64,000 bases of DNA, taken from positions 64,660 to 128,659 of the forward strand of contig CAUQLV010000002.1 of assembly GCA_963519235.1 (NCBI GenBank), in the 5' to 3' direction. Positions 1 to 64,000 of the stretch are shown here, piece after piece (positions within the stretch are counted from its first letter, which is position 1; every line of letters starts with the position of its first letter). The DNA comes from an uncultured Oscillospiraceae bacterium. Lineage in GTDB: Bacteria; Bacillota; Clostridia; Oscillospirales; Ruminococcaceae. Below the pieces are notes generated by a model that was not told where the DNA came from, did not search any database, and was given only the letters and a program-made list of their open reading frames with translations. The position numbers and the translations under genes were made by a program.

Positions 1-965
1 TGCTGGATAAAATGGATCTTGAAAAGGGAACCGTTCAAATCGGGGAATGCGAATATCCACTGCTGGACACGGCTTTCCCGACCATAGACCGGGGAAATCC
101 CTATGCGCTTTCCGATGAGGAAGCCAGTCTCATGCAACAGCTGAAATTTGCTTTTTTACGCAGTGAAAAACTGCAGCGGCATGTGAAATTTCTTTATTCA
201 AAGGGCGGTTTGTATAAATGCTTTAACGGGAATCTGCTGTTCCACGGATGTATCCCGATGAACCCGGACGGCTCCTTTATGAAATTCGACATTGGGTGCG
301 GAGGGATTTCCGGAAAATCGTTTATGGATCAGGCGGAGGCAATCGCGCGGCAGGGCTACTACGCAAAGCAGGGAACGAAGGAAAAACAGTTCGGTAAGGA
401 CTTTTTGTGGTTTCTCTGGTGCGGGCGCAATTCCCCGCTGTTCGGGCGCGACCACATTGCGACGTTTGAACGCAGTCTGGTGGCCGATGATTCCAGTTGG
501 ACAGAAGAAAAAAATCCTTATTATTCTTATTACAACGACGAGGGTGTCTGTGAGCGTATTTTGGAGGAGTTCGGCCTCAGGGGGCCCCACTGTCATATCG
601 TCAACGGGCATGTGCCGGTCAAGTCCAAAGACGGCGAAAATCCAATCAAGGCGCACGGGCGCTTAATCGTGATTGACGGAGGGTTCTGCCGTGCTTATCA
701 GCCGACCACGGGAATCGCAGGTTATACGCTGATTTATAATTCCTGGGGAATCCGGATTGCCGCGCATGAGCCGTTTTCAACCACAAAAGACGCGATTGAA
801 CGTAATAAGGATATCTTTTCCACGACGGTTGTGTTTGACCGCATGGAATCCCGTATTAAAATCGAGGAAACCGATAACGGGGCGTGTCTGCAGCACAATA
901 TTGACGATCTGAAATGTCTGCTGCAGGCCTATAAATCCGGCAGCATCAAGGAAGATCACGCATAA
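1..965 (+). CDS. fbp: Fructose-1,6-bisphosphatase class 3, C-terminal part (5' end lies outside the window)
   Basis: The frame of ORF 12..965 stays open to the left edge. GHVPVK...GRLIVIDGGF...AGYTLIYNSWG is typical of Firmicutes FBPase III. Confidence 0.85.
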   Translation, partial: LDKMDLEKGTVQIGECEYPLLDTAFPTIDRGNPYALSDEEASLMQQLKFAFLRSEKLQRHVKFLYSKGGLYKCFNGNLLFHGCIPMNPDGSFMKFDIGCGGISGKSFMDQAEAIARQGYYAKQGTKEKQFGKDFLWFLWCGRNSPLFGRDHIATFERSLVADDSSWTEEKNPYYSYYNDEGVCERILEEFGLRGPHCHIVNGHVPVKSKDGENPIKAHGRLIVIDGGFCRAYQPTTGIAGYTLIYNSWGIRIAAHEPFSTTKDAIERNKDIFSTTVVFDRMESRIKIEETDNGACLQHNIDDLKCLLQAYKSGSIKEDHA

Positions 966-996
966 AAAACAGCCGCCCATCGGGCGGCTGTTTTTG
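966..996. terminator. Bidirectional intrinsic terminator between fbp and degV
   Basis: Stem CAGCCGCC / GGCGGCTG flanked by an A-run and a T-run (aaaaaacagccgcccatcgggcggctgttttt). Confidence 0.7.
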
Positions 997-1010
997 TGTA
1001 TTCAATTGAG

Positions 1011-1850
1011 TTAAAATGCGATGATAACGCCACCCTCGTTGGCATACATGGTGCTCAGTCCGGCGGTGGAAGTCACTTTAATCTCTTTAAAATGAAACCG
1101 GCGCTGTGCTTCCGCCTGAATGAAGTGCGCCTGCCGCTCGTTATTGCAATGGGTGATTACCAGCGTGCGCTCGGCAAAATTGGTGCAGCTTTCTCCGATC
1201 AGGTCCACCAGACGGGTAAAAGCACGAACAGAACCGCGTGCTTTTTCGTACAGCCTGATCATACCGTTATCAGCACACATAATCGGCCGCAGCGACATGA
1301 CAGAAGCGGCATAACCGGCAATTCGGCTCACCCGCCCGGCTTTAATCAGAGTCTCTAATGTGTCGAGGATAAAAAAGGTCTTCATTCCGTTCGTAAATTC
1401 GGTAACGGTCTTAACAATGGAATCGAAATCCATTTTTAAATCCACGCACTCTTTGATTTTGAGCCCGATTGCAATTTCTCCCGCAGATGCCGAAAGAGAA
1501 TCAAATACGTGAATTCTGCGCTCCGGGCACCCCTCCATCGCCATTTTTGCCCCAACCAGAGCACTATTATAGGAGCCGCTGAGTTTTGAGGAAATGGTAA
1601 TGGCAAAAACATTCATCCCGTTGCGGAATTTTTCTGCAAACACCTCCGGCGACGGACAAGCTGATTTCGCAACATTTTTGCTCGACCGCATGGCGCTGAT
1701 AAAGTGATTGATATTCAGCAGTTCATCATCGATATAATTGACGCCGTCTAGCAGCATAGAAAGTGGAGCGGTTTCAGGATTCAGGCTTTGAAGTTCCGGT
1801 ATCAGCTCACAACAGCTGTCAACAACCAGTTTATATTCCATTTTCGTCAA
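1011..1850 (-). CDS. DegV family fatty-acid-binding protein
   Basis: 279-aa ORF with length and sequence pattern typical of the DegV family (KLVVDSCCEL..., ...SAGLSTMYANEGGVIIAF). Confidence 0.8.
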   Translation of the reverse strand: MTKMEYKLVVDSCCELIPELQSLNPETAPLSMLLDGVNYIDDELLNINHFISAMRSSKNVAKSACPSPEVFAEKFRNGMNVFAITISSKLSGSYNSALVGAKMAMEGCPERRIHVFDSLSASAGEIAIGLKIKECVDLKMDFDSIVKTVTEFTNGMKTFFILDTLETLIKAGRVSRIAGYAASVMSLRPIMCADNGMIRLYEKARGSVRAFTRLVDLIGESCTNFAERTLVITHCNNERQAHFIQAEAQRRFHFKEIKVTSTAGLSTMYANEGGVIIAF

Positions 1851-2015
1851 TTCCTTTCTTACGGCAGCCCCAAAAAAGGAATTGCCGACTATACATTTCT
1901 AGTGTATCGCAGATTGTGCTATAAAGTCAATCAAAACCGCGAAAAACATAGCAAATTTTTAGCGAATTCGTAAACTTTTTGTAAATGGACAGGCAATTGG
2001 GACTTCTTTGCTTGC

Positions 2016-2044
2016 TTGACAAAGCGGCTGAAAAAAGGTAATAT
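2016..2044 (+). promoter_or_regulatory. Sigma-70-type promoter of feoAB
   Basis: TTGACA (2016-2021), 17-nt spacer, TAATAT (2039-2044), about 70 nt upstream of feoA. Confidence 0.5.
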
Positions 2045-2114
2045 GTAAGCCGCGGCTAACGGCGGTTTTACGTGAGAAAGCCTCTGTAAATATGATTGGG
2101 GAGACGTTATTCGG

Positions 2115-2342
2115 ATGACTTTAGATACATTAAAAATCGGACATGATGCGGTCATCGTCAAAGTGGGGGGCAGCGGCGCTCTGCGCCGTCATCTGCTGGA
2201 TATGGGGCTTACGCCCAAGACGAAGATCATGGTGCGCAAGGTGGCGCCGATGGGAGACCCCATCGAACTGCATCTGCGCGGATACGAGCTGACAATTCGC
2301 TTGGAAGATGCCCGCGAAATTGAAGTGGAGGAGGCTGTTTGA
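2115..2342 (+). CDS. feoA: Ferrous iron transport protein A
   Basis: 75-aa SH3-like FeoA sequence whose stop overlaps the feoB start (ATGA). Confidence 0.9.
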   Translation: MTLDTLKIGHDAVIVKVGGSGALRRHLLDMGLTPKTKIMVRKVAPMGDPIELHLRGYELTIRLEDAREIEVEEAV

Positions 2343-4348
2343 TGGTTTTTGCATTGGCCGGGAATCAAAACTGCGGCAAAACAACCTTGTTTAACCAGCT
2401 TACCGGTTCGAATCAGCATGTGGGAAACTTTCCCGGCGTTACGGTTGAGCGCAAGGACGGCGTGATTCGTGGACACAGGGATGTGACCGTTGTTGACCTG
2501 CCAGGCATCTATTCGCTGTCTCCTTACACGAACGAGGAAATTGTAACACGGGATTTTTTGCTAAAAGACCATCCGGATGGAGTCATTAATATCGTGGATG
2601 CCACGAATATAGAACGCAACCTCTATCTTAGCATGCAAATTATTGAGCTGAATATTCCTATGGTCATTGCACTGAATATGATGGATGAGGTGCGGGGCAA
2701 CGGCGGAACCATTAAAATCCTAAAGATGCAGCAGGAGCTGGGAGTTCCCGTAATCCCCATATCGGCGGCTAAAAACGAAGGCATTGACGAACTCATTGAT
2801 ACAGCCATCACGGTGGCCAGAGAGCGGCAGGTTCCCAAACGGATGGATTTCTGCTCGGGTGCTGTGCACCGTGCGATTCACGCAATTGCGCATCTTGTGG
2901 AAGATCATGCAGACCGGATTCACGTTCCTTCCCGGTTCGCCGCTACCAAGCTGGTAGAGGGGGACAGCCCCATGCTTGGGCAGCTGAACCTTTCCGAAAA
3001 TGAAAAGGATATGGTGGAGCACAGCGTAAAGGAAATGGAGCGGGAACTGGGGACCGACCGCGAGGCGGCTCTTGCGGATATGCGCTATACCTTTATCGGC
3101 CAGCTCTGTGAGGAATGCGTGGTGAAATGCGGCGAAAGCAAGGAGCATGCGCGCAGCGTCCGCATCGACGGCCTGCTGACCCATAAATATATGGCAATTC
3201 CCATTTTTCTCGCGGTGATGCTGCTGGTGTTCTGGCTCACATTTGGTGTGATCGGTAGCTTTTTAAGCGACCTGCTTTCTTATGATATTGATCTGATTAC
3301 CGGCGCTGTTTCCCGTGGGCTGACTGCTTACGGTATCAATCCGGTCGTACATAGCCTGGTCATTGATGGTGTATTTGCAGGCGTTGGCAGTGTGCTTTCA
3401 TTTTTGCCCACGATTGTTACGCTGTTTTTCTTTCTCTCGCTGCTTGAGGACAGCGGGTATATGGCGCGTGTCGCGTTTGTGATGGATAAGCTGCTGCGTA
3501 AAATCGGCCTTTCGGGGCGCTCGTTTGTCCCAATGCTGATCGGATTCGGCTGCTCGGTTCCTGCGATTATGGCCACCCGTACGCTATCCTCGGAGAGAGA
3601 TCGTCAGATGACCATCCTGCTGACACCGTTCATGTCATGCAGCGCCAAACTGCCTATTTATGCAATGTTTACCATGGCATTTTTCCCGCACTACCGGGCG
3701 CTGGTCATGATTTTGCTATACGCAGGCGGTATGTTGATCGGTGTTCTGGTTGGCCTTTTGCTGAAAAGTACGGTTTTTCACGGAAAGCCAGTGCCTTTCG
3801 TCATGGAACTTCCGAACTACCGGATGCCAAGCACAAAAAGTGTCGGGCTGCTGATTTGGGACAAGGCGAAAGACTTTTTAACGCGCGCATTTACGATCAT
3901 CTTTGTGGCTACCATTGTAATCTGGTTTTTACAGACCTTTGACAGCCGGTTCAATGTTGTTGTTTCCAGCGCGGACAGCATGCTTGCCTCCATTGGACGC
4001 CGGATCGCGCCGCTGTTTGCTCCGCTCGGCTTTGGGGACTGGCGGGCCTCCACCGCGCTGATCACCGGCTTCACCGCGAAAGAGGCGGTTGTCAGCACGC
4101 TTGCCGTGCTGACGGGCAGCTCCACTGCGGAACTGCCTGCGGCACTGTCGCAGATGTTTACTCCGCTTTCCGCAGGATCCTTTCTGGTTTTTACGCTGCT
4201 GTATACGCCCTGTGTGGCGGCAATTGCGGCTGTGAAACGCGAATTGGGCGGCGTTTGGGCAGCTTTGCAGGTGGCGTTCTGCCAGTCTGCAATCGCTTGG
4301 CTGGCGGCGTATGCGTTTTACCGTGCGGCAAGTTTTTTGATTCGATAG
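2339..4348 (+). CDS. feoB: Ferrous iron transporter B (GTPase plus permease)
   Basis: N-terminal G-domain GNQNCGKTTLFN...DLPG, followed by a polytopic membrane domain; 669 aa. Confidence 0.95.
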   Translation: MMVFALAGNQNCGKTTLFNQLTGSNQHVGNFPGVTVERKDGVIRGHRDVTVVDLPGIYSLSPYTNEEIVTRDFLLKDHPDGVINIVDATNIERNLYLSMQIIELNIPMVIALNMMDEVRGNGGTIKILKMQQELGVPVIPISAAKNEGIDELIDTAITVARERQVPKRMDFCSGAVHRAIHAIAHLVEDHADRIHVPSRFAATKLVEGDSPMLGQLNLSENEKDMVEHSVKEMERELGTDREAALADMRYTFIGQLCEECVVKCGESKEHARSVRIDGLLTHKYMAIPIFLAVMLLVFWLTFGVIGSFLSDLLSYDIDLITGAVSRGLTAYGINPVVHSLVIDGVFAGVGSVLSFLPTIVTLFFFLSLLEDSGYMARVAFVMDKLLRKIGLSGRSFVPMLIGFGCSVPAIMATRTLSSERDRQMTILLTPFMSCSAKLPIYAMFTMAFFPHYRALVMILLYAGGMLIGVLVGLLLKSTVFHGKPVPFVMELPNYRMPSTKSVGLLIWDKAKDFLTRAFTIIFVATIVIWFLQTFDSRFNVVVSSADSMLASIGRRIAPLFAPLGFGDWRASTALITGFTAKEAVVSTLAVLTGSSTAELPAALSQMFTPLSAGSFLVFTLLYTPCVAAIAAVKRELGGVWAALQVAFCQSAIAWLAAYAFYRAASFLIR

Positions 4349-4360
4349 GAGGCGGCTAAT

Positions 4361-4531
4361 GTGGGAATCGGTGACTGGCTGATAATAGGCTTGCTTGCGG
4401 TACTTGCGGTTCTGGCGGTGCGGCATGCAATTCGGCATAGAGGCGGCTGTGGGGGATGTCAGGGCTGTGCCGGCTGCTCGAAAAACTGCAATCATCGGAA
4501 TTTGGATGAGCAAGAAAAAAAGAATACCTGA
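4361..4531 (+). CDS. FeoB-associated Cys-rich small membrane protein
   Basis: Not in the ORF track (under 60 aa, GTG start). AGGAGG lies 6-13 nt upstream. Hand translation: VGIGDWLIIGLLAVLAVLAVRHAIRHRGGCGGCQGCAGCSKNCNHRNLDEQEKKNT. Confidence 0.7.
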   Translation: MGIGDWLIIGLLAVLAVLAVRHAIRHRGGCGGCQGCAGCSKNCNHRNLDEQEKKNT

Positions 4532-4536
4532 AACTT

Positions 4537-4568
4537 AAAAAGCGTCCCGCATATGCGGGACGCTTTTT
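4537..4568. terminator. Bidirectional intrinsic terminator (feo operon / ANTAR operon)
   Basis: aaaaaGCGTCCCGCatatGCGGGACGCttttt. It overlaps the stop codon of the ANTAR gene. Confidence 0.8.
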
Positions 4569-5136
4569 AGGTTTCATAGGTCTGTAAAATATTCTGGGCA
4601 ACGATCCTGCGGGTGGTGCGCAGATCCATCGCCTGCTTTTCAATATACCGGTGCGCCTGCTGCTCGGTCATATCGAGATATTGGATCAAAGCGCATTTTG
4701 CCCGGTCCACCAGACGGATTTCTTCAATTTTGGATTGCAGCCGGGTGTTTTCCGATTGCAGCCCCATCAGGCGCTTGCGGGAAGCCTCCGCGAGCTTCAG
4801 CGCCTGATAGAAGAGCGGGCGGCCGATTGGCTTTGAAACCACAAGGACACCATAGTCCTCCACACGGGCAGAAACGTCGTCCGCCAGTTCACTTTTCACC
4901 AGTAAAATGATGCCGGCGGAGCTGCGCTGGGTGGCAGAAATGGCAAATTCATGCCCGAATTCGTCAGACAAGGGCGCATTAATAATAATGAGTTCAAATT
5001 CCTGATCCACAAGCATCCGCCGGGCCTCACTTCCGGAGGAAGCACAAACAGGCGCGGTGTTTCCGGCAGCTTTCAGCAAATCGGCAAGCAGACTCTGTCC
5101 CTGAGCGGAACTGGATAGTACAAGGATGCTGCCCAC
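4567..5136 (-). CDS. ANTAR-domain RNA-binding antiterminator with a degenerate (pseudo-)receiver domain
   Basis: C-terminal ANTAR helices (LVDRAKCALIQYLDMTEQQAHRYIEKQAMDLRTTRRIVAQNIL). The N-terminal receiver fold lacks the acidic pair (ILVLSSS) and the phospho-Asp (ELIIINAPL). GTG start with a GGGGGGTGA RBS. Confidence 0.85.
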   Translation of the reverse strand: MGSILVLSSSAQGQSLLADLLKAAGNTAPVCASSGSEARRMLVDQEFELIIINAPLSDEFGHEFAISATQRSSAGIILLVKSELADDVSARVEDYGVLVVSKPIGRPLFYQALKLAEASRKRLMGLQSENTRLQSKIEEIRLVDRAKCALIQYLDMTEQQAHRYIEKQAMDLRTTRRIVAQNILQTYET

Positions 5137-5208
5137 AACGTCACCCCCCTGTTAACCTTATTTTTTTCAGATGCTGCCAGTACGGCAGTCATCAGCCGGA
5201 GAGCGCCG

Positions 5209-6528
5209 TTATAAACGCGAAAAATAGAGGACGTGCTCATATTCGACCCGATCTCCAACGAATTCACAATTCTGCCATTCGCTGCGCTTGGACGCAACCA
5301 TTTTCTCGATCGTCTTTTGCGGCAGATACCGCGCCACAAAAGCGCTGGATGCGGCAGCTTCCACTGCTTCTCCCAAATTTTTCGGCAGGACATCAAATCT
5401 GGACAGCGTTTGCGGGTCGGCGGTGAACAGGTTGAAATCTGCGGGTGGGCAAAGCTCCAGTTTGCTCTGAATACCCTCAATTCCTGCGCCGAGCAGGAGC
5501 GTGAAGGCAAGGTAAGGATTGCACAGCGGGTCGGGGGAGCGCAGCTCCATGCGGGAATAGTCCCCGCTTGCCGCCGGAATGCGAACCAGAGGCGAGCGGT
5601 TTTCACGCGACCAGGTAATATATTTGGGCGCTTCGTAGCAGCCGAATCTGGCGTAGGAATTGGTCGTGGAATTTAAGAAAAGGGTCATTTCAGAAATATG
5701 AGCCAGAATGCCTGCAATAAAACTGTGAAAAGCAAAACTGTGCTGCTCTTTTTCATGGGTGAACATATTGCGGCCGTCCTTATAGAGCGACATGTTGATA
5801 TGCAGCCCGCTTCCGCTTTTATCAGCAATCGGCTTGGGCATAAAGGTGGCGAACAGCCCGTTGCGCGCCGCAATCGTGCGGACCACCGATTTGAAGGTGA
5901 TCAAGTTATCCGCACAGGTAAGCGGGTCGGAGAACTTAAAGTCGATTTCATTCTGGCCGGGCCCCTGCTCGTGATGAGAAGTTTCCGGGTAGATCCCCAT
6001 TTCCTCCAGCGTCAGGCAGATTTCCCGCCGTACATTTTCACCCTTGTCGAGCGGTGCGATATCGCAGTAGCCCGCATTATCGTGGGGAACTTCGGTCGGG
6101 CAGCCTTTTTCATCCATTTCAAACAGATAAAATTCACATTCTGCGCCAAACTTGCACTCAAATTCGGCGGAGGAGACCTGCTGCACTGCCTGCCTGAGAA
6201 GTTGACGGCAGTCGCCCTCAAACGGGCGGCCGTCCGGATGCCGGATGTCGCAATACAGGCGCACTACCCGGCCCTGCGCAGGTCGCCAGGGCAATACTGC
6301 CAGCGTCGTGGGGTCGGGGAAAAGCAGCAGGTCGGATTCCTCCACATTCATAAAACCGTCCACAGCTGAGGCGTCAAAGCAAATGCCCTGCGCAAAAGCT
6401 CTGGCAAGCTCACTGGAAAGAATGGAGATATTTTTTGGCGTACCGAAGATGTCGCAAAACGCCAGACGGACAAACTTTACGTCATTTTCCGCAACGTATT
6501 GCAGGACTTCGCTAACCGTATAATCCAT
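5209..6528 (-). CDS. glnA: Glutamine synthetase type I
   Basis: GS-I signatures (FCDIFG, GSGLHINMSL, NSYARF). I placed the start at the ATG at 6528 (MDYTVSEVL, RBS GAAAGAAGG) rather than the track start at 6573. Confidence 0.9.
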   Translation of the reverse strand: MDYTVSEVLQYVAENDVKFVRLAFCDIFGTPKNISILSSELARAFAQGICFDASAVDGFMNVEESDLLLFPDPTTLAVLPWRPAQGRVVRLYCDIRHPDGRPFEGDCRQLLRQAVQQVSSAEFECKFGAECEFYLFEMDEKGCPTEVPHDNAGYCDIAPLDKGENVRREICLTLEEMGIYPETSHHEQGPGQNEIDFKFSDPLTCADNLITFKSVVRTIAARNGLFATFMPKPIADKSGSGLHINMSLYKDGRNMFTHEKEQHSFAFHSFIAGILAHISEMTLFLNSTTNSYARFGCYEAPKYITWSRENRSPLVRIPAASGDYSRMELRSPDPLCNPYLAFTLLLGAGIEGIQSKLELCPPADFNLFTADPQTLSRFDVLPKNLGEAVEAAASSAFVARYLPQKTIEKMVASKRSEWQNCEFVGDRVEYEHVLYFSRL

Positions 6529-6601
6529 GGCTGAACCTTCTTTCACAACACGTTTCCGCCGCATCGCGGGCAACGATAGGATTGCCTATATAATACCATA
6601 A

Positions 6602-7327
6602 TCAATAAATGGTATAAAGCTGTTTGTATGGATTTTTGCTATTCGGAGTCAGTACAAAAAATTTGGAGGAAAGGATTTCGGTCTTATCTTCTCCGAAATG
6701 CTGGCAGAATTCATTGAGATAGCTGTCAATTTCCGCAAGATCGGAAGCGGTTGCTTCTGAAATGTCAATCTGCTTGGGCAGGCCAACGGGCTCTGTTTCG
6801 CTGCGGAGAAAAATCTTTCCGCCGTGCATGCCTGTTCCGCAGAAATAGCCTGTAACCGGAGCATCTTCCGACCTGTGCAGGCCGAGGACAATGATGACGC
6901 CCCCTGCCTGATATTCGCCGAGAAAGCTGCCCGCGCAGCCGCCGATCACCATGACGGGCAGTTTTTCCTGATAAGCCTTCATGTGAATCCCCGCGCGGTA
7001 GCCGATGTTGCCGCGGATGAATATTTTTCCGCCGCGCATGCCGTAGCCCGCGCCGTCACCGCAGGAACCGTTTACGATGATGGTGCCGTCATTCATGGTG
7101 TCGCCCGTCGCGTCCTGCGCGTTGCCCTCAGTGACGATGCTGCCGCCTCCGAGATAGGCGCCCAGAGCATTTCCGGCAATCCCGCCAACCCGGATATTCT
7201 TGTCGCTCAGCCCGCTGCCGATATAGCGCTGGCCGATGCAGTTTTCCAACAGGACTTCTTTGTCGGCGCAGGCGCGGATTTCTTCATTCAGCTTTTGAAA
7301 GTGCATGTTTCCGACAGTCAGTTTCAT
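6602..7327 (-). CDS. Glutamate synthase GXGXG-domain subunit (GltB C-terminal-domain homolog)
   Basis: Repeated beta-helix GXGXG motifs (GNALGAYLGGGSI, GDGAGYGMRGGKIFIRGNIGYRAG, GCAGSFLGEYQAGG). Confidence 0.85.
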   Translation of the reverse strand: MKLTVGNMHFQKLNEEIRACADKEVLLENCIGQRYIGSGLSDKNIRVGGIAGNALGAYLGGGSIVTEGNAQDATGDTMNDGTIIVNGSCGDGAGYGMRGGKIFIRGNIGYRAGIHMKAYQEKLPVMVIGGCAGSFLGEYQAGGVIIVLGLHRSEDAPVTGYFCGTGMHGGKIFLRSETEPVGLPKQIDISEATASDLAEIDSYLNEFCQHFGEDKTEILSSKFFVLTPNSKNPYKQLYTIY

Positions 7328-8556
7328 TGTTTGACCCCTCCCAGCTGCCGCAGGCGTTCCACCTTGGAGAAGGCCATCAGCTGCGGCTTTTCCTTGATCA
7401 GTTCAAAATCGATGGTGTCAAGCGGTGTCTTGTTACGGATTAGTGAGGTGTAAATCCCTGCCCGCTCCACCGCGCCAATCAGAATGTAGCCAACCAGCCT
7501 GTTGTCGTTGACAACCAGACGTTTGTAGGTGGCTTCTCCTTCTGTAACCGTGCTGACGCCCGCGTAGTTGCCGGCGGTTATGATATGCAGGTCAAAAAAG
7601 CCGATGGCGTTCATTGGGATGGCATGGTCATACAGCTTTTCGCCGCCCGCCATGTTGATGCCCGCACATTCTCCCTGCATATAAGCGTTCGGCAGAAGCG
7701 CGAGAATGCGTTCTTGACCGATGGTGATGTCAAGGCTTTCGGCGCAGTCGCCCGCCGCCCAGACGTCGGGCAGGGTGGTCGCGCAGTGCAGGTCGGTCAC
7801 GATTCCGCGGCGCACTTTACCGCCCGCCTCTTTCACCAGTTCTGTGTTGGGGCGCACGCCTACCGCGATGACAAGAAGGTCAAACCCGATAACCTCGCCG
7901 CTTTGCAGCGTCGCGGTATCCGGTGTGAAAGCCTTGACGCTGTCGGAAAGCCGGAAAGCGATTCCGTGCGACTCAATGTGGGGCTGCATCATAGCGGAAC
8001 CGGCCTCGTCCAGAATGGAGGGCAGAATACGGTCCGCCAGATCGACGACTGTAATCGAGCCGACCTTATCGGCAATCCCTTCCGCGCATTTTAACCCAAT
8101 CAGCCCCGCGCCGATAATCAGCACGCGCGCCTGCGGGTCGAGCGCCTGTTCCAGCGCGTGCGCGTCATCGAGCGACATAAAGGTGAACCGGTTGGGAACG
8201 TCCTTTAGACCGCTCATCGGCGGGACAAACGGCTTGCTTCCGGTCGCGACCAGCAGCTTGTCATAGGCGATTGTTTTTCCATCAGCGGTGGAAACTTCTT
8301 TTTTCTTGGCGTCGATTGCCGAAACGGTCGTGTTCAGCATTGCTTCCACGCCGTTCTGTTCATAAAAATCGTCGCCGCGGTATTTCATGCGCTGCTCGTC
8401 TGTCCTGCCCTGCAGCAGATAGGAGATCAGCGGGCGTGAATAGGTGTGATAAGCCTCGCTGGAGATCAGCGTGATGGAACCCTTGGTATCCAGTTTGCGG
8501 ATTGCTTCCACCGTGCCCACGGCTGCGGCGGAATTTCCGATGATGACATACTTCAT
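7324..8556 (-). CDS. FAD/NAD(P)-dependent pyridine nucleotide-disulfide oxidoreductase (electron-input subunit of split GOGAT)
   Basis: N-terminal GxGxxA dinucleotide fold (VIIGNSAAAVG) and a second Rossmann fold (IIGAGLIGLKCAE). 4-nt overlaps with both neighbours. Confidence 0.8.
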   Translation of the reverse strand: MKYVIIGNSAAAVGTVEAIRKLDTKGSITLISSEAYHTYSRPLISYLLQGRTDEQRMKYRGDDFYEQNGVEAMLNTTVSAIDAKKKEVSTADGKTIAYDKLLVATGSKPFVPPMSGLKDVPNRFTFMSLDDAHALEQALDPQARVLIIGAGLIGLKCAEGIADKVGSITVVDLADRILPSILDEAGSAMMQPHIESHGIAFRLSDSVKAFTPDTATLQSGEVIGFDLLVIAVGVRPNTELVKEAGGKVRRGIVTDLHCATTLPDVWAAGDCAESLDITIGQERILALLPNAYMQGECAGINMAGGEKLYDHAIPMNAIGFFDLHIITAGNYAGVSTVTEGEATYKRLVVNDNRLVGYILIGAVERAGIYTSLIRNKTPLDTIDFELIKEKPQLMAFSKVERLRQLGGVKQ

Positions 8557-8999
8557 GCCTCTTCACTCCTTTCCTCAAATACGATTGCGCGGTTGGGGCA
8601 GCCTTTGACGCAGGCGGGTTCCCCGCCTGCGTTGTTGATGCACAGCTCACACTTCTGAATGGCGTGGCCCGTGCCCGACGGCATGATTGCACCGTAGGGG
8701 CAGGAAAGGATGCAGGTGAAGCAGCCGACGCATTTGTCTTGGTCGATCGTGATAACGCCGTCTTCTCCAACAGTGAGCGCACCGGTGATGCACCCTTTGA
8801 CACAGAGCGGCTCGTCGCAGTGGCGGCAGGAAACGGCAAAGCTGATAGCTCCTTTTTCTTCAATGCGAATGCGGGGATTGATGGTGATGTTTTTTAGAGC
8901 CTTGACCATGTCGTCGCAGCCGGAATTGGCAAACGCGCAGTTATATTCGCACAGATGGCACCCGAGGCACCATTTTTCATTGACATAGACACGTTTCAT
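8553..8999 (-). CDS. 4Fe-4S dicluster ferredoxin-domain protein
   Basis: Multiple CxxCxxCxxxCP motifs (CLGCHLCEYNC, CVGCFTCILSCP, CELC...CVKGCP). Confidence 0.85.
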   Translation of the reverse strand: MKRVYVNEKWCLGCHLCEYNCAFANSGCDDMVKALKNITINPRIRIEEKGAISFAVSCRHCDEPLCVKGCITGALTVGEDGVITIDQDKCVGCFTCILSCPYGAIMPSGTGHAIQKCELCINNAGGEPACVKGCPNRAIVFEERSEEA

Positions 9000-9013
9000 A
9001 ATGATGCCCCTCC

Positions 9014-10522
9014 TTATTCGCCGGCGTGCTTGATGCCGAGGATTTCAAGCTCTTTTTCGGATAGTCCGACGCCGCGCAGCATCAGGCGGTTGCCCCGCAG
9101 CGCTTCAATCGAGTTGATGCCCATGCCGCCCATCATTTCCTTGATCTCGTGATCCCACGCGGTTACAAGGTTAACCAGCCGCTGGGAACCGATATCCGGG
9201 TTCAGGCGCTTGACAAGCTCGGGGCGCTGGGTCGCAATTCCCCAGTTGCATTTGCCGGCCTGACAGCTGCGGCAGAGATGGCAGCCAATCGCGATCAGAG
9301 CGGAGGTGGCAATATAAACGGCGTCCGCGCCGAGTGCGATTGCCTTGATAATATCGGAAGAAGAACGGACAGAACCGCCCACAACAATCGAAACATTGCC
9401 GCGGATGCCCTCGTCGCGCAGGCGGGAATCGACAGCCGCAAGCGCGAGCTCAATCGGAATGCCCACGTTGTCGCGGATGCGGGTCGGCGCCGCGCCGGTG
9501 CCGCCGCGGAATCCGTCAATGGCGATGATATCCGCGCCGGAGCGGGCAACGCCGCTCGCTATGGCCGCGACATTGTGCACTGCCGCAATTTTTACAATGA
9601 CGGGTTTTTGATAGGCGGTGGCCTCTTTCAGCGAGTAGACCAGCTGGCGCAGGTCTTCGATGGAATAGATATCATGATGAGGCGCGGGGGAGATGGCGTC
9701 GCTGCCTTCCGGAATCATGCGGGTGCGGGAAACGTCGCCGACAATCTTGGCGCCGGGCAGGTGTCCGCCGATGCCGGGCTTTGCGCCCTGCCCCATTTTG
9801 ATCTCAATTGCAGCGCCCGCCTCCAGATACTCCTTATGCACGCCGAACCGGCCGGAAGCGACCTGTACAATGGTGTTTGGCCCGTATTTGTAGAAGTCCT
9901 CATGCAGGCCGCCCTCGCCCGTATTGTAAAAGATGCCAAGCTCGGTGGCCGCACGCGCAAGAGACTCGTGCGCGTTGTAGGAGATGGAACCGTAGGACAT
10001 GGCGGAGAACATAATAGGGACGGAAAGCTCAAGCTGCGGGGTCAGATTGTTGATGATTTTTCCGTCGGCGTCGCGCTCAATTTTGGTCGGTTTTGAACCA
10101 AGGAAAGTCTTGGTCTCCATCGGCTCGCGCAGCGGGTCAATGGAGGGGTTGGTGACCTGGGAAGCGTTGATCAGCATTTTGTCCCAGTAGACCGGGAAGT
10201 TTTCCGGGTTGCCCATCGAGGAAAGCAGAACGCCGCCTGTTCCGGCCTGGCGGATAATCGAAGAAATCGTGTTGGACGACCAGTTGCCGTTTAATTTATA
10301 GGTATCATCGCTCTTTACAATTTTGATGGAGCGGGTGGGGCAGAGAGAAACACAGCGGTGGCAGTTGACACATTTGCTGCTGTCGCTGATCATGAGGTTG
10401 CGCTCCTCGTCATAGCGGGTGATCTCGTTGGCGCACTGGCGCTCACACACGCGACAGGTGATACAGGTATCGTTATTGCGTACCAGTTCATATTCCGGAT
10501 AGATAAAATCATTTGCAAACAT
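9014..10522 (-). CDS. Glutamate synthase FMN-binding (synthase) subunit with an N-terminal 4Fe-4S domain
   Basis: CITCRVCERQC...CVNCHRCVSLCP, then a GltB domain-2 core (GEGG, IDGFRGGTGAAP, VGGSVRSSSD). Confidence 0.9.
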   Translation of the reverse strand: MFANDFIYPEYELVRNNDTCITCRVCERQCANEITRYDEERNLMISDSSKCVNCHRCVSLCPTRSIKIVKSDDTYKLNGNWSSNTISSIIRQAGTGGVLLSSMGNPENFPVYWDKMLINASQVTNPSIDPLREPMETKTFLGSKPTKIERDADGKIINNLTPQLELSVPIMFSAMSYGSISYNAHESLARAATELGIFYNTGEGGLHEDFYKYGPNTIVQVASGRFGVHKEYLEAGAAIEIKMGQGAKPGIGGHLPGAKIVGDVSRTRMIPEGSDAISPAPHHDIYSIEDLRQLVYSLKEATAYQKPVIVKIAAVHNVAAIASGVARSGADIIAIDGFRGGTGAAPTRIRDNVGIPIELALAAVDSRLRDEGIRGNVSIVVGGSVRSSSDIIKAIALGADAVYIATSALIAIGCHLCRSCQAGKCNWGIATQRPELVKRLNPDIGSQRLVNLVTAWDHEIKEMMGGMGINSIEALRGNRLMLRGVGLSEKELEILGIKHAGE

Positions 10523-11643
10523 TAGAGTGCACCTCCTTTGTCCAGTGTCACAATGACAGGTTCGCCGCCGCGCGGAGCCCAGAGTTTATCCAAGTCGGGC
10601 TGAATGACACGGATGGCGCATTCTTCACTGGCAACATAAACGGTTCTGTCCTTTTCTCCGATGACCATGGAACGCAGCTTCAGACGGTCATTGAGCGCCA
10701 TCATGCCGCCGCTGAATCCAAGGAGAATCGAAAACGGCCCGGTAATCAGCAGGCTGGAAAACGCGTTGCGCAGATAGGTGAACTGCTCGCGCTTTTCAGG
10801 CGGATAGCTTTCAATGGTTTTCCAGAACGGTGCCGCGATGACACCGGCGGCTTCCTCCATGGAAAGTCCCTGACGCCGCACAAGATAATCGATCATATAG
10901 GTGATAACCTCGGTGTCGGTAAGCAGGGTGCAGCGATAGCCGAACATCTCCATGTAACGGCGGTTCGCGTCGTAGGAAGAAATTTCACCGTTATGCACGA
11001 TAGAGTAATCGAGCATCGCAAAAGGGTGCGCGCCGCCCCACCAGCCGGGTGTGTTGGTGGGATAACGGCCGTGCGCGGTCCAGCAGTATCCCTCATATTC
11101 ATCCGCGAGACGGTAAAATTCGCCGACGTCTTCGGGGAAACCCACCGCTTTGAAAACACCCATGTTTTTTCCGGAGGAAAAGACGTAGGCTCCCTCAATG
11201 GTAGTGTTGATCCGAATGACACAGCGCGCGGTATATTCCCGCTCGTCGAGCTGGCTTTCTTCTAAACGTGTATGATGGGGCTTCACAAAATATCGCCAGA
11301 TTAACGGTTCATTCGTAATTTGCGGCATGCGTTTGACCGGAATTTTTGACAGATTTACAATGTCAAAATACTTGTCGAGAAACGTCTCGCAGGCATTTTT
11401 GGCCGCTTGTGTGTCATAAAATACATGGAACGCATACAGGTCTTTATACTGCGGATAGATGCCATAGCCGGCAAATCCGCCGCCAAGTCCGTTGGAACGG
11501 TCGTGCATGGTCGCAATGGAATCAATGATGGCACGGCCTGAAATGCGTTTTCCATCCCGGTTAAAAATGCCGGAAATTGCGCAGCCGGAGGGGATGCGTA
11601 TGATTCCCTCACGCTGTCGCGGGTTGAACTCTTCCTGTAACAT
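10522..11643 (-). CDS. Class II glutamine amidotransferase subunit of split glutamate synthase
   Basis: Ntn-type GATase (PSGCAISGI...HDRSNGLGGGFAGYG...HGRYPTNT). I chose the ATG at 11643 (GGGGG RBS) over 11658. Confidence 0.85.
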   Translation of the reverse strand: MLQEEFNPRQREGIIRIPSGCAISGIFNRDGKRISGRAIIDSIATMHDRSNGLGGGFAGYGIYPQYKDLYAFHVFYDTQAAKNACETFLDKYFDIVNLSKIPVKRMPQITNEPLIWRYFVKPHHTRLEESQLDEREYTARCVIRINTTIEGAYVFSSGKNMGVFKAVGFPEDVGEFYRLADEYEGYCWTAHGRYPTNTPGWWGGAHPFAMLDYSIVHNGEISSYDANRRYMEMFGYRCTLLTDTEVITYMIDYLVRRQGLSMEEAAGVIAAPFWKTIESYPPEKREQFTYLRNAFSSLLITGPFSILLGFSGGMMALNDRLKLRSMVIGEKDRTVYVASEECAIRVIQPDLDKLWAPRGGEPVIVTLDKGGAL

Positions 11644-11673
11644 AGTTGAAACCCCCATTCAAGATAAACAGTC

Positions 11674-11737
11674 AAAAAATAAGGCGTTCATAAGAAGCAT
11701 TTCGTTATCACAACAAAACACTTTTTATGAACGCCTT
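11674..11737 (-). terminator. Leader (attenuator) terminator upstream of the glutamate synthase-glnA-ANTAR operon
   Basis: In the minus-strand RNA, AAGGCGUUCAUAA (11737-11725) pairs with UUAUGAACGCCUU (11693-11681). AUUUUUUG follows. It lies between the predicted promoter and the first start codon. Confidence 0.7.
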
Positions 11738-11742
11738 TGTTC
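11729..11742 (-). promoter_or_regulatory. Antiterminator-type hairpin GAAC-AAAGGC-GUUC (hexaloop with A1/G4)
   Basis: 4-bp stem with a hexaloop. Its loop and 3' arm (11729-11737) form the first 9 nt of the terminator 5' arm. Confidence 0.55.
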
Positions 11743-11751
11743 AGTACTACC

Positions 11752-11781
11752 ATCATACTAAATAAGAGAACCTTTTGTCAA
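11752..11781 (-). promoter_or_regulatory. Sigma-70-type promoter of the glutamate synthase operon
   Basis: Minus strand: TTGACA (11781-11776), 18-nt spacer, TATGAT (11757-11752). Confidence 0.55.
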
Positions 11782-11892
11782 GAAATTTGCATGTTAAAAT
11801 GCATATCCTGCTGAGTTCTTGTTAAATTCCACTATAAGCGAAAAAACCACACCCCAATATGCAGGACATATTCACGAAACTTGCAAAACGTA

Positions 11893-11921
11893 TTGACAAT
11901 TTAATTTTCCTAGAATATACT
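11893..11921 (+). promoter_or_regulatory. Sigma-70-type promoter of glnN (GS III)
   Basis: TTGACA (11893-11898), 17-nt spacer, TATACT (11916-11921). Confidence 0.6.
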
Positions 11922-11933
11922 AGGACTATCGAA

Positions 11934-11945
11934 AGCAAAGGCGCT
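11934..11945 (+). promoter_or_regulatory. Antiterminator-type hairpin AGC-AAAGGC-GCU (hexaloop with A1/G4)
   Basis: 3-bp stem with a hexaloop starting about 12 nt after the -10 box. Bases 11940-11945 are shared with the terminator 5' arm. Confidence 0.5.
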
Positions 11946-11983
11946 TGCGAACCGGTTGGGTTCGCAGGCGTCTTTTTTGTTTT
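11940..11983 (+). terminator. Leader (attenuator) terminator upstream of glnN
   Basis: About 14-bp stem including G-U pairs: GGCGCTTGCGAACC (11940-11953) with GGTTCGCAGGCGTC (11959-11972). TTTTTTGTTTTG follows. It ends 29 nt before the glnN start. Confidence 0.75.
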
Positions 11984-12011
11984 GTACAATCATAAAAAGG
12001 AGTTGTGTTTT

Positions 12012-14105
12012 ATGAACAGCGTACCGGAACTTTTCGGCAGCATGGTGTTTAATGATGTTGTTATGAAAGAACGCCTTCCCAAAGAAACTTACAAGGAATT
12101 GAAAAAAACAATCCAGGACGGCAAGGCGCTAGACATTTCTGTCGCTAACGTTGTGGCCAACGCCATGAAAGACTGGGCGATCGAGAAAGGGGTAACGCAT
12201 TTTACCCATTGGTTCCAGCCGATGACCGGTATCACTGCCGAAAAACACGACAGCTTTATCTCGCCTGTTGGTGACAGCAGCATCATCATGGAATTTTCCG
12301 GCAAGGAGCTGATCCAAGGCGAGCCGGATGCCTCCTCTTTTCCATCCGGCGGACTGCGCGCCACGTTTGAAGCGCGCGGCTATACCGCATGGGACCCCAC
12401 CTCTTACGCATTTATCAAAGAAGATGTGCTGTGCATTCCAACCGCGTTCTGCTCCTACAGCGGAGAAGTGCTGGATAAGAAAACTCCCTTGCTGCGCTCC
12501 ATGGGGGCAATCAACACACAAGCACTCAGGATTCTTCGCCTGTTCGGTAATACGGATGCTACCCGTGTAGTCACCACTGTCGGCCCGGAGCAGGAATATT
12601 TTTTAATAGACAAAGAAGTATTTGATAAACGCAAAGACCTCATTTATACCGGCAGAACGCTGTTCGGCGCGAAGCCCCCAAAAGGGCAGGAGCTGGAAGA
12701 CCACTATTTCGGCGCCATCAAGCCCCGCGTCAAAGCCTTTATGGAGGACTTGGACAAAGAACTTTGGAAGCTGGGCATTCTGGCGAAGACAGAGCATAAT
12801 GAGGTGGCCCCCGCTCAGCACGAACTGGCTCCCATCTTTACCAACACCAACGTTGCCACCGACCACAACCAACTTACAATGGAGCTGATGAAAAAGGTAG
12901 CTTCAAAACATGGGCTGGTTTGCCTCCTTCACGAAGAACCTTTTGCGGGTGTGAACGGCTCCGGCAAACATAACAACTGGTCGATTTCCACCACGGATGG
13001 TGTAAACCTTCTCGATCCCGGCAAAACACCGTATGAGAACGCACAGTTCCTATTATTTTTAACCGCAGTGATCAAAGCTGTTGACGAATATCAGGATCTG
13101 CTTCGCGTATCGGTTGCAACCGCCGGAAACGACCACCGTCTCGGAGCAAATGAGGCTCCCCCCGCTGTCGTTTCCATGTTCCTCGGCACAGAGCTGACGG
13201 AAGTTTTGCAAGCGATTGATACCGACAGCGCTTATAACGGTCAGGGCAAAGTTGAAATGGAGATTGGCGTGGATGTCCTTCCGCACTTCCCCAAAGACAC
13301 CACCGACCGCAACAGAACCTCACCGTTTGCGTTTACCGGAAATAAGTTTGAATTTCGTATGCTGGGTTCTTCTCTCTCCATTTCAGGCCCCAACATCGTG
13401 CTGAACACAATTGTAGCCGAAGAACTCGAACAGTTTGCGGATATTCTTGAAAAAGCGGATGATTTCACAACCACTTTAAATAAGCTGATTAAGGATACCG
13501 TTAAAGCGCATAAACGCATCATCTTTAACGGCAACGGCTATGATGACGCGTGGATTCAGGAAGCAAAAAAACGCGGCCTGCTGAATCTGCACTCCTCTGC
13601 GGAGGCACTGCCCTATTTCTGCGCGGAGAAGAACATCAAGCTGTTCACCAAACACCACATTTTCAGTGAGGCGGAGGTTCGCTCCCGCTGTGAAATTATG
13701 CTTGAAAATTACTGCAAGGTGATTTCCATCGAGGCGCTCACCATGCTGGAAATGGTGCACAAGGACATTCTCCCGGCTGTTTATACCTATATTAAACGCC
13801 TGAGCGAGACTGCGCTTGCCACCCGCCAGCTCTGCCCGGACATTACCTGCGAAAGCGAAATCAAGCTGGTTTCCCGCCTGTCCTCCCTTTGCAACAGCCT
13901 TTCCAACAAAGCAGATACTCTGGACAAAGCGGTTCTTGATGCCAAAACGCACACCGAACCGGCGGAATCCGCAACCTATTACCGCGATTATGTCTTTGGC
14001 GCTATGCAGGAGCTTCGCGCGGTAGCCGATGAAATTGAAGGACTTGTCGGCGAGAAATATTGGCCTTATCCGACCTACGGCGCAATGCTGTTCAGCGTGC
14101 GGTAA
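12012..14105 (+). CDS. glnN: Glutamine synthetase type III
   Basis: About 697 aa from the ATG at 12012 (RBS AAGGAG), with a GS-III-type sequence ([26 protein letters not shown]). The track start at 11859 lies upstream of the promoter and terminator and is not credible. Confidence 0.9.
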
Positions 14106-14162
14106 GTCTCTGATACACGACAAAATTGAACAGGGTCAGCCGATTCAAGCGGCGACCCGCCC

Positions 14163-14176
14163 GCACAATGGCGTGC
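14163..14176 (+). promoter_or_regulatory. Antiterminator-type hairpin GCAC-AAUGGC-GUGC (hexaloop with A1/G4)
   Basis: 4-bp stem with a hexaloop. Bases 14171-14176 are shared with the terminator 5' arm. Confidence 0.5.
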
Positions 14177-14220
14177 GTTTCCGGCTATGCGGCAGCCGGA
14201 GACGCACGCTATATTTTATT
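14171..14220 (+). terminator. Attenuator terminator between glnN and the amt-PII gene
   Basis: 16-bp stem: GCGTGCGTTTCCGGCT (14171-14186) with AGCCGGAGACGCACGC (14194-14209), one G-U pair. TATATTTTATT follows. Confidence 0.65.
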
Positions 14221-14246
14221 AATCATCTTTTGAGGAGGGTATTTCT

Positions 14247-15959
14247 ATGTATTCATCTGTTGATACGATTTGGGTATTGCTGGGCGCTTTGTTGGTCTTC
14301 TTCATGCAGGCAGGCTTCGCAATGGTGGAAACCGGCTTTACCAGAGCAAAAAACGCCGGTAATATCATCATGAAAAACCTCATGGACTTCTGCATCGGAA
14401 CACCAATCTACTGGATTTTGGGTTTTGGAATTATGTTCGCCGGCGACGGTTTGTTCTTTGGCGGATTTGATTTTCTGATCCGTGGAAATTATGACGGTTC
14501 TTATCCGACTGCGGCATTCGTCATTTTCCAGACGGTCTTCTGCGCGACAGCCGCCACCATTGTATCCGGCGCCATGGCGGAAAGAACCAAATTTATCTCC
14601 TACTGCATCTATTCCGCTGTCATCAGCGCGGTAACCTACCCGATTTCCGGACATTGGATTTGGGGCGGCGGCTGGCTCGCACAGATCGGTTTTCATGATT
14701 TTGCGGGTTCCACGGCAGTCCATATGGTTGGCGGCGTGGCCGCGCTTGTGGGCGCAACAATTCTCGGACCCCGTATCGGCAAGTATGATAAAAATGGCAA
14801 TCCAAAAGCGATTCCGGGCCACAGCCTGACGCTCGGCGCTCTCGGCGTCTTCATCCTCTGGTTCTGCTGGTTTGGATTTAACGGCGGTTCCACCGTTTCG
14901 ATGACCGGAGACGACGTTCTGCTTTCTGCTTCCAACATTTTTGTTACCACCAACCTTGCCGCGGCAGTTGCTACCTGCACGGTTATGATGATCACCTGGG
15001 TTCGCTATAAAAAGCCGGATGTATCCATGACCCTCAACGGTTCTCTCGCAGGCCTGGTAGCCATCACAGCGGGCTGCGACGCGGTAACTCCCGTCGGTGC
15101 ATTCTGGATCGGCCTGATTGCCGGGTTCATTGTAGTATTCGGGATCGAATTTATTGACAAGAAACTAAAGATTGACGATCCTGTCGGCGCAATCGGCGTA
15201 CACGGCCTTTGCGGAGCGAGCGGCACAATTCTTACCGGACTGTTTGCTTATCACCTGACAGATGACGCCGGCAACCCGCTCGGGCTGTTCTATGGCGGCG
15301 GCTTCAAATTCGTCGGAATTCAGATTCTTGGTGTTGTTGCCGTAATCATTTGGGTTGCCGTAACCATGACGATTGTATTTCAGGTTCTGAAACATACGGT
15401 TGGCCTGCGCGTTTCCAAACACGAAGAAATTGTGGGTCTTGATATTGAAGAGCATGGGCTGGTCAGCAGTTATGCGGATTTCATGCCCAATGTTGAAGCA
15501 ATTTCTGAGGACGATTCGGAAGAAGTGGTCGGTAAAGCGCCGATAGCTGCGGCGGTTCCGGTTCAGCTTGCGGAAGACAAGACTGCGACACCCGCTTCTG
15601 ATGTCAAGATTACTAAGATTGTGATAGTTGCAAAACAAAACCGTTTCGAAGCGTTGAAAGCCGCGATGAACGAGATCGGCGTTACCGGTATGACCGTGAC
15701 CAATGTGCTCGGATGCGGCATGCAGAAAGGCTCGACAGAATATTACCGAGGCGTTCCGCTGGAAATGAATCTGCTGCCCAAGATTAAAGTGGAAATTGTC
15801 GTCTGTAAAGTCCCGGCCCGCACGGTCATCGAAACCGCAAAACGGGTTCTTTATACCGGCCACATCGGCGATGGTAAAATCTTTGTCTACAACATCGAAA
15901 ATGTCATCAAGGTTCGTACCGGTGAAGAAGGCTACGATGCCTTGCAGGACGTTGAATAA
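14247..15959 (+). CDS. amt: Ammonium transporter (Amt) fused to a C-terminal PII (GlnB/GlnK-like) domain
   Basis: The first 400 aa or so are the Amt channel (FMQAGFAMVETG, HMVGGVAALVGA, VHGLCGASG). After an acidic linker, the last 115 aa or so are PII (KIVIVAKQNRFEALKAAMNEIGVTGMTVTNVLGCGMQKG...YRG...GDGKIFVYNIE). Confidence 0.9.
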   Translation: MYSSVDTIWVLLGALLVFFMQAGFAMVETGFTRAKNAGNIIMKNLMDFCIGTPIYWILGFGIMFAGDGLFFGGFDFLIRGNYDGSYPTAAFVIFQTVFCATAATIVSGAMAERTKFISYCIYSAVISAVTYPISGHWIWGGGWLAQIGFHDFAGSTAVHMVGGVAALVGATILGPRIGKYDKNGNPKAIPGHSLTLGALGVFILWFCWFGFNGGSTVSMTGDDVLLSASNIFVTTNLAAAVATCTVMMITWVRYKKPDVSMTLNGSLAGLVAITAGCDAVTPVGAFWIGLIAGFIVVFGIEFIDKKLKIDDPVGAIGVHGLCGASGTILTGLFAYHLTDDAGNPLGLFYGGGFKFVGIQILGVVAVIIWVAVTMTIVFQVLKHTVGLRVSKHEEIVGLDIEEHGLVSSYADFMPNVEAISEDDSEEVVGKAPIAAAVPVQLAEDKTATPASDVKITKIVIVAKQNRFEALKAAMNEIGVTGMTVTNVLGCGMQKGSTEYYRGVPLEMNLLPKIKVEIVVCKVPARTVIETAKRVLYTGHIGDGKIFVYNIENVIKVRTGEEGYDALQDVE

Positions 15960-16016
15960 CAGCACCCCAATTTATTTATTCGATTAACCCCTCATTCTTG
16001 ATAAACACAATACGGC

Positions 16017-16049
16017 AAAAAGCTCTCGTCGAAAGACGGGGGCTTTTTG
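16017..16049 (+). terminator. Intrinsic terminator after amt-PII
   Basis: aaaaAGCTCTCGTCgaaaGACGGGGGCTtttt. Confidence 0.7.
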
Positions 16050-16128
16050 CTTTGTATAGCAGCGTCTCCCTGCATAATTTTCCAGATAAGAGAAATACTA
16101 TCAGTAACTATTGGAAAGGGGATCAACC

Positions 16129-16668
16129 ATGAAAGAACTCAAGGGCTCTAAAACAGAAGCAAATCTGATGGCCGCGTTTGCGGGAGAATCGCAGGCGCGC
16201 AACAAATACACCTACTATTCCGCCAAAGCAAAACAAGACGGCTATGAGCAGATTGGGAATATCTTCACGGAAACGGCGAACAACGAAAAGGAGCACGCGG
16301 AAATTTGGTTTAAGCTTTTACACGCGGGGATGCCGAATACACAGACGAATCTGAAGGATGCCGCGGACGGGGAGCGTTACGAATGGGAAACGATGTACGC
16401 AAATTTCGCAAAGGAAGCAAGAGAAGAGGGATTCGAGAAAATCGCGGCGCTGTTTACGCTTGTAGGCAATATTGAAAAAGAGCATATGCAGCGGTATGAA
16501 AAGCTGTTGCAGAATGTAGCGGAGCAAAAGGTCTTCCAGGGTGAGCCGCAAGCGGTATGGATCTGCCTCAATTGCGGACATATTTATCAGGGAGCAGAGC
16601 CTCCGAAGACCTGTCCGGTCTGCGAAAAGCCGCAGGCTTGGTTCCAGATAAAAGCCGAAAACTACTGA
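16129..16668 (+). CDS. rbr: Rubrerythrin
   Basis: Ferritin-like diiron domain (EANLMAAFAGESQARNKY, EKEH) plus a C-terminal rubredoxin CxxC...CxxC (CLNCGH...CPVCEKP). Start at the ATG at 16129 with RBS GGAAAGGGGA. Confidence 0.9.
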   Translation: MKELKGSKTEANLMAAFAGESQARNKYTYYSAKAKQDGYEQIGNIFTETANNEKEHAEIWFKLLHAGMPNTQTNLKDAADGERYEWETMYANFAKEAREEGFEKIAALFTLVGNIEKEHMQRYEKLLQNVAEQKVFQGEPQAVWICLNCGHIYQGAEPPKTCPVCEKPQAWFQIKAENY

Positions 16669-16675
16669 ATCAGAC

Positions 16676-16705
16676 AAAAAGCGGATGCTTCTGCATCCGC
16701 TTTTT
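16676..16705. terminator. Bidirectional terminator (rbr / mrp)
   Basis: aaaaaGCGGATGCttctGCATCCGCttttt. Confidence 0.8.
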
Positions 16706-16711
16706 ATAATC

Positions 16712-17539
16712 TTAGATTTTTTCCACAGCGTCCGCTGCGGCATCCATCCAGTTGCCTTCAAACAGTTCCACCACGCCTTTGTCCACAACCTTTGCCAGCG
16801 CGGGATCAATCGGCAGTTTGGCCAGAACGGGAATTTTATATTTCTCACCGATCGAGTCAATGTGGCTTTCCCCAAAGACCTGAAGCTTTTTGCCGCAGTC
16901 GGGGCACTGCACATAGCTCATGTTTTCAACCAGACCGATGATCGGAATGTTCATCATATTTGCCATCTTGACTGCTTTTTCAACGATCAGCTCCACCAGC
17001 TCCTGCGGAGAAGCCACCACAATGATGCCGTCAAGCGGGACGGACTGGTACACAGTCAGAGGAACGTCGCCGGTTCCGGGAGGCATATCGACAAACAGAA
17101 AGTCCACATCGTTCCAGATGACATCGGTCCAGAACTGCTTCACAACGCCGGCAATGACAGGCCCGCGCCAAACGACCGGATCGGTTTCATCCTGCAAAAG
17201 TAGATTGATGGAAATGATATCAATTCCGGTTTTGCTGCTGACCGGAATAATGCTGGTTTCATCTCCGGTAGCCTTGGAATGAATGCCAAACGCCTTCGGA
17301 ATGGACGGGCCGGTAATATCGGCATCCATAATGGCGGTTTTGAATCCGCGGCGGTTGAGCAGAACAGCAAGCATGGACGTGACTAATGATTTGCCGACGC
17401 CGCCCTTTCCGCTGACAACTCCGATAACCTTTCGGACACAGCTCAGTTCATGCGGTTTTTCCAAAAAATCCTCGGGGCTTGTTTTCCGTTCGGAACAGGA
17501 TTCCCCGCAGGATTCACAATTGTGCGTACATTCGCTCAT
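16712..17539 (-). CDS. Mrp/NBP35 family Fe-S cluster carrier ATPase
   Basis: Deviant Walker A SGKGGVGKS, an N-terminal Cys cluster (CTHNCESCGESC), and CPDCG. Confidence 0.85.
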   Translation of the reverse strand: MSECTHNCESCGESCSERKTSPEDFLEKPHELSCVRKVIGVVSGKGGVGKSLVTSMLAVLLNRRGFKTAIMDADITGPSIPKAFGIHSKATGDETSIIPVSSKTGIDIISINLLLQDETDPVVWRGPVIAGVVKQFWTDVIWNDVDFLFVDMPPGTGDVPLTVYQSVPLDGIIVVASPQELVELIVEKAVKMANMMNIPIIGLVENMSYVQCPDCGKKLQVFGESHIDSIGEKYKIPVLAKLPIDPALAKVVDKGVVELFEGNWMDAAADAVEKI

Positions 17540-17677
17540 TGGGACAGCATCTCCTTTGAATAGATAAATGAATTTATACCGCTTAAAGTATATTGCCTGG
17601 CGGTGCTTTTGTCAAATAAATGTGCTATAATTTATGGGAACAAAACGGCTTGTCCCGCCCTAAAAAGGAGAGATCCC

Positions 17678-18787
17678 ATGCCTTGTGACGCACTCTATAT
17701 TCATGTCCCGTTCTGTGAGCGAAAATGCCCGTATTGTGATTTTTATTCGGTCGCCGCGGATGACGCGGCAATGGATGCTTATACCGGCGCAGTGGTTCGC
17801 GCGCTGAACAGCGTCCCTTTTGAAATTGAGCGGCTGGATACGGTTTATTTCGGCGGCGGCACGCCGTCACTGCTTGGCGGCAAAAGGCTGGCGGCATTGC
17901 TGGAAGCTGCGGAGAAGCGGTTCGGCATTCATCAGAACGCGGAGATTACAGCGGAATGCAATCCGCATTCCACACTCAAAGACACCCTGAAGCAGATGAA
18001 ATCCGCCGGCTTCAACCGGATTTCTCTGGGAATGCAGAGCGCGGTTGACGCGCAGCTGTGTACCCTCGGACGCCTCCACACCGTCAGCGATGTTGTATCG
18101 GCTGTTCACTCGGCCAAGGACTGCGGAATCGAGCACATTTCTCTGGATTTGATGCTGGCAACCCCGGGCCAGACTCCGGCAGATATTGACGAAGCGGTCC
18201 GGCTGTTTGACCGGCTGGATGTGGAGCACGTTTCGGCCTATCTGCTCAAAATCGAGGAGAATACGCCGTTCGCAAGACGGAACATCGCGGAAAGCTGCCC
18301 GGATGAAGACGGGCAGGTGCTGCTTTACCGCTATGCGGTAACCGCGCTGGGGCAGGCAGGCTACCGCCAATACGAAATCAGCAATTTTGCGCGCGGCGGG
18401 CATGTCGCGCGGCACAACCTAAAGTACTGGAACTGCGCGGAATATCTCGGTATCGGCCCTTCCGCGCATTCCTTCATCGCGGGGCGCCGCCGCTTTTTTC
18501 CGCGCGACCTGACGGGATTTTTATCGGCGGAGAATCCGTGGGCATTGCTTTGCGATGACGGGGCGGGCGGGGACGCCGAAGAATATCTGATGCTTCGCCT
18601 TCGCCTGAGTGAAGGCATTCGATGGGCGGATATTACCTCTCGATACCCCGACTTCAGAATCAGCGAGCTGCGCAAAAAGGCGGAGCCAATGCGTAAAGCA
18701 GGACTTCTGGAATTGGATGAAGCTGGTTTGCGGCTGACGGTGGACGGCTTTTTGCTTTCCAACTCTGTGATCTCGGAATTGATCTGA
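17678..18787 (+). CDS. hemW: Radical SAM heme chaperone HemW (oxygen-independent coproporphyrinogen oxidase-like)
   Basis: LYIHVPFCERKCPYCDF radical SAM motif. Start at the ATG at 17678 (RBS AAAGGAG), not the track start at 17603. Confidence 0.85.
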   Translation: MPCDALYIHVPFCERKCPYCDFYSVAADDAAMDAYTGAVVRALNSVPFEIERLDTVYFGGGTPSLLGGKRLAALLEAAEKRFGIHQNAEITAECNPHSTLKDTLKQMKSAGFNRISLGMQSAVDAQLCTLGRLHTVSDVVSAVHSAKDCGIEHISLDLMLATPGQTPADIDEAVRLFDRLDVEHVSAYLLKIEENTPFARRNIAESCPDEDGQVLLYRYAVTALGQAGYRQYEISNFARGGHVARHNLKYWNCAEYLGIGPSAHSFIAGRRRFFPRDLTGFLSAENPWALLCDDGAGGDAEEYLMLRLRLSEGIRWADITSRYPDFRISELRKKAEPMRKAGLLELDEAGLRLTVDGFLLSNSVISELI

Positions 18788-18817
18788 TGCTCTGTCCGGC
18801 TGAAAGGAGAATGACTG

Positions 18818-20059
18818 ATGGGCGACCGCACAATCCTGCACTGTGACTGCAACGGGTTTTATGCCTCTGTGGAATGCATTCTTCGTCCGGAACTGAAGAA
18901 CGTTCCGATGGCGGTCTGCGGAGACCCGGAAAGCCGCCACGGCATTATATTGGCCAAAAATGAACTGGCAAAGCGCTGCCAGGTGCAGACAGCCGAAACG
19001 ATCTGGCAGGCCAAGCGCAAATGCCCCGAGCTTACGCTGGTGCAGCCTCACCATGAACAATATTTGAAGTATTCCCGGATTGTGAATCAGATTTATCAGC
19101 AATATACTGATTTAGCGGAGCCGTTCGGCATCGATGAATCGTGGCTGGACATTACCGGGAGCGAAAAGCTGTTTGGGGACGGCAGAACCATCGCGGATAC
19201 GCTGCGCAGGCGTGTTCGCGAGGAAGTCGGCCTGACCATTTCAGTGGGCGTCAGCTTTAACAAAGTGTTTGCCAAGCTGGGTAGCGACTATAAAAAACCC
19301 GATGCCACGACGGTGATTGATCGGGAAAATTTTCGCGAGCTTGTCTGGAAGCTGCCGGTATCGGATCTGCTGTTTGTTGGAAAATCGGTTGCCGCGGAGC
19401 TTCGGAAAATGGCGATCACCACAATCGGCGAGCTTGCCGCCGCTGATCGGGAAAGACTAATCCGGCGGCTGGGCAAAATTGGCGCAACTCTCCATGACTA
19501 TGCAAACGGGCTGGATAACAGCCCGGTACGTTCCGTTTATGAGGAACGGGAAGTCAAATCGGTGGGCAATGGCATGACCTTTAAGCGCAATCTTGTGGGG
19601 TTGGAGGACATCCGTCTTGGGGTCCTTTCCCTGACAGATCAGGTCGGCGCGCGGCTGCGCAGACGCGGGGCGCGGTGCCTTACGGTGCAGGTCATCATAC
19701 GCGACCCCAACTTCAAGACCATTTCGCGCCAGAGGACATTGGAGTCGCCAACCTGCCTCGCAAAAGAACTCGCGGAAATTTCGCTTGGTATCATTCAGCA
19801 TGAGTGGGATTTGCGCAAGCCTATCCGGATGCTCACCATTACAGCGAATAACCTGGTAACCGCGGGCGAAACCGGAGAACAGATGACTCTGTTCAGCGGG
19901 GAAGACAAACAGCAAGAAAAGGAGAAGCAGGAAAAACTGGAAACGGCTTTGGACGCTATCCGGGGAAAATACGGCCGGGATTCCATCGGCACGGCGGGAA
20001 TTCTGGGAAACGACATCGGCATCGAATTCTTGCCCAGGGAGCGGGAAGAGCACTCATAA
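18818..20059 (+). CDS. dinB: DNA polymerase IV (Y-family)
   Basis: ILHCDCNGFYASVE, FGIDESWLD, SVGVSFNKVFAKLGSDYKKP. Confidence 0.9.
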   Translation: MGDRTILHCDCNGFYASVECILRPELKNVPMAVCGDPESRHGIILAKNELAKRCQVQTAETIWQAKRKCPELTLVQPHHEQYLKYSRIVNQIYQQYTDLAEPFGIDESWLDITGSEKLFGDGRTIADTLRRRVREEVGLTISVGVSFNKVFAKLGSDYKKPDATTVIDRENFRELVWKLPVSDLLFVGKSVAAELRKMAITTIGELAAADRERLIRRLGKIGATLHDYANGLDNSPVRSVYEEREVKSVGNGMTFKRNLVGLEDIRLGVLSLTDQVGARLRRRGARCLTVQVIIRDPNFKTISRQRTLESPTCLAKELAEISLGIIQHEWDLRKPIRMLTITANNLVTAGETGEQMTLFSGEDKQQEKEKQEKLETALDAIRGKYGRDSIGTAGILGNDIGIEFLPREREEHS

Positions 20060-20083
20060 TTTAAACTCTCATAACACCTGAAA

Positions 20084-20116
20084 GCGGCGCATCAAAAAAA
20101 GATGCGCCGCTTTTTT
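20084..20116 (+). terminator. Intrinsic terminator after dinB
   Basis: GCGGCGCATCaaaaaaaGATGCGCCGCtttttt. Confidence 0.8.
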
Positions 20117-20474
20117 ATATGAAAGATTCTGTAATGCAGAATCAATTTGTTGGTCTGTCATGCCAGCGAACCGGTATTCCGACCATCCGCAGGCAGACAG
20201 TATGATAAGTATGAGGAGGAGAGTAGACTCTGATTTGTTTTATCCCTGTTTTTTGAGTACGTGTCAAGTATAGCGGGTGATTATGTCGTGCGTTTGAAAA
20301 AAGTATAACGGATTATCGGTGAAATTTTAACGAAATTGTTTCTAAAATGCAATTGCGGGATTTTTAAATCCTAAAAAAGGAAAACGATTCATAAAACAAA
20401 AGATTTTACACAGTTTTTACATACAGCCTCTGCCGGTTTTACAAAGACCTTTTATAATTCAAGCGTACCAATGA

Positions 20475-20570
20475 GTAAGAATTGTATACGGAGATATGGA
20501 ATGCCACGGGGGCAGCTTGCGGCTGGATTCCACAGATAGCGTTGGCACGACAGTCACAGTCTGCCTGTAG
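20475..20570 (+). pseudogene. Possible remnant of a histidine-kinase 3' end (HATPase_c C-terminus)
   Basis: The in-frame hand translation VRIVYGDMECHGGSLRLDSTDSVGTTVTVCL-stop resembles the ...IV..HGG.I.V.S..G.GT.F.F.L end of sensor kinases. A stop codon lies immediately upstream and there is no RBS. Confidence 0.35.
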
Positions 20571-20609
20571 CAGTAAAAACGTGCATCGAGGCCAGAGTTC
20601 AGCTTATAG

Positions 20610-20639
20610 AAAAAAGCCCGGCGAAAGCCGGGCTTTTTT
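20610..20639. terminator. Bidirectional intrinsic terminator
   Basis: aaaaaaGCCCGGCgaaaGCCGGGCtttttt, downstream of the minus-strand gene 20679..21392. Confidence 0.8.
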
Positions 20640-20678
20640 ATTCTATGAAAGACGCAGGTTCGGGGAAATCACTATTTT

Positions 20679-21392
20679 TTATACTTGTATATTCAAAGTG
20701 CCATTCGCAAGAACATCGGCCACTGCGGCAGACGCCGGGGCAGATATTTCCGGGATGGCTGCTATTTGCGTATATTGCACATTTTGTGAACTGCTTGCGG
20801 CGGCTTCATACGCTTCTGCTTTTGTGTGGACGACATCGCCGATATCCAGAATTTCACCGTTTTCCCGATTTTTCCGCACACTCCGCCGCCTTTTGAGCGC
20901 TTGTGCAAGTTCTCTCTCCTGCCGCTCATTTTTTGCGGCTGCGGCCTGACTGCGCTGCTTTTCCATTGCAGACTCTTTTTGCAGACAGTAGACCTTCACC
21001 TGACCGCGGCCAATCACTCTTTTCATTTTGAAAACCGCGCGGGAAATTTGCAGCCTGCCGGCTTTGGAATTTTTCACTTTTTTCATTTTGGACTGTATCC
21101 CGCCGACGATTAGCTTTACCTGGGTAATGGAGTTCGCCTGCGCAATTCGGGCTAAGTCTCTGCCAGCTGAGTAATAGACGGTTTCTTGTTTCGCAGTGCG
21201 CGCGGAACTTTTGACAAATATGTCTGTGTCCATTTTTGACTGCTCCAAAGAATTTTTGCCGGCAGAATCTCCTCCTTTTTTGCTGTCCTTGCTATTTTCG
21301 ACTTTTTCTTCTGCATTTGAAGCCGCCCCGGCGTTATAATTCTGTGCAAGCGGATAGAACCTGTTGCTGCTCGAAATTTCTAAAGACGACAT
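20679..21392 (-). CDS. Hypothetical protein, low complexity and charged (Lys/Ala/Ser/Glu-rich)
   Basis: 237-aa ORF with a strong RBS (AAAGGAGGT) 7 nt upstream. I recognise no family. Confidence 0.6.
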   Translation of the reverse strand: MSSLEISSSNRFYPLAQNYNAGAASNAEEKVENSKDSKKGGDSAGKNSLEQSKMDTDIFVKSSARTAKQETVYYSAGRDLARIAQANSITQVKLIVGGIQSKMKKVKNSKAGRLQISRAVFKMKRVIGRGQVKVYCLQKESAMEKQRSQAAAAKNERQERELAQALKRRRSVRKNRENGEILDIGDVVHTKAEAYEAAASSSQNVQYTQIAAIPEISAPASAAVADVLANGTLNIQV

Positions 21393-21675
21393 TCAAATAC
21401 CTCCTTTTAAGTACGAAAATCACTTCTACCCTTTATATCGGCTATTTTCATGAAATGACAAGGTTTGACATTTATTTAAAAGCGATTTCTCTACATTTTA
21501 GCGTTTTAAAATCCCAGAGAGTTTTTTGTTCAAACTGCTTGTGTATAGGCCGATAGTATGATAAAATATATTAAATTTTTTCTTCTGTTTGTTTTCTTTT
21601 GTTTGCAAATAGAAGCATTAAAAGGCGAATCATGTTTTGAGGGATTGGCAAATAGACTTTTGAGGAGGAGTTAGA

Positions 21676-23082
21676 TTGTTAAAGCAAATTAACAGCTGGA
21701 TTACTTACGTCGACGGAATTGTTTGGGGGCTTCCGCTGATCTTGTTAGTAATGGCAGTTGGTATCCTGTTAACCTTGCGTACAGGTGTGCTTCAGGTGCG
21801 GCATCTTCCGAAAGCACTCCGGTTCATGGTGAAAAATGAAGAAGGCGGAACCGGCGAAGTTACGAGCTTTGGGGCCTTATGCACCGCTCTTTCCGCGACC
21901 ATTGGAACGGGCAACATTGTCGGCGTCGCTACGGCGATTGTTTCCGGCGGCCCGGGCGCCTTGTTCTGGATGTGGATGGCGGCATTTTTTGGAATGGCGA
22001 CAAAATATGCCGAAGGGCTTTTGGCAATTAAATTCCGTAAGATTGAACCGAACGGTCATGTTTTAGGCGGACCTTTCTATTATATTGAAAACGGGATGGG
22101 GAAAAAGTGGAAATGGCTTGCAAAGTTGTTTGCATTTTTGGGCGCCGCTGCCGGCCTTTTCGGCATCGGCACATTTGTACAGGTGAATGGCATTACCTCC
22201 TCAATTCATGACTTCTTTGACGCCAACAATGCTAACACAGTCATGTTGTTCGGACGCGCCTATTCCTGGGCTGTCATTATCGGAGGACTAATTGTCACCC
22301 TGTGTGCCGGTCTGGTTATTATCGGCGGCATCAAAAGGATTGCCAGCGTTTCTCAGGTGGTCGTACCGTTTATGGCAGCTATCTATGTTTTAGTTTGCCT
22401 GATCATTCTAATTGGAAACGCTTCAAAAATACCCGCTGCGATTGTAGAAATTTTTGAATCCGCATTCGGCCTTAAAGCAGTTGCCGGCGGTGCGCTTGGT
22501 GCAATGCTTGTAGCAATGCAAAAAGGTGTGGCCAGAGGAATTTTCTCCAATGAGTCGGGGCTTGGAAGCGCTCCGATTGCCGCTGCCGCCGCGCAGACAA
22601 AAGAACCTGTTCGGCAGGGGCTTGTTTCCATGACCGGTACTTTTATTGACACCATCATCATTTGCACAATGACCGGCTTAAGCATTGTTCTGACCGGCAC
22701 CTGGAACGTCGGGCTGGAGGGAGTTTCAGTCACTACGGCTGCTTTCCAGAAGGGACTTCCGTTTAGCGCCGGTGTATCGTCCTTTATTCTGATGATATGC
22801 CTTGTGTTTTTCGCGTTTACAACCATTATCGGCTGGGACTACTATGGTGAACGCTGCCTCGAATACTTTGTAAATGGGAATCAATCTGCAATTTTGACCT
22901 ATCGCTGGTTATATATCTTTGCTGTGTTTATCGGCCCCTACATGACGGTTGAAGCGGTTTGGAATATTTCCGACATTTTTAACGGAATGATGGCGTTCCC
23001 AAACCTGATCGCATTAATCGCCTTGAGCGGCGTTGTGGTTCGGGAAACGAAAGCTTATTTTGAGCAAAATTCAAAAGTCTGA
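21676..23082 (+). CDS. agcS: Sodium:alanine (amino acid) symporter family protein
   Basis: AGCS signatures (SFGALCTALSATIGTGNIVGVA, SNESGLGSAPIAAAAAQT). TTG start with a GAGGAGG RBS. Confidence 0.85.
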   Translation: MLKQINSWITYVDGIVWGLPLILLVMAVGILLTLRTGVLQVRHLPKALRFMVKNEEGGTGEVTSFGALCTALSATIGTGNIVGVATAIVSGGPGALFWMWMAAFFGMATKYAEGLLAIKFRKIEPNGHVLGGPFYYIENGMGKKWKWLAKLFAFLGAAAGLFGIGTFVQVNGITSSIHDFFDANNANTVMLFGRAYSWAVIIGGLIVTLCAGLVIIGGIKRIASVSQVVVPFMAAIYVLVCLIILIGNASKIPAAIVEIFESAFGLKAVAGGALGAMLVAMQKGVARGIFSNESGLGSAPIAAAAAQTKEPVRQGLVSMTGTFIDTIIICTMTGLSIVLTGTWNVGLEGVSVTTAAFQKGLPFSAGVSSFILMICLVFFAFTTIIGWDYYGERCLEYFVNGNQSAILTYRWLYIFAVFIGPYMTVEAVWNISDIFNGMMAFPNLIALIALSGVVVRETKAYFEQNSKV

Positions 23083-23094
23083 CAGACGCCGAAT

Positions 23095-23130
23095 GAAAAG
23101 ACGTGAAAGCAGCCGTTTTCACGTCTTTTC
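23095..23130 (+). terminator. Intrinsic terminator after agcS
   Basis: GAAAAGACGTGAAAgcagccgTTTTCACGTCTTTTC. Confidence 0.7.
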
Positions 23131-23220
23131 TCATGTAATGCGGTTTAATCGATGACAGGAAATTTGTTCGGCATAAAGTATGCTAAAATCCAAATCAAAT
23201 AAATACTATTATAAAGAAAG

Positions 23221-24297
23221 ATGAGAGGGATTTATGAAAGTCTGGTGGTGATAGGCTTGTTTTCCAAATTCTCGAAAGCAGGGTTTTGGTTTGCTGCAGT
23301 ATGTTTGGCGGTTTCTATTTTATATCAATCCATATCCATTTTTCACCATGTACAGGTGACGAATGCAATGGCAAATAATACGTTATCGTGGATCGACTTT
23401 AAAGTCTCCAGATCCGCGATGGATCGGGCGCTCCAGTTGGATATGGAAAGCCACAATACAGAAAATCCGCTCAACTGGATTGATCTGCTCGCTTATCTGG
23501 GCGCGAAATACGGCGGAAATTTTAAACAGTACAGGGCTAAGGATCTAAATGATCTCGTCAATCAATGCAAAGACGGTGTTACAGTCGCGCAGCTTGCACA
23601 AAACATAAAACATTTTGACTATTATAAAAATGCATATGAAGCCGTTCTGGGAGGGATGGTTGGAGAATATCTCATACAGCTTACAGACGCGACCGGCGGG
23701 AAAGCCGTGCAGCTTGAGACCGGATATGGTCTGAAATCCTATGCTCCGGTTGCCGAAGGGTTCGGCTTTTCCCATTATTTTGATTTTGGTAAATCCCGTT
23801 CTTTCGGGTTCAGCAGGCCACACCAGGGACACGATATTTTTGGGCGGATTGGAACGCCGGTTGTTGCCGTGGAGTCGGGAATTGTTGAAACGCTTGGATG
23901 GAATCAGTATGGCGGGTGGCGAATTGGAATCCGGAGCCTCGACGGACGCAGATACTATTACTATGCGCATTTGCGAAAAGATCGGCCCTATCAAAAAGAC
24001 ATGCAGGAGGGCATGCTTGTGCAGGCGGGGGACGTGATCGGCTATCTTGGCATGACAGGCTATTCCAACGCGGAAAATGTGAACGGGATGAAAAGTCCCC
24101 ACCTTCATTTCGGGATGGAGATTATTCCGGAAGGCTGTGAACGGGAAAGCAACTGCGAAATCTGGATTGATACTTATGAAATCATCAAGTTTTTGGAACA
24201 GCATAAATCCACGGTGGTACTTGATAAGGAAACAAAAGAATATAACCGCAAGTATCGGTTTTTAGACGTGGGGATGCTGGGTCTATCAGCCGGCTAG
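23221..24297 (+). CDS. M23 family metallopeptidase with an N-terminal membrane anchor
   Basis: HQGHDIF...GGWRIGI...YYYAHL...HLHFG (LytM-type zinc ligands). Confidence 0.8.
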   Translation: MRGIYESLVVIGLFSKFSKAGFWFAAVCLAVSILYQSISIFHHVQVTNAMANNTLSWIDFKVSRSAMDRALQLDMESHNTENPLNWIDLLAYLGAKYGGNFKQYRAKDLNDLVNQCKDGVTVAQLAQNIKHFDYYKNAYEAVLGGMVGEYLIQLTDATGGKAVQLETGYGLKSYAPVAEGFGFSHYFDFGKSRSFGFSRPHQGHDIFGRIGTPVVAVESGIVETLGWNQYGGWRIGIRSLDGRRYYYYAHLRKDRPYQKDMQEGMLVQAGDVIGYLGMTGYSNAENVNGMKSPHLHFGMEIIPEGCERESNCEIWIDTYEIIKFLEQHKSTVVLDKETKEYNRKYRFLDVGMLGLSAG

Positions 24298-24502
24298 CAC
24301 TGGCGAGAATCGCTTTTTTCATCTTGCGGATTTGCAATATTTCCGCCTGGAGCTATCGCACCGGCGGACGGGTTATGGTATAATAACTGTAAACAGTTAT
24401 TATACCTTTTTTCTTCACTTTGCAGGTGGGAAATGGTTTGATGGACGAGTAATTTTTTTGGCATCCATGACAAAAATGATTGCCAGCAGGAGGAGTTTTA
24501 CA

Positions 24503-25420
24503 ATGGAAATCAAAAAAGCCGCGATCGTAGGTGTCGGTGCGTTGGGTGTTTTATTTGGCCGGCAGATTGCCGCCGCTCTTGGAAAAGACGCGGTTTGCTA
24601 TGTGGCGGATAAACAGCGGATTGAACGGTATCAACGGGATGGCGTTTACTGCAACGAGGAAAAGCTGGACCTTTCTTTCATCGACCGCGACGATGCGACC
24701 GTAAGCCCCGCAGACCTTCTGATCTTTGCGGTAAAATATACTGCTATACAGGACGCTGTGGAAGCGGCACGCCACTTGGTGGGGGAACGGACTGTCATCA
24801 TTTCTCTGCTGAACGGGATCACCAGCGAACAGGTCCTCGCCGACGCTTTCGGCGCGGAAAAAGTGCTGTACTGTGTGGCGCAGGGGATGGACGCGATCAA
24901 AGACGGCAGCCGGTTTTCCTATCAGAATATGGGGGAACTCGTCATCGGAGAGGCAGACAACAGTCATAGTGAAAAATTGTCCGCGGTCGCAAGCTTTTTT
25001 GACCGTGCGGGCATCCCATATAAAATTCCGGAAAACACCATGCAGACCCTGTGGAACAAGCTGATGCTGAACGTGGGGATAAACCAGACTGCGGCGGTGT
25101 ATGGCGTCGATTTCCGAGAGCTGCAGAAGGAGGGACCCTTCCGGCAGACCATGCTGTCCGCCATGCGGGAAACCAAGGCGGTCGCTGCATACGAAGGGAT
25201 TACGCTGACGGAAGAGGATATCAGCCGCTGGATGAAGGTTCTGGACTCCCTGAACCCGAATGGGCGTCCTTCGATGGCGCAGGATGTGCTGGCCCGCCGC
25301 CGGACGGAGGTGGAGCTGTTCGCCGGCACCATTACCGCCCTTGGGAAAAAACATGGCGTCCCCACCCCGACAAACGACCTGCTTTATACGAAGATTAAGG
25401 AAATAGAACGGCAGTTTTAA
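24503..25420 (+). CDS. panE: 2-dehydropantoate 2-reductase (ketopantoate reductase family)
   Basis: AIVGVGALGVLFG Rossmann motif; ApbA/PanE N- and C-terminal domains (SMAQDVLARRRTEVE). Start at the ATG at 24503 (RBS AGGAGG). Confidence 0.8.
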   Translation: MEIKKAAIVGVGALGVLFGRQIAAALGKDAVCYVADKQRIERYQRDGVYCNEEKLDLSFIDRDDATVSPADLLIFAVKYTAIQDAVEAARHLVGERTVIISLLNGITSEQVLADAFGAEKVLYCVAQGMDAIKDGSRFSYQNMGELVIGEADNSHSEKLSAVASFFDRAGIPYKIPENTMQTLWNKLMLNVGINQTAAVYGVDFRELQKEGPFRQTMLSAMRETKAVAAYEGITLTEEDISRWMKVLDSLNPNGRPSMAQDVLARRRTEVELFAGTITALGKKHGVPTPTNDLLYTKIKEIERQF

Positions 25421-25438
25421 ATAGCCTCTCTGCTCCTT

Positions 25439-25481
25439 AAACACAACCCCCGCCTTGGTCTCCAAGGCGAGGGTTGTGTTT
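25439..25481 (+). terminator. Intrinsic terminator after panE
   Basis: AAACACAACCCcCGCCTTGGtctcCAAGGCGaGGGTTGTGTTT. Confidence 0.7.
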
Positions 25482-25711
25482 ATACAGAACTGGAAGGTGA
25501 CTGCCATTGGCAATTTCAAACGTATGTCATGGATTCGTAAGAAATTTTTTTAATAATTAAAAATAATAACTAGTTTTATTTATAAATCTGACGAACTGAT
25601 TAATATAGGAGAACCTGAAACTTTTGCTCTATCAAAAAATGGTAGCAAAGCCGCGTCAGCGTGTAACACAAATCAGGGGAGACAACGAAATCGAGTTTGG
25701 AGAGGATGGGA

Positions 25712-27787
25712 ATGAGTATGAAGTTTTTTCAACTCAAAAAAGGAAAAGGCACTCAAAGTTTGAGCACAATGGTTTTGCAGTTTAATGCAATTACAGTCGC
25801 TGCCGCGGTTGCCGTTACATGCACATTTGCGCTGGTTTCTATGAACAGTTCCATTGGGGAACAATCTAAAAAACAGGCGGCTGCTTCGATTGGAATCGTG
25901 GAGGAAGACTTTTCTGACATGAAGCAGGATCTGCTTGATTCAGCACAAACAATAGCGAATAACCGCGAGGTTTCAGCAGCGGTTGCTGCGGGCGACCAAG
26001 GAAAAATCATGAGCAAATTGGGAGAACTTGCAAGCACTTTAAATTTGGAAATGGTGACGGTAACTGATGAAAAGGGAACTGCCATTGCGCGCACCCACGA
26101 AGCAGAAAAGGGAGACGATATTTCCGATCAGGAAAATGTGCGCCGAGCAATGGCGGGGGAAGCGACGGCGCAAGCTGAAGCTGGAACAGTGGTTCGACTT
26201 GCGATAATGGCAGGAGCGCCGGTTTATGATTCAAGCGGAAAAATCGCCGGCGTTGTTTCCGTTGGTTACCGGCTGGATAATCCGGCATTTGTTGACGAAC
26301 TGAAAGAAAAAATCGGGCCTGAGTTTACGATATTTGAGGGCGACGAAAGAATAAATTCCACCATTATAGAAAATGGCGAAAGAATTGTCGGAACCAAACT
26401 CGACCCGAAAATTGCGGAAATTGTAATTGGGCAAAAGCAGCAGTACATAGGAAACGCCACCTTGTTTGGGAAAAATTACACCGCGGTTTACAGTCCGATT
26501 CTTTCCCAAGACGGCACAGTTACCGGTATTTTGTTTTCGGGCAGCGACATGACGGAAACAGAAAAAAAATTAACGGAAGAAATAATCCTGATTATGATAA
26601 TTGCCGCCTTGACAATTCTGCTGAGTATGCCAATCGGCGCGATGATTCTTAAAAAGCGCCTGAAGGCTCCTCTTGGAAAAGTTGTAATCGCGGCAAAGGC
26701 AATTGAAGAGGGTGTAATTGATGAATCGCTGAGCCTCCAGCTGCAGTCGATTACCAGCAGAGATGAAATAGGCTCACTTGCACGCTCCATGGAAGGCGCC
26801 GTTCGCTCTGTTAACCAAATAGCACAGGACTCGCAGATTCTTGCGCGTGCAATTGCTGAAAACGACCTCACGGTCAAGATAGACACTGCTACTCATAGCG
26901 GAGTCTATCAAGAAATCATTACGGTGGTTGACAGCCTGTTCTCGCAGACCGGTTTGATTTTAGAGCAGATCAGACAGGTTGCGGACAGCATTGGCGTTGG
27001 TTCGGAGCATATATCCTCCGCCTCGCAGACCCTTGCGCAGGGCGCGACCGAGCAGGCCAGCTCCACGGAAGAACTGGCCGCAACCATTTCAGAAATCGCC
27101 CAGCAGGTGAAAGAGAACGCAATGAATGCCAACGGCGCCAATTCCCTGGCGCAGGAAACCGGGCAGGAAGTCACCATAAGCAGCCGTCATATGGATGACT
27201 TACTGTCTGCAATGGACGAAATCAGCCGGACATCCAGCGAAATCGGAAAAATCATCAAGACGATTGATGACATTGCATTCCAAACCAATATCCTCGCGCT
27301 TAATGCCGCCGTAGAGGCGGCAAGGGCAGGTTCCGCGGGGAAAGGATTCTCCGTCGTGGCGGATGAAGTCCGAAACCTTGCAATTAAGAGCGCGGATGCC
27401 GCCAAGAGCACGACCAGCCTGATTGAAACGTCTGTATTTGCCGTGGAAAAAGGCGGAAAAATCGCAAGAGAAACGGAACAGGCGCTTAGATTTGTCGTGG
27501 AAAAAACCGCGGAGGTAAGCCGAATCGTGGGCGAGATCAGTGAGGCCGCGCGTAAACAAAGCGACGGCATTTACCAGGTCAATGTTGGTGTTGAACAAAT
27601 TTCGGACGTGGTTCAAACGAACTCCGCGACAGCGGAGGAAACTGCCGCTTCCAGCGAGGAGCTTGCGGGACAAGCGCTGACGTTGCGAGAGATGGTTGGA
27701 AAATACCACCTGAGAACTGTTTCGGAGCAATCCAATAGCGGCCGCCATTCAGAACACTCTTTTTCTCATGCACAAAGCAAATATTGA
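25712..27787 (+). CDS. Methyl-accepting chemotaxis protein (Cache-type sensor, HAMP, MA domain)
   Basis: TM, periplasmic domain, TM, HAMP, then a conserved signalling hairpin ([40 protein letters not shown]). The start is uncertain (25697 TTG, or ATG at 25706, 25712 or 25718). Confidence 0.85.
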
Positions 27788-27855
27788 AATAATGAAACGG
27801 GGTATCAGCTAATGCTGATATCCCGTATTCGATTCGTTAAAGAAATTTTTATGAT

Positions 27856-28608
27856 TCATAGGCATTGACAGTCTTTGCCGCTTTTTAAGGTATCAAGGAC
27901 GGTTTTCATTCTGTCCGGATAATTGGTTATAACAGCGTAAATACCCGTCTTTGCCAAACGAGCCATTTCGTTTTCGTCGTTGACCGTCCACGCCTGTACG
28001 CCCACTCCATGGCAGTTCAGATCCCGTATGGTTTCTTCCGTCAAAAAGGAGTAATGAGCATTCAGAAAACTCCCCTTGCGGCTTGCTGTGTACCGTCCCG
28101 GTTCTTCAAGCGGTGAACTCACTAAAAATGCCACCTTAATTTCCGGAGCCAGTTGTTTGCATTTGATCATGGAACAATGATTGAAGGAAGAAAACAGCAC
28201 GCGAGAAGGCATCTGGTATTCCCGAACTGTTTCAATTACTTTTTCTTCCAGACCGGGATAGCTGCAAATTGTATTCTTCAGTTCGATGTTGGTCAGGGTG
28301 TTTTTACACCTGACCAAATCGAAATATTCCCGAAGGGTCGGAATCCGGTTGATTCCAAACTGCCCCGGAAATGCGCCGTACGCGTCGAATTTGCGCAGTT
28401 CACTCAATTTCAGCTCCCCGACAAATCCGTTTCCGTTGCAAGTCCGGTCCACGCTTTCATCATGAATCACAACTAGATGGCCGTCTCGGGTCATTTGAAC
28501 GTCAAGCTCGATGCCATCGCAGCCCGCCTCAATCGCTTTGCGGAAAGCCAGCATGGTGTTTTCCGGGTATCGGCCGCTGAACCCCCGGTGTGCAAAATTT
28601 TTCGTCAT
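27856..28608 (-). CDS. Glycerophosphodiester phosphodiesterase family protein
   Basis: FAHRGFSGRYPENT...ELDVQMTRDGHLVVIHD (GDPD motifs). Confidence 0.85.
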   Translation of the reverse strand: MTKNFAHRGFSGRYPENTMLAFRKAIEAGCDGIELDVQMTRDGHLVVIHDESVDRTCNGNGFVGELKLSELRKFDAYGAFPGQFGINRIPTLREYFDLVRCKNTLTNIELKNTICSYPGLEEKVIETVREYQMPSRVLFSSFNHCSMIKCKQLAPEIKVAFLVSSPLEEPGRYTASRKGSFLNAHYSFLTEETIRDLNCHGVGVQAWTVNDENEMARLAKTGIYAVITNYPDRMKTVLDTLKSGKDCQCL

Positions 28609-28645
28609 ACAGAAGTCCCCCTTCTCTATCTTTATCTATGATATA

Positions 28646-28687
28646 TGCAAAAACGAGCCGGTACGGAATAGTCCGTACCGGCTCGTT
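28646..28687 (-). terminator. Intrinsic terminator after the RND efflux operon
   Basis: 15-bp stem AACGAGCCGGTACGG / CCGTACCGGCTCGTT, followed on the minus strand by UUUUUGC. Confidence 0.8.
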
Positions 28688-28710
28688 CAAGAAAATGGAA
28701 AAGTTTTCGC

Positions 28711-31700
28711 TTAGTAGTCAAACCCTTGAACAGCCTCCTCCAGATCGGGAGCCGGAGGCTGGGGCAGCTCATTCTTCTTGCTGCGGTTAAACATCAGATA
28801 GAAAGTAGGAAGAAGCAGAAGCGTCAGCAGTGTGGACGCTGAAAGACCACCAATCATAACGACCGCCATGCCGCGCATCATCTCCGCGCTGGTGCCAACG
28901 CCAATTGCCATGGGCAGCATCGACAGCACAGTGGTCAGCGTGGTCATCAGAATCGGGCGCAGTCTGGTTCGGCCTGCAGTGATGAGCGCTGTTTCAATAT
29001 TCATGCTGTTGCGGTATTGGTTGGTGGTATCGACGAACAAAATACCGTTGTTGACCACCGTTCCAACCAGAGTCAGGAATCCCATCAGGGAAGGCAGACT
29101 CAGTGTCGCGTTGCAAAGATAGAGCAATCCGAATGAGCCAATCAGGCTGAACGGAACGCAAAGCATGACCATGATGGAAAATTTGGGAGATTCGAACTGC
29201 ATGGCCATTACCATAAAGACCAGCAGGATTGCGACAAGAATCGCAAATCCAAGCGACTGGAATTCTTCCATCATGCTTTCGTCTGTATCACCCTGCGAAA
29301 CCTCCACATTATCCGGAAGCGCAAGCGCCTTTACGGAAGCTGTGATTTCTTCTTTCGCGGTAAATTTAGCCGCAAGGGTGGGCTGACCGGAAACAGACAC
29401 CATATACTGATTGTTATTTCGGTCAATGCTCTGCGGGCTGTCGGAATATTCAATCGTGGCGACATCCATCAGCGGAACCTGCTGACCAATCTGGTTAGTG
29501 AGGATCAACCCTCTCAGATCGTTAATCGTCTTGTAACGATCCTTGGGATATTCCACCCAGATATCATATTCCTGCCCACTCTCATTCAAAGTGGCGGCGT
29601 TTTTGCCGCTGAGCGTGGAATTGACTGCACCGGCAATCTGCATGGGCGAGAGCCTTTTGGCCGATGCACGCATGGTATCAATCTTTACTTTTGCCTGTGG
29701 GCTGCCTTTTGTTGCGCTGGAAGAAACGCTGAGAATCTGTTCATTATCGCGCATGACCTTTTCAACCTGAACAGCTGCTGCTTTCAGATCGTCCAGATTG
29801 CTGCCTTCGAGAATAATATCAATGCCGCCGCTGGAACCCATGGAGCCCATGGAATCACTGGAGGATGTGACAGTAATATTGCAGTCAAGCATATCGCTCG
29901 TTTTTTTCCGCCAGGCCTCTACGACCTCGGCTGTTGTCATTTTGCGGTCGCTGCGCAGGTATGCGGTGAGCGAGGCGTTGGTATTTCCGGTCATCATGGA
30001 GTTCATGCCGGATCCCCCGCCCGTGACAGAATAGTTTTCTACATCAGGGTTGCTTGCGGCCAGCGATTCGATCTCAGCGCAAACTTCGCTGATGCGGCTC
30101 AGCTGCAAACCGGGACGTGTTTCAATTTCAACCTTTACGATTCCCTCGTCCACCTGGGGCATCAGTTCCATGTTAATCTGTGGGACGAGCGCGATGGAAC
30201 CGACCAAAAGAACAACAGCGGTTACAACCACCAGAATTTTGTGCGGGAGGATGCGTTTGATCAGATTTCCGTAAGAAATCTCCACTTGATGCATAAAGCG
30301 GTTAAAGGGGGCTTCCCGTTTCTCTTGTGGTTTAAAAATGGAGAAGAAAAGGGGAACCAATGTCAATGCGCAAATGAGCGAAGCGGTCAGTGAAAAGATG
30401 ATCGTAAAGCCCAACTGGCGGAACAGCTGGCCGGAAATGCCTTTCATCAAGCTGATGGGCAGGAACACGACCACCGTTGTAATAGTGGATGCCACAATTG
30501 AGGAAGCGACAAACCCTGTGCCCTCCAGGGCAACCTGTTTATAATCCTGCTTTTCGCCGACGCTTCTTCTGAAGCAGCTTTCAATAACGACAATCGAGCT
30601 GTCCACCATCATGCCGACGCCGACGACCATGCCGCCAAGCGATACGATGTTCAGCGAAAAGCCCATGGCATACATGAGTATCAGCGTTACAAGCAGGGAG
30701 ATTGGCATGGAACTGCCGACAATCAGGGATGCTTTCAGATCGCCGAAGAACAGGAACAATACAACCATCGACAACAGGATGCCAAGCAGCAGGGTACTGA
30801 ATACGGCCTTCACGGAATTGACAATCATTTCGCTGTTGTCGTCAATTACATTGAGCTGTACGCCCATATCTGCCTTGTTGATTTTATCCATCTGCTTGAT
30901 CACAGCTTTGGAAACGCTCAGTGTGGATGCACTTTGACGTTTCTGAATAGTTACAGTTACGTCGTCCTGCCCGTTATAGCGGCTCAAAGACTCCGCTTCC
31001 TTGGTAGAACGGGAGACCAATGCCACATCCGACAGGTGGATGACCTTACCGGAAGAAAGGGTAATCGATATATTGCGAAGCGACTCCGCCGAATCATAAG
31101 AGACGCCGGTGCGCACGGCAAGATTTTGGCTGCCCATATCCGCGTCGCCGCCCGGAATAGAGAAATCCGCGTTGGATACAGCGCTGATAATCGAATCCAT
31201 TGTCAGCCCATACTGACGCAGACGGTCATCCATCAGCCGGACACTGACATACTTGTCGTTGCCGCCGTATATCTGGACGCTGGCGACGCCAGCCAGCTTT
31301 TCAAATTCCGGGGTAATTTCATCATCAATAAAGTTTTTCAGATTAATGTCACCTGTCGCTGAAGCGGACAGGATAATGGAGGGCATCGCATTGACATCCA
31401 TCTCAATGATCATCGGGTCCAGCGCGTCATCCGGCAGGGTGTTCCGATACATATTGACCTTTTCCTGCAAGTCCATGTGTGCAACATCCATGTTTGTGCC
31501 GTATTCCATTTCAAGAATGACCATGGACATGTTTTCCATCGAACGGGATTGAATGTTTTTCACGCCGCTGATCGTGGATACTGCGTCTTCCACTTTTTTG
31601 GAAACCAGCTCCTCGACATCCTCAGGGCTTGCGCCGGGATAGGTTGTCAGGGTGATCAGCATTGGCAGCTCAATATCAGGGGTCAACTCCAAAGGAGACC

Positions 31701-31791
31701 GAAGAATCGCCATTGCCCCAAAAACCACCAGCGCGGCTACGATAATGATTGCGGAAACAGGCCGTTTTAAAGCCAATTTTGTTATATTCAT
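28711..31791 (-). CDS. RND family efflux transporter permease (AcrB/HAE type)
   Basis: 1026 aa with a 12-TM plus two-large-loop architecture and a typical N-terminus (MNITKLALKRPVSAIIIV). Confidence 0.9.
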   Translation of the reverse strand: MNITKLALKRPVSAIIIVAALVVFGAMAILRSPLELTPDIELPMLITLTTYPGASPEDVEELVSKKVEDAVSTISGVKNIQSRSMENMSMVILEMEYGTNMDVAHMDLQEKVNMYRNTLPDDALDPMIIEMDVNAMPSIILSASATGDINLKNFIDDEITPEFEKLAGVASVQIYGGNDKYVSVRLMDDRLRQYGLTMDSIISAVSNADFSIPGGDADMGSQNLAVRTGVSYDSAESLRNISITLSSGKVIHLSDVALVSRSTKEAESLSRYNGQDDVTVTIQKRQSASTLSVSKAVIKQMDKINKADMGVQLNVIDDNSEMIVNSVKAVFSTLLLGILLSMVVLFLFFGDLKASLIVGSSMPISLLVTLILMYAMGFSLNIVSLGGMVVGVGMMVDSSIVVIESCFRRSVGEKQDYKQVALEGTGFVASSIVASTITTVVVFLPISLMKGISGQLFRQLGFTIIFSLTASLICALTLVPLFFSIFKPQEKREAPFNRFMHQVEISYGNLIKRILPHKILVVVTAVVLLVGSIALVPQINMELMPQVDEGIVKVEIETRPGLQLSRISEVCAEIESLAASNPDVENYSVTGGGSGMNSMMTGNTNASLTAYLRSDRKMTTAEVVEAWRKKTSDMLDCNITVTSSSDSMGSMGSSGGIDIILEGSNLDDLKAAAVQVEKVMRDNEQILSVSSSATKGSPQAKVKIDTMRASAKRLSPMQIAGAVNSTLSGKNAATLNESGQEYDIWVEYPKDRYKTINDLRGLILTNQIGQQVPLMDVATIEYSDSPQSIDRNNNQYMVSVSGQPTLAAKFTAKEEITASVKALALPDNVEVSQGDTDESMMEEFQSLGFAILVAILLVFMVMAMQFESPKFSIMVMLCVPFSLIGSFGLLYLCNATLSLPSLMGFLTLVGTVVNNGILFVDTTNQYRNSMNIETALITAGRTRLRPILMTTLTTVLSMLPMAIGVGTSAEMMRGMAVVMIGGLSASTLLTLLLLPTFYLMFNRSKKNELPQPPAPDLEEAVQGFDY

Positions 31792-31805
31792 TAATTGGCC
31801 CCCCG

Positions 31806-33224
31806 TTAAGCTTCTTTGGAAGCAGATTCTGAAGAGCCGGTCTGCACGTCGGAATCCTTCAGCACAACAGCCACGCCATCAAGAAGGCGGGGATGCCATG
31901 TAGTAATGACCTCGTCGTCCGCAGTGATTCCGGAAATGATCTGAATTTGATTCATATCGGAAACGCCGGTTTCCACATCGGTTTTAACAGCGACTCCGTC
32001 CTTGTAAACATAGAGATAGGGCTTTTCTCCGTCGTAATAAACCGCATCTGCGGGAACCAGAAGACTGTTGGTCGCTTTTTCTGTGGCCGCATAGATTTTT
32101 ACAGTAGCTCCTGTAAAGAGCGGCATATCAGCTTGGCCGACGCTGGCTTTCACAGTAAAGAGCCCGCTTTGCGCGTCAACCATTGTAGAAATTTCTGTAA
32201 TCGTACCCGAGACGGTTTTTCCGTTGTTTTCCACCTGTACCTGATCGCCGACCGTGATATTGCCGACTGTTGCCTGCGAAATGCTGAACTGCACGGTCAT
32301 CAGGCTCTTGTTGGAAACAATGTAGGCAGGCTGGGAAACGGATGTAAGGTCATGTGCGGATATGTTCTTCTGCTCGACGATACCGTCGATAGGCGCATAT
32401 ACTTTGGTATATGCGAGCTGTTTTGACTGTGATTCCAGAGCCACCTCGGCGGCGCGCAGACCCGCGTCAACCGTCACCTCTGTATCGTCGCGACTGATTC
32501 CGGCTGCCTGGTCATAGGCTTCCTTGGCGGCATTGTAAGAGATCTGTGCATTCCGGTACACGGTGCGGGCGGAACGCAGGGCGGGATCGTCGTCATCCTC
32601 CAAATCTTTTACCTGCGCGTGTGCAAGGCTATACGCCTCAGATGCCTTCTTATAGTCAGCATCGTTTCCTAAGGCATCTGCAGCTTTCATATCTGCCAGT
32701 GCCTTGTCCTCCGCTTTCTGGGCGTTCAGCAGATCGTCATCAGAGTCATCATTCAAATTTTTGAGCGTACTGCGCGCGGAATTCAGCTGGGTCTGCGCGG
32801 CATTCAGCTGTGCTTTGAGCGCAATCAGGCTGGAATCGTAGCCGCTGCCCAATTTCTGCTGGGCTTCAATCCGCGACGCCTCCAGCTTTGCGGATGCGGC
32901 ATCATATGCCATCTGCAAATCGACAGGGTCAATTTCATAAAGCAGGTCGCCCGCTTTTACCTGCTGACCGATTTCAAAATAGGTGTTTAAAACAGTTCCC
33001 GATACTTTCGGGAACACCTGCACCTGCTGGTCCGGTTCCACCGTACCGATGAATTCTCCGTTCAGGGCGACATCCCCGACCTCCGGACGGCTGGCGCTGA
33101 CAGTTACCTGAGAAGCGATAACTTCGGCGACGGGTTTCGCGTTGCCCACTATGCGCACGGCAACTGCAGCCCCCGCAGCTACAACTGCAACGCAGCAAAT
33201 GGTGATGATAAGTTTTTTACTCAC
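31806..33224 (-). CDS. Efflux RND periplasmic adaptor (membrane fusion protein) with a long coiled coil
   Basis: N-terminal anchor, lipoyl-like domain (GDLLYEIDP), extended coiled coil and beta-barrel; 472 aa. Confidence 0.85.
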   Translation of the reverse strand: MSKKLIITICCVAVVAAGAAVAVRIVGNAKPVAEVIASQVTVSASRPEVGDVALNGEFIGTVEPDQQVQVFPKVSGTVLNTYFEIGQQVKAGDLLYEIDPVDLQMAYDAASAKLEASRIEAQQKLGSGYDSSLIALKAQLNAAQTQLNSARSTLKNLNDDSDDDLLNAQKAEDKALADMKAADALGNDADYKKASEAYSLAHAQVKDLEDDDDPALRSARTVYRNAQISYNAAKEAYDQAAGISRDDTEVTVDAGLRAAEVALESQSKQLAYTKVYAPIDGIVEQKNISAHDLTSVSQPAYIVSNKSLMTVQFSISQATVGNITVGDQVQVENNGKTVSGTITEISTMVDAQSGLFTVKASVGQADMPLFTGATVKIYAATEKATNSLLVPADAVYYDGEKPYLYVYKDGVAVKTDVETGVSDMNQIQIISGITADDEVITTWHPRLLDGVAVVLKDSDVQTGSSESASKEA

Positions 33225-33422
33225 AAAAAGAACCTCCTGTATCCCCTCTTATTCTTATACCAATTTATTCTAACGATTAATTATGAACCCTGTGTTTCAA
33301 TAGGTGAGAAAATAATGAACAATTTATGAACGAAAGGTATCATTTTTCCCCGTAAAAACACTTCTCATTTTCCCACATCTCTGTTAATATTAAAAAAGAC
33401 AGTCTGAAGGAGGAAAACCGCA

Positions 33423-34100
33423 ATGGGAAGTATTCTAATTGTTGACGATAATGTAAAAATCAGAAACCTGATTGACATTTATCTGCGCCGGGAAGGGTTC
33501 TCGACGCTGAAAGCGGGAGATGGCGCCGAAGTGCTGACGGTTCTGGAAACGCAGCAGGTGGACCTCATCATCGCGGATGTTATGATGCCGAATCTGGACG
33601 GGTATGGGTTACTCAGGCAGCTTCGGGAGAACAAAAATGAAATACCGGTGTTGATGGCGACGGCCAAAACAGAATTTGCCGATAAGCGCAAGGGATTTGA
33701 ACTGGGTGCCGACGATTATATGACCAAGCCCCTGGATATGGAGGAATTGGCGCTGCGGGTTCGGGCACTGCTCCGCAGAAGCAAAATTTACAGCGAAAAT
33801 CGAATTGTTATGGGAGATGTTGTTCTGGATTACAGCAGCTTGGAGGTGCGACTGCCCGAAGAAACAGTTGTCTTGCCGCAAAAGGAATTCTATCTGTTAT
33901 TTAAGCTGTTTGCCTATCCCAATCGCATTTTCACCCGGCAGGAGCTGCTCGACGATATCTGGGGGATGGATACCGATACCAGCCCGCGCGCGGTGGATGT
34001 ACATATCAAGCGGCTGCGGGAACGTTTTGAACAGGTGAAAACATTTGAAATTGTGACTATCCGGGGGCTGGGCTATAAAGGCGTCCAGCATACGACTTGA
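33423..34100 (+). CDS. OmpR-family response regulator
   Basis: Receiver domain (ILIVDDN...DLIIADVMMPNLDG) plus a winged-helix domain (VDVHIKRLRERF...IVTIRGLGYK). Confidence 0.9.
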   Translation: MGSILIVDDNVKIRNLIDIYLRREGFSTLKAGDGAEVLTVLETQQVDLIIADVMMPNLDGYGLLRQLRENKNEIPVLMATAKTEFADKRKGFELGADDYMTKPLDMEELALRVRALLRRSKIYSENRIVMGDVVLDYSSLEVRLPEETVVLPQKEFYLLFKLFAYPNRIFTRQELLDDIWGMDTDTSPRAVDVHIKRLRERFEQVKTFEIVTIRGLGYKGVQHTT

Positions 34101-35395
34101 AGCAGATTTTCGGCACGGTTTATGTAAAAGTCGTTGCCGTTATGCTGGCTGTGATCTTTATCTCCGTAGTAGTGCCGTATTCTGTATTTAACGCAAGCTA
34201 TAAAAAATATGCGGGGGACGAGATTAAGTATTATTTTATCCAAAGCATTGAAATAGCCGCCCGGTATCTTGAAGAGCACGACCTGCCCTTGGAAGACATA
34301 GAACACTTATACAGTGTCGGAACCTTTCAGGTGCTTGTGCAGCCGAATACCGACGGACTTGCTTTGACGCCGGAACAGCAAAAAACGCTGGAAACCGAAA
34401 AAGAACCGGTTTTGACCGTCTGGAAAGACGAAAAAAGGCTCTATGCGGCGGTAGCACGTTTTCAGGACAGGTACATCATTTGGAGTATTCAAACCGACGG
34501 ACTTTTTCAGAAAACACATTCCACGGGGTTGCTGGCTCTGTTTGCGTCAGTCATTATCGGCGCGTTTGTGACTGTGATAGCGGGTCGAAAAATGACCGGC
34601 CCGATACGGAAACTGAACGATGCGACCAAACGGGTGGCCGCCGGTGAATTTTCTCTGCAGCTGGAGAATCCTTATCGAGATGAAATCGGCTCCCTCATCA
34701 ACAGCTTCAACATCATGACGCGAGAACTGGAAAGCGTCGAAATGCTGCGCAGCGATTTTGTGTCCGATATTTCACATGAATTTAAAACGCCGCTGACGGC
34801 AATTGAAGGCTACGCAAAACTCTTAGTAGACGAAACGCAACCTGATGAGCGAAGAGGGTATGTCCAGATCATCACGGAGGAAACACAGCGGCTTTCTACG
34901 CTTGCGCAGAACATCCTGACCTTGAACAAGCTGGAAAAAGGAAATATTCCGGTGCAGCGGGGAAGGGTCTGCATTGATGAGCAGATTCGGCGCGTTTTGA
35001 CGCTCTGTGAGCCAAAGTGGAGCGCCAAACGTCTGGAGCTGGAGCTTGAACTGGACGAGGCGGAGATAGAGGGATTAGAACCGCTGCTCATGCAGGTGTG
35101 GACAAACCTGATTGATAACGCGATCAAGTTTTCTTCAGAAGGCAAAAAAATATGGGTTACACTCGTTCATGCAGACGGACATACCGTATTCCGGATTCAG
35201 GATGAAGGCCCCGGAATCCCGGACTGCGACTGCAACCATATTTTTGAAAAGTTTTATAAAGGGGACAAATCCCGCGGCGGCGACGGCAACGGCCTGGGAC
35301 TTTCGATTGTGCGGCGTGTGGTGGAAATACATGGCGGGACGATTTCAGTGGAGAGCCGGGAACAGGGTGGAACGTGCTTTACAGTTGTCCTGTAA
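34097..35395 (+). CDS. Sensor histidine kinase (HAMP-HisKA-HATPase)
   Basis: H-box FVSDISHEFKTPLTAI, N-box NLIDNAIKFS, G-boxes DEGPGIP and GNGLGLSIV. 4-nt overlap with the response regulator gene. Confidence 0.9.
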   Translation: MKQIFGTVYVKVVAVMLAVIFISVVVPYSVFNASYKKYAGDEIKYYFIQSIEIAARYLEEHDLPLEDIEHLYSVGTFQVLVQPNTDGLALTPEQQKTLETEKEPVLTVWKDEKRLYAAVARFQDRYIIWSIQTDGLFQKTHSTGLLALFASVIIGAFVTVIAGRKMTGPIRKLNDATKRVAAGEFSLQLENPYRDEIGSLINSFNIMTRELESVEMLRSDFVSDISHEFKTPLTAIEGYAKLLVDETQPDERRGYVQIITEETQRLSTLAQNILTLNKLEKGNIPVQRGRVCIDEQIRRVLTLCEPKWSAKRLELELELDEAEIEGLEPLLMQVWTNLIDNAIKFSSEGKKIWVTLVHADGHTVFRIQDEGPGIPDCDCNHIFEKFYKGDKSRGGDGNGLGLSIVRRVVEIHGGTISVESREQGGTCFTVVL

Positions 35396-35473
35396 TGCTT
35401 TCCATTTCAAAAAGTATATGCTATAATATTTGGGTTGTATGACGCAAGTTTAAAACAATGGGAGTCTTAGTAA

Positions 35474-36193
35474 TTGGAGAAAAAACAGGCATTTTTGAAA
35501 GGCCTGAAGGATGGAATCCCGATTTGTCTGGGATATCTTTCGGTTTCCTTTACGTTTGGGATGATGACGGCCGAAAACGGGCTGCCATACTGGATTTCGC
35601 TGCTCATTTCCATGACCAACCTGACCTCTGCAGGGCAGTTTGCGGGAACCGCGCTGATCCTTTCGGGCGGCGCGTTTGTGGAAATCGCTGTCACGACCTT
35701 TGTCATCAATATCCGCTATATGCTGATGTCCCTTTCGCTTGCCCAGAAAGCCGACCCCGCAATGTCTGCCGGCCAGAGGCTTCTGCTTTCGTTTGGGATT
35801 ACAGATGAAATATTTGCTGTGGGCGTTCAGCAGCCGGGGCTGCTGACAGCCCCTTATCTTGCCGGGCTGATTTTTACCCCTTATTGGGGCTGGACTCTGG
35901 GCACTCTGCTGGGCGCGACCGCCACAGGCCTGCTTCCTGCGGCACTGCGCAGCGCGCTCGGTGTGGCAATTTACGGAATGTTTCTCGCGATTATCATTCC
36001 CCCGGCCAGAAAGGTGCGGCCGGTGGCAATCACCATTGTCATTGCGGCGGTTATGAGCTGCATCTTCCGTTACACGCCAGTGCTGAACCGAATTTCGAGC
36101 GGGTGGGTAATTATCCTGTGCGCCGTGGCGGCCGCCGGTTTTTCCGCCCTGCGCTATCCTGTCGGGGATACGGGAGAGGAGGATGCACGGTGA
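35474..36193 (+). CDS. azlC: AzlC family branched-chain amino acid exporter subunit
   Basis: FLKGLKDGIPICLGYLSVSFTFG...NIRYMLMS; TTG start. Confidence 0.8.
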   Translation: MEKKQAFLKGLKDGIPICLGYLSVSFTFGMMTAENGLPYWISLLISMTNLTSAGQFAGTALILSGGAFVEIAVTTFVINIRYMLMSLSLAQKADPAMSAGQRLLLSFGITDEIFAVGVQQPGLLTAPYLAGLIFTPYWGWTLGTLLGATATGLLPAALRSALGVAIYGMFLAIIIPPARKVRPVAITIVIAAVMSCIFRYTPVLNRISSGWVIILCAVAAAGFSALRYPVGDTGEEDAR

Positions 36194-36510
36194 ATCTGCC
36201 TTATATTTTGACGGCCATTTTTGTGATGGCTCTGGTTACGTACATTCCACGCATGCTTCCTCTGGTTTTTATGAAGCGCAAGATACAAAACCGCTTTGTA
36301 AAATCGCTGCTTGAATATGTTCCCTACGCGGTGCTGGCGGCTATGACGATTCCCGACATCCTCTACGCGACATCTGGTATCGTGTCCGCACTCATCGGGC
36401 TGGCAGCCGCCCTGGTTCTCGCCTACTCCGGAAAAGGGCTTGTGACAGTGGCCCTGGGCTCCACAGCTGCGGTGTTCCTTACGGAACAGGCTGTGCGGCT
36501 GTTTCATTAG
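36190..36510 (+). CDS. azlD: AzlD family branched-chain amino acid exporter small subunit
   Basis: A GTG at 36190 overlaps the azlC stop. 106-aa hydrophobic protein (LPYILTAIFVMALVTYIPRMLPLVFMK). The longer track ORF 35884..36510 is an artefactual extension. Confidence 0.75.
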   Translation: MNLPYILTAIFVMALVTYIPRMLPLVFMKRKIQNRFVKSLLEYVPYAVLAAMTIPDILYATSGIVSALIGLAAALVLAYSGKGLVTVALGSTAAVFLTEQAVRLFH

Positions 36511-36513
36511 AAT

Positions 36514-36549
36514 AAAAGACCGGTGCGGGCCTCCCGCACCGGTGTTTTT
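36514..36549. terminator. Bidirectional intrinsic terminator (azlCD / ECF S-component)
   Basis: aaaagACCGGTGCGGGcctCCCGCACCGGTgttttt. Confidence 0.8.
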
Positions 36550-36551
36550 AT

Positions 36552-37190
36552 CTATTGATTGGACTGAAAAAACCTGCGCAGCGGCGGTATGATCGCGGCG
36601 CTGATGACCACTGCGACAAATGCCTCCGCAAGCCCGTTGGTAAATACGACAGTCATAATAAATTTTGAAAGGCTTTCAAAAGCCATCTGCTTCGCGGCGG
36701 CGTATTCCTGCCCGAACAGCAGGTAGATTCCGCCCATGACCAGGCCTGTGTTGACGGCGGACCCGGCAAACGCGGCGATTCCGGCCACAATGCGGACGTT
36801 TGCCGTTTTGGTTTCAGCACGAACGAAGGCTTTGAAAATGATCCCTGTGACTACGCCGATCAAAATGCGGGGAACAAGCGCAACGAGCAGCGCTTTAATG
36901 CTGCCCGAGCCGGTCCCGGGAACGGCGATCAAGGGCGAAAAAACAAACGAAACCAGAGAAGGTTCCATGGTATTTTTGATAATACTGGTGATGCCGAACA
37001 CCGCGCCGAGGATTCCACCGGCTTTTGGTCCCAGAAGAATTGCGCCGATAATCACCGGAATATGCACCGTTGTGGCTTTGATCACCACCAGCGGGATATA
37101 CCCCAGAAACGGCACAAACGCGACGACAGCCACGATAGCCGCCATAAGGCCGACCTGTACAAGGTAGCGGGTTTCTGATTGACTTTTCAC
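36552..37190 (-). CDS. ECF transporter S component (substrate probably pantothenate, judged from linkage to coaX)
   Basis: 212-aa, roughly 6-TM protein with an ECF-S-like pattern. It lies immediately downstream of coaX on the same strand. Confidence 0.65.
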   Translation of the reverse strand: MKSQSETRYLVQVGLMAAIVAVVAFVPFLGYIPLVVIKATTVHIPVIIGAILLGPKAGGILGAVFGITSIIKNTMEPSLVSFVFSPLIAVPGTGSGSIKALLVALVPRILIGVVTGIIFKAFVRAETKTANVRIVAGIAAFAGSAVNTGLVMGGIYLLFGQEYAAAKQMAFESLSKFIMTVVFTNGLAEAFVAVVISAAIIPPLRRFFQSNQ

Positions 37191-37246
37191 AAAAAATTCC
37201 TCCTGCTGTCACTCCCGCAAAACGGGATGTAACGCTTATTAGGAAA

Positions 37247-38020
37247 CTACCGGTTTTTTTGATACAGGAGCCGCAGCCCGTCATGCAGCAGGCGGGGACG
37301 GCACAGAACCGTATGGCTGCAGAGCGGCGCAAGCACACCGGCAAGTTCGCCGGTCGCGGCAACAGACGCGCTTTCCCCAAGCTCGGCTATGTAACGCGCG
37401 GTCATGCCGTCCAGCATGGAAATGGTGCCGTACAGTGCGCCGGATTTGATCGCATCCACCGTTCCGCGCCCAATCAGCGGCGCATGCGGGTCGAAAGAAA
37501 CCAACGGGAGTTGGGCGGAGCTTTGGCACAAATGCTCCAGCGCGCTTTCCACGCCGGGCAAAACCGAGCGGCCGATCAGTACGCCGTTTTTATCAATCGC
37601 GGAGAACGTGGTGGCGCCCGCCAGATTGATTACGACGAGCGGCGGCGCAAATTCGTGCAGCGCCCCAATGGCTGTGGCGATAAAATCCGAGCCCACCATT
37701 CCCGCGCTGTCCACGCGAAGGTTCAGCCCTGTCCGGATGCCTGCGCCGACCACCAGAACTTTTCCCGCCGCCAGTTGCCCGACCGCGCACTGCGCGGTGT
37801 GGGTGAGGGACGGTACCACGGAGGAGATCACGGCGCCTTCAATGGCGTCCGTGTCAATTCCACGAAAAGAAAGAACTGCGTGCATCGCCGCGGCAAGCTG
37901 GTCCGCCGTTGCAAGTGGGTCGGTTCCGATGGAAGTGTACACCGTCTGCTCTTCGCCGTCATACACGGCAAGCGAGAGAATACGGTTGTCGATATGGACG
38001 GTCAGTATCACAGCATACAC
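37247..38020 (-). CDS. coaX: Type III pantothenate kinase
   Basis: ILTVHIDNRILSLAV...VINLAGATTF...GPGI-like ASKHA fold motifs; 257 aa. Confidence 0.85.
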   Translation of the reverse strand: MYAVILTVHIDNRILSLAVYDGEEQTVYTSIGTDPLATADQLAAAMHAVLSFRGIDTDAIEGAVISSVVPSLTHTAQCAVGQLAAGKVLVVGAGIRTGLNLRVDSAGMVGSDFIATAIGALHEFAPPLVVINLAGATTFSAIDKNGVLIGRSVLPGVESALEHLCQSSAQLPLVSFDPHAPLIGRGTVDAIKSGALYGTISMLDGMTARYIAELGESASVAATGELAGVLAPLCSHTVLCRPRLLHDGLRLLYQKNR

Positions 38021-38153
38021 CTCCTGATAAAATTGACCGGATTTCCTGCTTTTATGATACCCTGCGGGGCAGCTGCTGTCAATGGATGAATGATTTTCAT
38101 AAAAAGCGGCTAACTTCTATTTACTTGGTCTAAAATATGATATACTGGGACAT

Positions 38154-39101
38154 ATGCTTTTGGGAAGGGATGTGAACCGTTTGGCGATCAATAAGGCAAT
38201 GAAAGCCGCGCTGAAAGCACTGTCCTATCCGGACCTGAATGTGAAAAAAAACTATCGGTCGCTGCGGCAGGTAAAGAATTTGGCTTTGCCCAAGCTGCCG
38301 TTTTATGAAACGTGGGATCATCAGGTGTCTCGCGATGGGCGTGATATTCCGGTGCGCCTGTTTGCGCCGAAGGGCTGTCCTGCCGGGGTGCTGGTGTTTT
38401 TTCACGGCGGCGGATGGGTAACCGGCAATATTGACAGCTATAACCGCATCTGCGCCGATATGGCGAGTCTCACTGGGTGGCTGGTCATCTCGGCCGATTA
38501 CCGGCTGGCCCCCGAGCACCGGTTCCCTGCCGCGCTGGAGGATTGCTATGCGGTGGCGGAGGAGGTATTCGCCTGTTCGTCGCTGTTTGGAATGCAGCGG
38601 GAGCAGATTGCGCTGATCGGCGACAGCGCGGGCGCTAATCTTGCCGCCGCGGTATCTTTAATGGCGCGTGACAGGGGAACATTCCTGCCGTCCGCGCAGA
38701 TTTTAATTTACCCCGCAACTTACTTTGACCACACCGAAAGATCGCCGTTCCGGTCGGTACAGGAAAACGGGACCGGTTATCTTTTAACAGCAAAACGCAT
38801 CCGCGATTATATGGAGCTTTATCAGAGCAGCCCGGAAGACCGGATGAATCCGTATTTTGCGCCGCTTTTGGCGCAGTCGTTTAAACAACAACCCCGGACC
38901 CTGATTATCACCGCGCAGTATGACCCTCTGCGGGATGAGGGAGAGGCTTACGGACGGCGTCTGGCCGAGGCGGGCATCGGGGTTGAAGTCTATCGCATTG
39001 CGGACGCCCTGCATGGATTTTTTGCACTGCCGCCGCGCTTTATGCATGTGAAACGCACGTATGAGTATATCAATCGTTTTCTGAATGGGGAGGACGTTTA
39101 G
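38154..39101 (+). CDS. Alpha/beta hydrolase, hormone-sensitive-lipase-like esterase family
   Basis: Oxyanion HGGGW, nucleophile elbow GDSAGAN, C-terminal DPLRDEG...HGF. Confidence 0.85.
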   Translation: MLLGRDVNRLAINKAMKAALKALSYPDLNVKKNYRSLRQVKNLALPKLPFYETWDHQVSRDGRDIPVRLFAPKGCPAGVLVFFHGGGWVTGNIDSYNRICADMASLTGWLVISADYRLAPEHRFPAALEDCYAVAEEVFACSSLFGMQREQIALIGDSAGANLAAAVSLMARDRGTFLPSAQILIYPATYFDHTERSPFRSVQENGTGYLLTAKRIRDYMELYQSSPEDRMNPYFAPLLAQSFKQQPRTLIITAQYDPLRDEGEAYGRRLAEAGIGVEVYRIADALHGFFALPPRFMHVKRTYEYINRFLNGEDV

Positions 39102-40372
39102 TGGGGAACAGGAAAGCCGCTGAATGGAACAGGTTGGACAATGCGGCAAAAATTTTTCCGCCCGCCAGCAGCAAGCGGGACAGCAAGGTGTTCCGCTTTG
39201 CCTGTGAACTGTTTGAAGAAGTGGAGCCGATATCTTTGCAGGCGGCGCTGGAACTGACCGTTGAAATGTTCCCGATTTTCAGGTCGGTGCTGCGCAAGGG
39301 CCTGTTCTGGTATTATCTTGAGTCAAGCACGCTGGAACCGACGGTTCATGCCGAAAATAAAATGCCCTGCAGCCCGCTTTATGACGGCGATCGCAGGGAT
39401 TTGCTCTTCCGCGTCACCTATTATCGCAGGCGCATCAGTCTGGAAGTTTATCATGCCATCACCGACGGCACGGGCGCCATGCAGTTTTTGAGGATGCTGG
39501 TTTATCATTATCTGTCAATCCGCCATGCGGATGATTTTCCCCACGGGCCGCCGCCGATGGATTATGACGCGTCCATGACACAGCGCAAGGCGGACAGCTT
39601 TCAGAAATATTACTCCGGAAAACAGCGTGTGAAAATGAAGAAGATGCCGCCCGCCTACCAGATTCGCGGAATGCGTCTGCCAGCGGGGCAGATGCGTGTC
39701 CTCGAGGGCGTGATGTCCACCCGCGCGGTGCTGGACACGGCGCACAGCTACCACGCGACCATGACGATGTTCCTGTCCGCTGTGCTGCTCTGCGCCATCC
39801 ATGACGAGATGCCGCTGCGGCGCGAACGGGAACGTATCGTGCTGATGGTGCCGGTGAACCTGCGCAAATATTTTTCATCCGAGTCGGCGCGCAACTTTTT
39901 CAGCATTATCCGTGTGGGACATTGTTTTGCCAACGAGGGGAAAACACTGGGCGAAGTGGCGGAACAAATCGCCCGCGTATTTGCGGGGGAATTAACCGCC
40001 GAAAAACTGAGCCAGCGGATGGACGATTTGGCAGCGCTGGAGCACAATGTCTTTGCGCGGCTGGTGCCGCTTGTATTTAAGGATGTGGGGATGGCAGCAG
40101 CCAACCGTATGGCAAGGAGAGCCATCACCGCGTCGCTTTCCAATATCGGCAAGGTGGACATGCCCCCGCCTATGCAGGGCTACATCCGGCAATTTGATGT
40201 CTTTACAAGCACTGACCGGCTGCAGGTATGCATGTGCTCCTACCAGGACAGGCTGGTGCTGAGTTTCACCTCTGTATTCTTGGATACAGATATTGTCCGG
40301 CGCTTTTTCCGGACTCTGACAGGTATGGGAATTGATATGGAAATCATCAGTAATCCTTTGGATGAGGAATGA
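39101..40372 (+). CDS. HxxxD-motif acyltransferase (condensation / alcohol acetyltransferase-like superfamily)
   Basis: The YHAITDGTGA motif has its His at codon 118. The GTG start overlaps the esterase stop (TAGTG). 423 aa. Confidence 0.65.
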   Translation: MGNRKAAEWNRLDNAAKIFPPASSKRDSKVFRFACELFEEVEPISLQAALELTVEMFPIFRSVLRKGLFWYYLESSTLEPTVHAENKMPCSPLYDGDRRDLLFRVTYYRRRISLEVYHAITDGTGAMQFLRMLVYHYLSIRHADDFPHGPPPMDYDASMTQRKADSFQKYYSGKQRVKMKKMPPAYQIRGMRLPAGQMRVLEGVMSTRAVLDTAHSYHATMTMFLSAVLLCAIHDEMPLRRERERIVLMVPVNLRKYFSSESARNFFSIIRVGHCFANEGKTLGEVAEQIARVFAGELTAEKLSQRMDDLAALEHNVFARLVPLVFKDVGMAAANRMARRAITASLSNIGKVDMPPPMQGYIRQFDVFTSTDRLQVCMCSYQDRLVLSFTSVFLDTDIVRRFFRTLTGMGIDMEIISNPLDEE

Positions 40373-40381
40373 GGTGTTTTT

Positions 40382-41053
40382 TTGCAGTTTTGCGATAGAT
40401 GCAAAGTACAAGTTGCAGGAAGCAGAAAATACTGTCCGCTTTGCCAGGGCAGTCTTACCGGAAGCGGAGAGCCGGAGAACGAGGCATTCCCCGTTTTGCC
40501 CCGGTGGTACAGCCGGAGCGGCCTGCTATTGCATGCAATGATTTTTCTTTCGGTGACGGCGGCTGTGGTGTGCTTTGCGATAAATGCAATGTTTCCGGCG
40601 GAACGAGTCTGGTCGGTGTTTGTTGCGGCTGGGATCGCTTTTATGTGGATTGGCTTGGCGACAGCCCTTCGCAAACGCCACAATATTCCCAAGACAATCT
40701 TGTGGGAAGTGGTGCTCCTGTCCGTTTTTTCCGTTTTTTGGGACCTGCTGGCAGGAATGAATTGGTCCGGCTGGTCGGTGGATTATGTCATTCCGAGCCT
40801 GTGTGTGTTTGCGCTGCTTTCCATGACGGTAATTGCAAAAATATTGCGGATTCAGGTGGAGGACTATCTGATCTATCTCATGATCGGCACGCTGTTCGGC
40901 ATTCTGCCCATCATCTTTCTGTTAACCGGCCTTGTGCGCGTCCGCTATCCGTCAATTCTCTGTGTGACGGCAAGCGCTGTCTTTTTAACCGCGCTGCTCT
41001 CCTTTCAGGGGCGCAACATGCGTGCGGAATTGAAAAAAAAGCTGCATCTGTAA
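40382..41053 (+). CDS. Zn-ribbon membrane protein of unknown function
   Basis: N-terminal CDRC...CPLC zinc ribbon followed by about 5 TM segments. TTG start 10 nt after the acyltransferase stop. Confidence 0.6.
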   Translation: MQFCDRCKVQVAGSRKYCPLCQGSLTGSGEPENEAFPVLPRWYSRSGLLLHAMIFLSVTAAVVCFAINAMFPAERVWSVFVAAGIAFMWIGLATALRKRHNIPKTILWEVVLLSVFSVFWDLLAGMNWSGWSVDYVIPSLCVFALLSMTVIAKILRIQVEDYLIYLMIGTLFGILPIIFLLTGLVRVRYPSILCVTASAVFLTALLSFQGRNMRAELKKKLHL

Positions 41054-41120
41054 AATGAACTAATTTCACAAGATATGGTGTTGCCATCCAAAAAATCTAC
41101 TAAAGATTGTGATTTTGCGG

Positions 41121-41149
41121 TTGACTTTTCAGCCCCGATGCTTTATGCT
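41121..41149 (+). promoter_or_regulatory. Sigma-70-type promoter of the glycyl-radical peptide / nrdG unit
   Basis: TTGACT (41121-41126), 17-nt spacer, TATGCT (41144-41149). Confidence 0.5.
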
Positions 41150-41155
41150 TAATAA

Positions 41156-41180
41156 GCAATTGATCGGCGTCGCAATTGAT
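41156..41180 (+). repeat. Tandem direct repeat GCAATTGAT (2 copies, 16-bp register) at the predicted transcription start
   Basis: GCAATTGAT occurs at 41156-41164 and 41172-41180. Each copy contains the palindrome CAATTG. Confidence 0.6.
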
Positions 41181-41220
41181 GCCGAAGGAATAGACGTCCC
41201 CCTCATCGGGGAACAGTTAA

Positions 41221-41403
41221 ATGGAGGACTGCAAAGTGGGCAACAAGACAGAACAAATGGTTGGCGAAGGCATTAAATTTGAGAGAATCCGCAGGATTAC
41301 CGGTTATCTCGTGGGTACGGTTGACCGCTGGAACAACGCGAAGCGCTCCGAAGAGCACGACCGTGTAAAGCACGGCATGGGTGCTGGCCTGGAGCAGTTA
41401 TAA
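41221..41403 (+). CDS. Stand-alone glycyl-radical module homologous to the extreme C-terminus of NrdD
   Basis: ...IKFERIRRITGYLVGTVDRWNNAKRSEEHDRVKH... carries the RxxGY glycyl-radical loop of class III RNR and nothing else. An alternative start is the GTG at 41236, with GGAGGA 7 nt upstream. Confidence 0.75.
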   Translation: MEDCKVGNKTEQMVGEGIKFERIRRITGYLVGTVDRWNNAKRSEEHDRVKHGMGAGLEQL

Positions 41404-41413
41404 GAATATGCGG

Positions 41414-41447
41414 GAAGGGCGGCCTGCGGGCTGCCCTTTTCTTTTTT
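41414..41447 (+). terminator. Intrinsic terminator-like hairpin between the glycyl-radical peptide gene and nrdG
   Basis: GAAGGGCGGCC-tgcg-GGCTGCCCTTT stem followed by TCTTTTTT. The nrdG RBS (GGGGGAA) starts right after it. Confidence 0.55.
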
Positions 41448-41460
41448 GGGGGAATTGTTG

Positions 41461-41961
41461 ATGTCTGCCATCAGGCTTGCGGGTGTAGTCCGAGAATCCA
41501 TCGTGGACGGGCCCGGGTTTCGATTTGTCGTATTTGTACAGGGATGCCCGCACCATTGCGAGGGCTGTCATAATCCCCAGTCGCACGATTTTGCGAGCGG
41601 AAGTCTCTGTGAAACGGACACGCTGCTGGCGGAGATACAAAAAAATCCGCTGCTTTCCGGAGTCACCTTTTCCGGCGGGGAGCCTTTTTGCCAGCCGGAG
41701 CCGCTTGCAAAGCTGGGAAAAGAGATCAAAAAGCTGGGGCTGAACCTGATCGTTTACAGCGGCTATACTTACGAGGAGCTGGACGGCATGGACAGCCCGG
41801 ATGTGCATGCACTTCTGGATTTATCCGATTATCTCATCGACGGAAAATTTCTGCTTGAACAAAGAAATCTGCTGCTGCGTTACCGCGGCAGCGACAACCA
41901 GCGTATCATTGACCTGAAACGCACGCGGGAGCGGGGCGCTGTGGTTACAGCAAAACTGTAA
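41461..41961 (+). CDS. nrdG: Anaerobic ribonucleoside-triphosphate reductase activating protein (radical SAM)
   Basis: ESIVDGPGFRFVVFVQGCPHHCEGCHNPQSH (CxxxCxxC), GVTFSGGEP. Start at the ATG at 41461. Confidence 0.9.
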   Translation: MSAIRLAGVVRESIVDGPGFRFVVFVQGCPHHCEGCHNPQSHDFASGSLCETDTLLAEIQKNPLLSGVTFSGGEPFCQPEPLAKLGKEIKKLGLNLIVYSGYTYEELDGMDSPDVHALLDLSDYLIDGKFLLEQRNLLLRYRGSDNQRIIDLKRTRERGAVVTAKL

Positions 41962-41999
41962 AAGAAAGAGGACGCCGGCCGGCGTCCTCTTTCTTTGTT
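41962..41999. terminator. Bidirectional terminator (nrdG / GLUG lipoprotein)
   Basis: AAAGAAAGAGGACGCCGG/CCGGCGTCCTCTTTCTTT perfect palindrome. Confidence 0.8.
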
Positions 42000-42014
42000 T
42001 GTGTTATCAGTTGA

Positions 42015-43559
42015 CTAAATCGCGCCCATGCGAATCAGCTGCTGCGTTGTCATGCCAATCAGAGCAGCGCTGTTCGGCTGTTTTTCAGCAATCCCTGCGG
42101 CGGGAAGCCCACCGGCAGCTTCTGTGTCGTAAAAGCAGCCTACAAGAAGGCCGGAAGATCCGCTGTCGGATTCGTTCAATGAACCGACAAAACTGCCGGC
42201 GCAACCTTGCCGCGCGGGATGGTTCACTTTTACCGAAGCGATTCCGTGGTCTATGGTGCCCTGCCCGAGTTTGCCCGCAAATCCGCCGACAGCGATGGAC
42301 GAGGCTTTTCCCACGACTGTTCCGGTAACTGTGCAGTCGGTCAGCATGCTGGAGAAACCGTCAACCACACCGCAAAGCCCTCCCGCAATGCTGCGGCCGG
42401 TGACTGTGACATCCGCGCGGCATCCCTGCAAAACCCCGCCGCTGACCAGCCCGGCAATTCCGCCGGTGGCTTCCGAACCACTGATGTCGCCGGAAACCCT
42501 GCATTTGCTGATCCAGCCGCCGCTGACCCATCCGGTAATCCCGCCGCAGGGCTGTTTGGATTCCTTGTCCGCTTCAATCTTAACAGATTCCAGATTCAGG
42601 TTCGCAATAAACCCGTTGCTGCCCACGCCCGCAAACAGCCCGCCGCCCTTTACCGTCAGGTTGCGGATCGTGTGCCCCTGACCGTCAAATGTGGTGCAGA
42701 ATCCCTTGGGCGCGGGATCTCTGGGGTCGTCGGACATGTAGGCGCCGATGGGGAACATCAGGGTCCCAGACAGGTCAAGATCGGCATCCAGCAGATAAAC
42801 ATTATCTTGGTAGCCTCTGTCCCCCGAATTCACCAGTTTGGCCAGTTCAGTCAACTCCTGCACGGATTTGATTTTTATCACCTGACCATTGACGCTTTCC
42901 GGCAAAGGAAGGTTCCGGACAGAAACCATGCGCCAGAGAGTATCCGAGGATTTCGCCGTTAAAAACGCGCCGGCATCCTTTTCGGGAAAAGCGGCGGGCG
43001 CGAAAATATATTCGCCGGGATACAGTTCCCGCCCGGCGACACTACGGTTTACAACCATCCGCCAGCCACCGTCCTCAGTTTTTTCCAGACTGGACAACGT
43101 CAACTCCGGCAGATTGAACGGCGGTGCGTAGTCCGCGCTGAAACGAAGATCAGACGGGCCCGACGCCGCTGTGCGGTCTTTGCCGAAGCAGGTTTTGTAC
43201 AGTGCCGCGGTGTCCTCTGAGGGCAGCACATAGTTCACCACATCGGGACCGCTGTAAACGGCATAGGCGTCCAGCAGAAGGTTTTCTTTCGCCCAGCCAA
43301 ACGCAAAATTGCGCAGGGCATCCGAATTTGGCTCGCCTGCGCTGAATTCGGCGCCGCCGCAGTAGGCTTCGTAAATGCGAATGTAATCCTGCATCAGCGT
43401 GGCCTTTAAGGGTTCAATGCCACTGTCAGCCGCATCCGGGGCGGGTTTTTGAGGCTGAGAAAGAACGGTTATCCCGCTATCTGGCTGAATATTGCATCCT
43501 GCGAATAGGAACAGGCACGCTGCGAGTGTAACTGCGATTAGTTTCATAATCCACCTCAT
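42015..43559 (-). CDS. Lipoprotein with GLUG-motif repeats
   Basis: Signal peptide with lipobox (LFLFAGCN). Repeated GG(I/L/F)(A/C)G motifs (GGITGWVSGG, GGIAGLVSGG, GGLCGVVDG, GGFAGKLG). Confidence 0.7.
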   Translation of the reverse strand: MRWIMKLIAVTLAACLFLFAGCNIQPDSGITVLSQPQKPAPDAADSGIEPLKATLMQDYIRIYEAYCGGAEFSAGEPNSDALRNFAFGWAKENLLLDAYAVYSGPDVVNYVLPSEDTAALYKTCFGKDRTAASGPSDLRFSADYAPPFNLPELTLSSLEKTEDGGWRMVVNRSVAGRELYPGEYIFAPAAFPEKDAGAFLTAKSSDTLWRMVSVRNLPLPESVNGQVIKIKSVQELTELAKLVNSGDRGYQDNVYLLDADLDLSGTLMFPIGAYMSDDPRDPAPKGFCTTFDGQGHTIRNLTVKGGGLFAGVGSNGFIANLNLESVKIEADKESKQPCGGITGWVSGGWISKCRVSGDISGSEATGGIAGLVSGGVLQGCRADVTVTGRSIAGGLCGVVDGFSSMLTDCTVTGTVVGKASSIAVGGFAGKLGQGTIDHGIASVKVNHPARQGCAGSFVGSLNESDSGSSGLLVGCFYDTEAAGGLPAAGIAEKQPNSAALIGMTTQQLIRMGAI

Positions 43560-43714
43560 TTCTATCCATCAAGTTAAATTGATTTATTTTATCCGAACTG
43601 TATATGGATTTTTTCTCCCTGTCTTTTACTATGTGCAGAAAACATGGGTAAAAGATTGCGTCTGAGACGAAAAAAGTGATATACTAATCTGACAGTAAAA
43701 AACGGAGGGGTAAC

Positions 43715-44320
43715 ATGTCAAAATTAGTCTGGAAACCGGGAACGCTGCTTGCGCCTGTTCCGCCCGCGCTTGTTTCCTGCGGCACAATGGAACGTCCCAA
43801 CGTCTTCACAGTGGGCTGGACGGGCATCGTGAACACCAACCCCGCCATGACCTATATCTCTGTCCGCCCCGAACGGTATTCTTACGCACTGATTAAGGAA
43901 TCCGGGGAGTTTGTCATCAACCTGACAACCGTCGACCTTGTGCGTGCCGCTGATTTTTGCGGAGTGCGTTCGGGCCGTGACACGGACAAATTTTCCTTGT
44001 GCGGCCTGACGGCTGAGCGGGCATCGCAGATTGCGGCGCCCATGATCGCACAAAGCCCGCTATCAATTGAATGCAGGGTGGCGTCCGTCACCGCTTTAGG
44101 GACGCATCACATGTTTCTCGCGAAGATTGTTGCTGTTAATGTGGACCCGTCGCTGGTCGATGGGGCGGGCAAGCTTCATTTGGGAAGCTGCGGCTTGGCT
44201 GCCTACGCGCACGGGGAATATTTTGAGCTGGGAAAACGCATCGGGACTTTTGGTTACTCGGTGAAAAAACCGGTTAAAAAATCCCGGAATCCCGCCAAAG
44301 CACGGGACAAAAAGCGCTGA
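43715..44320 (+). CDS. Flavin reductase family protein (FMN-binding split barrel)
   Basis: Flavin_Reduct-like pattern (PVPPALVSCG...NVFTVGWTG...EFVINL) with a Lys-rich C-terminal tail. Confidence 0.75.
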   Translation: MSKLVWKPGTLLAPVPPALVSCGTMERPNVFTVGWTGIVNTNPAMTYISVRPERYSYALIKESGEFVINLTTVDLVRAADFCGVRSGRDTDKFSLCGLTAERASQIAAPMIAQSPLSIECRVASVTALGTHHMFLAKIVAVNVDPSLVDGAGKLHLGSCGLAAYAHGEYFELGKRIGTFGYSVKKPVKKSRNPAKARDKKR

Positions 44321-44493
44321 AAAAGAATGGAATCCCGCAAGAGGGTTCTATGCACTTATCATAACGGGATGCTTCAATGCTGTCAATGCTTGACCGCTGC
44401 CAAAACACGCAGATAGCCCCGCTAATCCGGCTGTTTACGTGCAGCGGCGCGTGATTTTGTATTTCAGGAATGATGAACGGGAGGAAGAGACCC

Positions 44494-46407
44494 ATGCGGG
44501 ATGGATTTGTGAAAGTCGCGGCAGGGACGCCGGAGATCAGGGTGGCAGATTGCGCGTTTAATGCCGCTTCGACGGTCAATATGATGAAAGAGGCGCAGAA
44601 GCTGGGCGTGCGGCTGCTCGTTTTGCCGGAGCTTGGGCTGACCGGGTATACCTGCGGCGATCTGTTCTTTCAGCCTACGCTGCTGGAGGGTGCGTGGGAG
44701 GCGCTGGATTCAGTCCGCAAGGCCTCCTCCAAGCTCGATATGCTGGTGGTGGCGGGGCTTCCAATCGCACTGCGCGGCAAGCTATTTAACTGCGCCGCGG
44801 TTATTTACCGCGGGGAGATTCTGGGGTTGGTTCCGAAAACCCATCTGCCCAATTATGGGGAATTTTATGAGCGGCGCTGGTTTGCCCCCGCCCCGGATCA
44901 GTACGACTATTATAACGCCTATGGGGACGACGCGATTCCGTTTTCCTCCAGGCTGCTGTTTTCCTGCGCTGAGCTGCCGGAGTTTGTTCTGGCTGTAGAG
45001 ATTTGTGAAGATCTGTGGTCGGTCAATCCGCCGTCGGTTGCGCACGCGGTTGCAGGTGCGACCGTCATAGCCAACCTTTCCGCGAGCGATGAAACGATCG
45101 GCAAAGACGCCTACCGGAGAAGCCTTGCCGTCGGGCAGTCCGCCCGTCTGGTCTGCGGCTATGTTTATGCCGACGCGGGCGAAGGGGAGTCTACCACCGA
45201 CATGGTGTTTGCCGCGCATAATCTGATTGTGGAAAACGGTGCGCTTCTGGCGGAAAGCGAACGCTTTGTGTCCAATGCGCTGACTGTGAGTGAACTTGAT
45301 GTTAAACGGCTTACTGGTGAGCGCCACCGGATGACTACCTATCCGGAAGTGAACGACAAGGGGTATCTGCATATCGAGTTCTCCATGCCGCTGCGGGAAA
45401 CGATGCTGACGCGCCCGATACCCGCCAAGCCGTTTATTCCGGCGGACCCTGAGGCGCGGCGCAGCTGCTGCTGGGATATCCTTTCCATCCAGTCGATGGG
45501 TCTGAAGAAACGTCTGGCCCATTCCCGCGCCAAAACCGCCGTGGTCGGAATTTCGGGCGGGCTGGATTCCGCGCTTGCGCTGCTGGTGGCGGTGCGCGCC
45601 GCGGATTTACTGGGTCGCCCGCGCACCGATGTGGTGGCGGTGACGATGCCGTGCTTCGGCACGACCGCCCGCACCAAAGGGAACGCCGAGCGGCTTTCCG
45701 AACTGCTCGGCGTCACGCTGATGCATGTAGACATCACGGCGGCTGTGCGCCAGCATTTCAAGGACATTGGGCATCCGGAGCATCAAACCGACGTCACCTT
45801 TGAAAATGCTCAGGCGCGGGAGCGCACACAAGTGCTGATGGATCTTGCAAACAAGACCGGCGGAATCGTTGTTGGAACCGGAGATCTCTCCGAATTGGCG
45901 CTTGGCTGGGCTACTTATAACGGCGACCATATGTCGATGTACGGCGTGAACGCCTCCATTCCCAAAACACTGGTGCGCCATCTCGTGGCCTTTGAGGCGC
46001 AACGGCTCGGCGGCGCGCTGGAACAGGTGCTGGTCGATATTCTGGATACACCGGTCAGCCCCGAACTGCTGCCGCCCAGCGAAGGGGAGATTCAGCAGAA
46101 AACGGAGGATCTCGTCGGACCTTATGAACTGCATGACTTTTTCCTCTATTATGCAATCCGCTGGGGGTTTCCGCCGGAAAAAGTGCTTCGGCTTGCGGAG
46201 CATGCCTTTGCCGGGGAATATGAGAAAACAACGATTTTAAGCTGGATGAAGGTCTTTTACCGTCGCTTTTTCCAGCAGCAGTTTAAACGCTCCTGCTTGC
46301 CGGACGGCCCAAAGGTTGGGTCGGTTTCCCTGTCGCCGCGCGGCGACTGGCGGATGCCGAGCGATGCGGTTGCCGACTTATGGCTTCGCAGGCTTGAAAA
46401 CTTGTAA
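44494..46407 (+). CDS. nadE: Glutamine-dependent NAD+ synthetase (nitrilase-like domain plus NAD synthetase domain)
   Basis: CN-hydrolase domain (LVLPELGLTGY...EICEDLW) followed by the PP-loop GISGGLDSA. Start at the ATG at 44494 (RBS GGGAGGAAG). Confidence 0.9.
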   Translation: MRDGFVKVAAGTPEIRVADCAFNAASTVNMMKEAQKLGVRLLVLPELGLTGYTCGDLFFQPTLLEGAWEALDSVRKASSKLDMLVVAGLPIALRGKLFNCAAVIYRGEILGLVPKTHLPNYGEFYERRWFAPAPDQYDYYNAYGDDAIPFSSRLLFSCAELPEFVLAVEICEDLWSVNPPSVAHAVAGATVIANLSASDETIGKDAYRRSLAVGQSARLVCGYVYADAGEGESTTDMVFAAHNLIVENGALLAESERFVSNALTVSELDVKRLTGERHRMTTYPEVNDKGYLHIEFSMPLRETMLTRPIPAKPFIPADPEARRSCCWDILSIQSMGLKKRLAHSRAKTAVVGISGGLDSALALLVAVRAADLLGRPRTDVVAVTMPCFGTTARTKGNAERLSELLGVTLMHVDITAAVRQHFKDIGHPEHQTDVTFENAQARERTQVLMDLANKTGGIVVGTGDLSELALGWATYNGDHMSMYGVNASIPKTLVRHLVAFEAQRLGGALEQVLVDILDTPVSPELLPPSEGEIQQKTEDLVGPYELHDFFLYYAIRWGFPPEKVLRLAEHAFAGEYEKTTILSWMKVFYRRFFQQQFKRSCLPDGPKVGSVSLSPRGDWRMPSDAVADLWLRRLENL

Positions 46408-46423
46408 AAACGACAAACCATGT

Positions 46424-46459
46424 AAAAACCCCGCACTGCTTTTGCAGCGCGGGGTTTTT
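46424..46459. terminator. Bidirectional terminator
   Basis: aaaaaCCCCGCACTGCttttGCAGCGCGGGGttttt. Confidence 0.8.
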
Positions 46460-46475
46460 AGAGATATGTGAGAGG

Positions 46476-47297
46476 TCACAGGGGGTATTTTGACAGAATA
46501 TGTTCGTATTTTTCAAGAAGCTCGTTGCAAACAGAATCAACAGCTGAAAAATCCATGGAGGCAATGTAATAAGTCTCCAGCTGATTGTGCAGTTCATAAG
46601 CTTCCGCGAGCAGGGAAGCCGCCTCACTCAAAAGCTGCTGAGCTGCCTTTCGGTTAAATGTCAGCCTGCGCCGGGATTTTTTCAGGGCTTCTTCATCGGT
46701 AAACCTGCGGGAACGGATGACTTTGTAAGGAACGATATCCGGATGGTGGAAATCGTTGGAGGTCATAAATCCAAGCTGTAGAGACGGGATAAACAGGTGT
46801 TCCAGTTTCTCAAACGGGGAAAGCGGACAGTAGCAGGAAATAACGTCGAGCCCGGACTCCAGCGCACGGCTGCGCAGCGTGCTCAGTATCAGGCGCGAAG
46901 AGGCGCCGTACGAGTCCTCAATCAGGTAGATACGGCTGCAAAGGGCATTTGCTGTCTCGTGAAAGAGCACGGGACCTTTGTTTGTAATTGCGGAGAGAAA
47001 TCGTACCGATTCATGACCCGGGGCATTGCCGCCGCCTTTCAATTCAGCGGAAGCGATTCGCGCCGCCGCTTTTTGTAGTTTGGGAATTTCGGTGGCATCT
47101 AAAGCAATTCTCCAGTTATCCCCCAGCAGGCTCCCAGCCGCTGCAAGAAAACGGCAGCAATGCTCATGACACCGGCTGATGCGTGCTGCCAGCGTCATGA
47201 TTTCCTTGCGCCGTTCGTAGAGCAGATGTTCGTTCCAACAGCCGGATAAGTCCACAAGCTGTTCAAAAGCTCCCGGATATTTGGGCTCGATCACATG
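46476..47297 (-). pseudogene. P-loop NTPase gene, 3' (C-terminal) segment, separated from its 5' segment by the inserted element
   Basis: In ORF 46476..47321, host-derived sequence begins at ...H-VIEPKYPGAFEQLVDLSGCWNE. The first 8 codons (MFVSETHT) are read-through from the element end. Confidence 0.8.
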
Positions 47298-47329
47298 GGT
47301 GTGGGTCTCCGATACAAACATCCGCGGTG

Positions 47330-48922
47330 TTAGAAAAGCCAGTGGATTTGCAGCTTCTGTTCGCCGGTATCAGGGTTTCGCTCTCCGATGGAGATATGAT
47401 CCAGCAATTCGGCAGCCAGTTCCCGCGAAAGCGTTTTAAAATTCAGCAATTGATCGATTTGGCTGAGATTAGAGGACTGATTGCTGCTGTTTTTGAGATG
47501 CTCTAACTCGGCGTTGACTGCATCCACGCGGTTTTCCAACCGTTCTTTTTCGCGCAGATAGTCCCTGTTCAAGTTCATAAACTGCTCCGTATCTATCACA
47601 CCGGAAGACTTATCAAGATACAAGTCATGAATTGCTCTGGAACGCCGTTCCGCCTCCTGCTGCAAATTTCTAAGTTCTTTGCGCAGGGAGACCATTCTCT
47701 TTTCCGCCGGGTCGTCCTTCAATGACAGTTCTGTTCTGTTTGGCTCATAATACAGGCGGATATATCCATGAATCAGGGCGGCGACCTTCGCTTCCAGCAG
47801 GTCGAGCCGTATCATATGGTGGGAGCAAAGCGTCTGATTTGTGGAATACCGTTTGCACCGGAGATAGCAGCGTCGGCCGCTTCCGGTTCCATTGGACAGC
47901 TTGAGCATTGTGCTGCCGCAGTCCATACAGCGGACTTTTCCGGCGAGCGGGTGAATCATGCCAGAGCCGTCGCTCTTTGTGCGTTCACCGAGGAGGCGCT
48001 GAACGGTTTCAAAGGTATTCCTGTCAACGATCGCCTCGTGGGTATCCAAAACCACAATCCATTGGCTTTTCGGTACGGAAAGCAGCGCTTTAGATTTATA
48101 ACTGATTCTTCTGCGTTTACCCTGTACCATATCGCCCGCGTACATCCTGTTTTTCAGAATGCGTCCGACTGTTGTCCGGTTCCAAAGCCCAAGAGAATCT
48201 TTTTCAGAGCCGTTCACATAATTCAGCCCTTGTTGCTGCTTATATCTGGTTGGGTTGGGAATCCCCCGTTCATTCAGCTGTTCGGCAATGCGCTGTTTGC
48301 CGTATCCGGACAGATAGAGCCGGAAGATTTCACGGACGACATCGGCCGACTGCTTCTCGATCAGCAAATGGTTATGGTCAGCCGGGTCTTTCTGATACCC
48401 GTACACCGGGAAACTGCCGATATACTGTCCGCTTTTTCGTTTCATCCCCAAAACAGCGCGGATATTCTCTGACAGATCCTCTAAATACCATTCGTTGATG
48501 AGCCCGTTGATCTGACGGGCTTTTTTAGTTCCATTGAGTTCTGTATCCACATGATCCAGCACAGCCACAAAGCGGATGCCCCATAGCGGGAACTTATTAT
48601 GCAGAAATCGTTCCACCAACTCCATGTCGCGTGTAAAGCGGGATTGGGTCTTTACAAGAACGAGGTCAAACCTGCGCTGTTCCGCCTCCGCTATCATCTG
48701 GTTGAAAGCAGGGCGTGTACGGTCGGCACCGGAATAATCCTCGTCGCAATAAATATTGTAAATGTCCCAGCCGTTTTCCATCGCATATTTGACAAGCATC
48801 GTTTTCTGGTTTTGAATACTTTCCGATTCCATGCTTTTATCCGCATCCTCTTTGCTTAGCCGGCAATAAATTGCCGCCCGCTGCGAAGGGCTTTCCATTT
48901 TCTTTGCTGTTCCTCCTTTCAT
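47330..48922 (-). CDS. Large serine recombinase (resolvase domain, recombinase domain, Zn-ribbon, coiled-coil C-terminus; TnpX/TndX-like)
   Basis: AAIYCRLSKED catalytic-Ser motif, ...VKTQSRFTRD, recombinase domain (YGYQKD...), CMDCGSTM...CKRY Zn ribbon. The start may be the ATG at 48898. Confidence 0.9.
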   Translation of the reverse strand: MKGGTAKKMESPSQRAAIYCRLSKEDADKSMESESIQNQKTMLVKYAMENGWDIYNIYCDEDYSGADRTRPAFNQMIAEAEQRRFDLVLVKTQSRFTRDMELVERFLHNKFPLWGIRFVAVLDHVDTELNGTKKARQINGLINEWYLEDLSENIRAVLGMKRKSGQYIGSFPVYGYQKDPADHNHLLIEKQSADVVREIFRLYLSGYGKQRIAEQLNERGIPNPTRYKQQQGLNYVNGSEKDSLGLWNRTTVGRILKNRMYAGDMVQGKRRRISYKSKALLSVPKSQWIVVLDTHEAIVDRNTFETVQRLLGERTKSDGSGMIHPLAGKVRCMDCGSTMLKLSNGTGSGRRCYLRCKRYSTNQTLCSHHMIRLDLLEAKVAALIHGYIRLYYEPNRTELSLKDDPAEKRMVSLRKELRNLQQEAERRSRAIHDLYLDKSSGVIDTEQFMNLNRDYLREKERLENRVDAVNAELEHLKNSSNQSSNLSQIDQLLNFKTLSRELAAELLDHISIGERNPDTGEQKLQIHWLF

Positions 48923-49003
48923 GTAGCGCCTGTGGTGTAATTGCCTGTTCCATGGGTATGTTAAGGAGTTTGTACGCTATGATAAGGGGTCATATGGAAC
49001 TGT

Positions 49004-49876
49004 TTAGAATCGCCGAAAAGAACAGATTTCGTCCAACGCTTTTTTTGATTCCGGCACAAAAGGTGCTTGCATATGGAAAATATGCCACATATTTTCCCAT
49101 ATCTTGATGTCCACCTTAACACCGGCTTTTTCAGCTTTTTCTGCGAATCTCGTAGAATCGCTTAAAAACACATCATGCTCCGCTGCATGAATCAATACGG
49201 GCGGCAGACCGTCCAACTCGCCATATAATGGAGAGATTTCGGGAGCGGTGGGATTATTTGCAGTAACGTATATCTTAGCAATTCCAAGTGGGTCAACCAA
49301 CTTGAAGGGGTCTTTCGCGGCTTTCGTGATAAAGGAGTCTCCCTTGCCGGCAAGATCAAAAACCGGTGTAATAAAGTTTAATGCACAGGGCATTTCTATA
49401 TTGCTCTGTTTCAGTGCAAGAAGTGCAGACACAGCCAGCGCGCATCCTGACGAATCGCCCATTATTAGGATGTCTTTTCCATTAAAACCATTTTCGACAA
49501 TCCCTTTGTAGGCCGCTATCGCATCCTCTAATGCTGCCGGAAAAGGATATTCCGGTGCCAATCTGTAATCCGGCATATAGACATCAGTTTTTGCCACTGC
49601 ACAAATCCTTGCAGCGAATTCACGATTGGCAGGGAAAATACCGAGACAGAACCCTCCCCCATGGAAATAAAGAATCGCGTTGCCTTTCTTTCCTGAAGGA
49701 TGCCTGAACACCTCACAGCCGACTCCATTTATCGTTTGCTTTGAACTTTCAATGCCCGTTGGCATGCCATTTGATCTGATGCCTTTCATGGTCTTTCTGA
49801 CTACTCTCAGCGGCTTGTTCCAAATATTCGACCTGCGAAGCATAAATCTGACTAAAGAACTTTGCATACTGCTCAT
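49004..49876 (-). CDS. Alpha/beta hydrolase (HSL-family esterase)
   Basis: HGGGF oxyanion motif, GDSSGCAL nucleophile elbow, C-terminal HIFH. Confidence 0.8.
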   Translation of the reverse strand: MSSMQSSLVRFMLRRSNIWNKPLRVVRKTMKGIRSNGMPTGIESSKQTINGVGCEVFRHPSGKKGNAILYFHGGGFCLGIFPANREFAARICAVAKTDVYMPDYRLAPEYPFPAALEDAIAAYKGIVENGFNGKDILIMGDSSGCALAVSALLALKQSNIEMPCALNFITPVFDLAGKGDSFITKAAKDPFKLVDPLGIAKIYVTANNPTAPEISPLYGELDGLPPVLIHAAEHDVFLSDSTRFAEKAEKAGVKVDIKIWENMWHIFHMQAPFVPESKKALDEICSFRRF

Positions 49877-49970
49877 ACAATCACATCCATATAATAAAAT
49901 ACCGAGGGGTTTATCCCTCGGCTTTTATTCTAAGGCAATTTGAAATTTGCTTCATGACTTTTCTTGCTGA

Positions 49971-50837
49971 CTATACCGGTTTTTTTATTGGAACCAGAAT
50001 ATGAACCTTATTGTCTTTCGGATAAGAATGATCGTAAATAGTAAGCATCCCGATTCCATTCGGATTCATCTCAGCCTCTTTTACCATCATCCACTTATAC
50101 AGGTCATCAATAAATACTTCTCTAATGTCAAACATATCTCCATGGTAGATAAAATCTACATACCACCCGGCTGGTATGGTATACTCATCGAAATCAATCA
50201 ATCCCGTATCACTTACAGGCTGTCTTCCGCAAAAAACGTTGTATTCTCCATTATCGTTGCCTCCACAGCTGACGATGGTGTAGAAATTCTCTTGTTTAAA
50301 CGCATCGTTATTTGCCGATTCCAGCAGGAAGGTTTCTGTTGAGGTTTTCAGATTCTGCTTGAATGTGTCGGAATTGGTATCCGCCCCTACAAGAACGCCA
50401 TTCAATCTCATTGCAGGAAGAAAAACTGAATTGCCATTTAGAGCTAATGTACCTCTGTAATTTATGATGTCTCTTTCCACTATGGCAGCCCTCTGTATTC
50501 CATTTATCCGGCTCTTTTGAGTCCTGATATCAGTAGGGGACAAGCCGAACTGCTTTTTAAAGGCTCTGCTAAAAACTTCGGGATAATCAAAACCTAAGTC
50601 CATTGCGATTTCGATAACCGACTTGTCTGAGACCCTCAGCTGTTCGAGTGCTTTAGTGAGTTTTCTTCCCAGAACATATTGCTTAAGTGTTATTCCGGTT
50701 ACTGTTTTAAAGATTCTGTTAAAGTGGAAGTCCGATATCCCTGTGCGGGTTGAGAGATCTGTTAATTGCAGGCTCTCACCGAGATTGCATTCAATGAATT
50801 CGATTATTTCATTTATCACAGATACATAGAAGTTCAT
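49971..50837 (-). CDS. AraC-family transcriptional regulator with a GyrI-like effector-binding domain
   Basis: N-terminal double HTH (ISDFHFNRIFK...GFDYPEVFSRAFKKQFGLSP), and a C-terminal half of about 150 aa resembling GyrI/SOUL-type ligand domains. Confidence 0.75.
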   Translation of the reverse strand: MNFYVSVINEIIEFIECNLGESLQLTDLSTRTGISDFHFNRIFKTVTGITLKQYVLGRKLTKALEQLRVSDKSVIEIAMDLGFDYPEVFSRAFKKQFGLSPTDIRTQKSRINGIQRAAIVERDIINYRGTLALNGNSVFLPAMRLNGVLVGADTNSDTFKQNLKTSTETFLLESANNDAFKQENFYTIVSCGGNDNGEYNVFCGRQPVSDTGLIDFDEYTIPAGWYVDFIYHGDMFDIREVFIDDLYKWMMVKEAEMNPNGIGMLTIYDHSYPKDNKVHILVPIKKPV

Positions 50838-51040
50838 AAAACCCCTCCACTTTCCGTTCCGCCCCGCATCCTATTTCCGCTTTGCTCTTATCGTTGAAAC
50901 TCTGCTGACTCATGCCGCCACCGCCGTTATTTTCATTTCTATTTTAGCACTTGTTTTATATTTTTCATATAAAGAGTTCATTACCTAACACGATTTTAAT
51001 ATTAACGTAAAAAAGTCCAACTGCAACTCGACGGCGAAAA

Positions 51041-51742
51041 TCAGTTTTGCAGGATGTTGATTGTCCACTGATCCAGGACCTTCAATTGCTCTGGCGTATG
51101 AAACCAATGTTCGCCATTTTCCATGATTGTCAGGCGGCACCCAAAATATCTTGCAAAGTTCTCAACAATGCTTTGTTCTGTAAGGTTGTCCTTGCCCCCG
51201 TACAGAATTTCTGTTGGAACACTCCACTTAGTAATGGGATGTTTTTTTACATAGGATAGATACTCCCACGAAAGTGTTTGCCCAAAAGATGTCGGAATTG
51301 TGTGCTCCAGTTCAAGTTGATTTTCCGAGACATCTGCCCAAAGCATCATGTTTTGTATTAGTTGATGCATATCAAGAATTGGTGAAACAAAAAGGCATTC
51401 TTTTAGATTCTCACTTGCAAAACTTAACATACTAAACCATGCCCCAATGCTATTAGCCCGTATTGCAATCCAATCCCAATGTGATTTAGCATAGCTCATC
51501 ACCGCCAACAAGTCCGGGACAGCATGCCACGGGTCAAATGTATGCTTCTCATTTTTGCGCTCTCCGTGCTCTGGCAGATCAATACTCAAAACCTGCCAAC
51601 CATAACCGCCGGCAATTTCAGCGAAAGTTTCCGCCTCTTCTTTGCATCCACTCTGCCCGTGAATAAATAGATACAGATGATTAGAAGGCTCTCCAAAAAG
51701 AATGGATGGAATCCCGTTGATTTGAAAATTTCCCTTTTTCAT
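51041..51742 (-). CDS. Alpha/beta hydrolase family protein
   Basis: Start at the ATG at 51742 (RBS AAAGGAG). LFIHGQSG...ANSIGAW (GxSxG-like)...GEHWFH. Confidence 0.7.
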   Translation of the reverse strand: MKKGNFQINGIPSILFGEPSNHLYLFIHGQSGCKEEAETFAEIAGGYGWQVLSIDLPEHGERKNEKHTFDPWHAVPDLLAVMSYAKSHWDWIAIRANSIGAWFSMLSFASENLKECLFVSPILDMHQLIQNMMLWADVSENQLELEHTIPTSFGQTLSWEYLSYVKKHPITKWSVPTEILYGGKDNLTEQSIVENFARYFGCRLTIMENGEHWFHTPEQLKVLDQWTINILQN

Positions 51743-51788
51743 AAATACATACTCCTTTGCCGTATGAACTAATTTATATAGCAATAAA

Positions 51789-51803
51789 ACTAATCGCATT
51801 AGT
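51789..51803. promoter_or_regulatory. Palindromic operator candidate aCTAAT-cgc-ATTAGt
   Basis: Perfect 6-bp arms. It abuts a TATAAT hexamer (51803-51808) in the tetR / hydrolase divergent region. Confidence 0.45.
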
Positions 51804-51881
51804 ATAATATAATGATTAAGCTGACTTGTCAATATGCGTCTGGCAATCAATAGTATGTTTAATGAATTCTATTATTGACGA

Positions 51882-51898
51882 AGCTAATGTGATTAGCT
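51882..51898. promoter_or_regulatory. Palindromic operator candidate AGCTAAT-gtg-ATTAGCT
   Basis: Perfect 7-bp arms with the same CTAAT-N3-ATTAG core as 51789-51803. It lies between TTGACG (51875-51880) and TAAACT (51898-51903) upstream of tetR. Confidence 0.5.
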
Positions 51899-51947
51899 AA
51901 ACTATATACGTAGTCAATAAAAAATCGTTATTTAGAGAGGAATCATC

Positions 51948-52505
51948 ATGCGCATTACAAAAGAAGCAGTTATTCAGGCCACATCTGATATTGCCGACTC
52001 AGATGGCCTCAACAAGATTTCTTTGAAAGTTGTTGCTGAAAGGCTCAATATTCGCACTCCATCTTTATATAACCATATCGATAGTCTGGATGGTTTATTG
52101 CGAGAAGTAGCACATACTGGAATGAGAGCAATGAATGACCAGATGACACAAGCAGCGATCGGTCATTCAGGAGATGAGGCAATAAAGTCTATCAGCATCG
52201 CATATTTTAACTATATAATCGCCCATCCCGGAATTTATGAAATAATTCAATGGGCTCATTGGCATGGTAACAGCGAAACAGCCGCGATATTTGATAACTA
52301 CAAGGCTTTAATAATGAAACTTATTTTATCATGCAACTTGAAAACGCAAAAAAACGATGAAATTTTGAGTTTGTTAACGGGGATACTTCATGGATATTCA
52401 TCGCTGGAACTTGGAAAAGCACTTAAAAATCCAGAAGAAGCACTCCTAGGACTGGCCAATTCAATTGATATTGTACTATTGGGTTTACACGCAAAATATC
52501 ATTGA
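51948..52505 (+). CDS. TetR/AcrR family transcriptional regulator
   Basis: N-terminal HTH (ISLKVVAERLNIRTPSLYNHI). 185 aa. Divergent from the hydrolase gene. Confidence 0.85.
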   Translation: MRITKEAVIQATSDIADSDGLNKISLKVVAERLNIRTPSLYNHIDSLDGLLREVAHTGMRAMNDQMTQAAIGHSGDEAIKSISIAYFNYIIAHPGIYEIIQWAHWHGNSETAAIFDNYKALIMKLILSCNLKTQKNDEILSLLTGILHGYSSLELGKALKNPEEALLGLANSIDIVLLGLHAKYH

Positions 52506-52671
52506 TTTTTTAATTGCTTCATGATAATAAAGAAATTCTGAAAACATGGGCGGGGAGCAGAATTGAATTGCTGTAACAGAGCCATCTCCGCAGGAGAGAA
52601 ACAGCGCAAGAATGATGAAAAAATGAAACCCCCTTTGTATTATAATAGTTCATTGGAAAGGAGGGAGCATA

Positions 52672-53538
52672 ATGCAAGGCCAGACAACACGCATTGTTTC
52701 ACAAGCCATTTGCTATATTGAAGACCATCTGGAAGACAAGTTAGAATTGGATATGGTAGCGGCTGCGTTACACTATTCCAAATTCCATCTGCACAGGATG
52801 TTCACCAAAATGGTTGGGTTGACTATCCACGACTATGCCCAAAGGCGGCAACTTACAGAAGCGGCAAAACTTTTGGTTTTTTCTAAAAAGTCGATTATTG
52901 AAATCGCCCTCATTAGTGGCTATGAAAGTCAACAGGCGTTTACGGGTATTTTCAAAGCGATGTATAAAACCACTCCTGCGGAATTTCGGGAAGCAGAAGA
53001 GTTTTATCCGCTGCAACTCGAACTTCATCTCAACGAGGAGCTTATAAAAACGGACATTACCAAAGACGATATAAAATTCGCGACACCCTCAGATATTGAT
53101 GATTGGATGGAGCTTGTGAGCCTTACGATTGACGGATACCCCTGTCTTAATCAAACCGAATATTTTGAGAAGCTGCATCAGTATATTGCGGATCAAAAAG
53201 CCTTGGTTTTACGGGACGAGGGTATGGCAATCGGGATTATGGGCTTTTCAGCCGACTCGGGAAGTATAGATTTTCTGGCTGTTCACCCGCAGTATCGAAA
53301 TCTTGGCATTACGGAGCTGCTTCTCAATAAGCTTGCAGACGAACTGCTTTACGGCAAGGAAATCAGTTTAACTACATACCGGGCAGGCGATAAAGCGGAT
53401 ACAGGCTATCGTGAAGCATATAACCGACTTGGCTTTGCAGAAAAAGATTTACTTGTAGAATACGGTTATCCAACGCAGCGGTTTGTGCTCCCTCCAAAAT
53501 ACAAGGAGGACATACAAAATGATAAAGGCAAAAAATAG
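52672..53538 (+). CDS. Fusion protein: AraC-type HTH domain plus a GNAT acetyltransferase domain
   Basis: N-terminal part YSKFHLHRMFTK...GYESQQAFTGIFKAMYKTTPAEFR. C-terminal part ...IDFLAVHPQYRNLGITELLLNKL...YNRLGF (GNAT motif A). Confidence 0.75.
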   Translation: MQGQTTRIVSQAICYIEDHLEDKLELDMVAAALHYSKFHLHRMFTKMVGLTIHDYAQRRQLTEAAKLLVFSKKSIIEIALISGYESQQAFTGIFKAMYKTTPAEFREAEEFYPLQLELHLNEELIKTDITKDDIKFATPSDIDDWMELVSLTIDGYPCLNQTEYFEKLHQYIADQKALVLRDEGMAIGIMGFSADSGSIDFLAVHPQYRNLGITELLLNKLADELLYGKEISLTTYRAGDKADTGYREAYNRLGFAEKDLLVEYGYPTQRFVLPPKYKEDIQNDKGKK

Positions 53539-54769
53539 TTGGCAAAAGCAAACAATCCTTTTTCTCATCAGTCAATGTATCACATTATTTGGCTCAACAC
53601 TCGTCCAGATGGCAATTGTCTGGTACGTTACACTGGAAACATCAAGCGGTGTCTGGGTGGCCGCATTTTCGATCTGCTCTTATCTGCCGCAGTTTTTGAT
53701 CTCATTTGTAGGCGGTGTATGGGCTGACAGATACAGCCGAAAAAAATTGATTATTCTCTCTGATGCAATGATAGCGGCAATTACACTCGCGATGTTTTGC
53801 ATCATGCCGTTTATTTCTTCTGATCCGTTGCTGCTTGGCGCATTACTTGTTATGTCTGTTATCCGTTCACTCGGAGCAGGCATCCAGACGCCCTCGGTCA
53901 ATGCGGTTATTCCGCAGATTGTGCCCGAAGAACATTTGATGCGTTACAATGGAATAAATGCAACGATGCAATCTATTGTGCAGTTTGCGGCCCCCGCCGC
54001 TGCGGGAGCTATTTTAACCATTGGGACGCTCCATTCAACACTTCTGGTCGACGTACTGACCGCTGTGTTCGGCATTGGTATTTTATCCTGTGTGTTGATA
54101 CCGAAACAAGAAGCCCTTAAAGAGAAGCTATCTGTTTTTGTGGATATGAAAATCGGAATTGGCTATGCCTTTTCAGATGAGTTTATTGGCAAACTTCTGA
54201 TGATTTACGGCTTGTTTATACTTTTATGCGTACCTGCCGGCTTTATGGCGGGACTTTTAGTAAGCCGCGTTTATGGCGATACCTATTGGTATCTGACGGC
54301 CGTAGAACTTGTAGGCTTTGCGGGTATGGCTGTCGGTGGAATGTTAATGGGAACTTGGGGGGGGCTTAAGAGCCGCGTAAAAACGCTTATGGTTGGTCTC
54401 TTCAGTTTTGGAGCAATGGCAATCGGTATGGGGATCACACGCAATTTTATTCTCTACCTTGTTATAATGGTGTTATATGGCGTTGCTCTTACAATGATAC
54501 AGACGACAACAACCACATTGATACAGGAAAAGGCGGAAAAATCAATGCAAGGGCGTGTTTTTGGCCTGATGGGGTCAATGTACTCGGGATTTCTCCCCAT
54601 TGGAATGATCATCTTCGGACCGCTGGCAGATGAAATACCGCTGCAATGGATTATGGTTGGCTCCGGTGTCGCTCTTATCCTAATCGCAGCATTTATACGA
54701 GCGGATAAGACTTTAGGCGGTAGCTGCCGGAACCACAATGAGGAAAAAAATGGGTCCATCGAGCCATAA
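53519..54769 (+). CDS. MFS transporter (DHA3 / macrolide-efflux-like subfamily by N-terminal pattern)
   Basis: 12-TM protein. WADRYSRKKLII motif after TM2. Start at the ATG at 53519 (RBS AAGGAGGA), overlapping the upstream gene by 20 nt. Confidence 0.8.
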   Translation: MIKAKNSWQKQTILFLISQCITLFGSTLVQMAIVWYVTLETSSGVWVAAFSICSYLPQFLISFVGGVWADRYSRKKLIILSDAMIAAITLAMFCIMPFISSDPLLLGALLVMSVIRSLGAGIQTPSVNAVIPQIVPEEHLMRYNGINATMQSIVQFAAPAAAGAILTIGTLHSTLLVDVLTAVFGIGILSCVLIPKQEALKEKLSVFVDMKIGIGYAFSDEFIGKLLMIYGLFILLCVPAGFMAGLLVSRVYGDTYWYLTAVELVGFAGMAVGGMLMGTWGGLKSRVKTLMVGLFSFGAMAIGMGITRNFILYLVIMVLYGVALTMIQTTTTTLIQEKAEKSMQGRVFGLMGSMYSGFLPIGMIIFGPLADEIPLQWIMVGSGVALILIAAFIRADKTLGGSCRNHNEEKNGSIEP

Positions 54770-54814
54770 AGCTTGATTATATTAAACGTTGGAATTCAGG
54801 ACGAAGGGGAGATC

Positions 54815-55771
54815 ATGATGTATGACATTGTAGCGCTCGGCGAGCTGTTAATCGATTTTGCACCGGCAGGGGACAGAACTTTTCAGGCCAATGCGGGCGG
54901 TGCACCCGCCAATGTACTGGCTGCCGCTGCGAAGCTGGGAAAACGCACCGCGTTTATCGGAATGGTGGGAAATGATGATTTCGGCGACCTGCTGGAAAAG
55001 GACCTTCGGGCGGCCGGAATTGATACGACCGGCCTTTGCAGGACAGACTCCGCCTGCACAACGCTTGCGTTCGTGCAGCTGGATGCGCGGGGAGACCGGT
55101 CGTTCACTTTTGTGCGGCGGCCAGGAGCCGATATGCTTCTGTCGCCTGAACTTGTGAATGAATCTTTGATAAACGAGGCGAAAATATTTCATTTCGGCTC
55201 CGTTTCCATGACGGATGAGCCGGCCCGCTCTGCGACCCTTGCGGCGGCAAGCTGCGCGCGGGAACGCGGCGTGACGGTTTCCTATGATCCAAACCTGCGC
55301 CCGCTGCTTTGGCGTGACCTGCGGGAAGCAAAAGAGGTAATCTCTAGCGGACTGCAATATGCGGATATCCTCAAAATATCGGAGGAAGAGCTGGAGTTTT
55401 TGACCGGACAAACCAATTTGGAAAAGGGTTCCGCACAGCTGATGGGGTTTGGCCCTAAAGCCGTCTTCGTTACTTTGGGGCCGAAAGGCTGCTTTTTTCG
55501 CTGTGCGGGCGGCAACGGAAAGCTGCCCACCTATGACACCAAAGTGATTGACACCACCGGTTCCGGAGACGCTTTTTTTGGCGGCGCGCTTGTTTCTCTA
55601 TTGGAGCAGGGCGTGTGTGTTGACCGGATTACACTTGCCGAACTGGAAAAAGCCGCTGATTTCGGGAACTGCGCCGGGGCGCTGGCGGCGACAAAAAAAG
55701 GTGCGATTCCCGCCATGCCGGATAGACAGGCAATGGAAGACTGTCAAAAAACAGTGAAAAAGTTCCTCTAA
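54815..55771 (+). CDS. PfkB-family carbohydrate kinase (fructokinase-like)
   Basis: IVALGELLIDF...GGAPANV...DTTGSGDAF (PfkB signatures). Start at the ATG at 54815. Confidence 0.8.
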   Translation: MMYDIVALGELLIDFAPAGDRTFQANAGGAPANVLAAAAKLGKRTAFIGMVGNDDFGDLLEKDLRAAGIDTTGLCRTDSACTTLAFVQLDARGDRSFTFVRRPGADMLLSPELVNESLINEAKIFHFGSVSMTDEPARSATLAAASCARERGVTVSYDPNLRPLLWRDLREAKEVISSGLQYADILKISEEELEFLTGQTNLEKGSAQLMGFGPKAVFVTLGPKGCFFRCAGGNGKLPTYDTKVIDTTGSGDAFFGGALVSLLEQGVCVDRITLAELEKAADFGNCAGALAATKKGAIPAMPDRQAMEDCQKTVKKFL

Positions 55772-55800
55772 AAAAGCAGCCGCATAAAGCTAAGCGCAGC

Positions 55801-55833
55801 AAAAAAGGAAGCCTGATGTCAGGCTTCCTTTTT
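55801..55833 (+). terminator. Intrinsic terminator after the kinase gene
   Basis: aaaaaAGGAAGCCTGAtgTCAGGCTTCCTtttt. Confidence 0.8.
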
Positions 55834-55875
55834 GTAGCAGTTCTGCGTTTTTCGAGCTTGGCAAGCACTTTTGTG

Positions 55876-56067
55876 TCAATGTAAAGTGTGGTTTTCATTT
55901 TTGATCGGCCGTGGTTGCAGCGTTTCATTCTTTTCAGGAAGAAAATTGCTGTCGGATCGGAGTGCATTTAATAGATATCGATCAATTGCTTTCTGCAGAT
56001 TTTGTTTTCGTTCCGATTCGTTGAGAGACTGAAAGGTCTCGGTAATGACCAGCTTGACTTTGTTCAT
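55876..56067 (-). CDS. Small hypothetical protein at the right end of the element
   Basis: 63 aa from the ATG at 56067 (MNKVKLVITETFQSLNESERKQNLQKAIDRYLL...). The RBS is weak (GGGGTG). I recognise no family. Confidence 0.4.
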   Translation of the reverse strand: MNKVKLVITETFQSLNESERKQNLQKAIDRYLLNALRSDSNFLPEKNETLQPRPIKNENHTLH

Positions 56068-56152
56068 ATTCAAACACCCCGCATTATGCTTATGAGTTGG
56101 ACAAGAAGCGGTATGCACCCGTCAGAAAACGATTAGGATATGTGCTCCACGC

Positions 56153-64000: not shown

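What the first reader, a model, noticed from the sequence alone, without database searches (positions are those of the whole stretch)
41221..41403. Stand-alone NrdD glycyl-radical tail encoded next to the activase nrdG
The 60-aa ORF (55 aa if it starts at the GTG at 41236, which has a good GGAGGA RBS) reads ...GEGIKFERIRRITGYLVGTVDRWNNAKRSEEHDRVKHGMG... . From memory, this matches the last 40 residues or so of class III ribonucleotide reductases: the RVCGYLG glycyl-radical loop of E. coli NrdD and the following helix ending in ...RVKH. It contains no other part of NrdD. It has its own promoter-like element and sits directly 5' of nrdG, the enzyme that would install the radical. An autonomous glycyl-radical module is established for pyruvate formate-lyase (GrcA/YfiD), but I am not aware of a characterised NrdD equivalent. 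Taken together with the tail-less nrdD at 63774..64000, this suggests either a naturally two-piece class III RNR or a replaceable radical-bearing subunit.
Basis: partly seen in the sequence, partly recalled or inferred. Interest (0 to 1): 0.8.

Follow-up and report, generated by a model that had tools for sequence, protein, structure and literature searches.

The report
Two-piece anaerobic ribonucleotide reductase
A 55-residue gene beside the activating enzyme encodes only the radical-carrying tip of the oxygen-sensitive ribonucleotide reductase, the large subunit 22 kb away lacks exactly that tip, and the same split is conserved in dozens of anaerobe species, which points to an undescribed enzyme design with a detachable radical peptide.

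Summary
ORF 41221..41403 (most likely start GTG 41236, 55 aa) matches only the last 31 positions of Pfam NRDD. Its Gly23 aligns with the radical Gly711 of Prevotella copri NrdD. nrdG follows at 41461..41961. The minus-strand nrdD ending at 63774 (763 aa, recovered from the same metagenome scaffold) has the ATP-cone, both catalytic cysteines and the Zn-ribbon. It stops at profile position 531, exactly where the small ORF begins at 532.

This is not an artefact or a decayed gene. Of the 80 best-matching species genomes, 76 carry a stand-alone tail ORF. In 56 of 67 evaluable loci a tail-less nrdD lies directly upstream, in any reading frame. 72 of 77 tails have their own Shine-Dalgarno sequence and ATG, and the core shows pN/pS of 0.13. 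Six of these genomes are cultured isolates.

The window genome and Marasmitruncus massiliensis are unusual because tail-nrdG has moved away from the body. That rules out recoding or splicing as a way to rejoin the pieces.

Best reading: a naturally two-subunit class III RNR with a small glycyl-radical subunit supplied in trans. I found no description in the searchable literature. A 2026 review states that spare-part proteins are known only for formate lyases. There is no biochemical or expression evidence.

The parts
41236..41403 (+). Gene for the stand-alone glycyl-radical tail of NrdD (55 aa plus stop; an alternative ATG at 41221 gives 60 aa). The conserved core F15-H46 reads FERIRRITGYLVGTVDRWNNAKRSEEHDRVKH.
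   Evidence: An identical 55-aa product was called in 5 assemblies. Family alignment A1. Purifying selection.
41302..41304 (+). Codon GGT for Gly23, the predicted radical-bearing glycine (RITG*YL).
   Evidence: Aligns with Gly711 of P. copri NrdD (PMC11226230). Invariant in 25 of 25 and 81 of 81 sequences.
41223..41228 (+). Shine-Dalgarno GGAGGA, 7 nt upstream of GTG 41236.
   Evidence: Read directly from the sequence. 72 of 77 stand-alone tails in other genomes have their own SD.
41066..41081 (+). NrdR-box-like palindrome TCACAAGATATGGTGT upstream of the tail gene (candidate repressor site).
   Evidence: It is the only match at up to 3 mismatches in the 64 kb window. The same motif class occurs upstream of 33 of 60 related nrdD operons, against 27 of 1200 background windows. 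It is conserved in M. massiliensis. The consensus was recalled from memory.
41121..41149 (+). Sigma-70-like promoter candidate TTGACT-17-TATGCT.
   Evidence: By count it is not above chance. The hexamers are conserved in M. massiliensis.
41412..41447 (+). Terminator-like hairpin (13 bp stem, then TTTTTT) between the tail gene and nrdG. It may be an attenuator that makes tail transcripts more abundant than nrdG transcripts.
   Evidence: RNA fold -25.1 kcal/mol, z = -2.6. The stem is kept in M. massiliensis with a U-to-C change that turns a G-U pair into G-C, but the T-run is shorter there. The function is inferred.
41461..41961 (+). nrdG, the radical-SAM activase of class III RNR (166 aa).
   Evidence: TIGR02491 E = 4.1e-41, 140.5 bits against a cut-off of 126.1. 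Pfam Fer4_12 E = 4e-35.
41961..41996 (+). Terminator-like hairpin that ends the tail-nrdG unit.
63774..64000 (-). 3' end of the tail-less nrdD 'body' gene (763 aa in all; the rest lies beyond the window end). The last 74 aa comprise the Zn-ribbon (C720, C730, C733) and a 27-aa extension DGESVPAEKLRELRKKFPGMPVFCGCE, then the stop codon.
   Evidence: The full gene is on the same scaffold, L006 7658..9949. It aligns with 8P23 chain positions 5-705. Cys177, Cys456 and the NxN flap are present.

Best explanation

The 763-aa 'body' (gene end at 63774, minus strand) supplies the ATP-cone, the ten-stranded barrel with the thiyl-radical cysteine, and the Zn-ribbon. The 55-aa 'tail' (41236..41403) supplies the glycyl-radical loop and the short C-terminal helix that in ordinary NrdD are the last ~35 residues of the same chain.

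Proposed mechanism. NrdG, encoded directly downstream, uses S-adenosylmethionine to abstract a hydrogen from Gly23 of the tail. The tail sits non-covalently in the barrel of the body, so that Gly23 can hand the radical to Cys456 in each catalytic cycle.

Because oxygen destroys a glycyl radical by cleaving the chain at that glycine, this design would confine oxygen damage to a 6-kDa peptide that can be resynthesised, instead of an 86-kDa enzyme.

What is shown: the gene anatomy, the exact complementarity of the two pieces, the conservation, the independent translation signals and the linkage to nrdG. What is inferred: non-covalent assembly, activation of the tail by NrdG, catalytic competence, and the repair or turnover advantage.
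For: 1. Exact complementarity. The body ends at NRDD profile position 531 and the tail covers 532-562. Against the solved P. copri enzyme, the body aligns to chain positions 5-705 and the tail to 707-740, with Gly23 on the radical Gly711.

2. The body looks catalytically intact. E = 1.5e-178 to 8P23. Cys177 and Cys456 align with PcNrdD Cys171 and Cys416. The NxN flap RENAN is present.

3. The tail is a real gene under strong constraint.
- 81 sequences: the core has pS 0.885 against pN 0.117, and 15 of 32 core positions are invariant.
- Against M. massiliensis: 13 synonymous and 5 non-synonymous codon changes, with 7 and 0 inside the core.
- An exhaustive HMMER search finds 2145 clusters (at 50% identity) with E <= 1e-3. 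The best 150 are all 51-196 aa long.

4. The split is the rule in this NrdD clade. Among the 80 best species genomes there are 76 stand-alone tails and 4 fused genes. In 56 of 67 evaluable loci a tail-less body ends within 600 nt upstream. In 49 of 71, nrdG lies within 1.5 kb downstream. Isolates are included: Acutalibacter caecimuris, Scatolibacter rhodanostii, Anaerovibrio sp. RM50, Selenomonas sp. GACV-9, Oscillospiraceae 42-9, Bacterium 1XD42-1.

5. The tail is translated independently. It occurs in all three frames relative to the body, mostly after TAA stops, with gaps of 5-314 nt. 72 of 77 tails have their own SD and start codon.

6. The pieces act in trans. In this genome they are 22.4 kb apart on opposite strands. 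The same unlinked DUF6320-tail-nrdG synteny occurs in the isolate assembly GCA_900186535.1. When the tail is separated from the body it can still keep nrdG (window, L041, L058, L074).

7. Fused and split forms interconvert. Fused genes sit at three places among split ones in a body tree. This argues that the two states are functionally equivalent.

8. An NrdR-like box lies upstream of the tail, as upstream of related nrdD operons.

9. Precedent: PFL cleaved at its glycine is reactivated by the separate protein YfiD/GrcA (PMC8683613).
Against: - There are no expression, proteomic or biochemical data.
- I could not examine whole genomes. A second, complete nrdD or a class I/II RNR elsewhere cannot be excluded, so 'obligate' is not proven.
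- No complex model exists. The tail alone gives an uninformative model (pLDDT 55).
- In fused NrdD the Gly loop is tethered to the Zn-ribbon by about one residue. How an untethered 55-mer reaches sufficient affinity is unknown.
- 22 of 71 evaluable loci have no recognisable nrdG within 1.5 kb downstream.
- The 80 loci were chosen by similarity to a split tail. The 76:4 ratio therefore overstates the frequency of the split among all NrdD.
Confidence: 0.72

Rival explanations
1. GrcA-type spare part. The tail is not the normal partner of the tail-less body. It is a reserve glycyl-radical module that rescues a complete, oxygen-cleaved NrdD encoded elsewhere in the genome.
For: The concept is established for PFL and YfiD/GrcA. 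Whole genomes could not be searched. A few orphan tails have no body or nrdG within 10 kb in MAGs labelled Desulfovibrio, Anaerobiospirillum and Succinivibrio (L009, L018, L075). Those could belong to genomes with a different, complete nrdD.
Against: The only nrdD seen in this genome is genetically tail-less and otherwise intact. In 56 of 67 evaluable loci the gene directly upstream of the tail is a tail-less body. A conserved 763-aa enzyme that can never carry its own radical makes no sense unless the tail serves it. No second tail or nrdD copy occurs in the 64 kb window.
Confidence: 0.12
2. The two pieces are rejoined into one chain before or after translation, by frameshifting, stop-codon read-through, RNA splicing or protein trans-splicing. 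The mature enzyme would then be an ordinary single-chain NrdD.
For: In most genomes the tail follows the body within 5-314 nt. RNR genes are well-known hosts of introns and inteins (PMC3653736). A phage nrdD seen here carries an intein-like insert.
Against: - In this genome and in M. massiliensis the pieces are 22 kb apart on opposite strands.
- In linked loci all three relative frames and all three stop codons occur.
- 72 of 77 tails have their own SD and ATG.
- The gaps are too short for group I or II introns.
- The body extension (27 aa) and the tail N-terminus (14 aa) are far too short for split-intein halves. Pfam finds no intein domain in either piece.
Confidence: 0.03
3. Decay or artefact. 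The split is a frameshift, an assembly error or a pseudogenised nrdD, and the small ORF is a meaningless remnant.
For: Short ORFs next to truncated genes are often pseudogene debris. One phage copy does carry a frameshift inside the tail.
Against: - The same 55-aa product occurs in at least 5 independent assemblies and in isolate genomes.
- There are 76 species-level loci.
- Synonymous sites are saturated while the core protein is nearly invariant.
- The bodies are intact full-length ORFs of about 740-790 aa in more than 55 genomes.
Confidence: 0.02
4. The tail is a regulator or decoy substrate of NrdG (for example a radical sink or sensor), not a catalytic subunit. The tail-less body has some function that needs no radical.
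For: The tail stays with nrdG even when unlinked from the body. Nothing shown here demonstrates docking into the body.
Against: The body keeps every catalytic feature of an RNR. The tail keeps not only the activase recognition motif but also the whole post-glycine helix, which packs on the barrel in P. copri NrdD. Fused and split states interchange in evolution.
Confidence: 0.05

Closest known systems
Single-chain class III RNR NrdD with NrdG (for example Prevotella copri NrdD, PDB 8P23; phage T4 NrdD 1H78)
   Same: Clear homology. Body plus tail together are collinear with PcNrdD (chain positions 5-705 and 707-740). They share the ATP-cone, the NxN flap, the two catalytic cysteines, the Zn-ribbon, the RITGYLVG glycine loop and an nrdG partner.
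   Different: The chain is interrupted between the Zn-ribbon and the glycine loop. The body gains a 25-45-aa C-terminal extension and the tail gains a 10-25-aa N-terminal leader. Fused relatives have only a 7-9-residue linker there. The first Zn-ligand Cys of PcNrdD (NRCLDCGY) is Asp in the body (DRDPVCGY).
YfiD/GrcA, the autonomous glycyl-radical cofactor ('spare part') of pyruvate formate-lyase
   Same: Both are small stand-alone proteins that carry only the glycyl-radical loop of a large glycyl-radical enzyme. Both presumably are activated by the cognate radical-SAM activase and complete a large subunit that lacks its own loop (PMC8683613; PMC13450708).
   Different: - They are not homologous at the family level: there is no PF01228 hit at E <= 1. 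The tail derives from NrdD, not from PFL.
- GrcA (about 127 aa, from memory) coexists with a complete PFL and acts only after oxygen cleavage. Here the large subunit is genetically tail-less, so the small protein would be the normal partner rather than an emergency one.
- The 2026 review states that formate lyases are the only GRE class with known spare-part proteins.
Split class II RNR NrdJa/NrdJb (Pseudomonas aeruginosa; Thermus phage phiYS40)
   Same: A ribonucleotide reductase catalytic subunit that is naturally encoded as two consecutive genes which assemble non-covalently (PMC9669993; PMC3653736).
   Different: It belongs to a different RNR class and has a different split point: the C-terminal IscU-like and Zn-finger domains are separated, not a radical-bearing loop. 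NrdJb is a folded domain of substantial size, not a 55-mer.
Genes-in-pieces NrdA of Aeromonas phage Aeh1, and intron- or intein-interrupted phage nrdD genes
   Same: RNR genes that are broken into separately encoded fragments and still give a functional enzyme (PMC3045599; PMC3653736).
   Different: Those splits are caused by identifiable mobile elements (the mobE homing endonuclease, group I introns, inteins) and are sporadic in single phages. Here no mobile element lies at the junction. The split site is constant and the arrangement is conserved across many bacterial lineages.

Membership tests
Class III RNR catalytic subunit NrdD (Pfam PF13597; NCBIfam TIGR02487, PRK07111, PRK14704) | C-terminal glycyl-radical loop RxxGY homologous to that of NrdD | tested here: met
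   PF13597 E = 2.4e-8, above the gathering score, profile positions 532-562. Gly23 aligns with Gly711 of 8P23.
Class III RNR catalytic subunit NrdD (Pfam PF13597; NCBIfam TIGR02487, PRK07111, PRK14704) | The whole-protein score reaches the equivalog cut-off, meaning barrel, Cys loop and Gly loop are in one polypeptide | tested here: not met
   The tail scores 34.9-53.8 bits against cut-offs of 326-764. The barrel is encoded by a separate gene that lacks the Gly loop. Neither product alone is a complete NrdD. Together they cover the profile.
Class III RNR catalytic subunit NrdD (Pfam PF13597; NCBIfam TIGR02487, PRK07111, PRK14704) | Catalytic cysteines (thiyl Cys on the finger loop, second Cys on the first barrel strand) present in the partner body | tested here: met
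   Cys456 (YMGCRTRV) and Cys177 (TETCCQ) align with PcNrdD Cys416 and Cys171.
Class III RNR catalytic subunit NrdD (Pfam PF13597; NCBIfam TIGR02487, PRK07111, PRK14704) | Nucleotide-reducing activity dependent on a glycyl radical | not testable with these tools
   Needs EPR and activity assays.
NrdG activase (TIGR02491) | Score above the curated cut-off; radical-SAM CxxxCxxC domain; adjacency to the glycyl-radical substrate gene | tested here: met
   140.5 bits against 126.1. Fer4_12 E = 4e-35. The gene starts 58 nt after the tail stop codon.
GrcA/YfiD autonomous glycyl-radical cofactor (Pfam PF01228 Gly_radical) | Sequence homology to the PFL C-terminal glycine-radical domain | tested here: not met
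   No PF01228 or GrcA model hit at E <= 1 in Pfam or NCBIfam.
GrcA/YfiD autonomous glycyl-radical cofactor (Pfam PF01228 Gly_radical) | Small stand-alone protein consisting essentially of the radical loop | tested here: met
   55 aa with its own SD and start codon. The family members are 48-100 aa long.
GrcA/YfiD autonomous glycyl-radical cofactor (Pfam PF01228 Gly_radical) | Coexists with a complete parent enzyme and substitutes for its oxygen-cleaved C-terminus | tested here: inconclusive
   The neighbouring or only visible parent gene is genetically tail-less. Whole genomes could not be searched for a complete copy.
Split intein / protein trans-splicing pair | N-intein of about 100 aa at the end of piece 1, and a C-intein of about 35 aa ending in HN followed by Cys, Ser or Thr at the start of piece 2 (features from general knowledge) | tested here: not met
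   The body extension is 27 aa and the tail leader is 14 aa (MGNKTEQMVGEGIK), with no HN[CST]. Pfam finds no intein or Hint domain.

The most novel reading that the evidence does not exclude
A large clade of anaerobe class III RNRs has turned the glycyl-radical cofactor into a free, exchangeable 6-kDa subunit. NrdG would activate the peptide off the enzyme. The radical-loaded peptide would then dock into a permanently 'open' NrdD body. After oxygen cleavage, only the peptide would be discarded and replaced. This would be a built-in, constitutive version of the GrcA repair principle and the first glycyl-radical enzyme whose radical site is natively on a separate polypeptide. Long-form tails with an extra N-terminal domain would be a further elaboration.
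Probability: 0.35. Interest if true: 0.9.

Novelty: new variant of a known kind. Interest (0 to 1): 0.78.

Why it matters
Glycyl-radical enzymes have two unresolved problems.
- The activase has to reach a glycine that is buried in the barrel.
- Cells must somehow cope with irreversible, chain-cleaving oxygen damage.

A natural enzyme whose glycine loop is a separate 55-residue peptide would make both questions directly testable. One can ask whether NrdG activates the free peptide, whether loaded peptides exchange on the body, and whether activity is restored after oxygen exposure simply by supplying fresh peptide.

It would extend the 'spare part' principle from pyruvate formate-lyase, the only class for which it is known (PMC13450708), to DNA-precursor synthesis.

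It also bears on annotation and phylogeny:
- Large RNR surveys discard sequences under 400 residues (PMC9531940), so they keep the tail-less bodies without noticing that the radical site is missing.
- RefSeq names the 60-aa product simply 'anaerobic ribonucleoside-triphosphate reductase' (WP_101910609.1).
- The organisms are strict gut and rumen anaerobes (Oscillospiraceae, Acutalibacteraceae, Selenomonadales, Fibrobacter and others), where tolerance of transient oxygen is ecologically relevant.

Tried and rejected
- **Complex model.** No model of the complex could be made.
- **Tail alone.** AF2 on alignment A1 gave pLDDT 55, pTM 0.22 and one long helix. This is uninformative, so I ran no fold search on it.
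- **Search with the last 74 aa of the body.** The search for homologous proteins returned only 54-128-aa fragments. Not even the organism's own 763-aa protein appeared. The word-index search evidently does not return long proteins for short queries, so it could not be used to count fused against split bodies. The fragments did show that the C-terminal extension is conserved.
- **Rfam scan of 40800..42100.** Only sub-threshold hits on the two terminator hairpins; no riboswitch or leader.
- **NrdR box at the promoter of the body gene (L006).** No match at up to 3 mismatches. GCACTATATCTAGTTG has 4. Co-regulation of the two loci is therefore not shown.
- **Pfam scan of the extra N-terminal domain of long-form tails.** No family found.
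- **Recoding, intron and intein explanations.** Considered and rejected (see rival explanations).
- **Cluster look-up.** The 90% cluster of the window protein has a 445-aa 'representative' (P0390) that is unrelated in sequence. I treated this as a clustering artefact and ignored it.
Full report
**1. The observation.**

The 60-aa ORF at 41221..41403 (+) is present as described. Its similarity to class III RNR is significant and confined to the extreme C-terminus:
- Pfam NRDD (PF13597): E = 2.4e-8, above the gathering score. Residues 19-51 match profile positions 532-562 of 562.
- The NCBIfam NrdD equivalogs PRK14704 and PRK07111 match only their last ~35 positions (E = 1e-14 and 1e-12), far below their whole-protein cut-offs.
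- Against solved structures the only hit is Prevotella copri NrdD (8P23). Tail residues 15-48 align with chain positions 707-740 (FERIRRITGYLVGTVDRWNNAKRSEEHDRVKH against IDKLQRITGYLVGTTDRWNSGKLAELHDRVTH). The chain numbering is native numbering plus 4, so Gly23 of the 55-aa form falls on Gly711. This is the radical glycine that approaches Cys416 in that enzyme (PMC11226230).

The real start is most likely GTG 41236. GGAGGA sits 7 nt upstream, the 55-aa product was called in five independent assemblies, and homologues begin at or after that position.

nrdG follows at 41461..41961 and passes the TIGR02491 cut-off.

**2. The partner gene.**

The stretch 63774..64000 is the 3' end of a minus-strand gene. 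It ends ...CPRCGRRDGESVPAEKLRELRKKFPGMPVFCGCE-stop. It matches NRDD profile positions 485-531, so it stops exactly where the small ORF begins.

I looked up the neighbouring gene 63072..63722 and recovered the same metagenome scaffold that carries the small ORF (ERZ28635666 scaffold_87). With it came the whole nrdD: 763 aa, with ATP-cone and NRDD domains.
- It aligns to P. copri NrdD chain positions 5-705 with E = 1.5e-178.
- It keeps the NxN flap (RENAN), Cys177 (matching Cys171) and Cys456 (matching the radical-initiator Cys416), and three cysteines of the Zn-ribbon.
- It has no RxxGY motif.
- The window contains no second copy of the tail, nrdD or nrdG.

The two pieces lie 22.4 kb apart on opposite strands.

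**3. Artefact, debris or a real gene?**

The exact 55-aa protein occurs in at least five independent assemblies, always as DUF6320-tail-nrdG. The same unlinked synteny is present in the isolate assembly GCA_900186535.1 (2.09-Mb contig). The 60-aa product of that species is in RefSeq as WP_101910609.1, Marasmitruncus massiliensis, 'anaerobic ribonucleoside-triphosphate reductase'.

Between the two species the tail gene has 13 synonymous and 5 non-synonymous codon changes. Inside the core F15-H46 the counts are 7 and 0.

A word-index search gave 7375 hits, and the best 120 are all 48-88 aa long. An exhaustive HMMER scan of 1.84 billion cluster representatives gave 2145 hits at E <= 1e-3 and 792 at E <= 1e-10. 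The best 150 are all 51-196 aa long.

The alignment shows variable ends around an almost invariant core, GEGxxFERIRRITGYLVGTxDRWNNAKRAEEHDRVKH.

**4. Genomic context across species.**

One scan of the one-genome-per-species collection found at least 595 loci. I analysed the best 80, L007-L086.
- 4 are ordinary fused nrdD genes (785-818 aa stop-to-stop) and 76 have a stand-alone tail ORF.
- In 56 of 67 loci with enough upstream sequence, a tail-less nrdD body ends within 600 nt upstream.
- In 49 of 71 loci, nrdG lies within 1.5 kb downstream (median gap 31 nt).
- Relative to the body, the tail lies in frame 0, +1 or +2. It follows TAA, TAG or TGA, with 5-314 nt between the body stop and the matched part of the tail.
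- 72 of 77 tails (window included) have a GGAG-type Shine-Dalgarno sequence 4-16 nt before an ATG.
- Over 81 sequences the 32 core codons have pS = 0.885 (saturated) and pN = 0.117.
- Eleven loci are unlinked from any body, like the window. Three of them (L041, L058, L074, all Selenomonadales) still keep nrdG next to the tail.

The taxa labelled on these records range over Oscillospiraceae, Acutalibacteraceae, Lachnospiraceae, Selenomonadales, uncultured 'Bacilli', Fibrobacter and Treponemataceae. Some MAGs are labelled Muribaculaceae, Desulfovibrio or Succinivibrio, and MAG labels may include binning errors. Six records are cultured isolates.

**5. The junction.**

Fused relatives connect the Zn-ribbon to the glycine loop by 7-9 residues (for example CPQCGRKEGEGDVGFERIRR in L057). 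P. copri NrdD has about one residue there. Split bodies read CPRCGRREGEGV... and continue for 25-45 residues. In the window type this extension is ..S.EKLRELRKK(F/Y)P.MP.F.G.E-stop. Tails have 10-25 variable residues and then ..VGEGV(G/K)FERIRR. Both halves thus carry a GEG-like segment.

I infer that the split arose by an insertion or local duplication inside this linker.

In a neighbour-joining tree of 64 bodies, the four fused genes fall at three separate places among split ones (no bootstrap, midpoint rooting). So there were either several re-fusions or several splits. In either case the two states interconvert, which argues that they are functionally equivalent.

**6. Mechanism proposed.**

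Shown:
- Two intact, conserved and exactly complementary genes.
- Independent translation signals.
- A persistent association of the tail with nrdG.
- At least two species in which only assembly in trans is possible.

Inferred:
- The tail is the substrate of NrdG.
- The tail occupies the barrel of the body non-covalently.
- Gly23 exchanges the radical with Cys456.

The precedent is oxygen-cleaved pyruvate formate-lyase, which regains activity when the separate protein YfiD/GrcA supplies a new glycine loop (PMC8683613). Oxygen cleaves glycyl-radical enzymes at the radical glycine (PMC12288474; PMC13450708). A split NrdD would therefore lose only a 6-kDa peptide per hit.

In the window a strong hairpin (-25.1 kcal/mol) followed by a T-run lies between the tail and nrdG. 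This could give more tail transcript than nrdG transcript, which would fit a stoichiometric, consumable subunit next to a catalytic activase. That is speculation, and the T-run is shorter in M. massiliensis.

An NrdR-box-like palindrome (TCACAAGATATGGTGT, 41066..41081) is the only match in the 64 kb window. The same motif class occurs upstream of 33 of 60 related nrdD operons, against 2.3% of background windows. The relocated tail-nrdG unit therefore appears to have kept dNTP-responsive control. The consensus was recalled from memory, and the promoter of the body gene has no match at up to 3 mismatches.

**7. Rival explanations.**

- **A GrcA-type spare part for a complete nrdD elsewhere.** This cannot be excluded without whole genomes. 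It is unlikely, because the body next to the tail, or the only body visible, is always tail-less.
- **Rejoining by frameshift, read-through, intron or split intein.** This is excluded by the opposite-strand, 22-kb separation, by the mixed frames and the tails' own ribosome-binding sites, and by the shortness of the added segments.
- **Pseudogene or assembly error.** This is excluded by the conservation and the replication across assemblies.
- **A purely regulatory role for the tail.** This does not explain the intact catalytic body.

**8. Comparison with what is known.**

By homology the two products together are a class III RNR of the PRK07111 / P. copri type. By function the tail resembles GrcA/YfiD, but it is not a member of that family (no PF01228 hit).

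Split RNRs are already known in three forms:
- Class II NrdJa/NrdJb (PMC9669993).
- The Aeh1 phage NrdA (PMC3045599).
- Phage nrdD genes interrupted by introns or inteins (PMC3653736).

None of these isolates the radical-bearing loop as a separate small subunit.

Full-text searches found nothing on a split nrdD, on an RNR spare part, or on a small NrdD-derived protein. A June 2026 review states that formate lyases are the only GRE class with known spare-part proteins. The large RNR phylogeny removed sequences shorter than 400 residues, which would hide the tails. NCBIfam has no dedicated model for the small protein. The library does not cover most subscription journals, so an earlier mention cannot be ruled out.

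**9. Verdict.**

The feature is a new variant of a known kind of enzyme. It is widespread but apparently undescribed, and it is directly testable. The main gaps are the lack of any expression or activity data, of a model of the complex, and of whole-genome RNR inventories.

Noticed in passing
L087 (Eggerthella phage EL753P1, OP172808.1) 1682..5143: A cultured phage also has a split nrdD. The body is 960 aa, carries an intein-like insertion right at the thiyl-Cys loop (...YMGC|ADERET...SHN|CRTRV) and has no Gly loop. It is followed by a 102-aa hypothetical ORF and then a tail ORF. In the deposited sequence the tail is broken by a frameshift exactly before TGY (...GFERIRRI* / TTGYLTGSADRWNDAKKAELRDRVKHGK). 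This could be a sequencing error, decay or recoding; it is unresolved.
   Followed up: partly
L016, L038, L041, L053, L058, L074 (Selenomonadales); L064 (Faecalibacterium sp. CAG:74); L066; L085; proteins P0342, P0353, P0347: There are 'long-form' tails of 92-102 aa. They carry an extra conserved ~60-aa N-terminal domain (MVVNGIDVTVKGLNDVSEKEI..YID...L.ISPAEDG.V.LDY.L.P.KFERIRR...). This domain has no Pfam family. In these lineages the body extension is different and shorter.
   Followed up: partly
window 63774..63860 (-) and L006 9800..9949: The body's Zn-ribbon has Asp where P. copri NrdD has its first Zn-ligand Cys (DRDPVCGY against NRCLDCGY). The window-type extension ends in FCGCE, but these terminal cysteines are not conserved in relatives (FVGLE, FYGLE, FQGIE). 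The conserved part is ...LRELRKK(F/Y)P.MP.F.G.E-stop.
   Followed up: partly
window 41412..41447 (+): A strong terminator-like hairpin lies inside the tail-nrdG unit, between the two genes. Most other genomes have only about 30 nt there, which leaves no room for one.
   Followed up: partly
window 47330..48922 (-): A large serine recombinase (Resolvase, Recombinase and Zn_ribbon_recom domains, 522-530 aa) lies between the tail-nrdG locus and the nrdD body. It is also present in M. massiliensis. It may relate to the rearrangement that unlinked the pieces.
   Followed up: no
window 40382..41053 (+): A DUF6320 membrane protein with an N-terminal CxxC...CxxC zinc-ribbon-like start lies directly upstream of the tail. 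The synteny is conserved in all assemblies of this organism and in M. massiliensis. No link to RNR is known.
   Followed up: no
upstream 300 nt of nrdD bodies in L007-L086: NrdR-box-like palindromes are strongly enriched: 33 of 60 loci against 27 of 1200 background windows. Only 3 loci show the classical pair spaced 30-33 nt apart at this stringency.
   Followed up: partly
window 41195..41215: A short G+C-rich inverted repeat (CGTCCCCCTCATCGGGGAACA) lies in the 5' leader of the tail gene, just before the ribosome-binding site. It is partly conserved in M. massiliensis. The terminator scan picked it up on the minus strand.
   Followed up: no
(database behaviour): The word-index protein search returned only short fragments for a 74-aa query, omitting the organism's own 763-aa NrdD. 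In addition, the 90% cluster of the tail protein is represented by an unrelated 445-aa protein (P0390). Length distributions from that tool should not be read as biology without the exhaustive search.
   Followed up: yes
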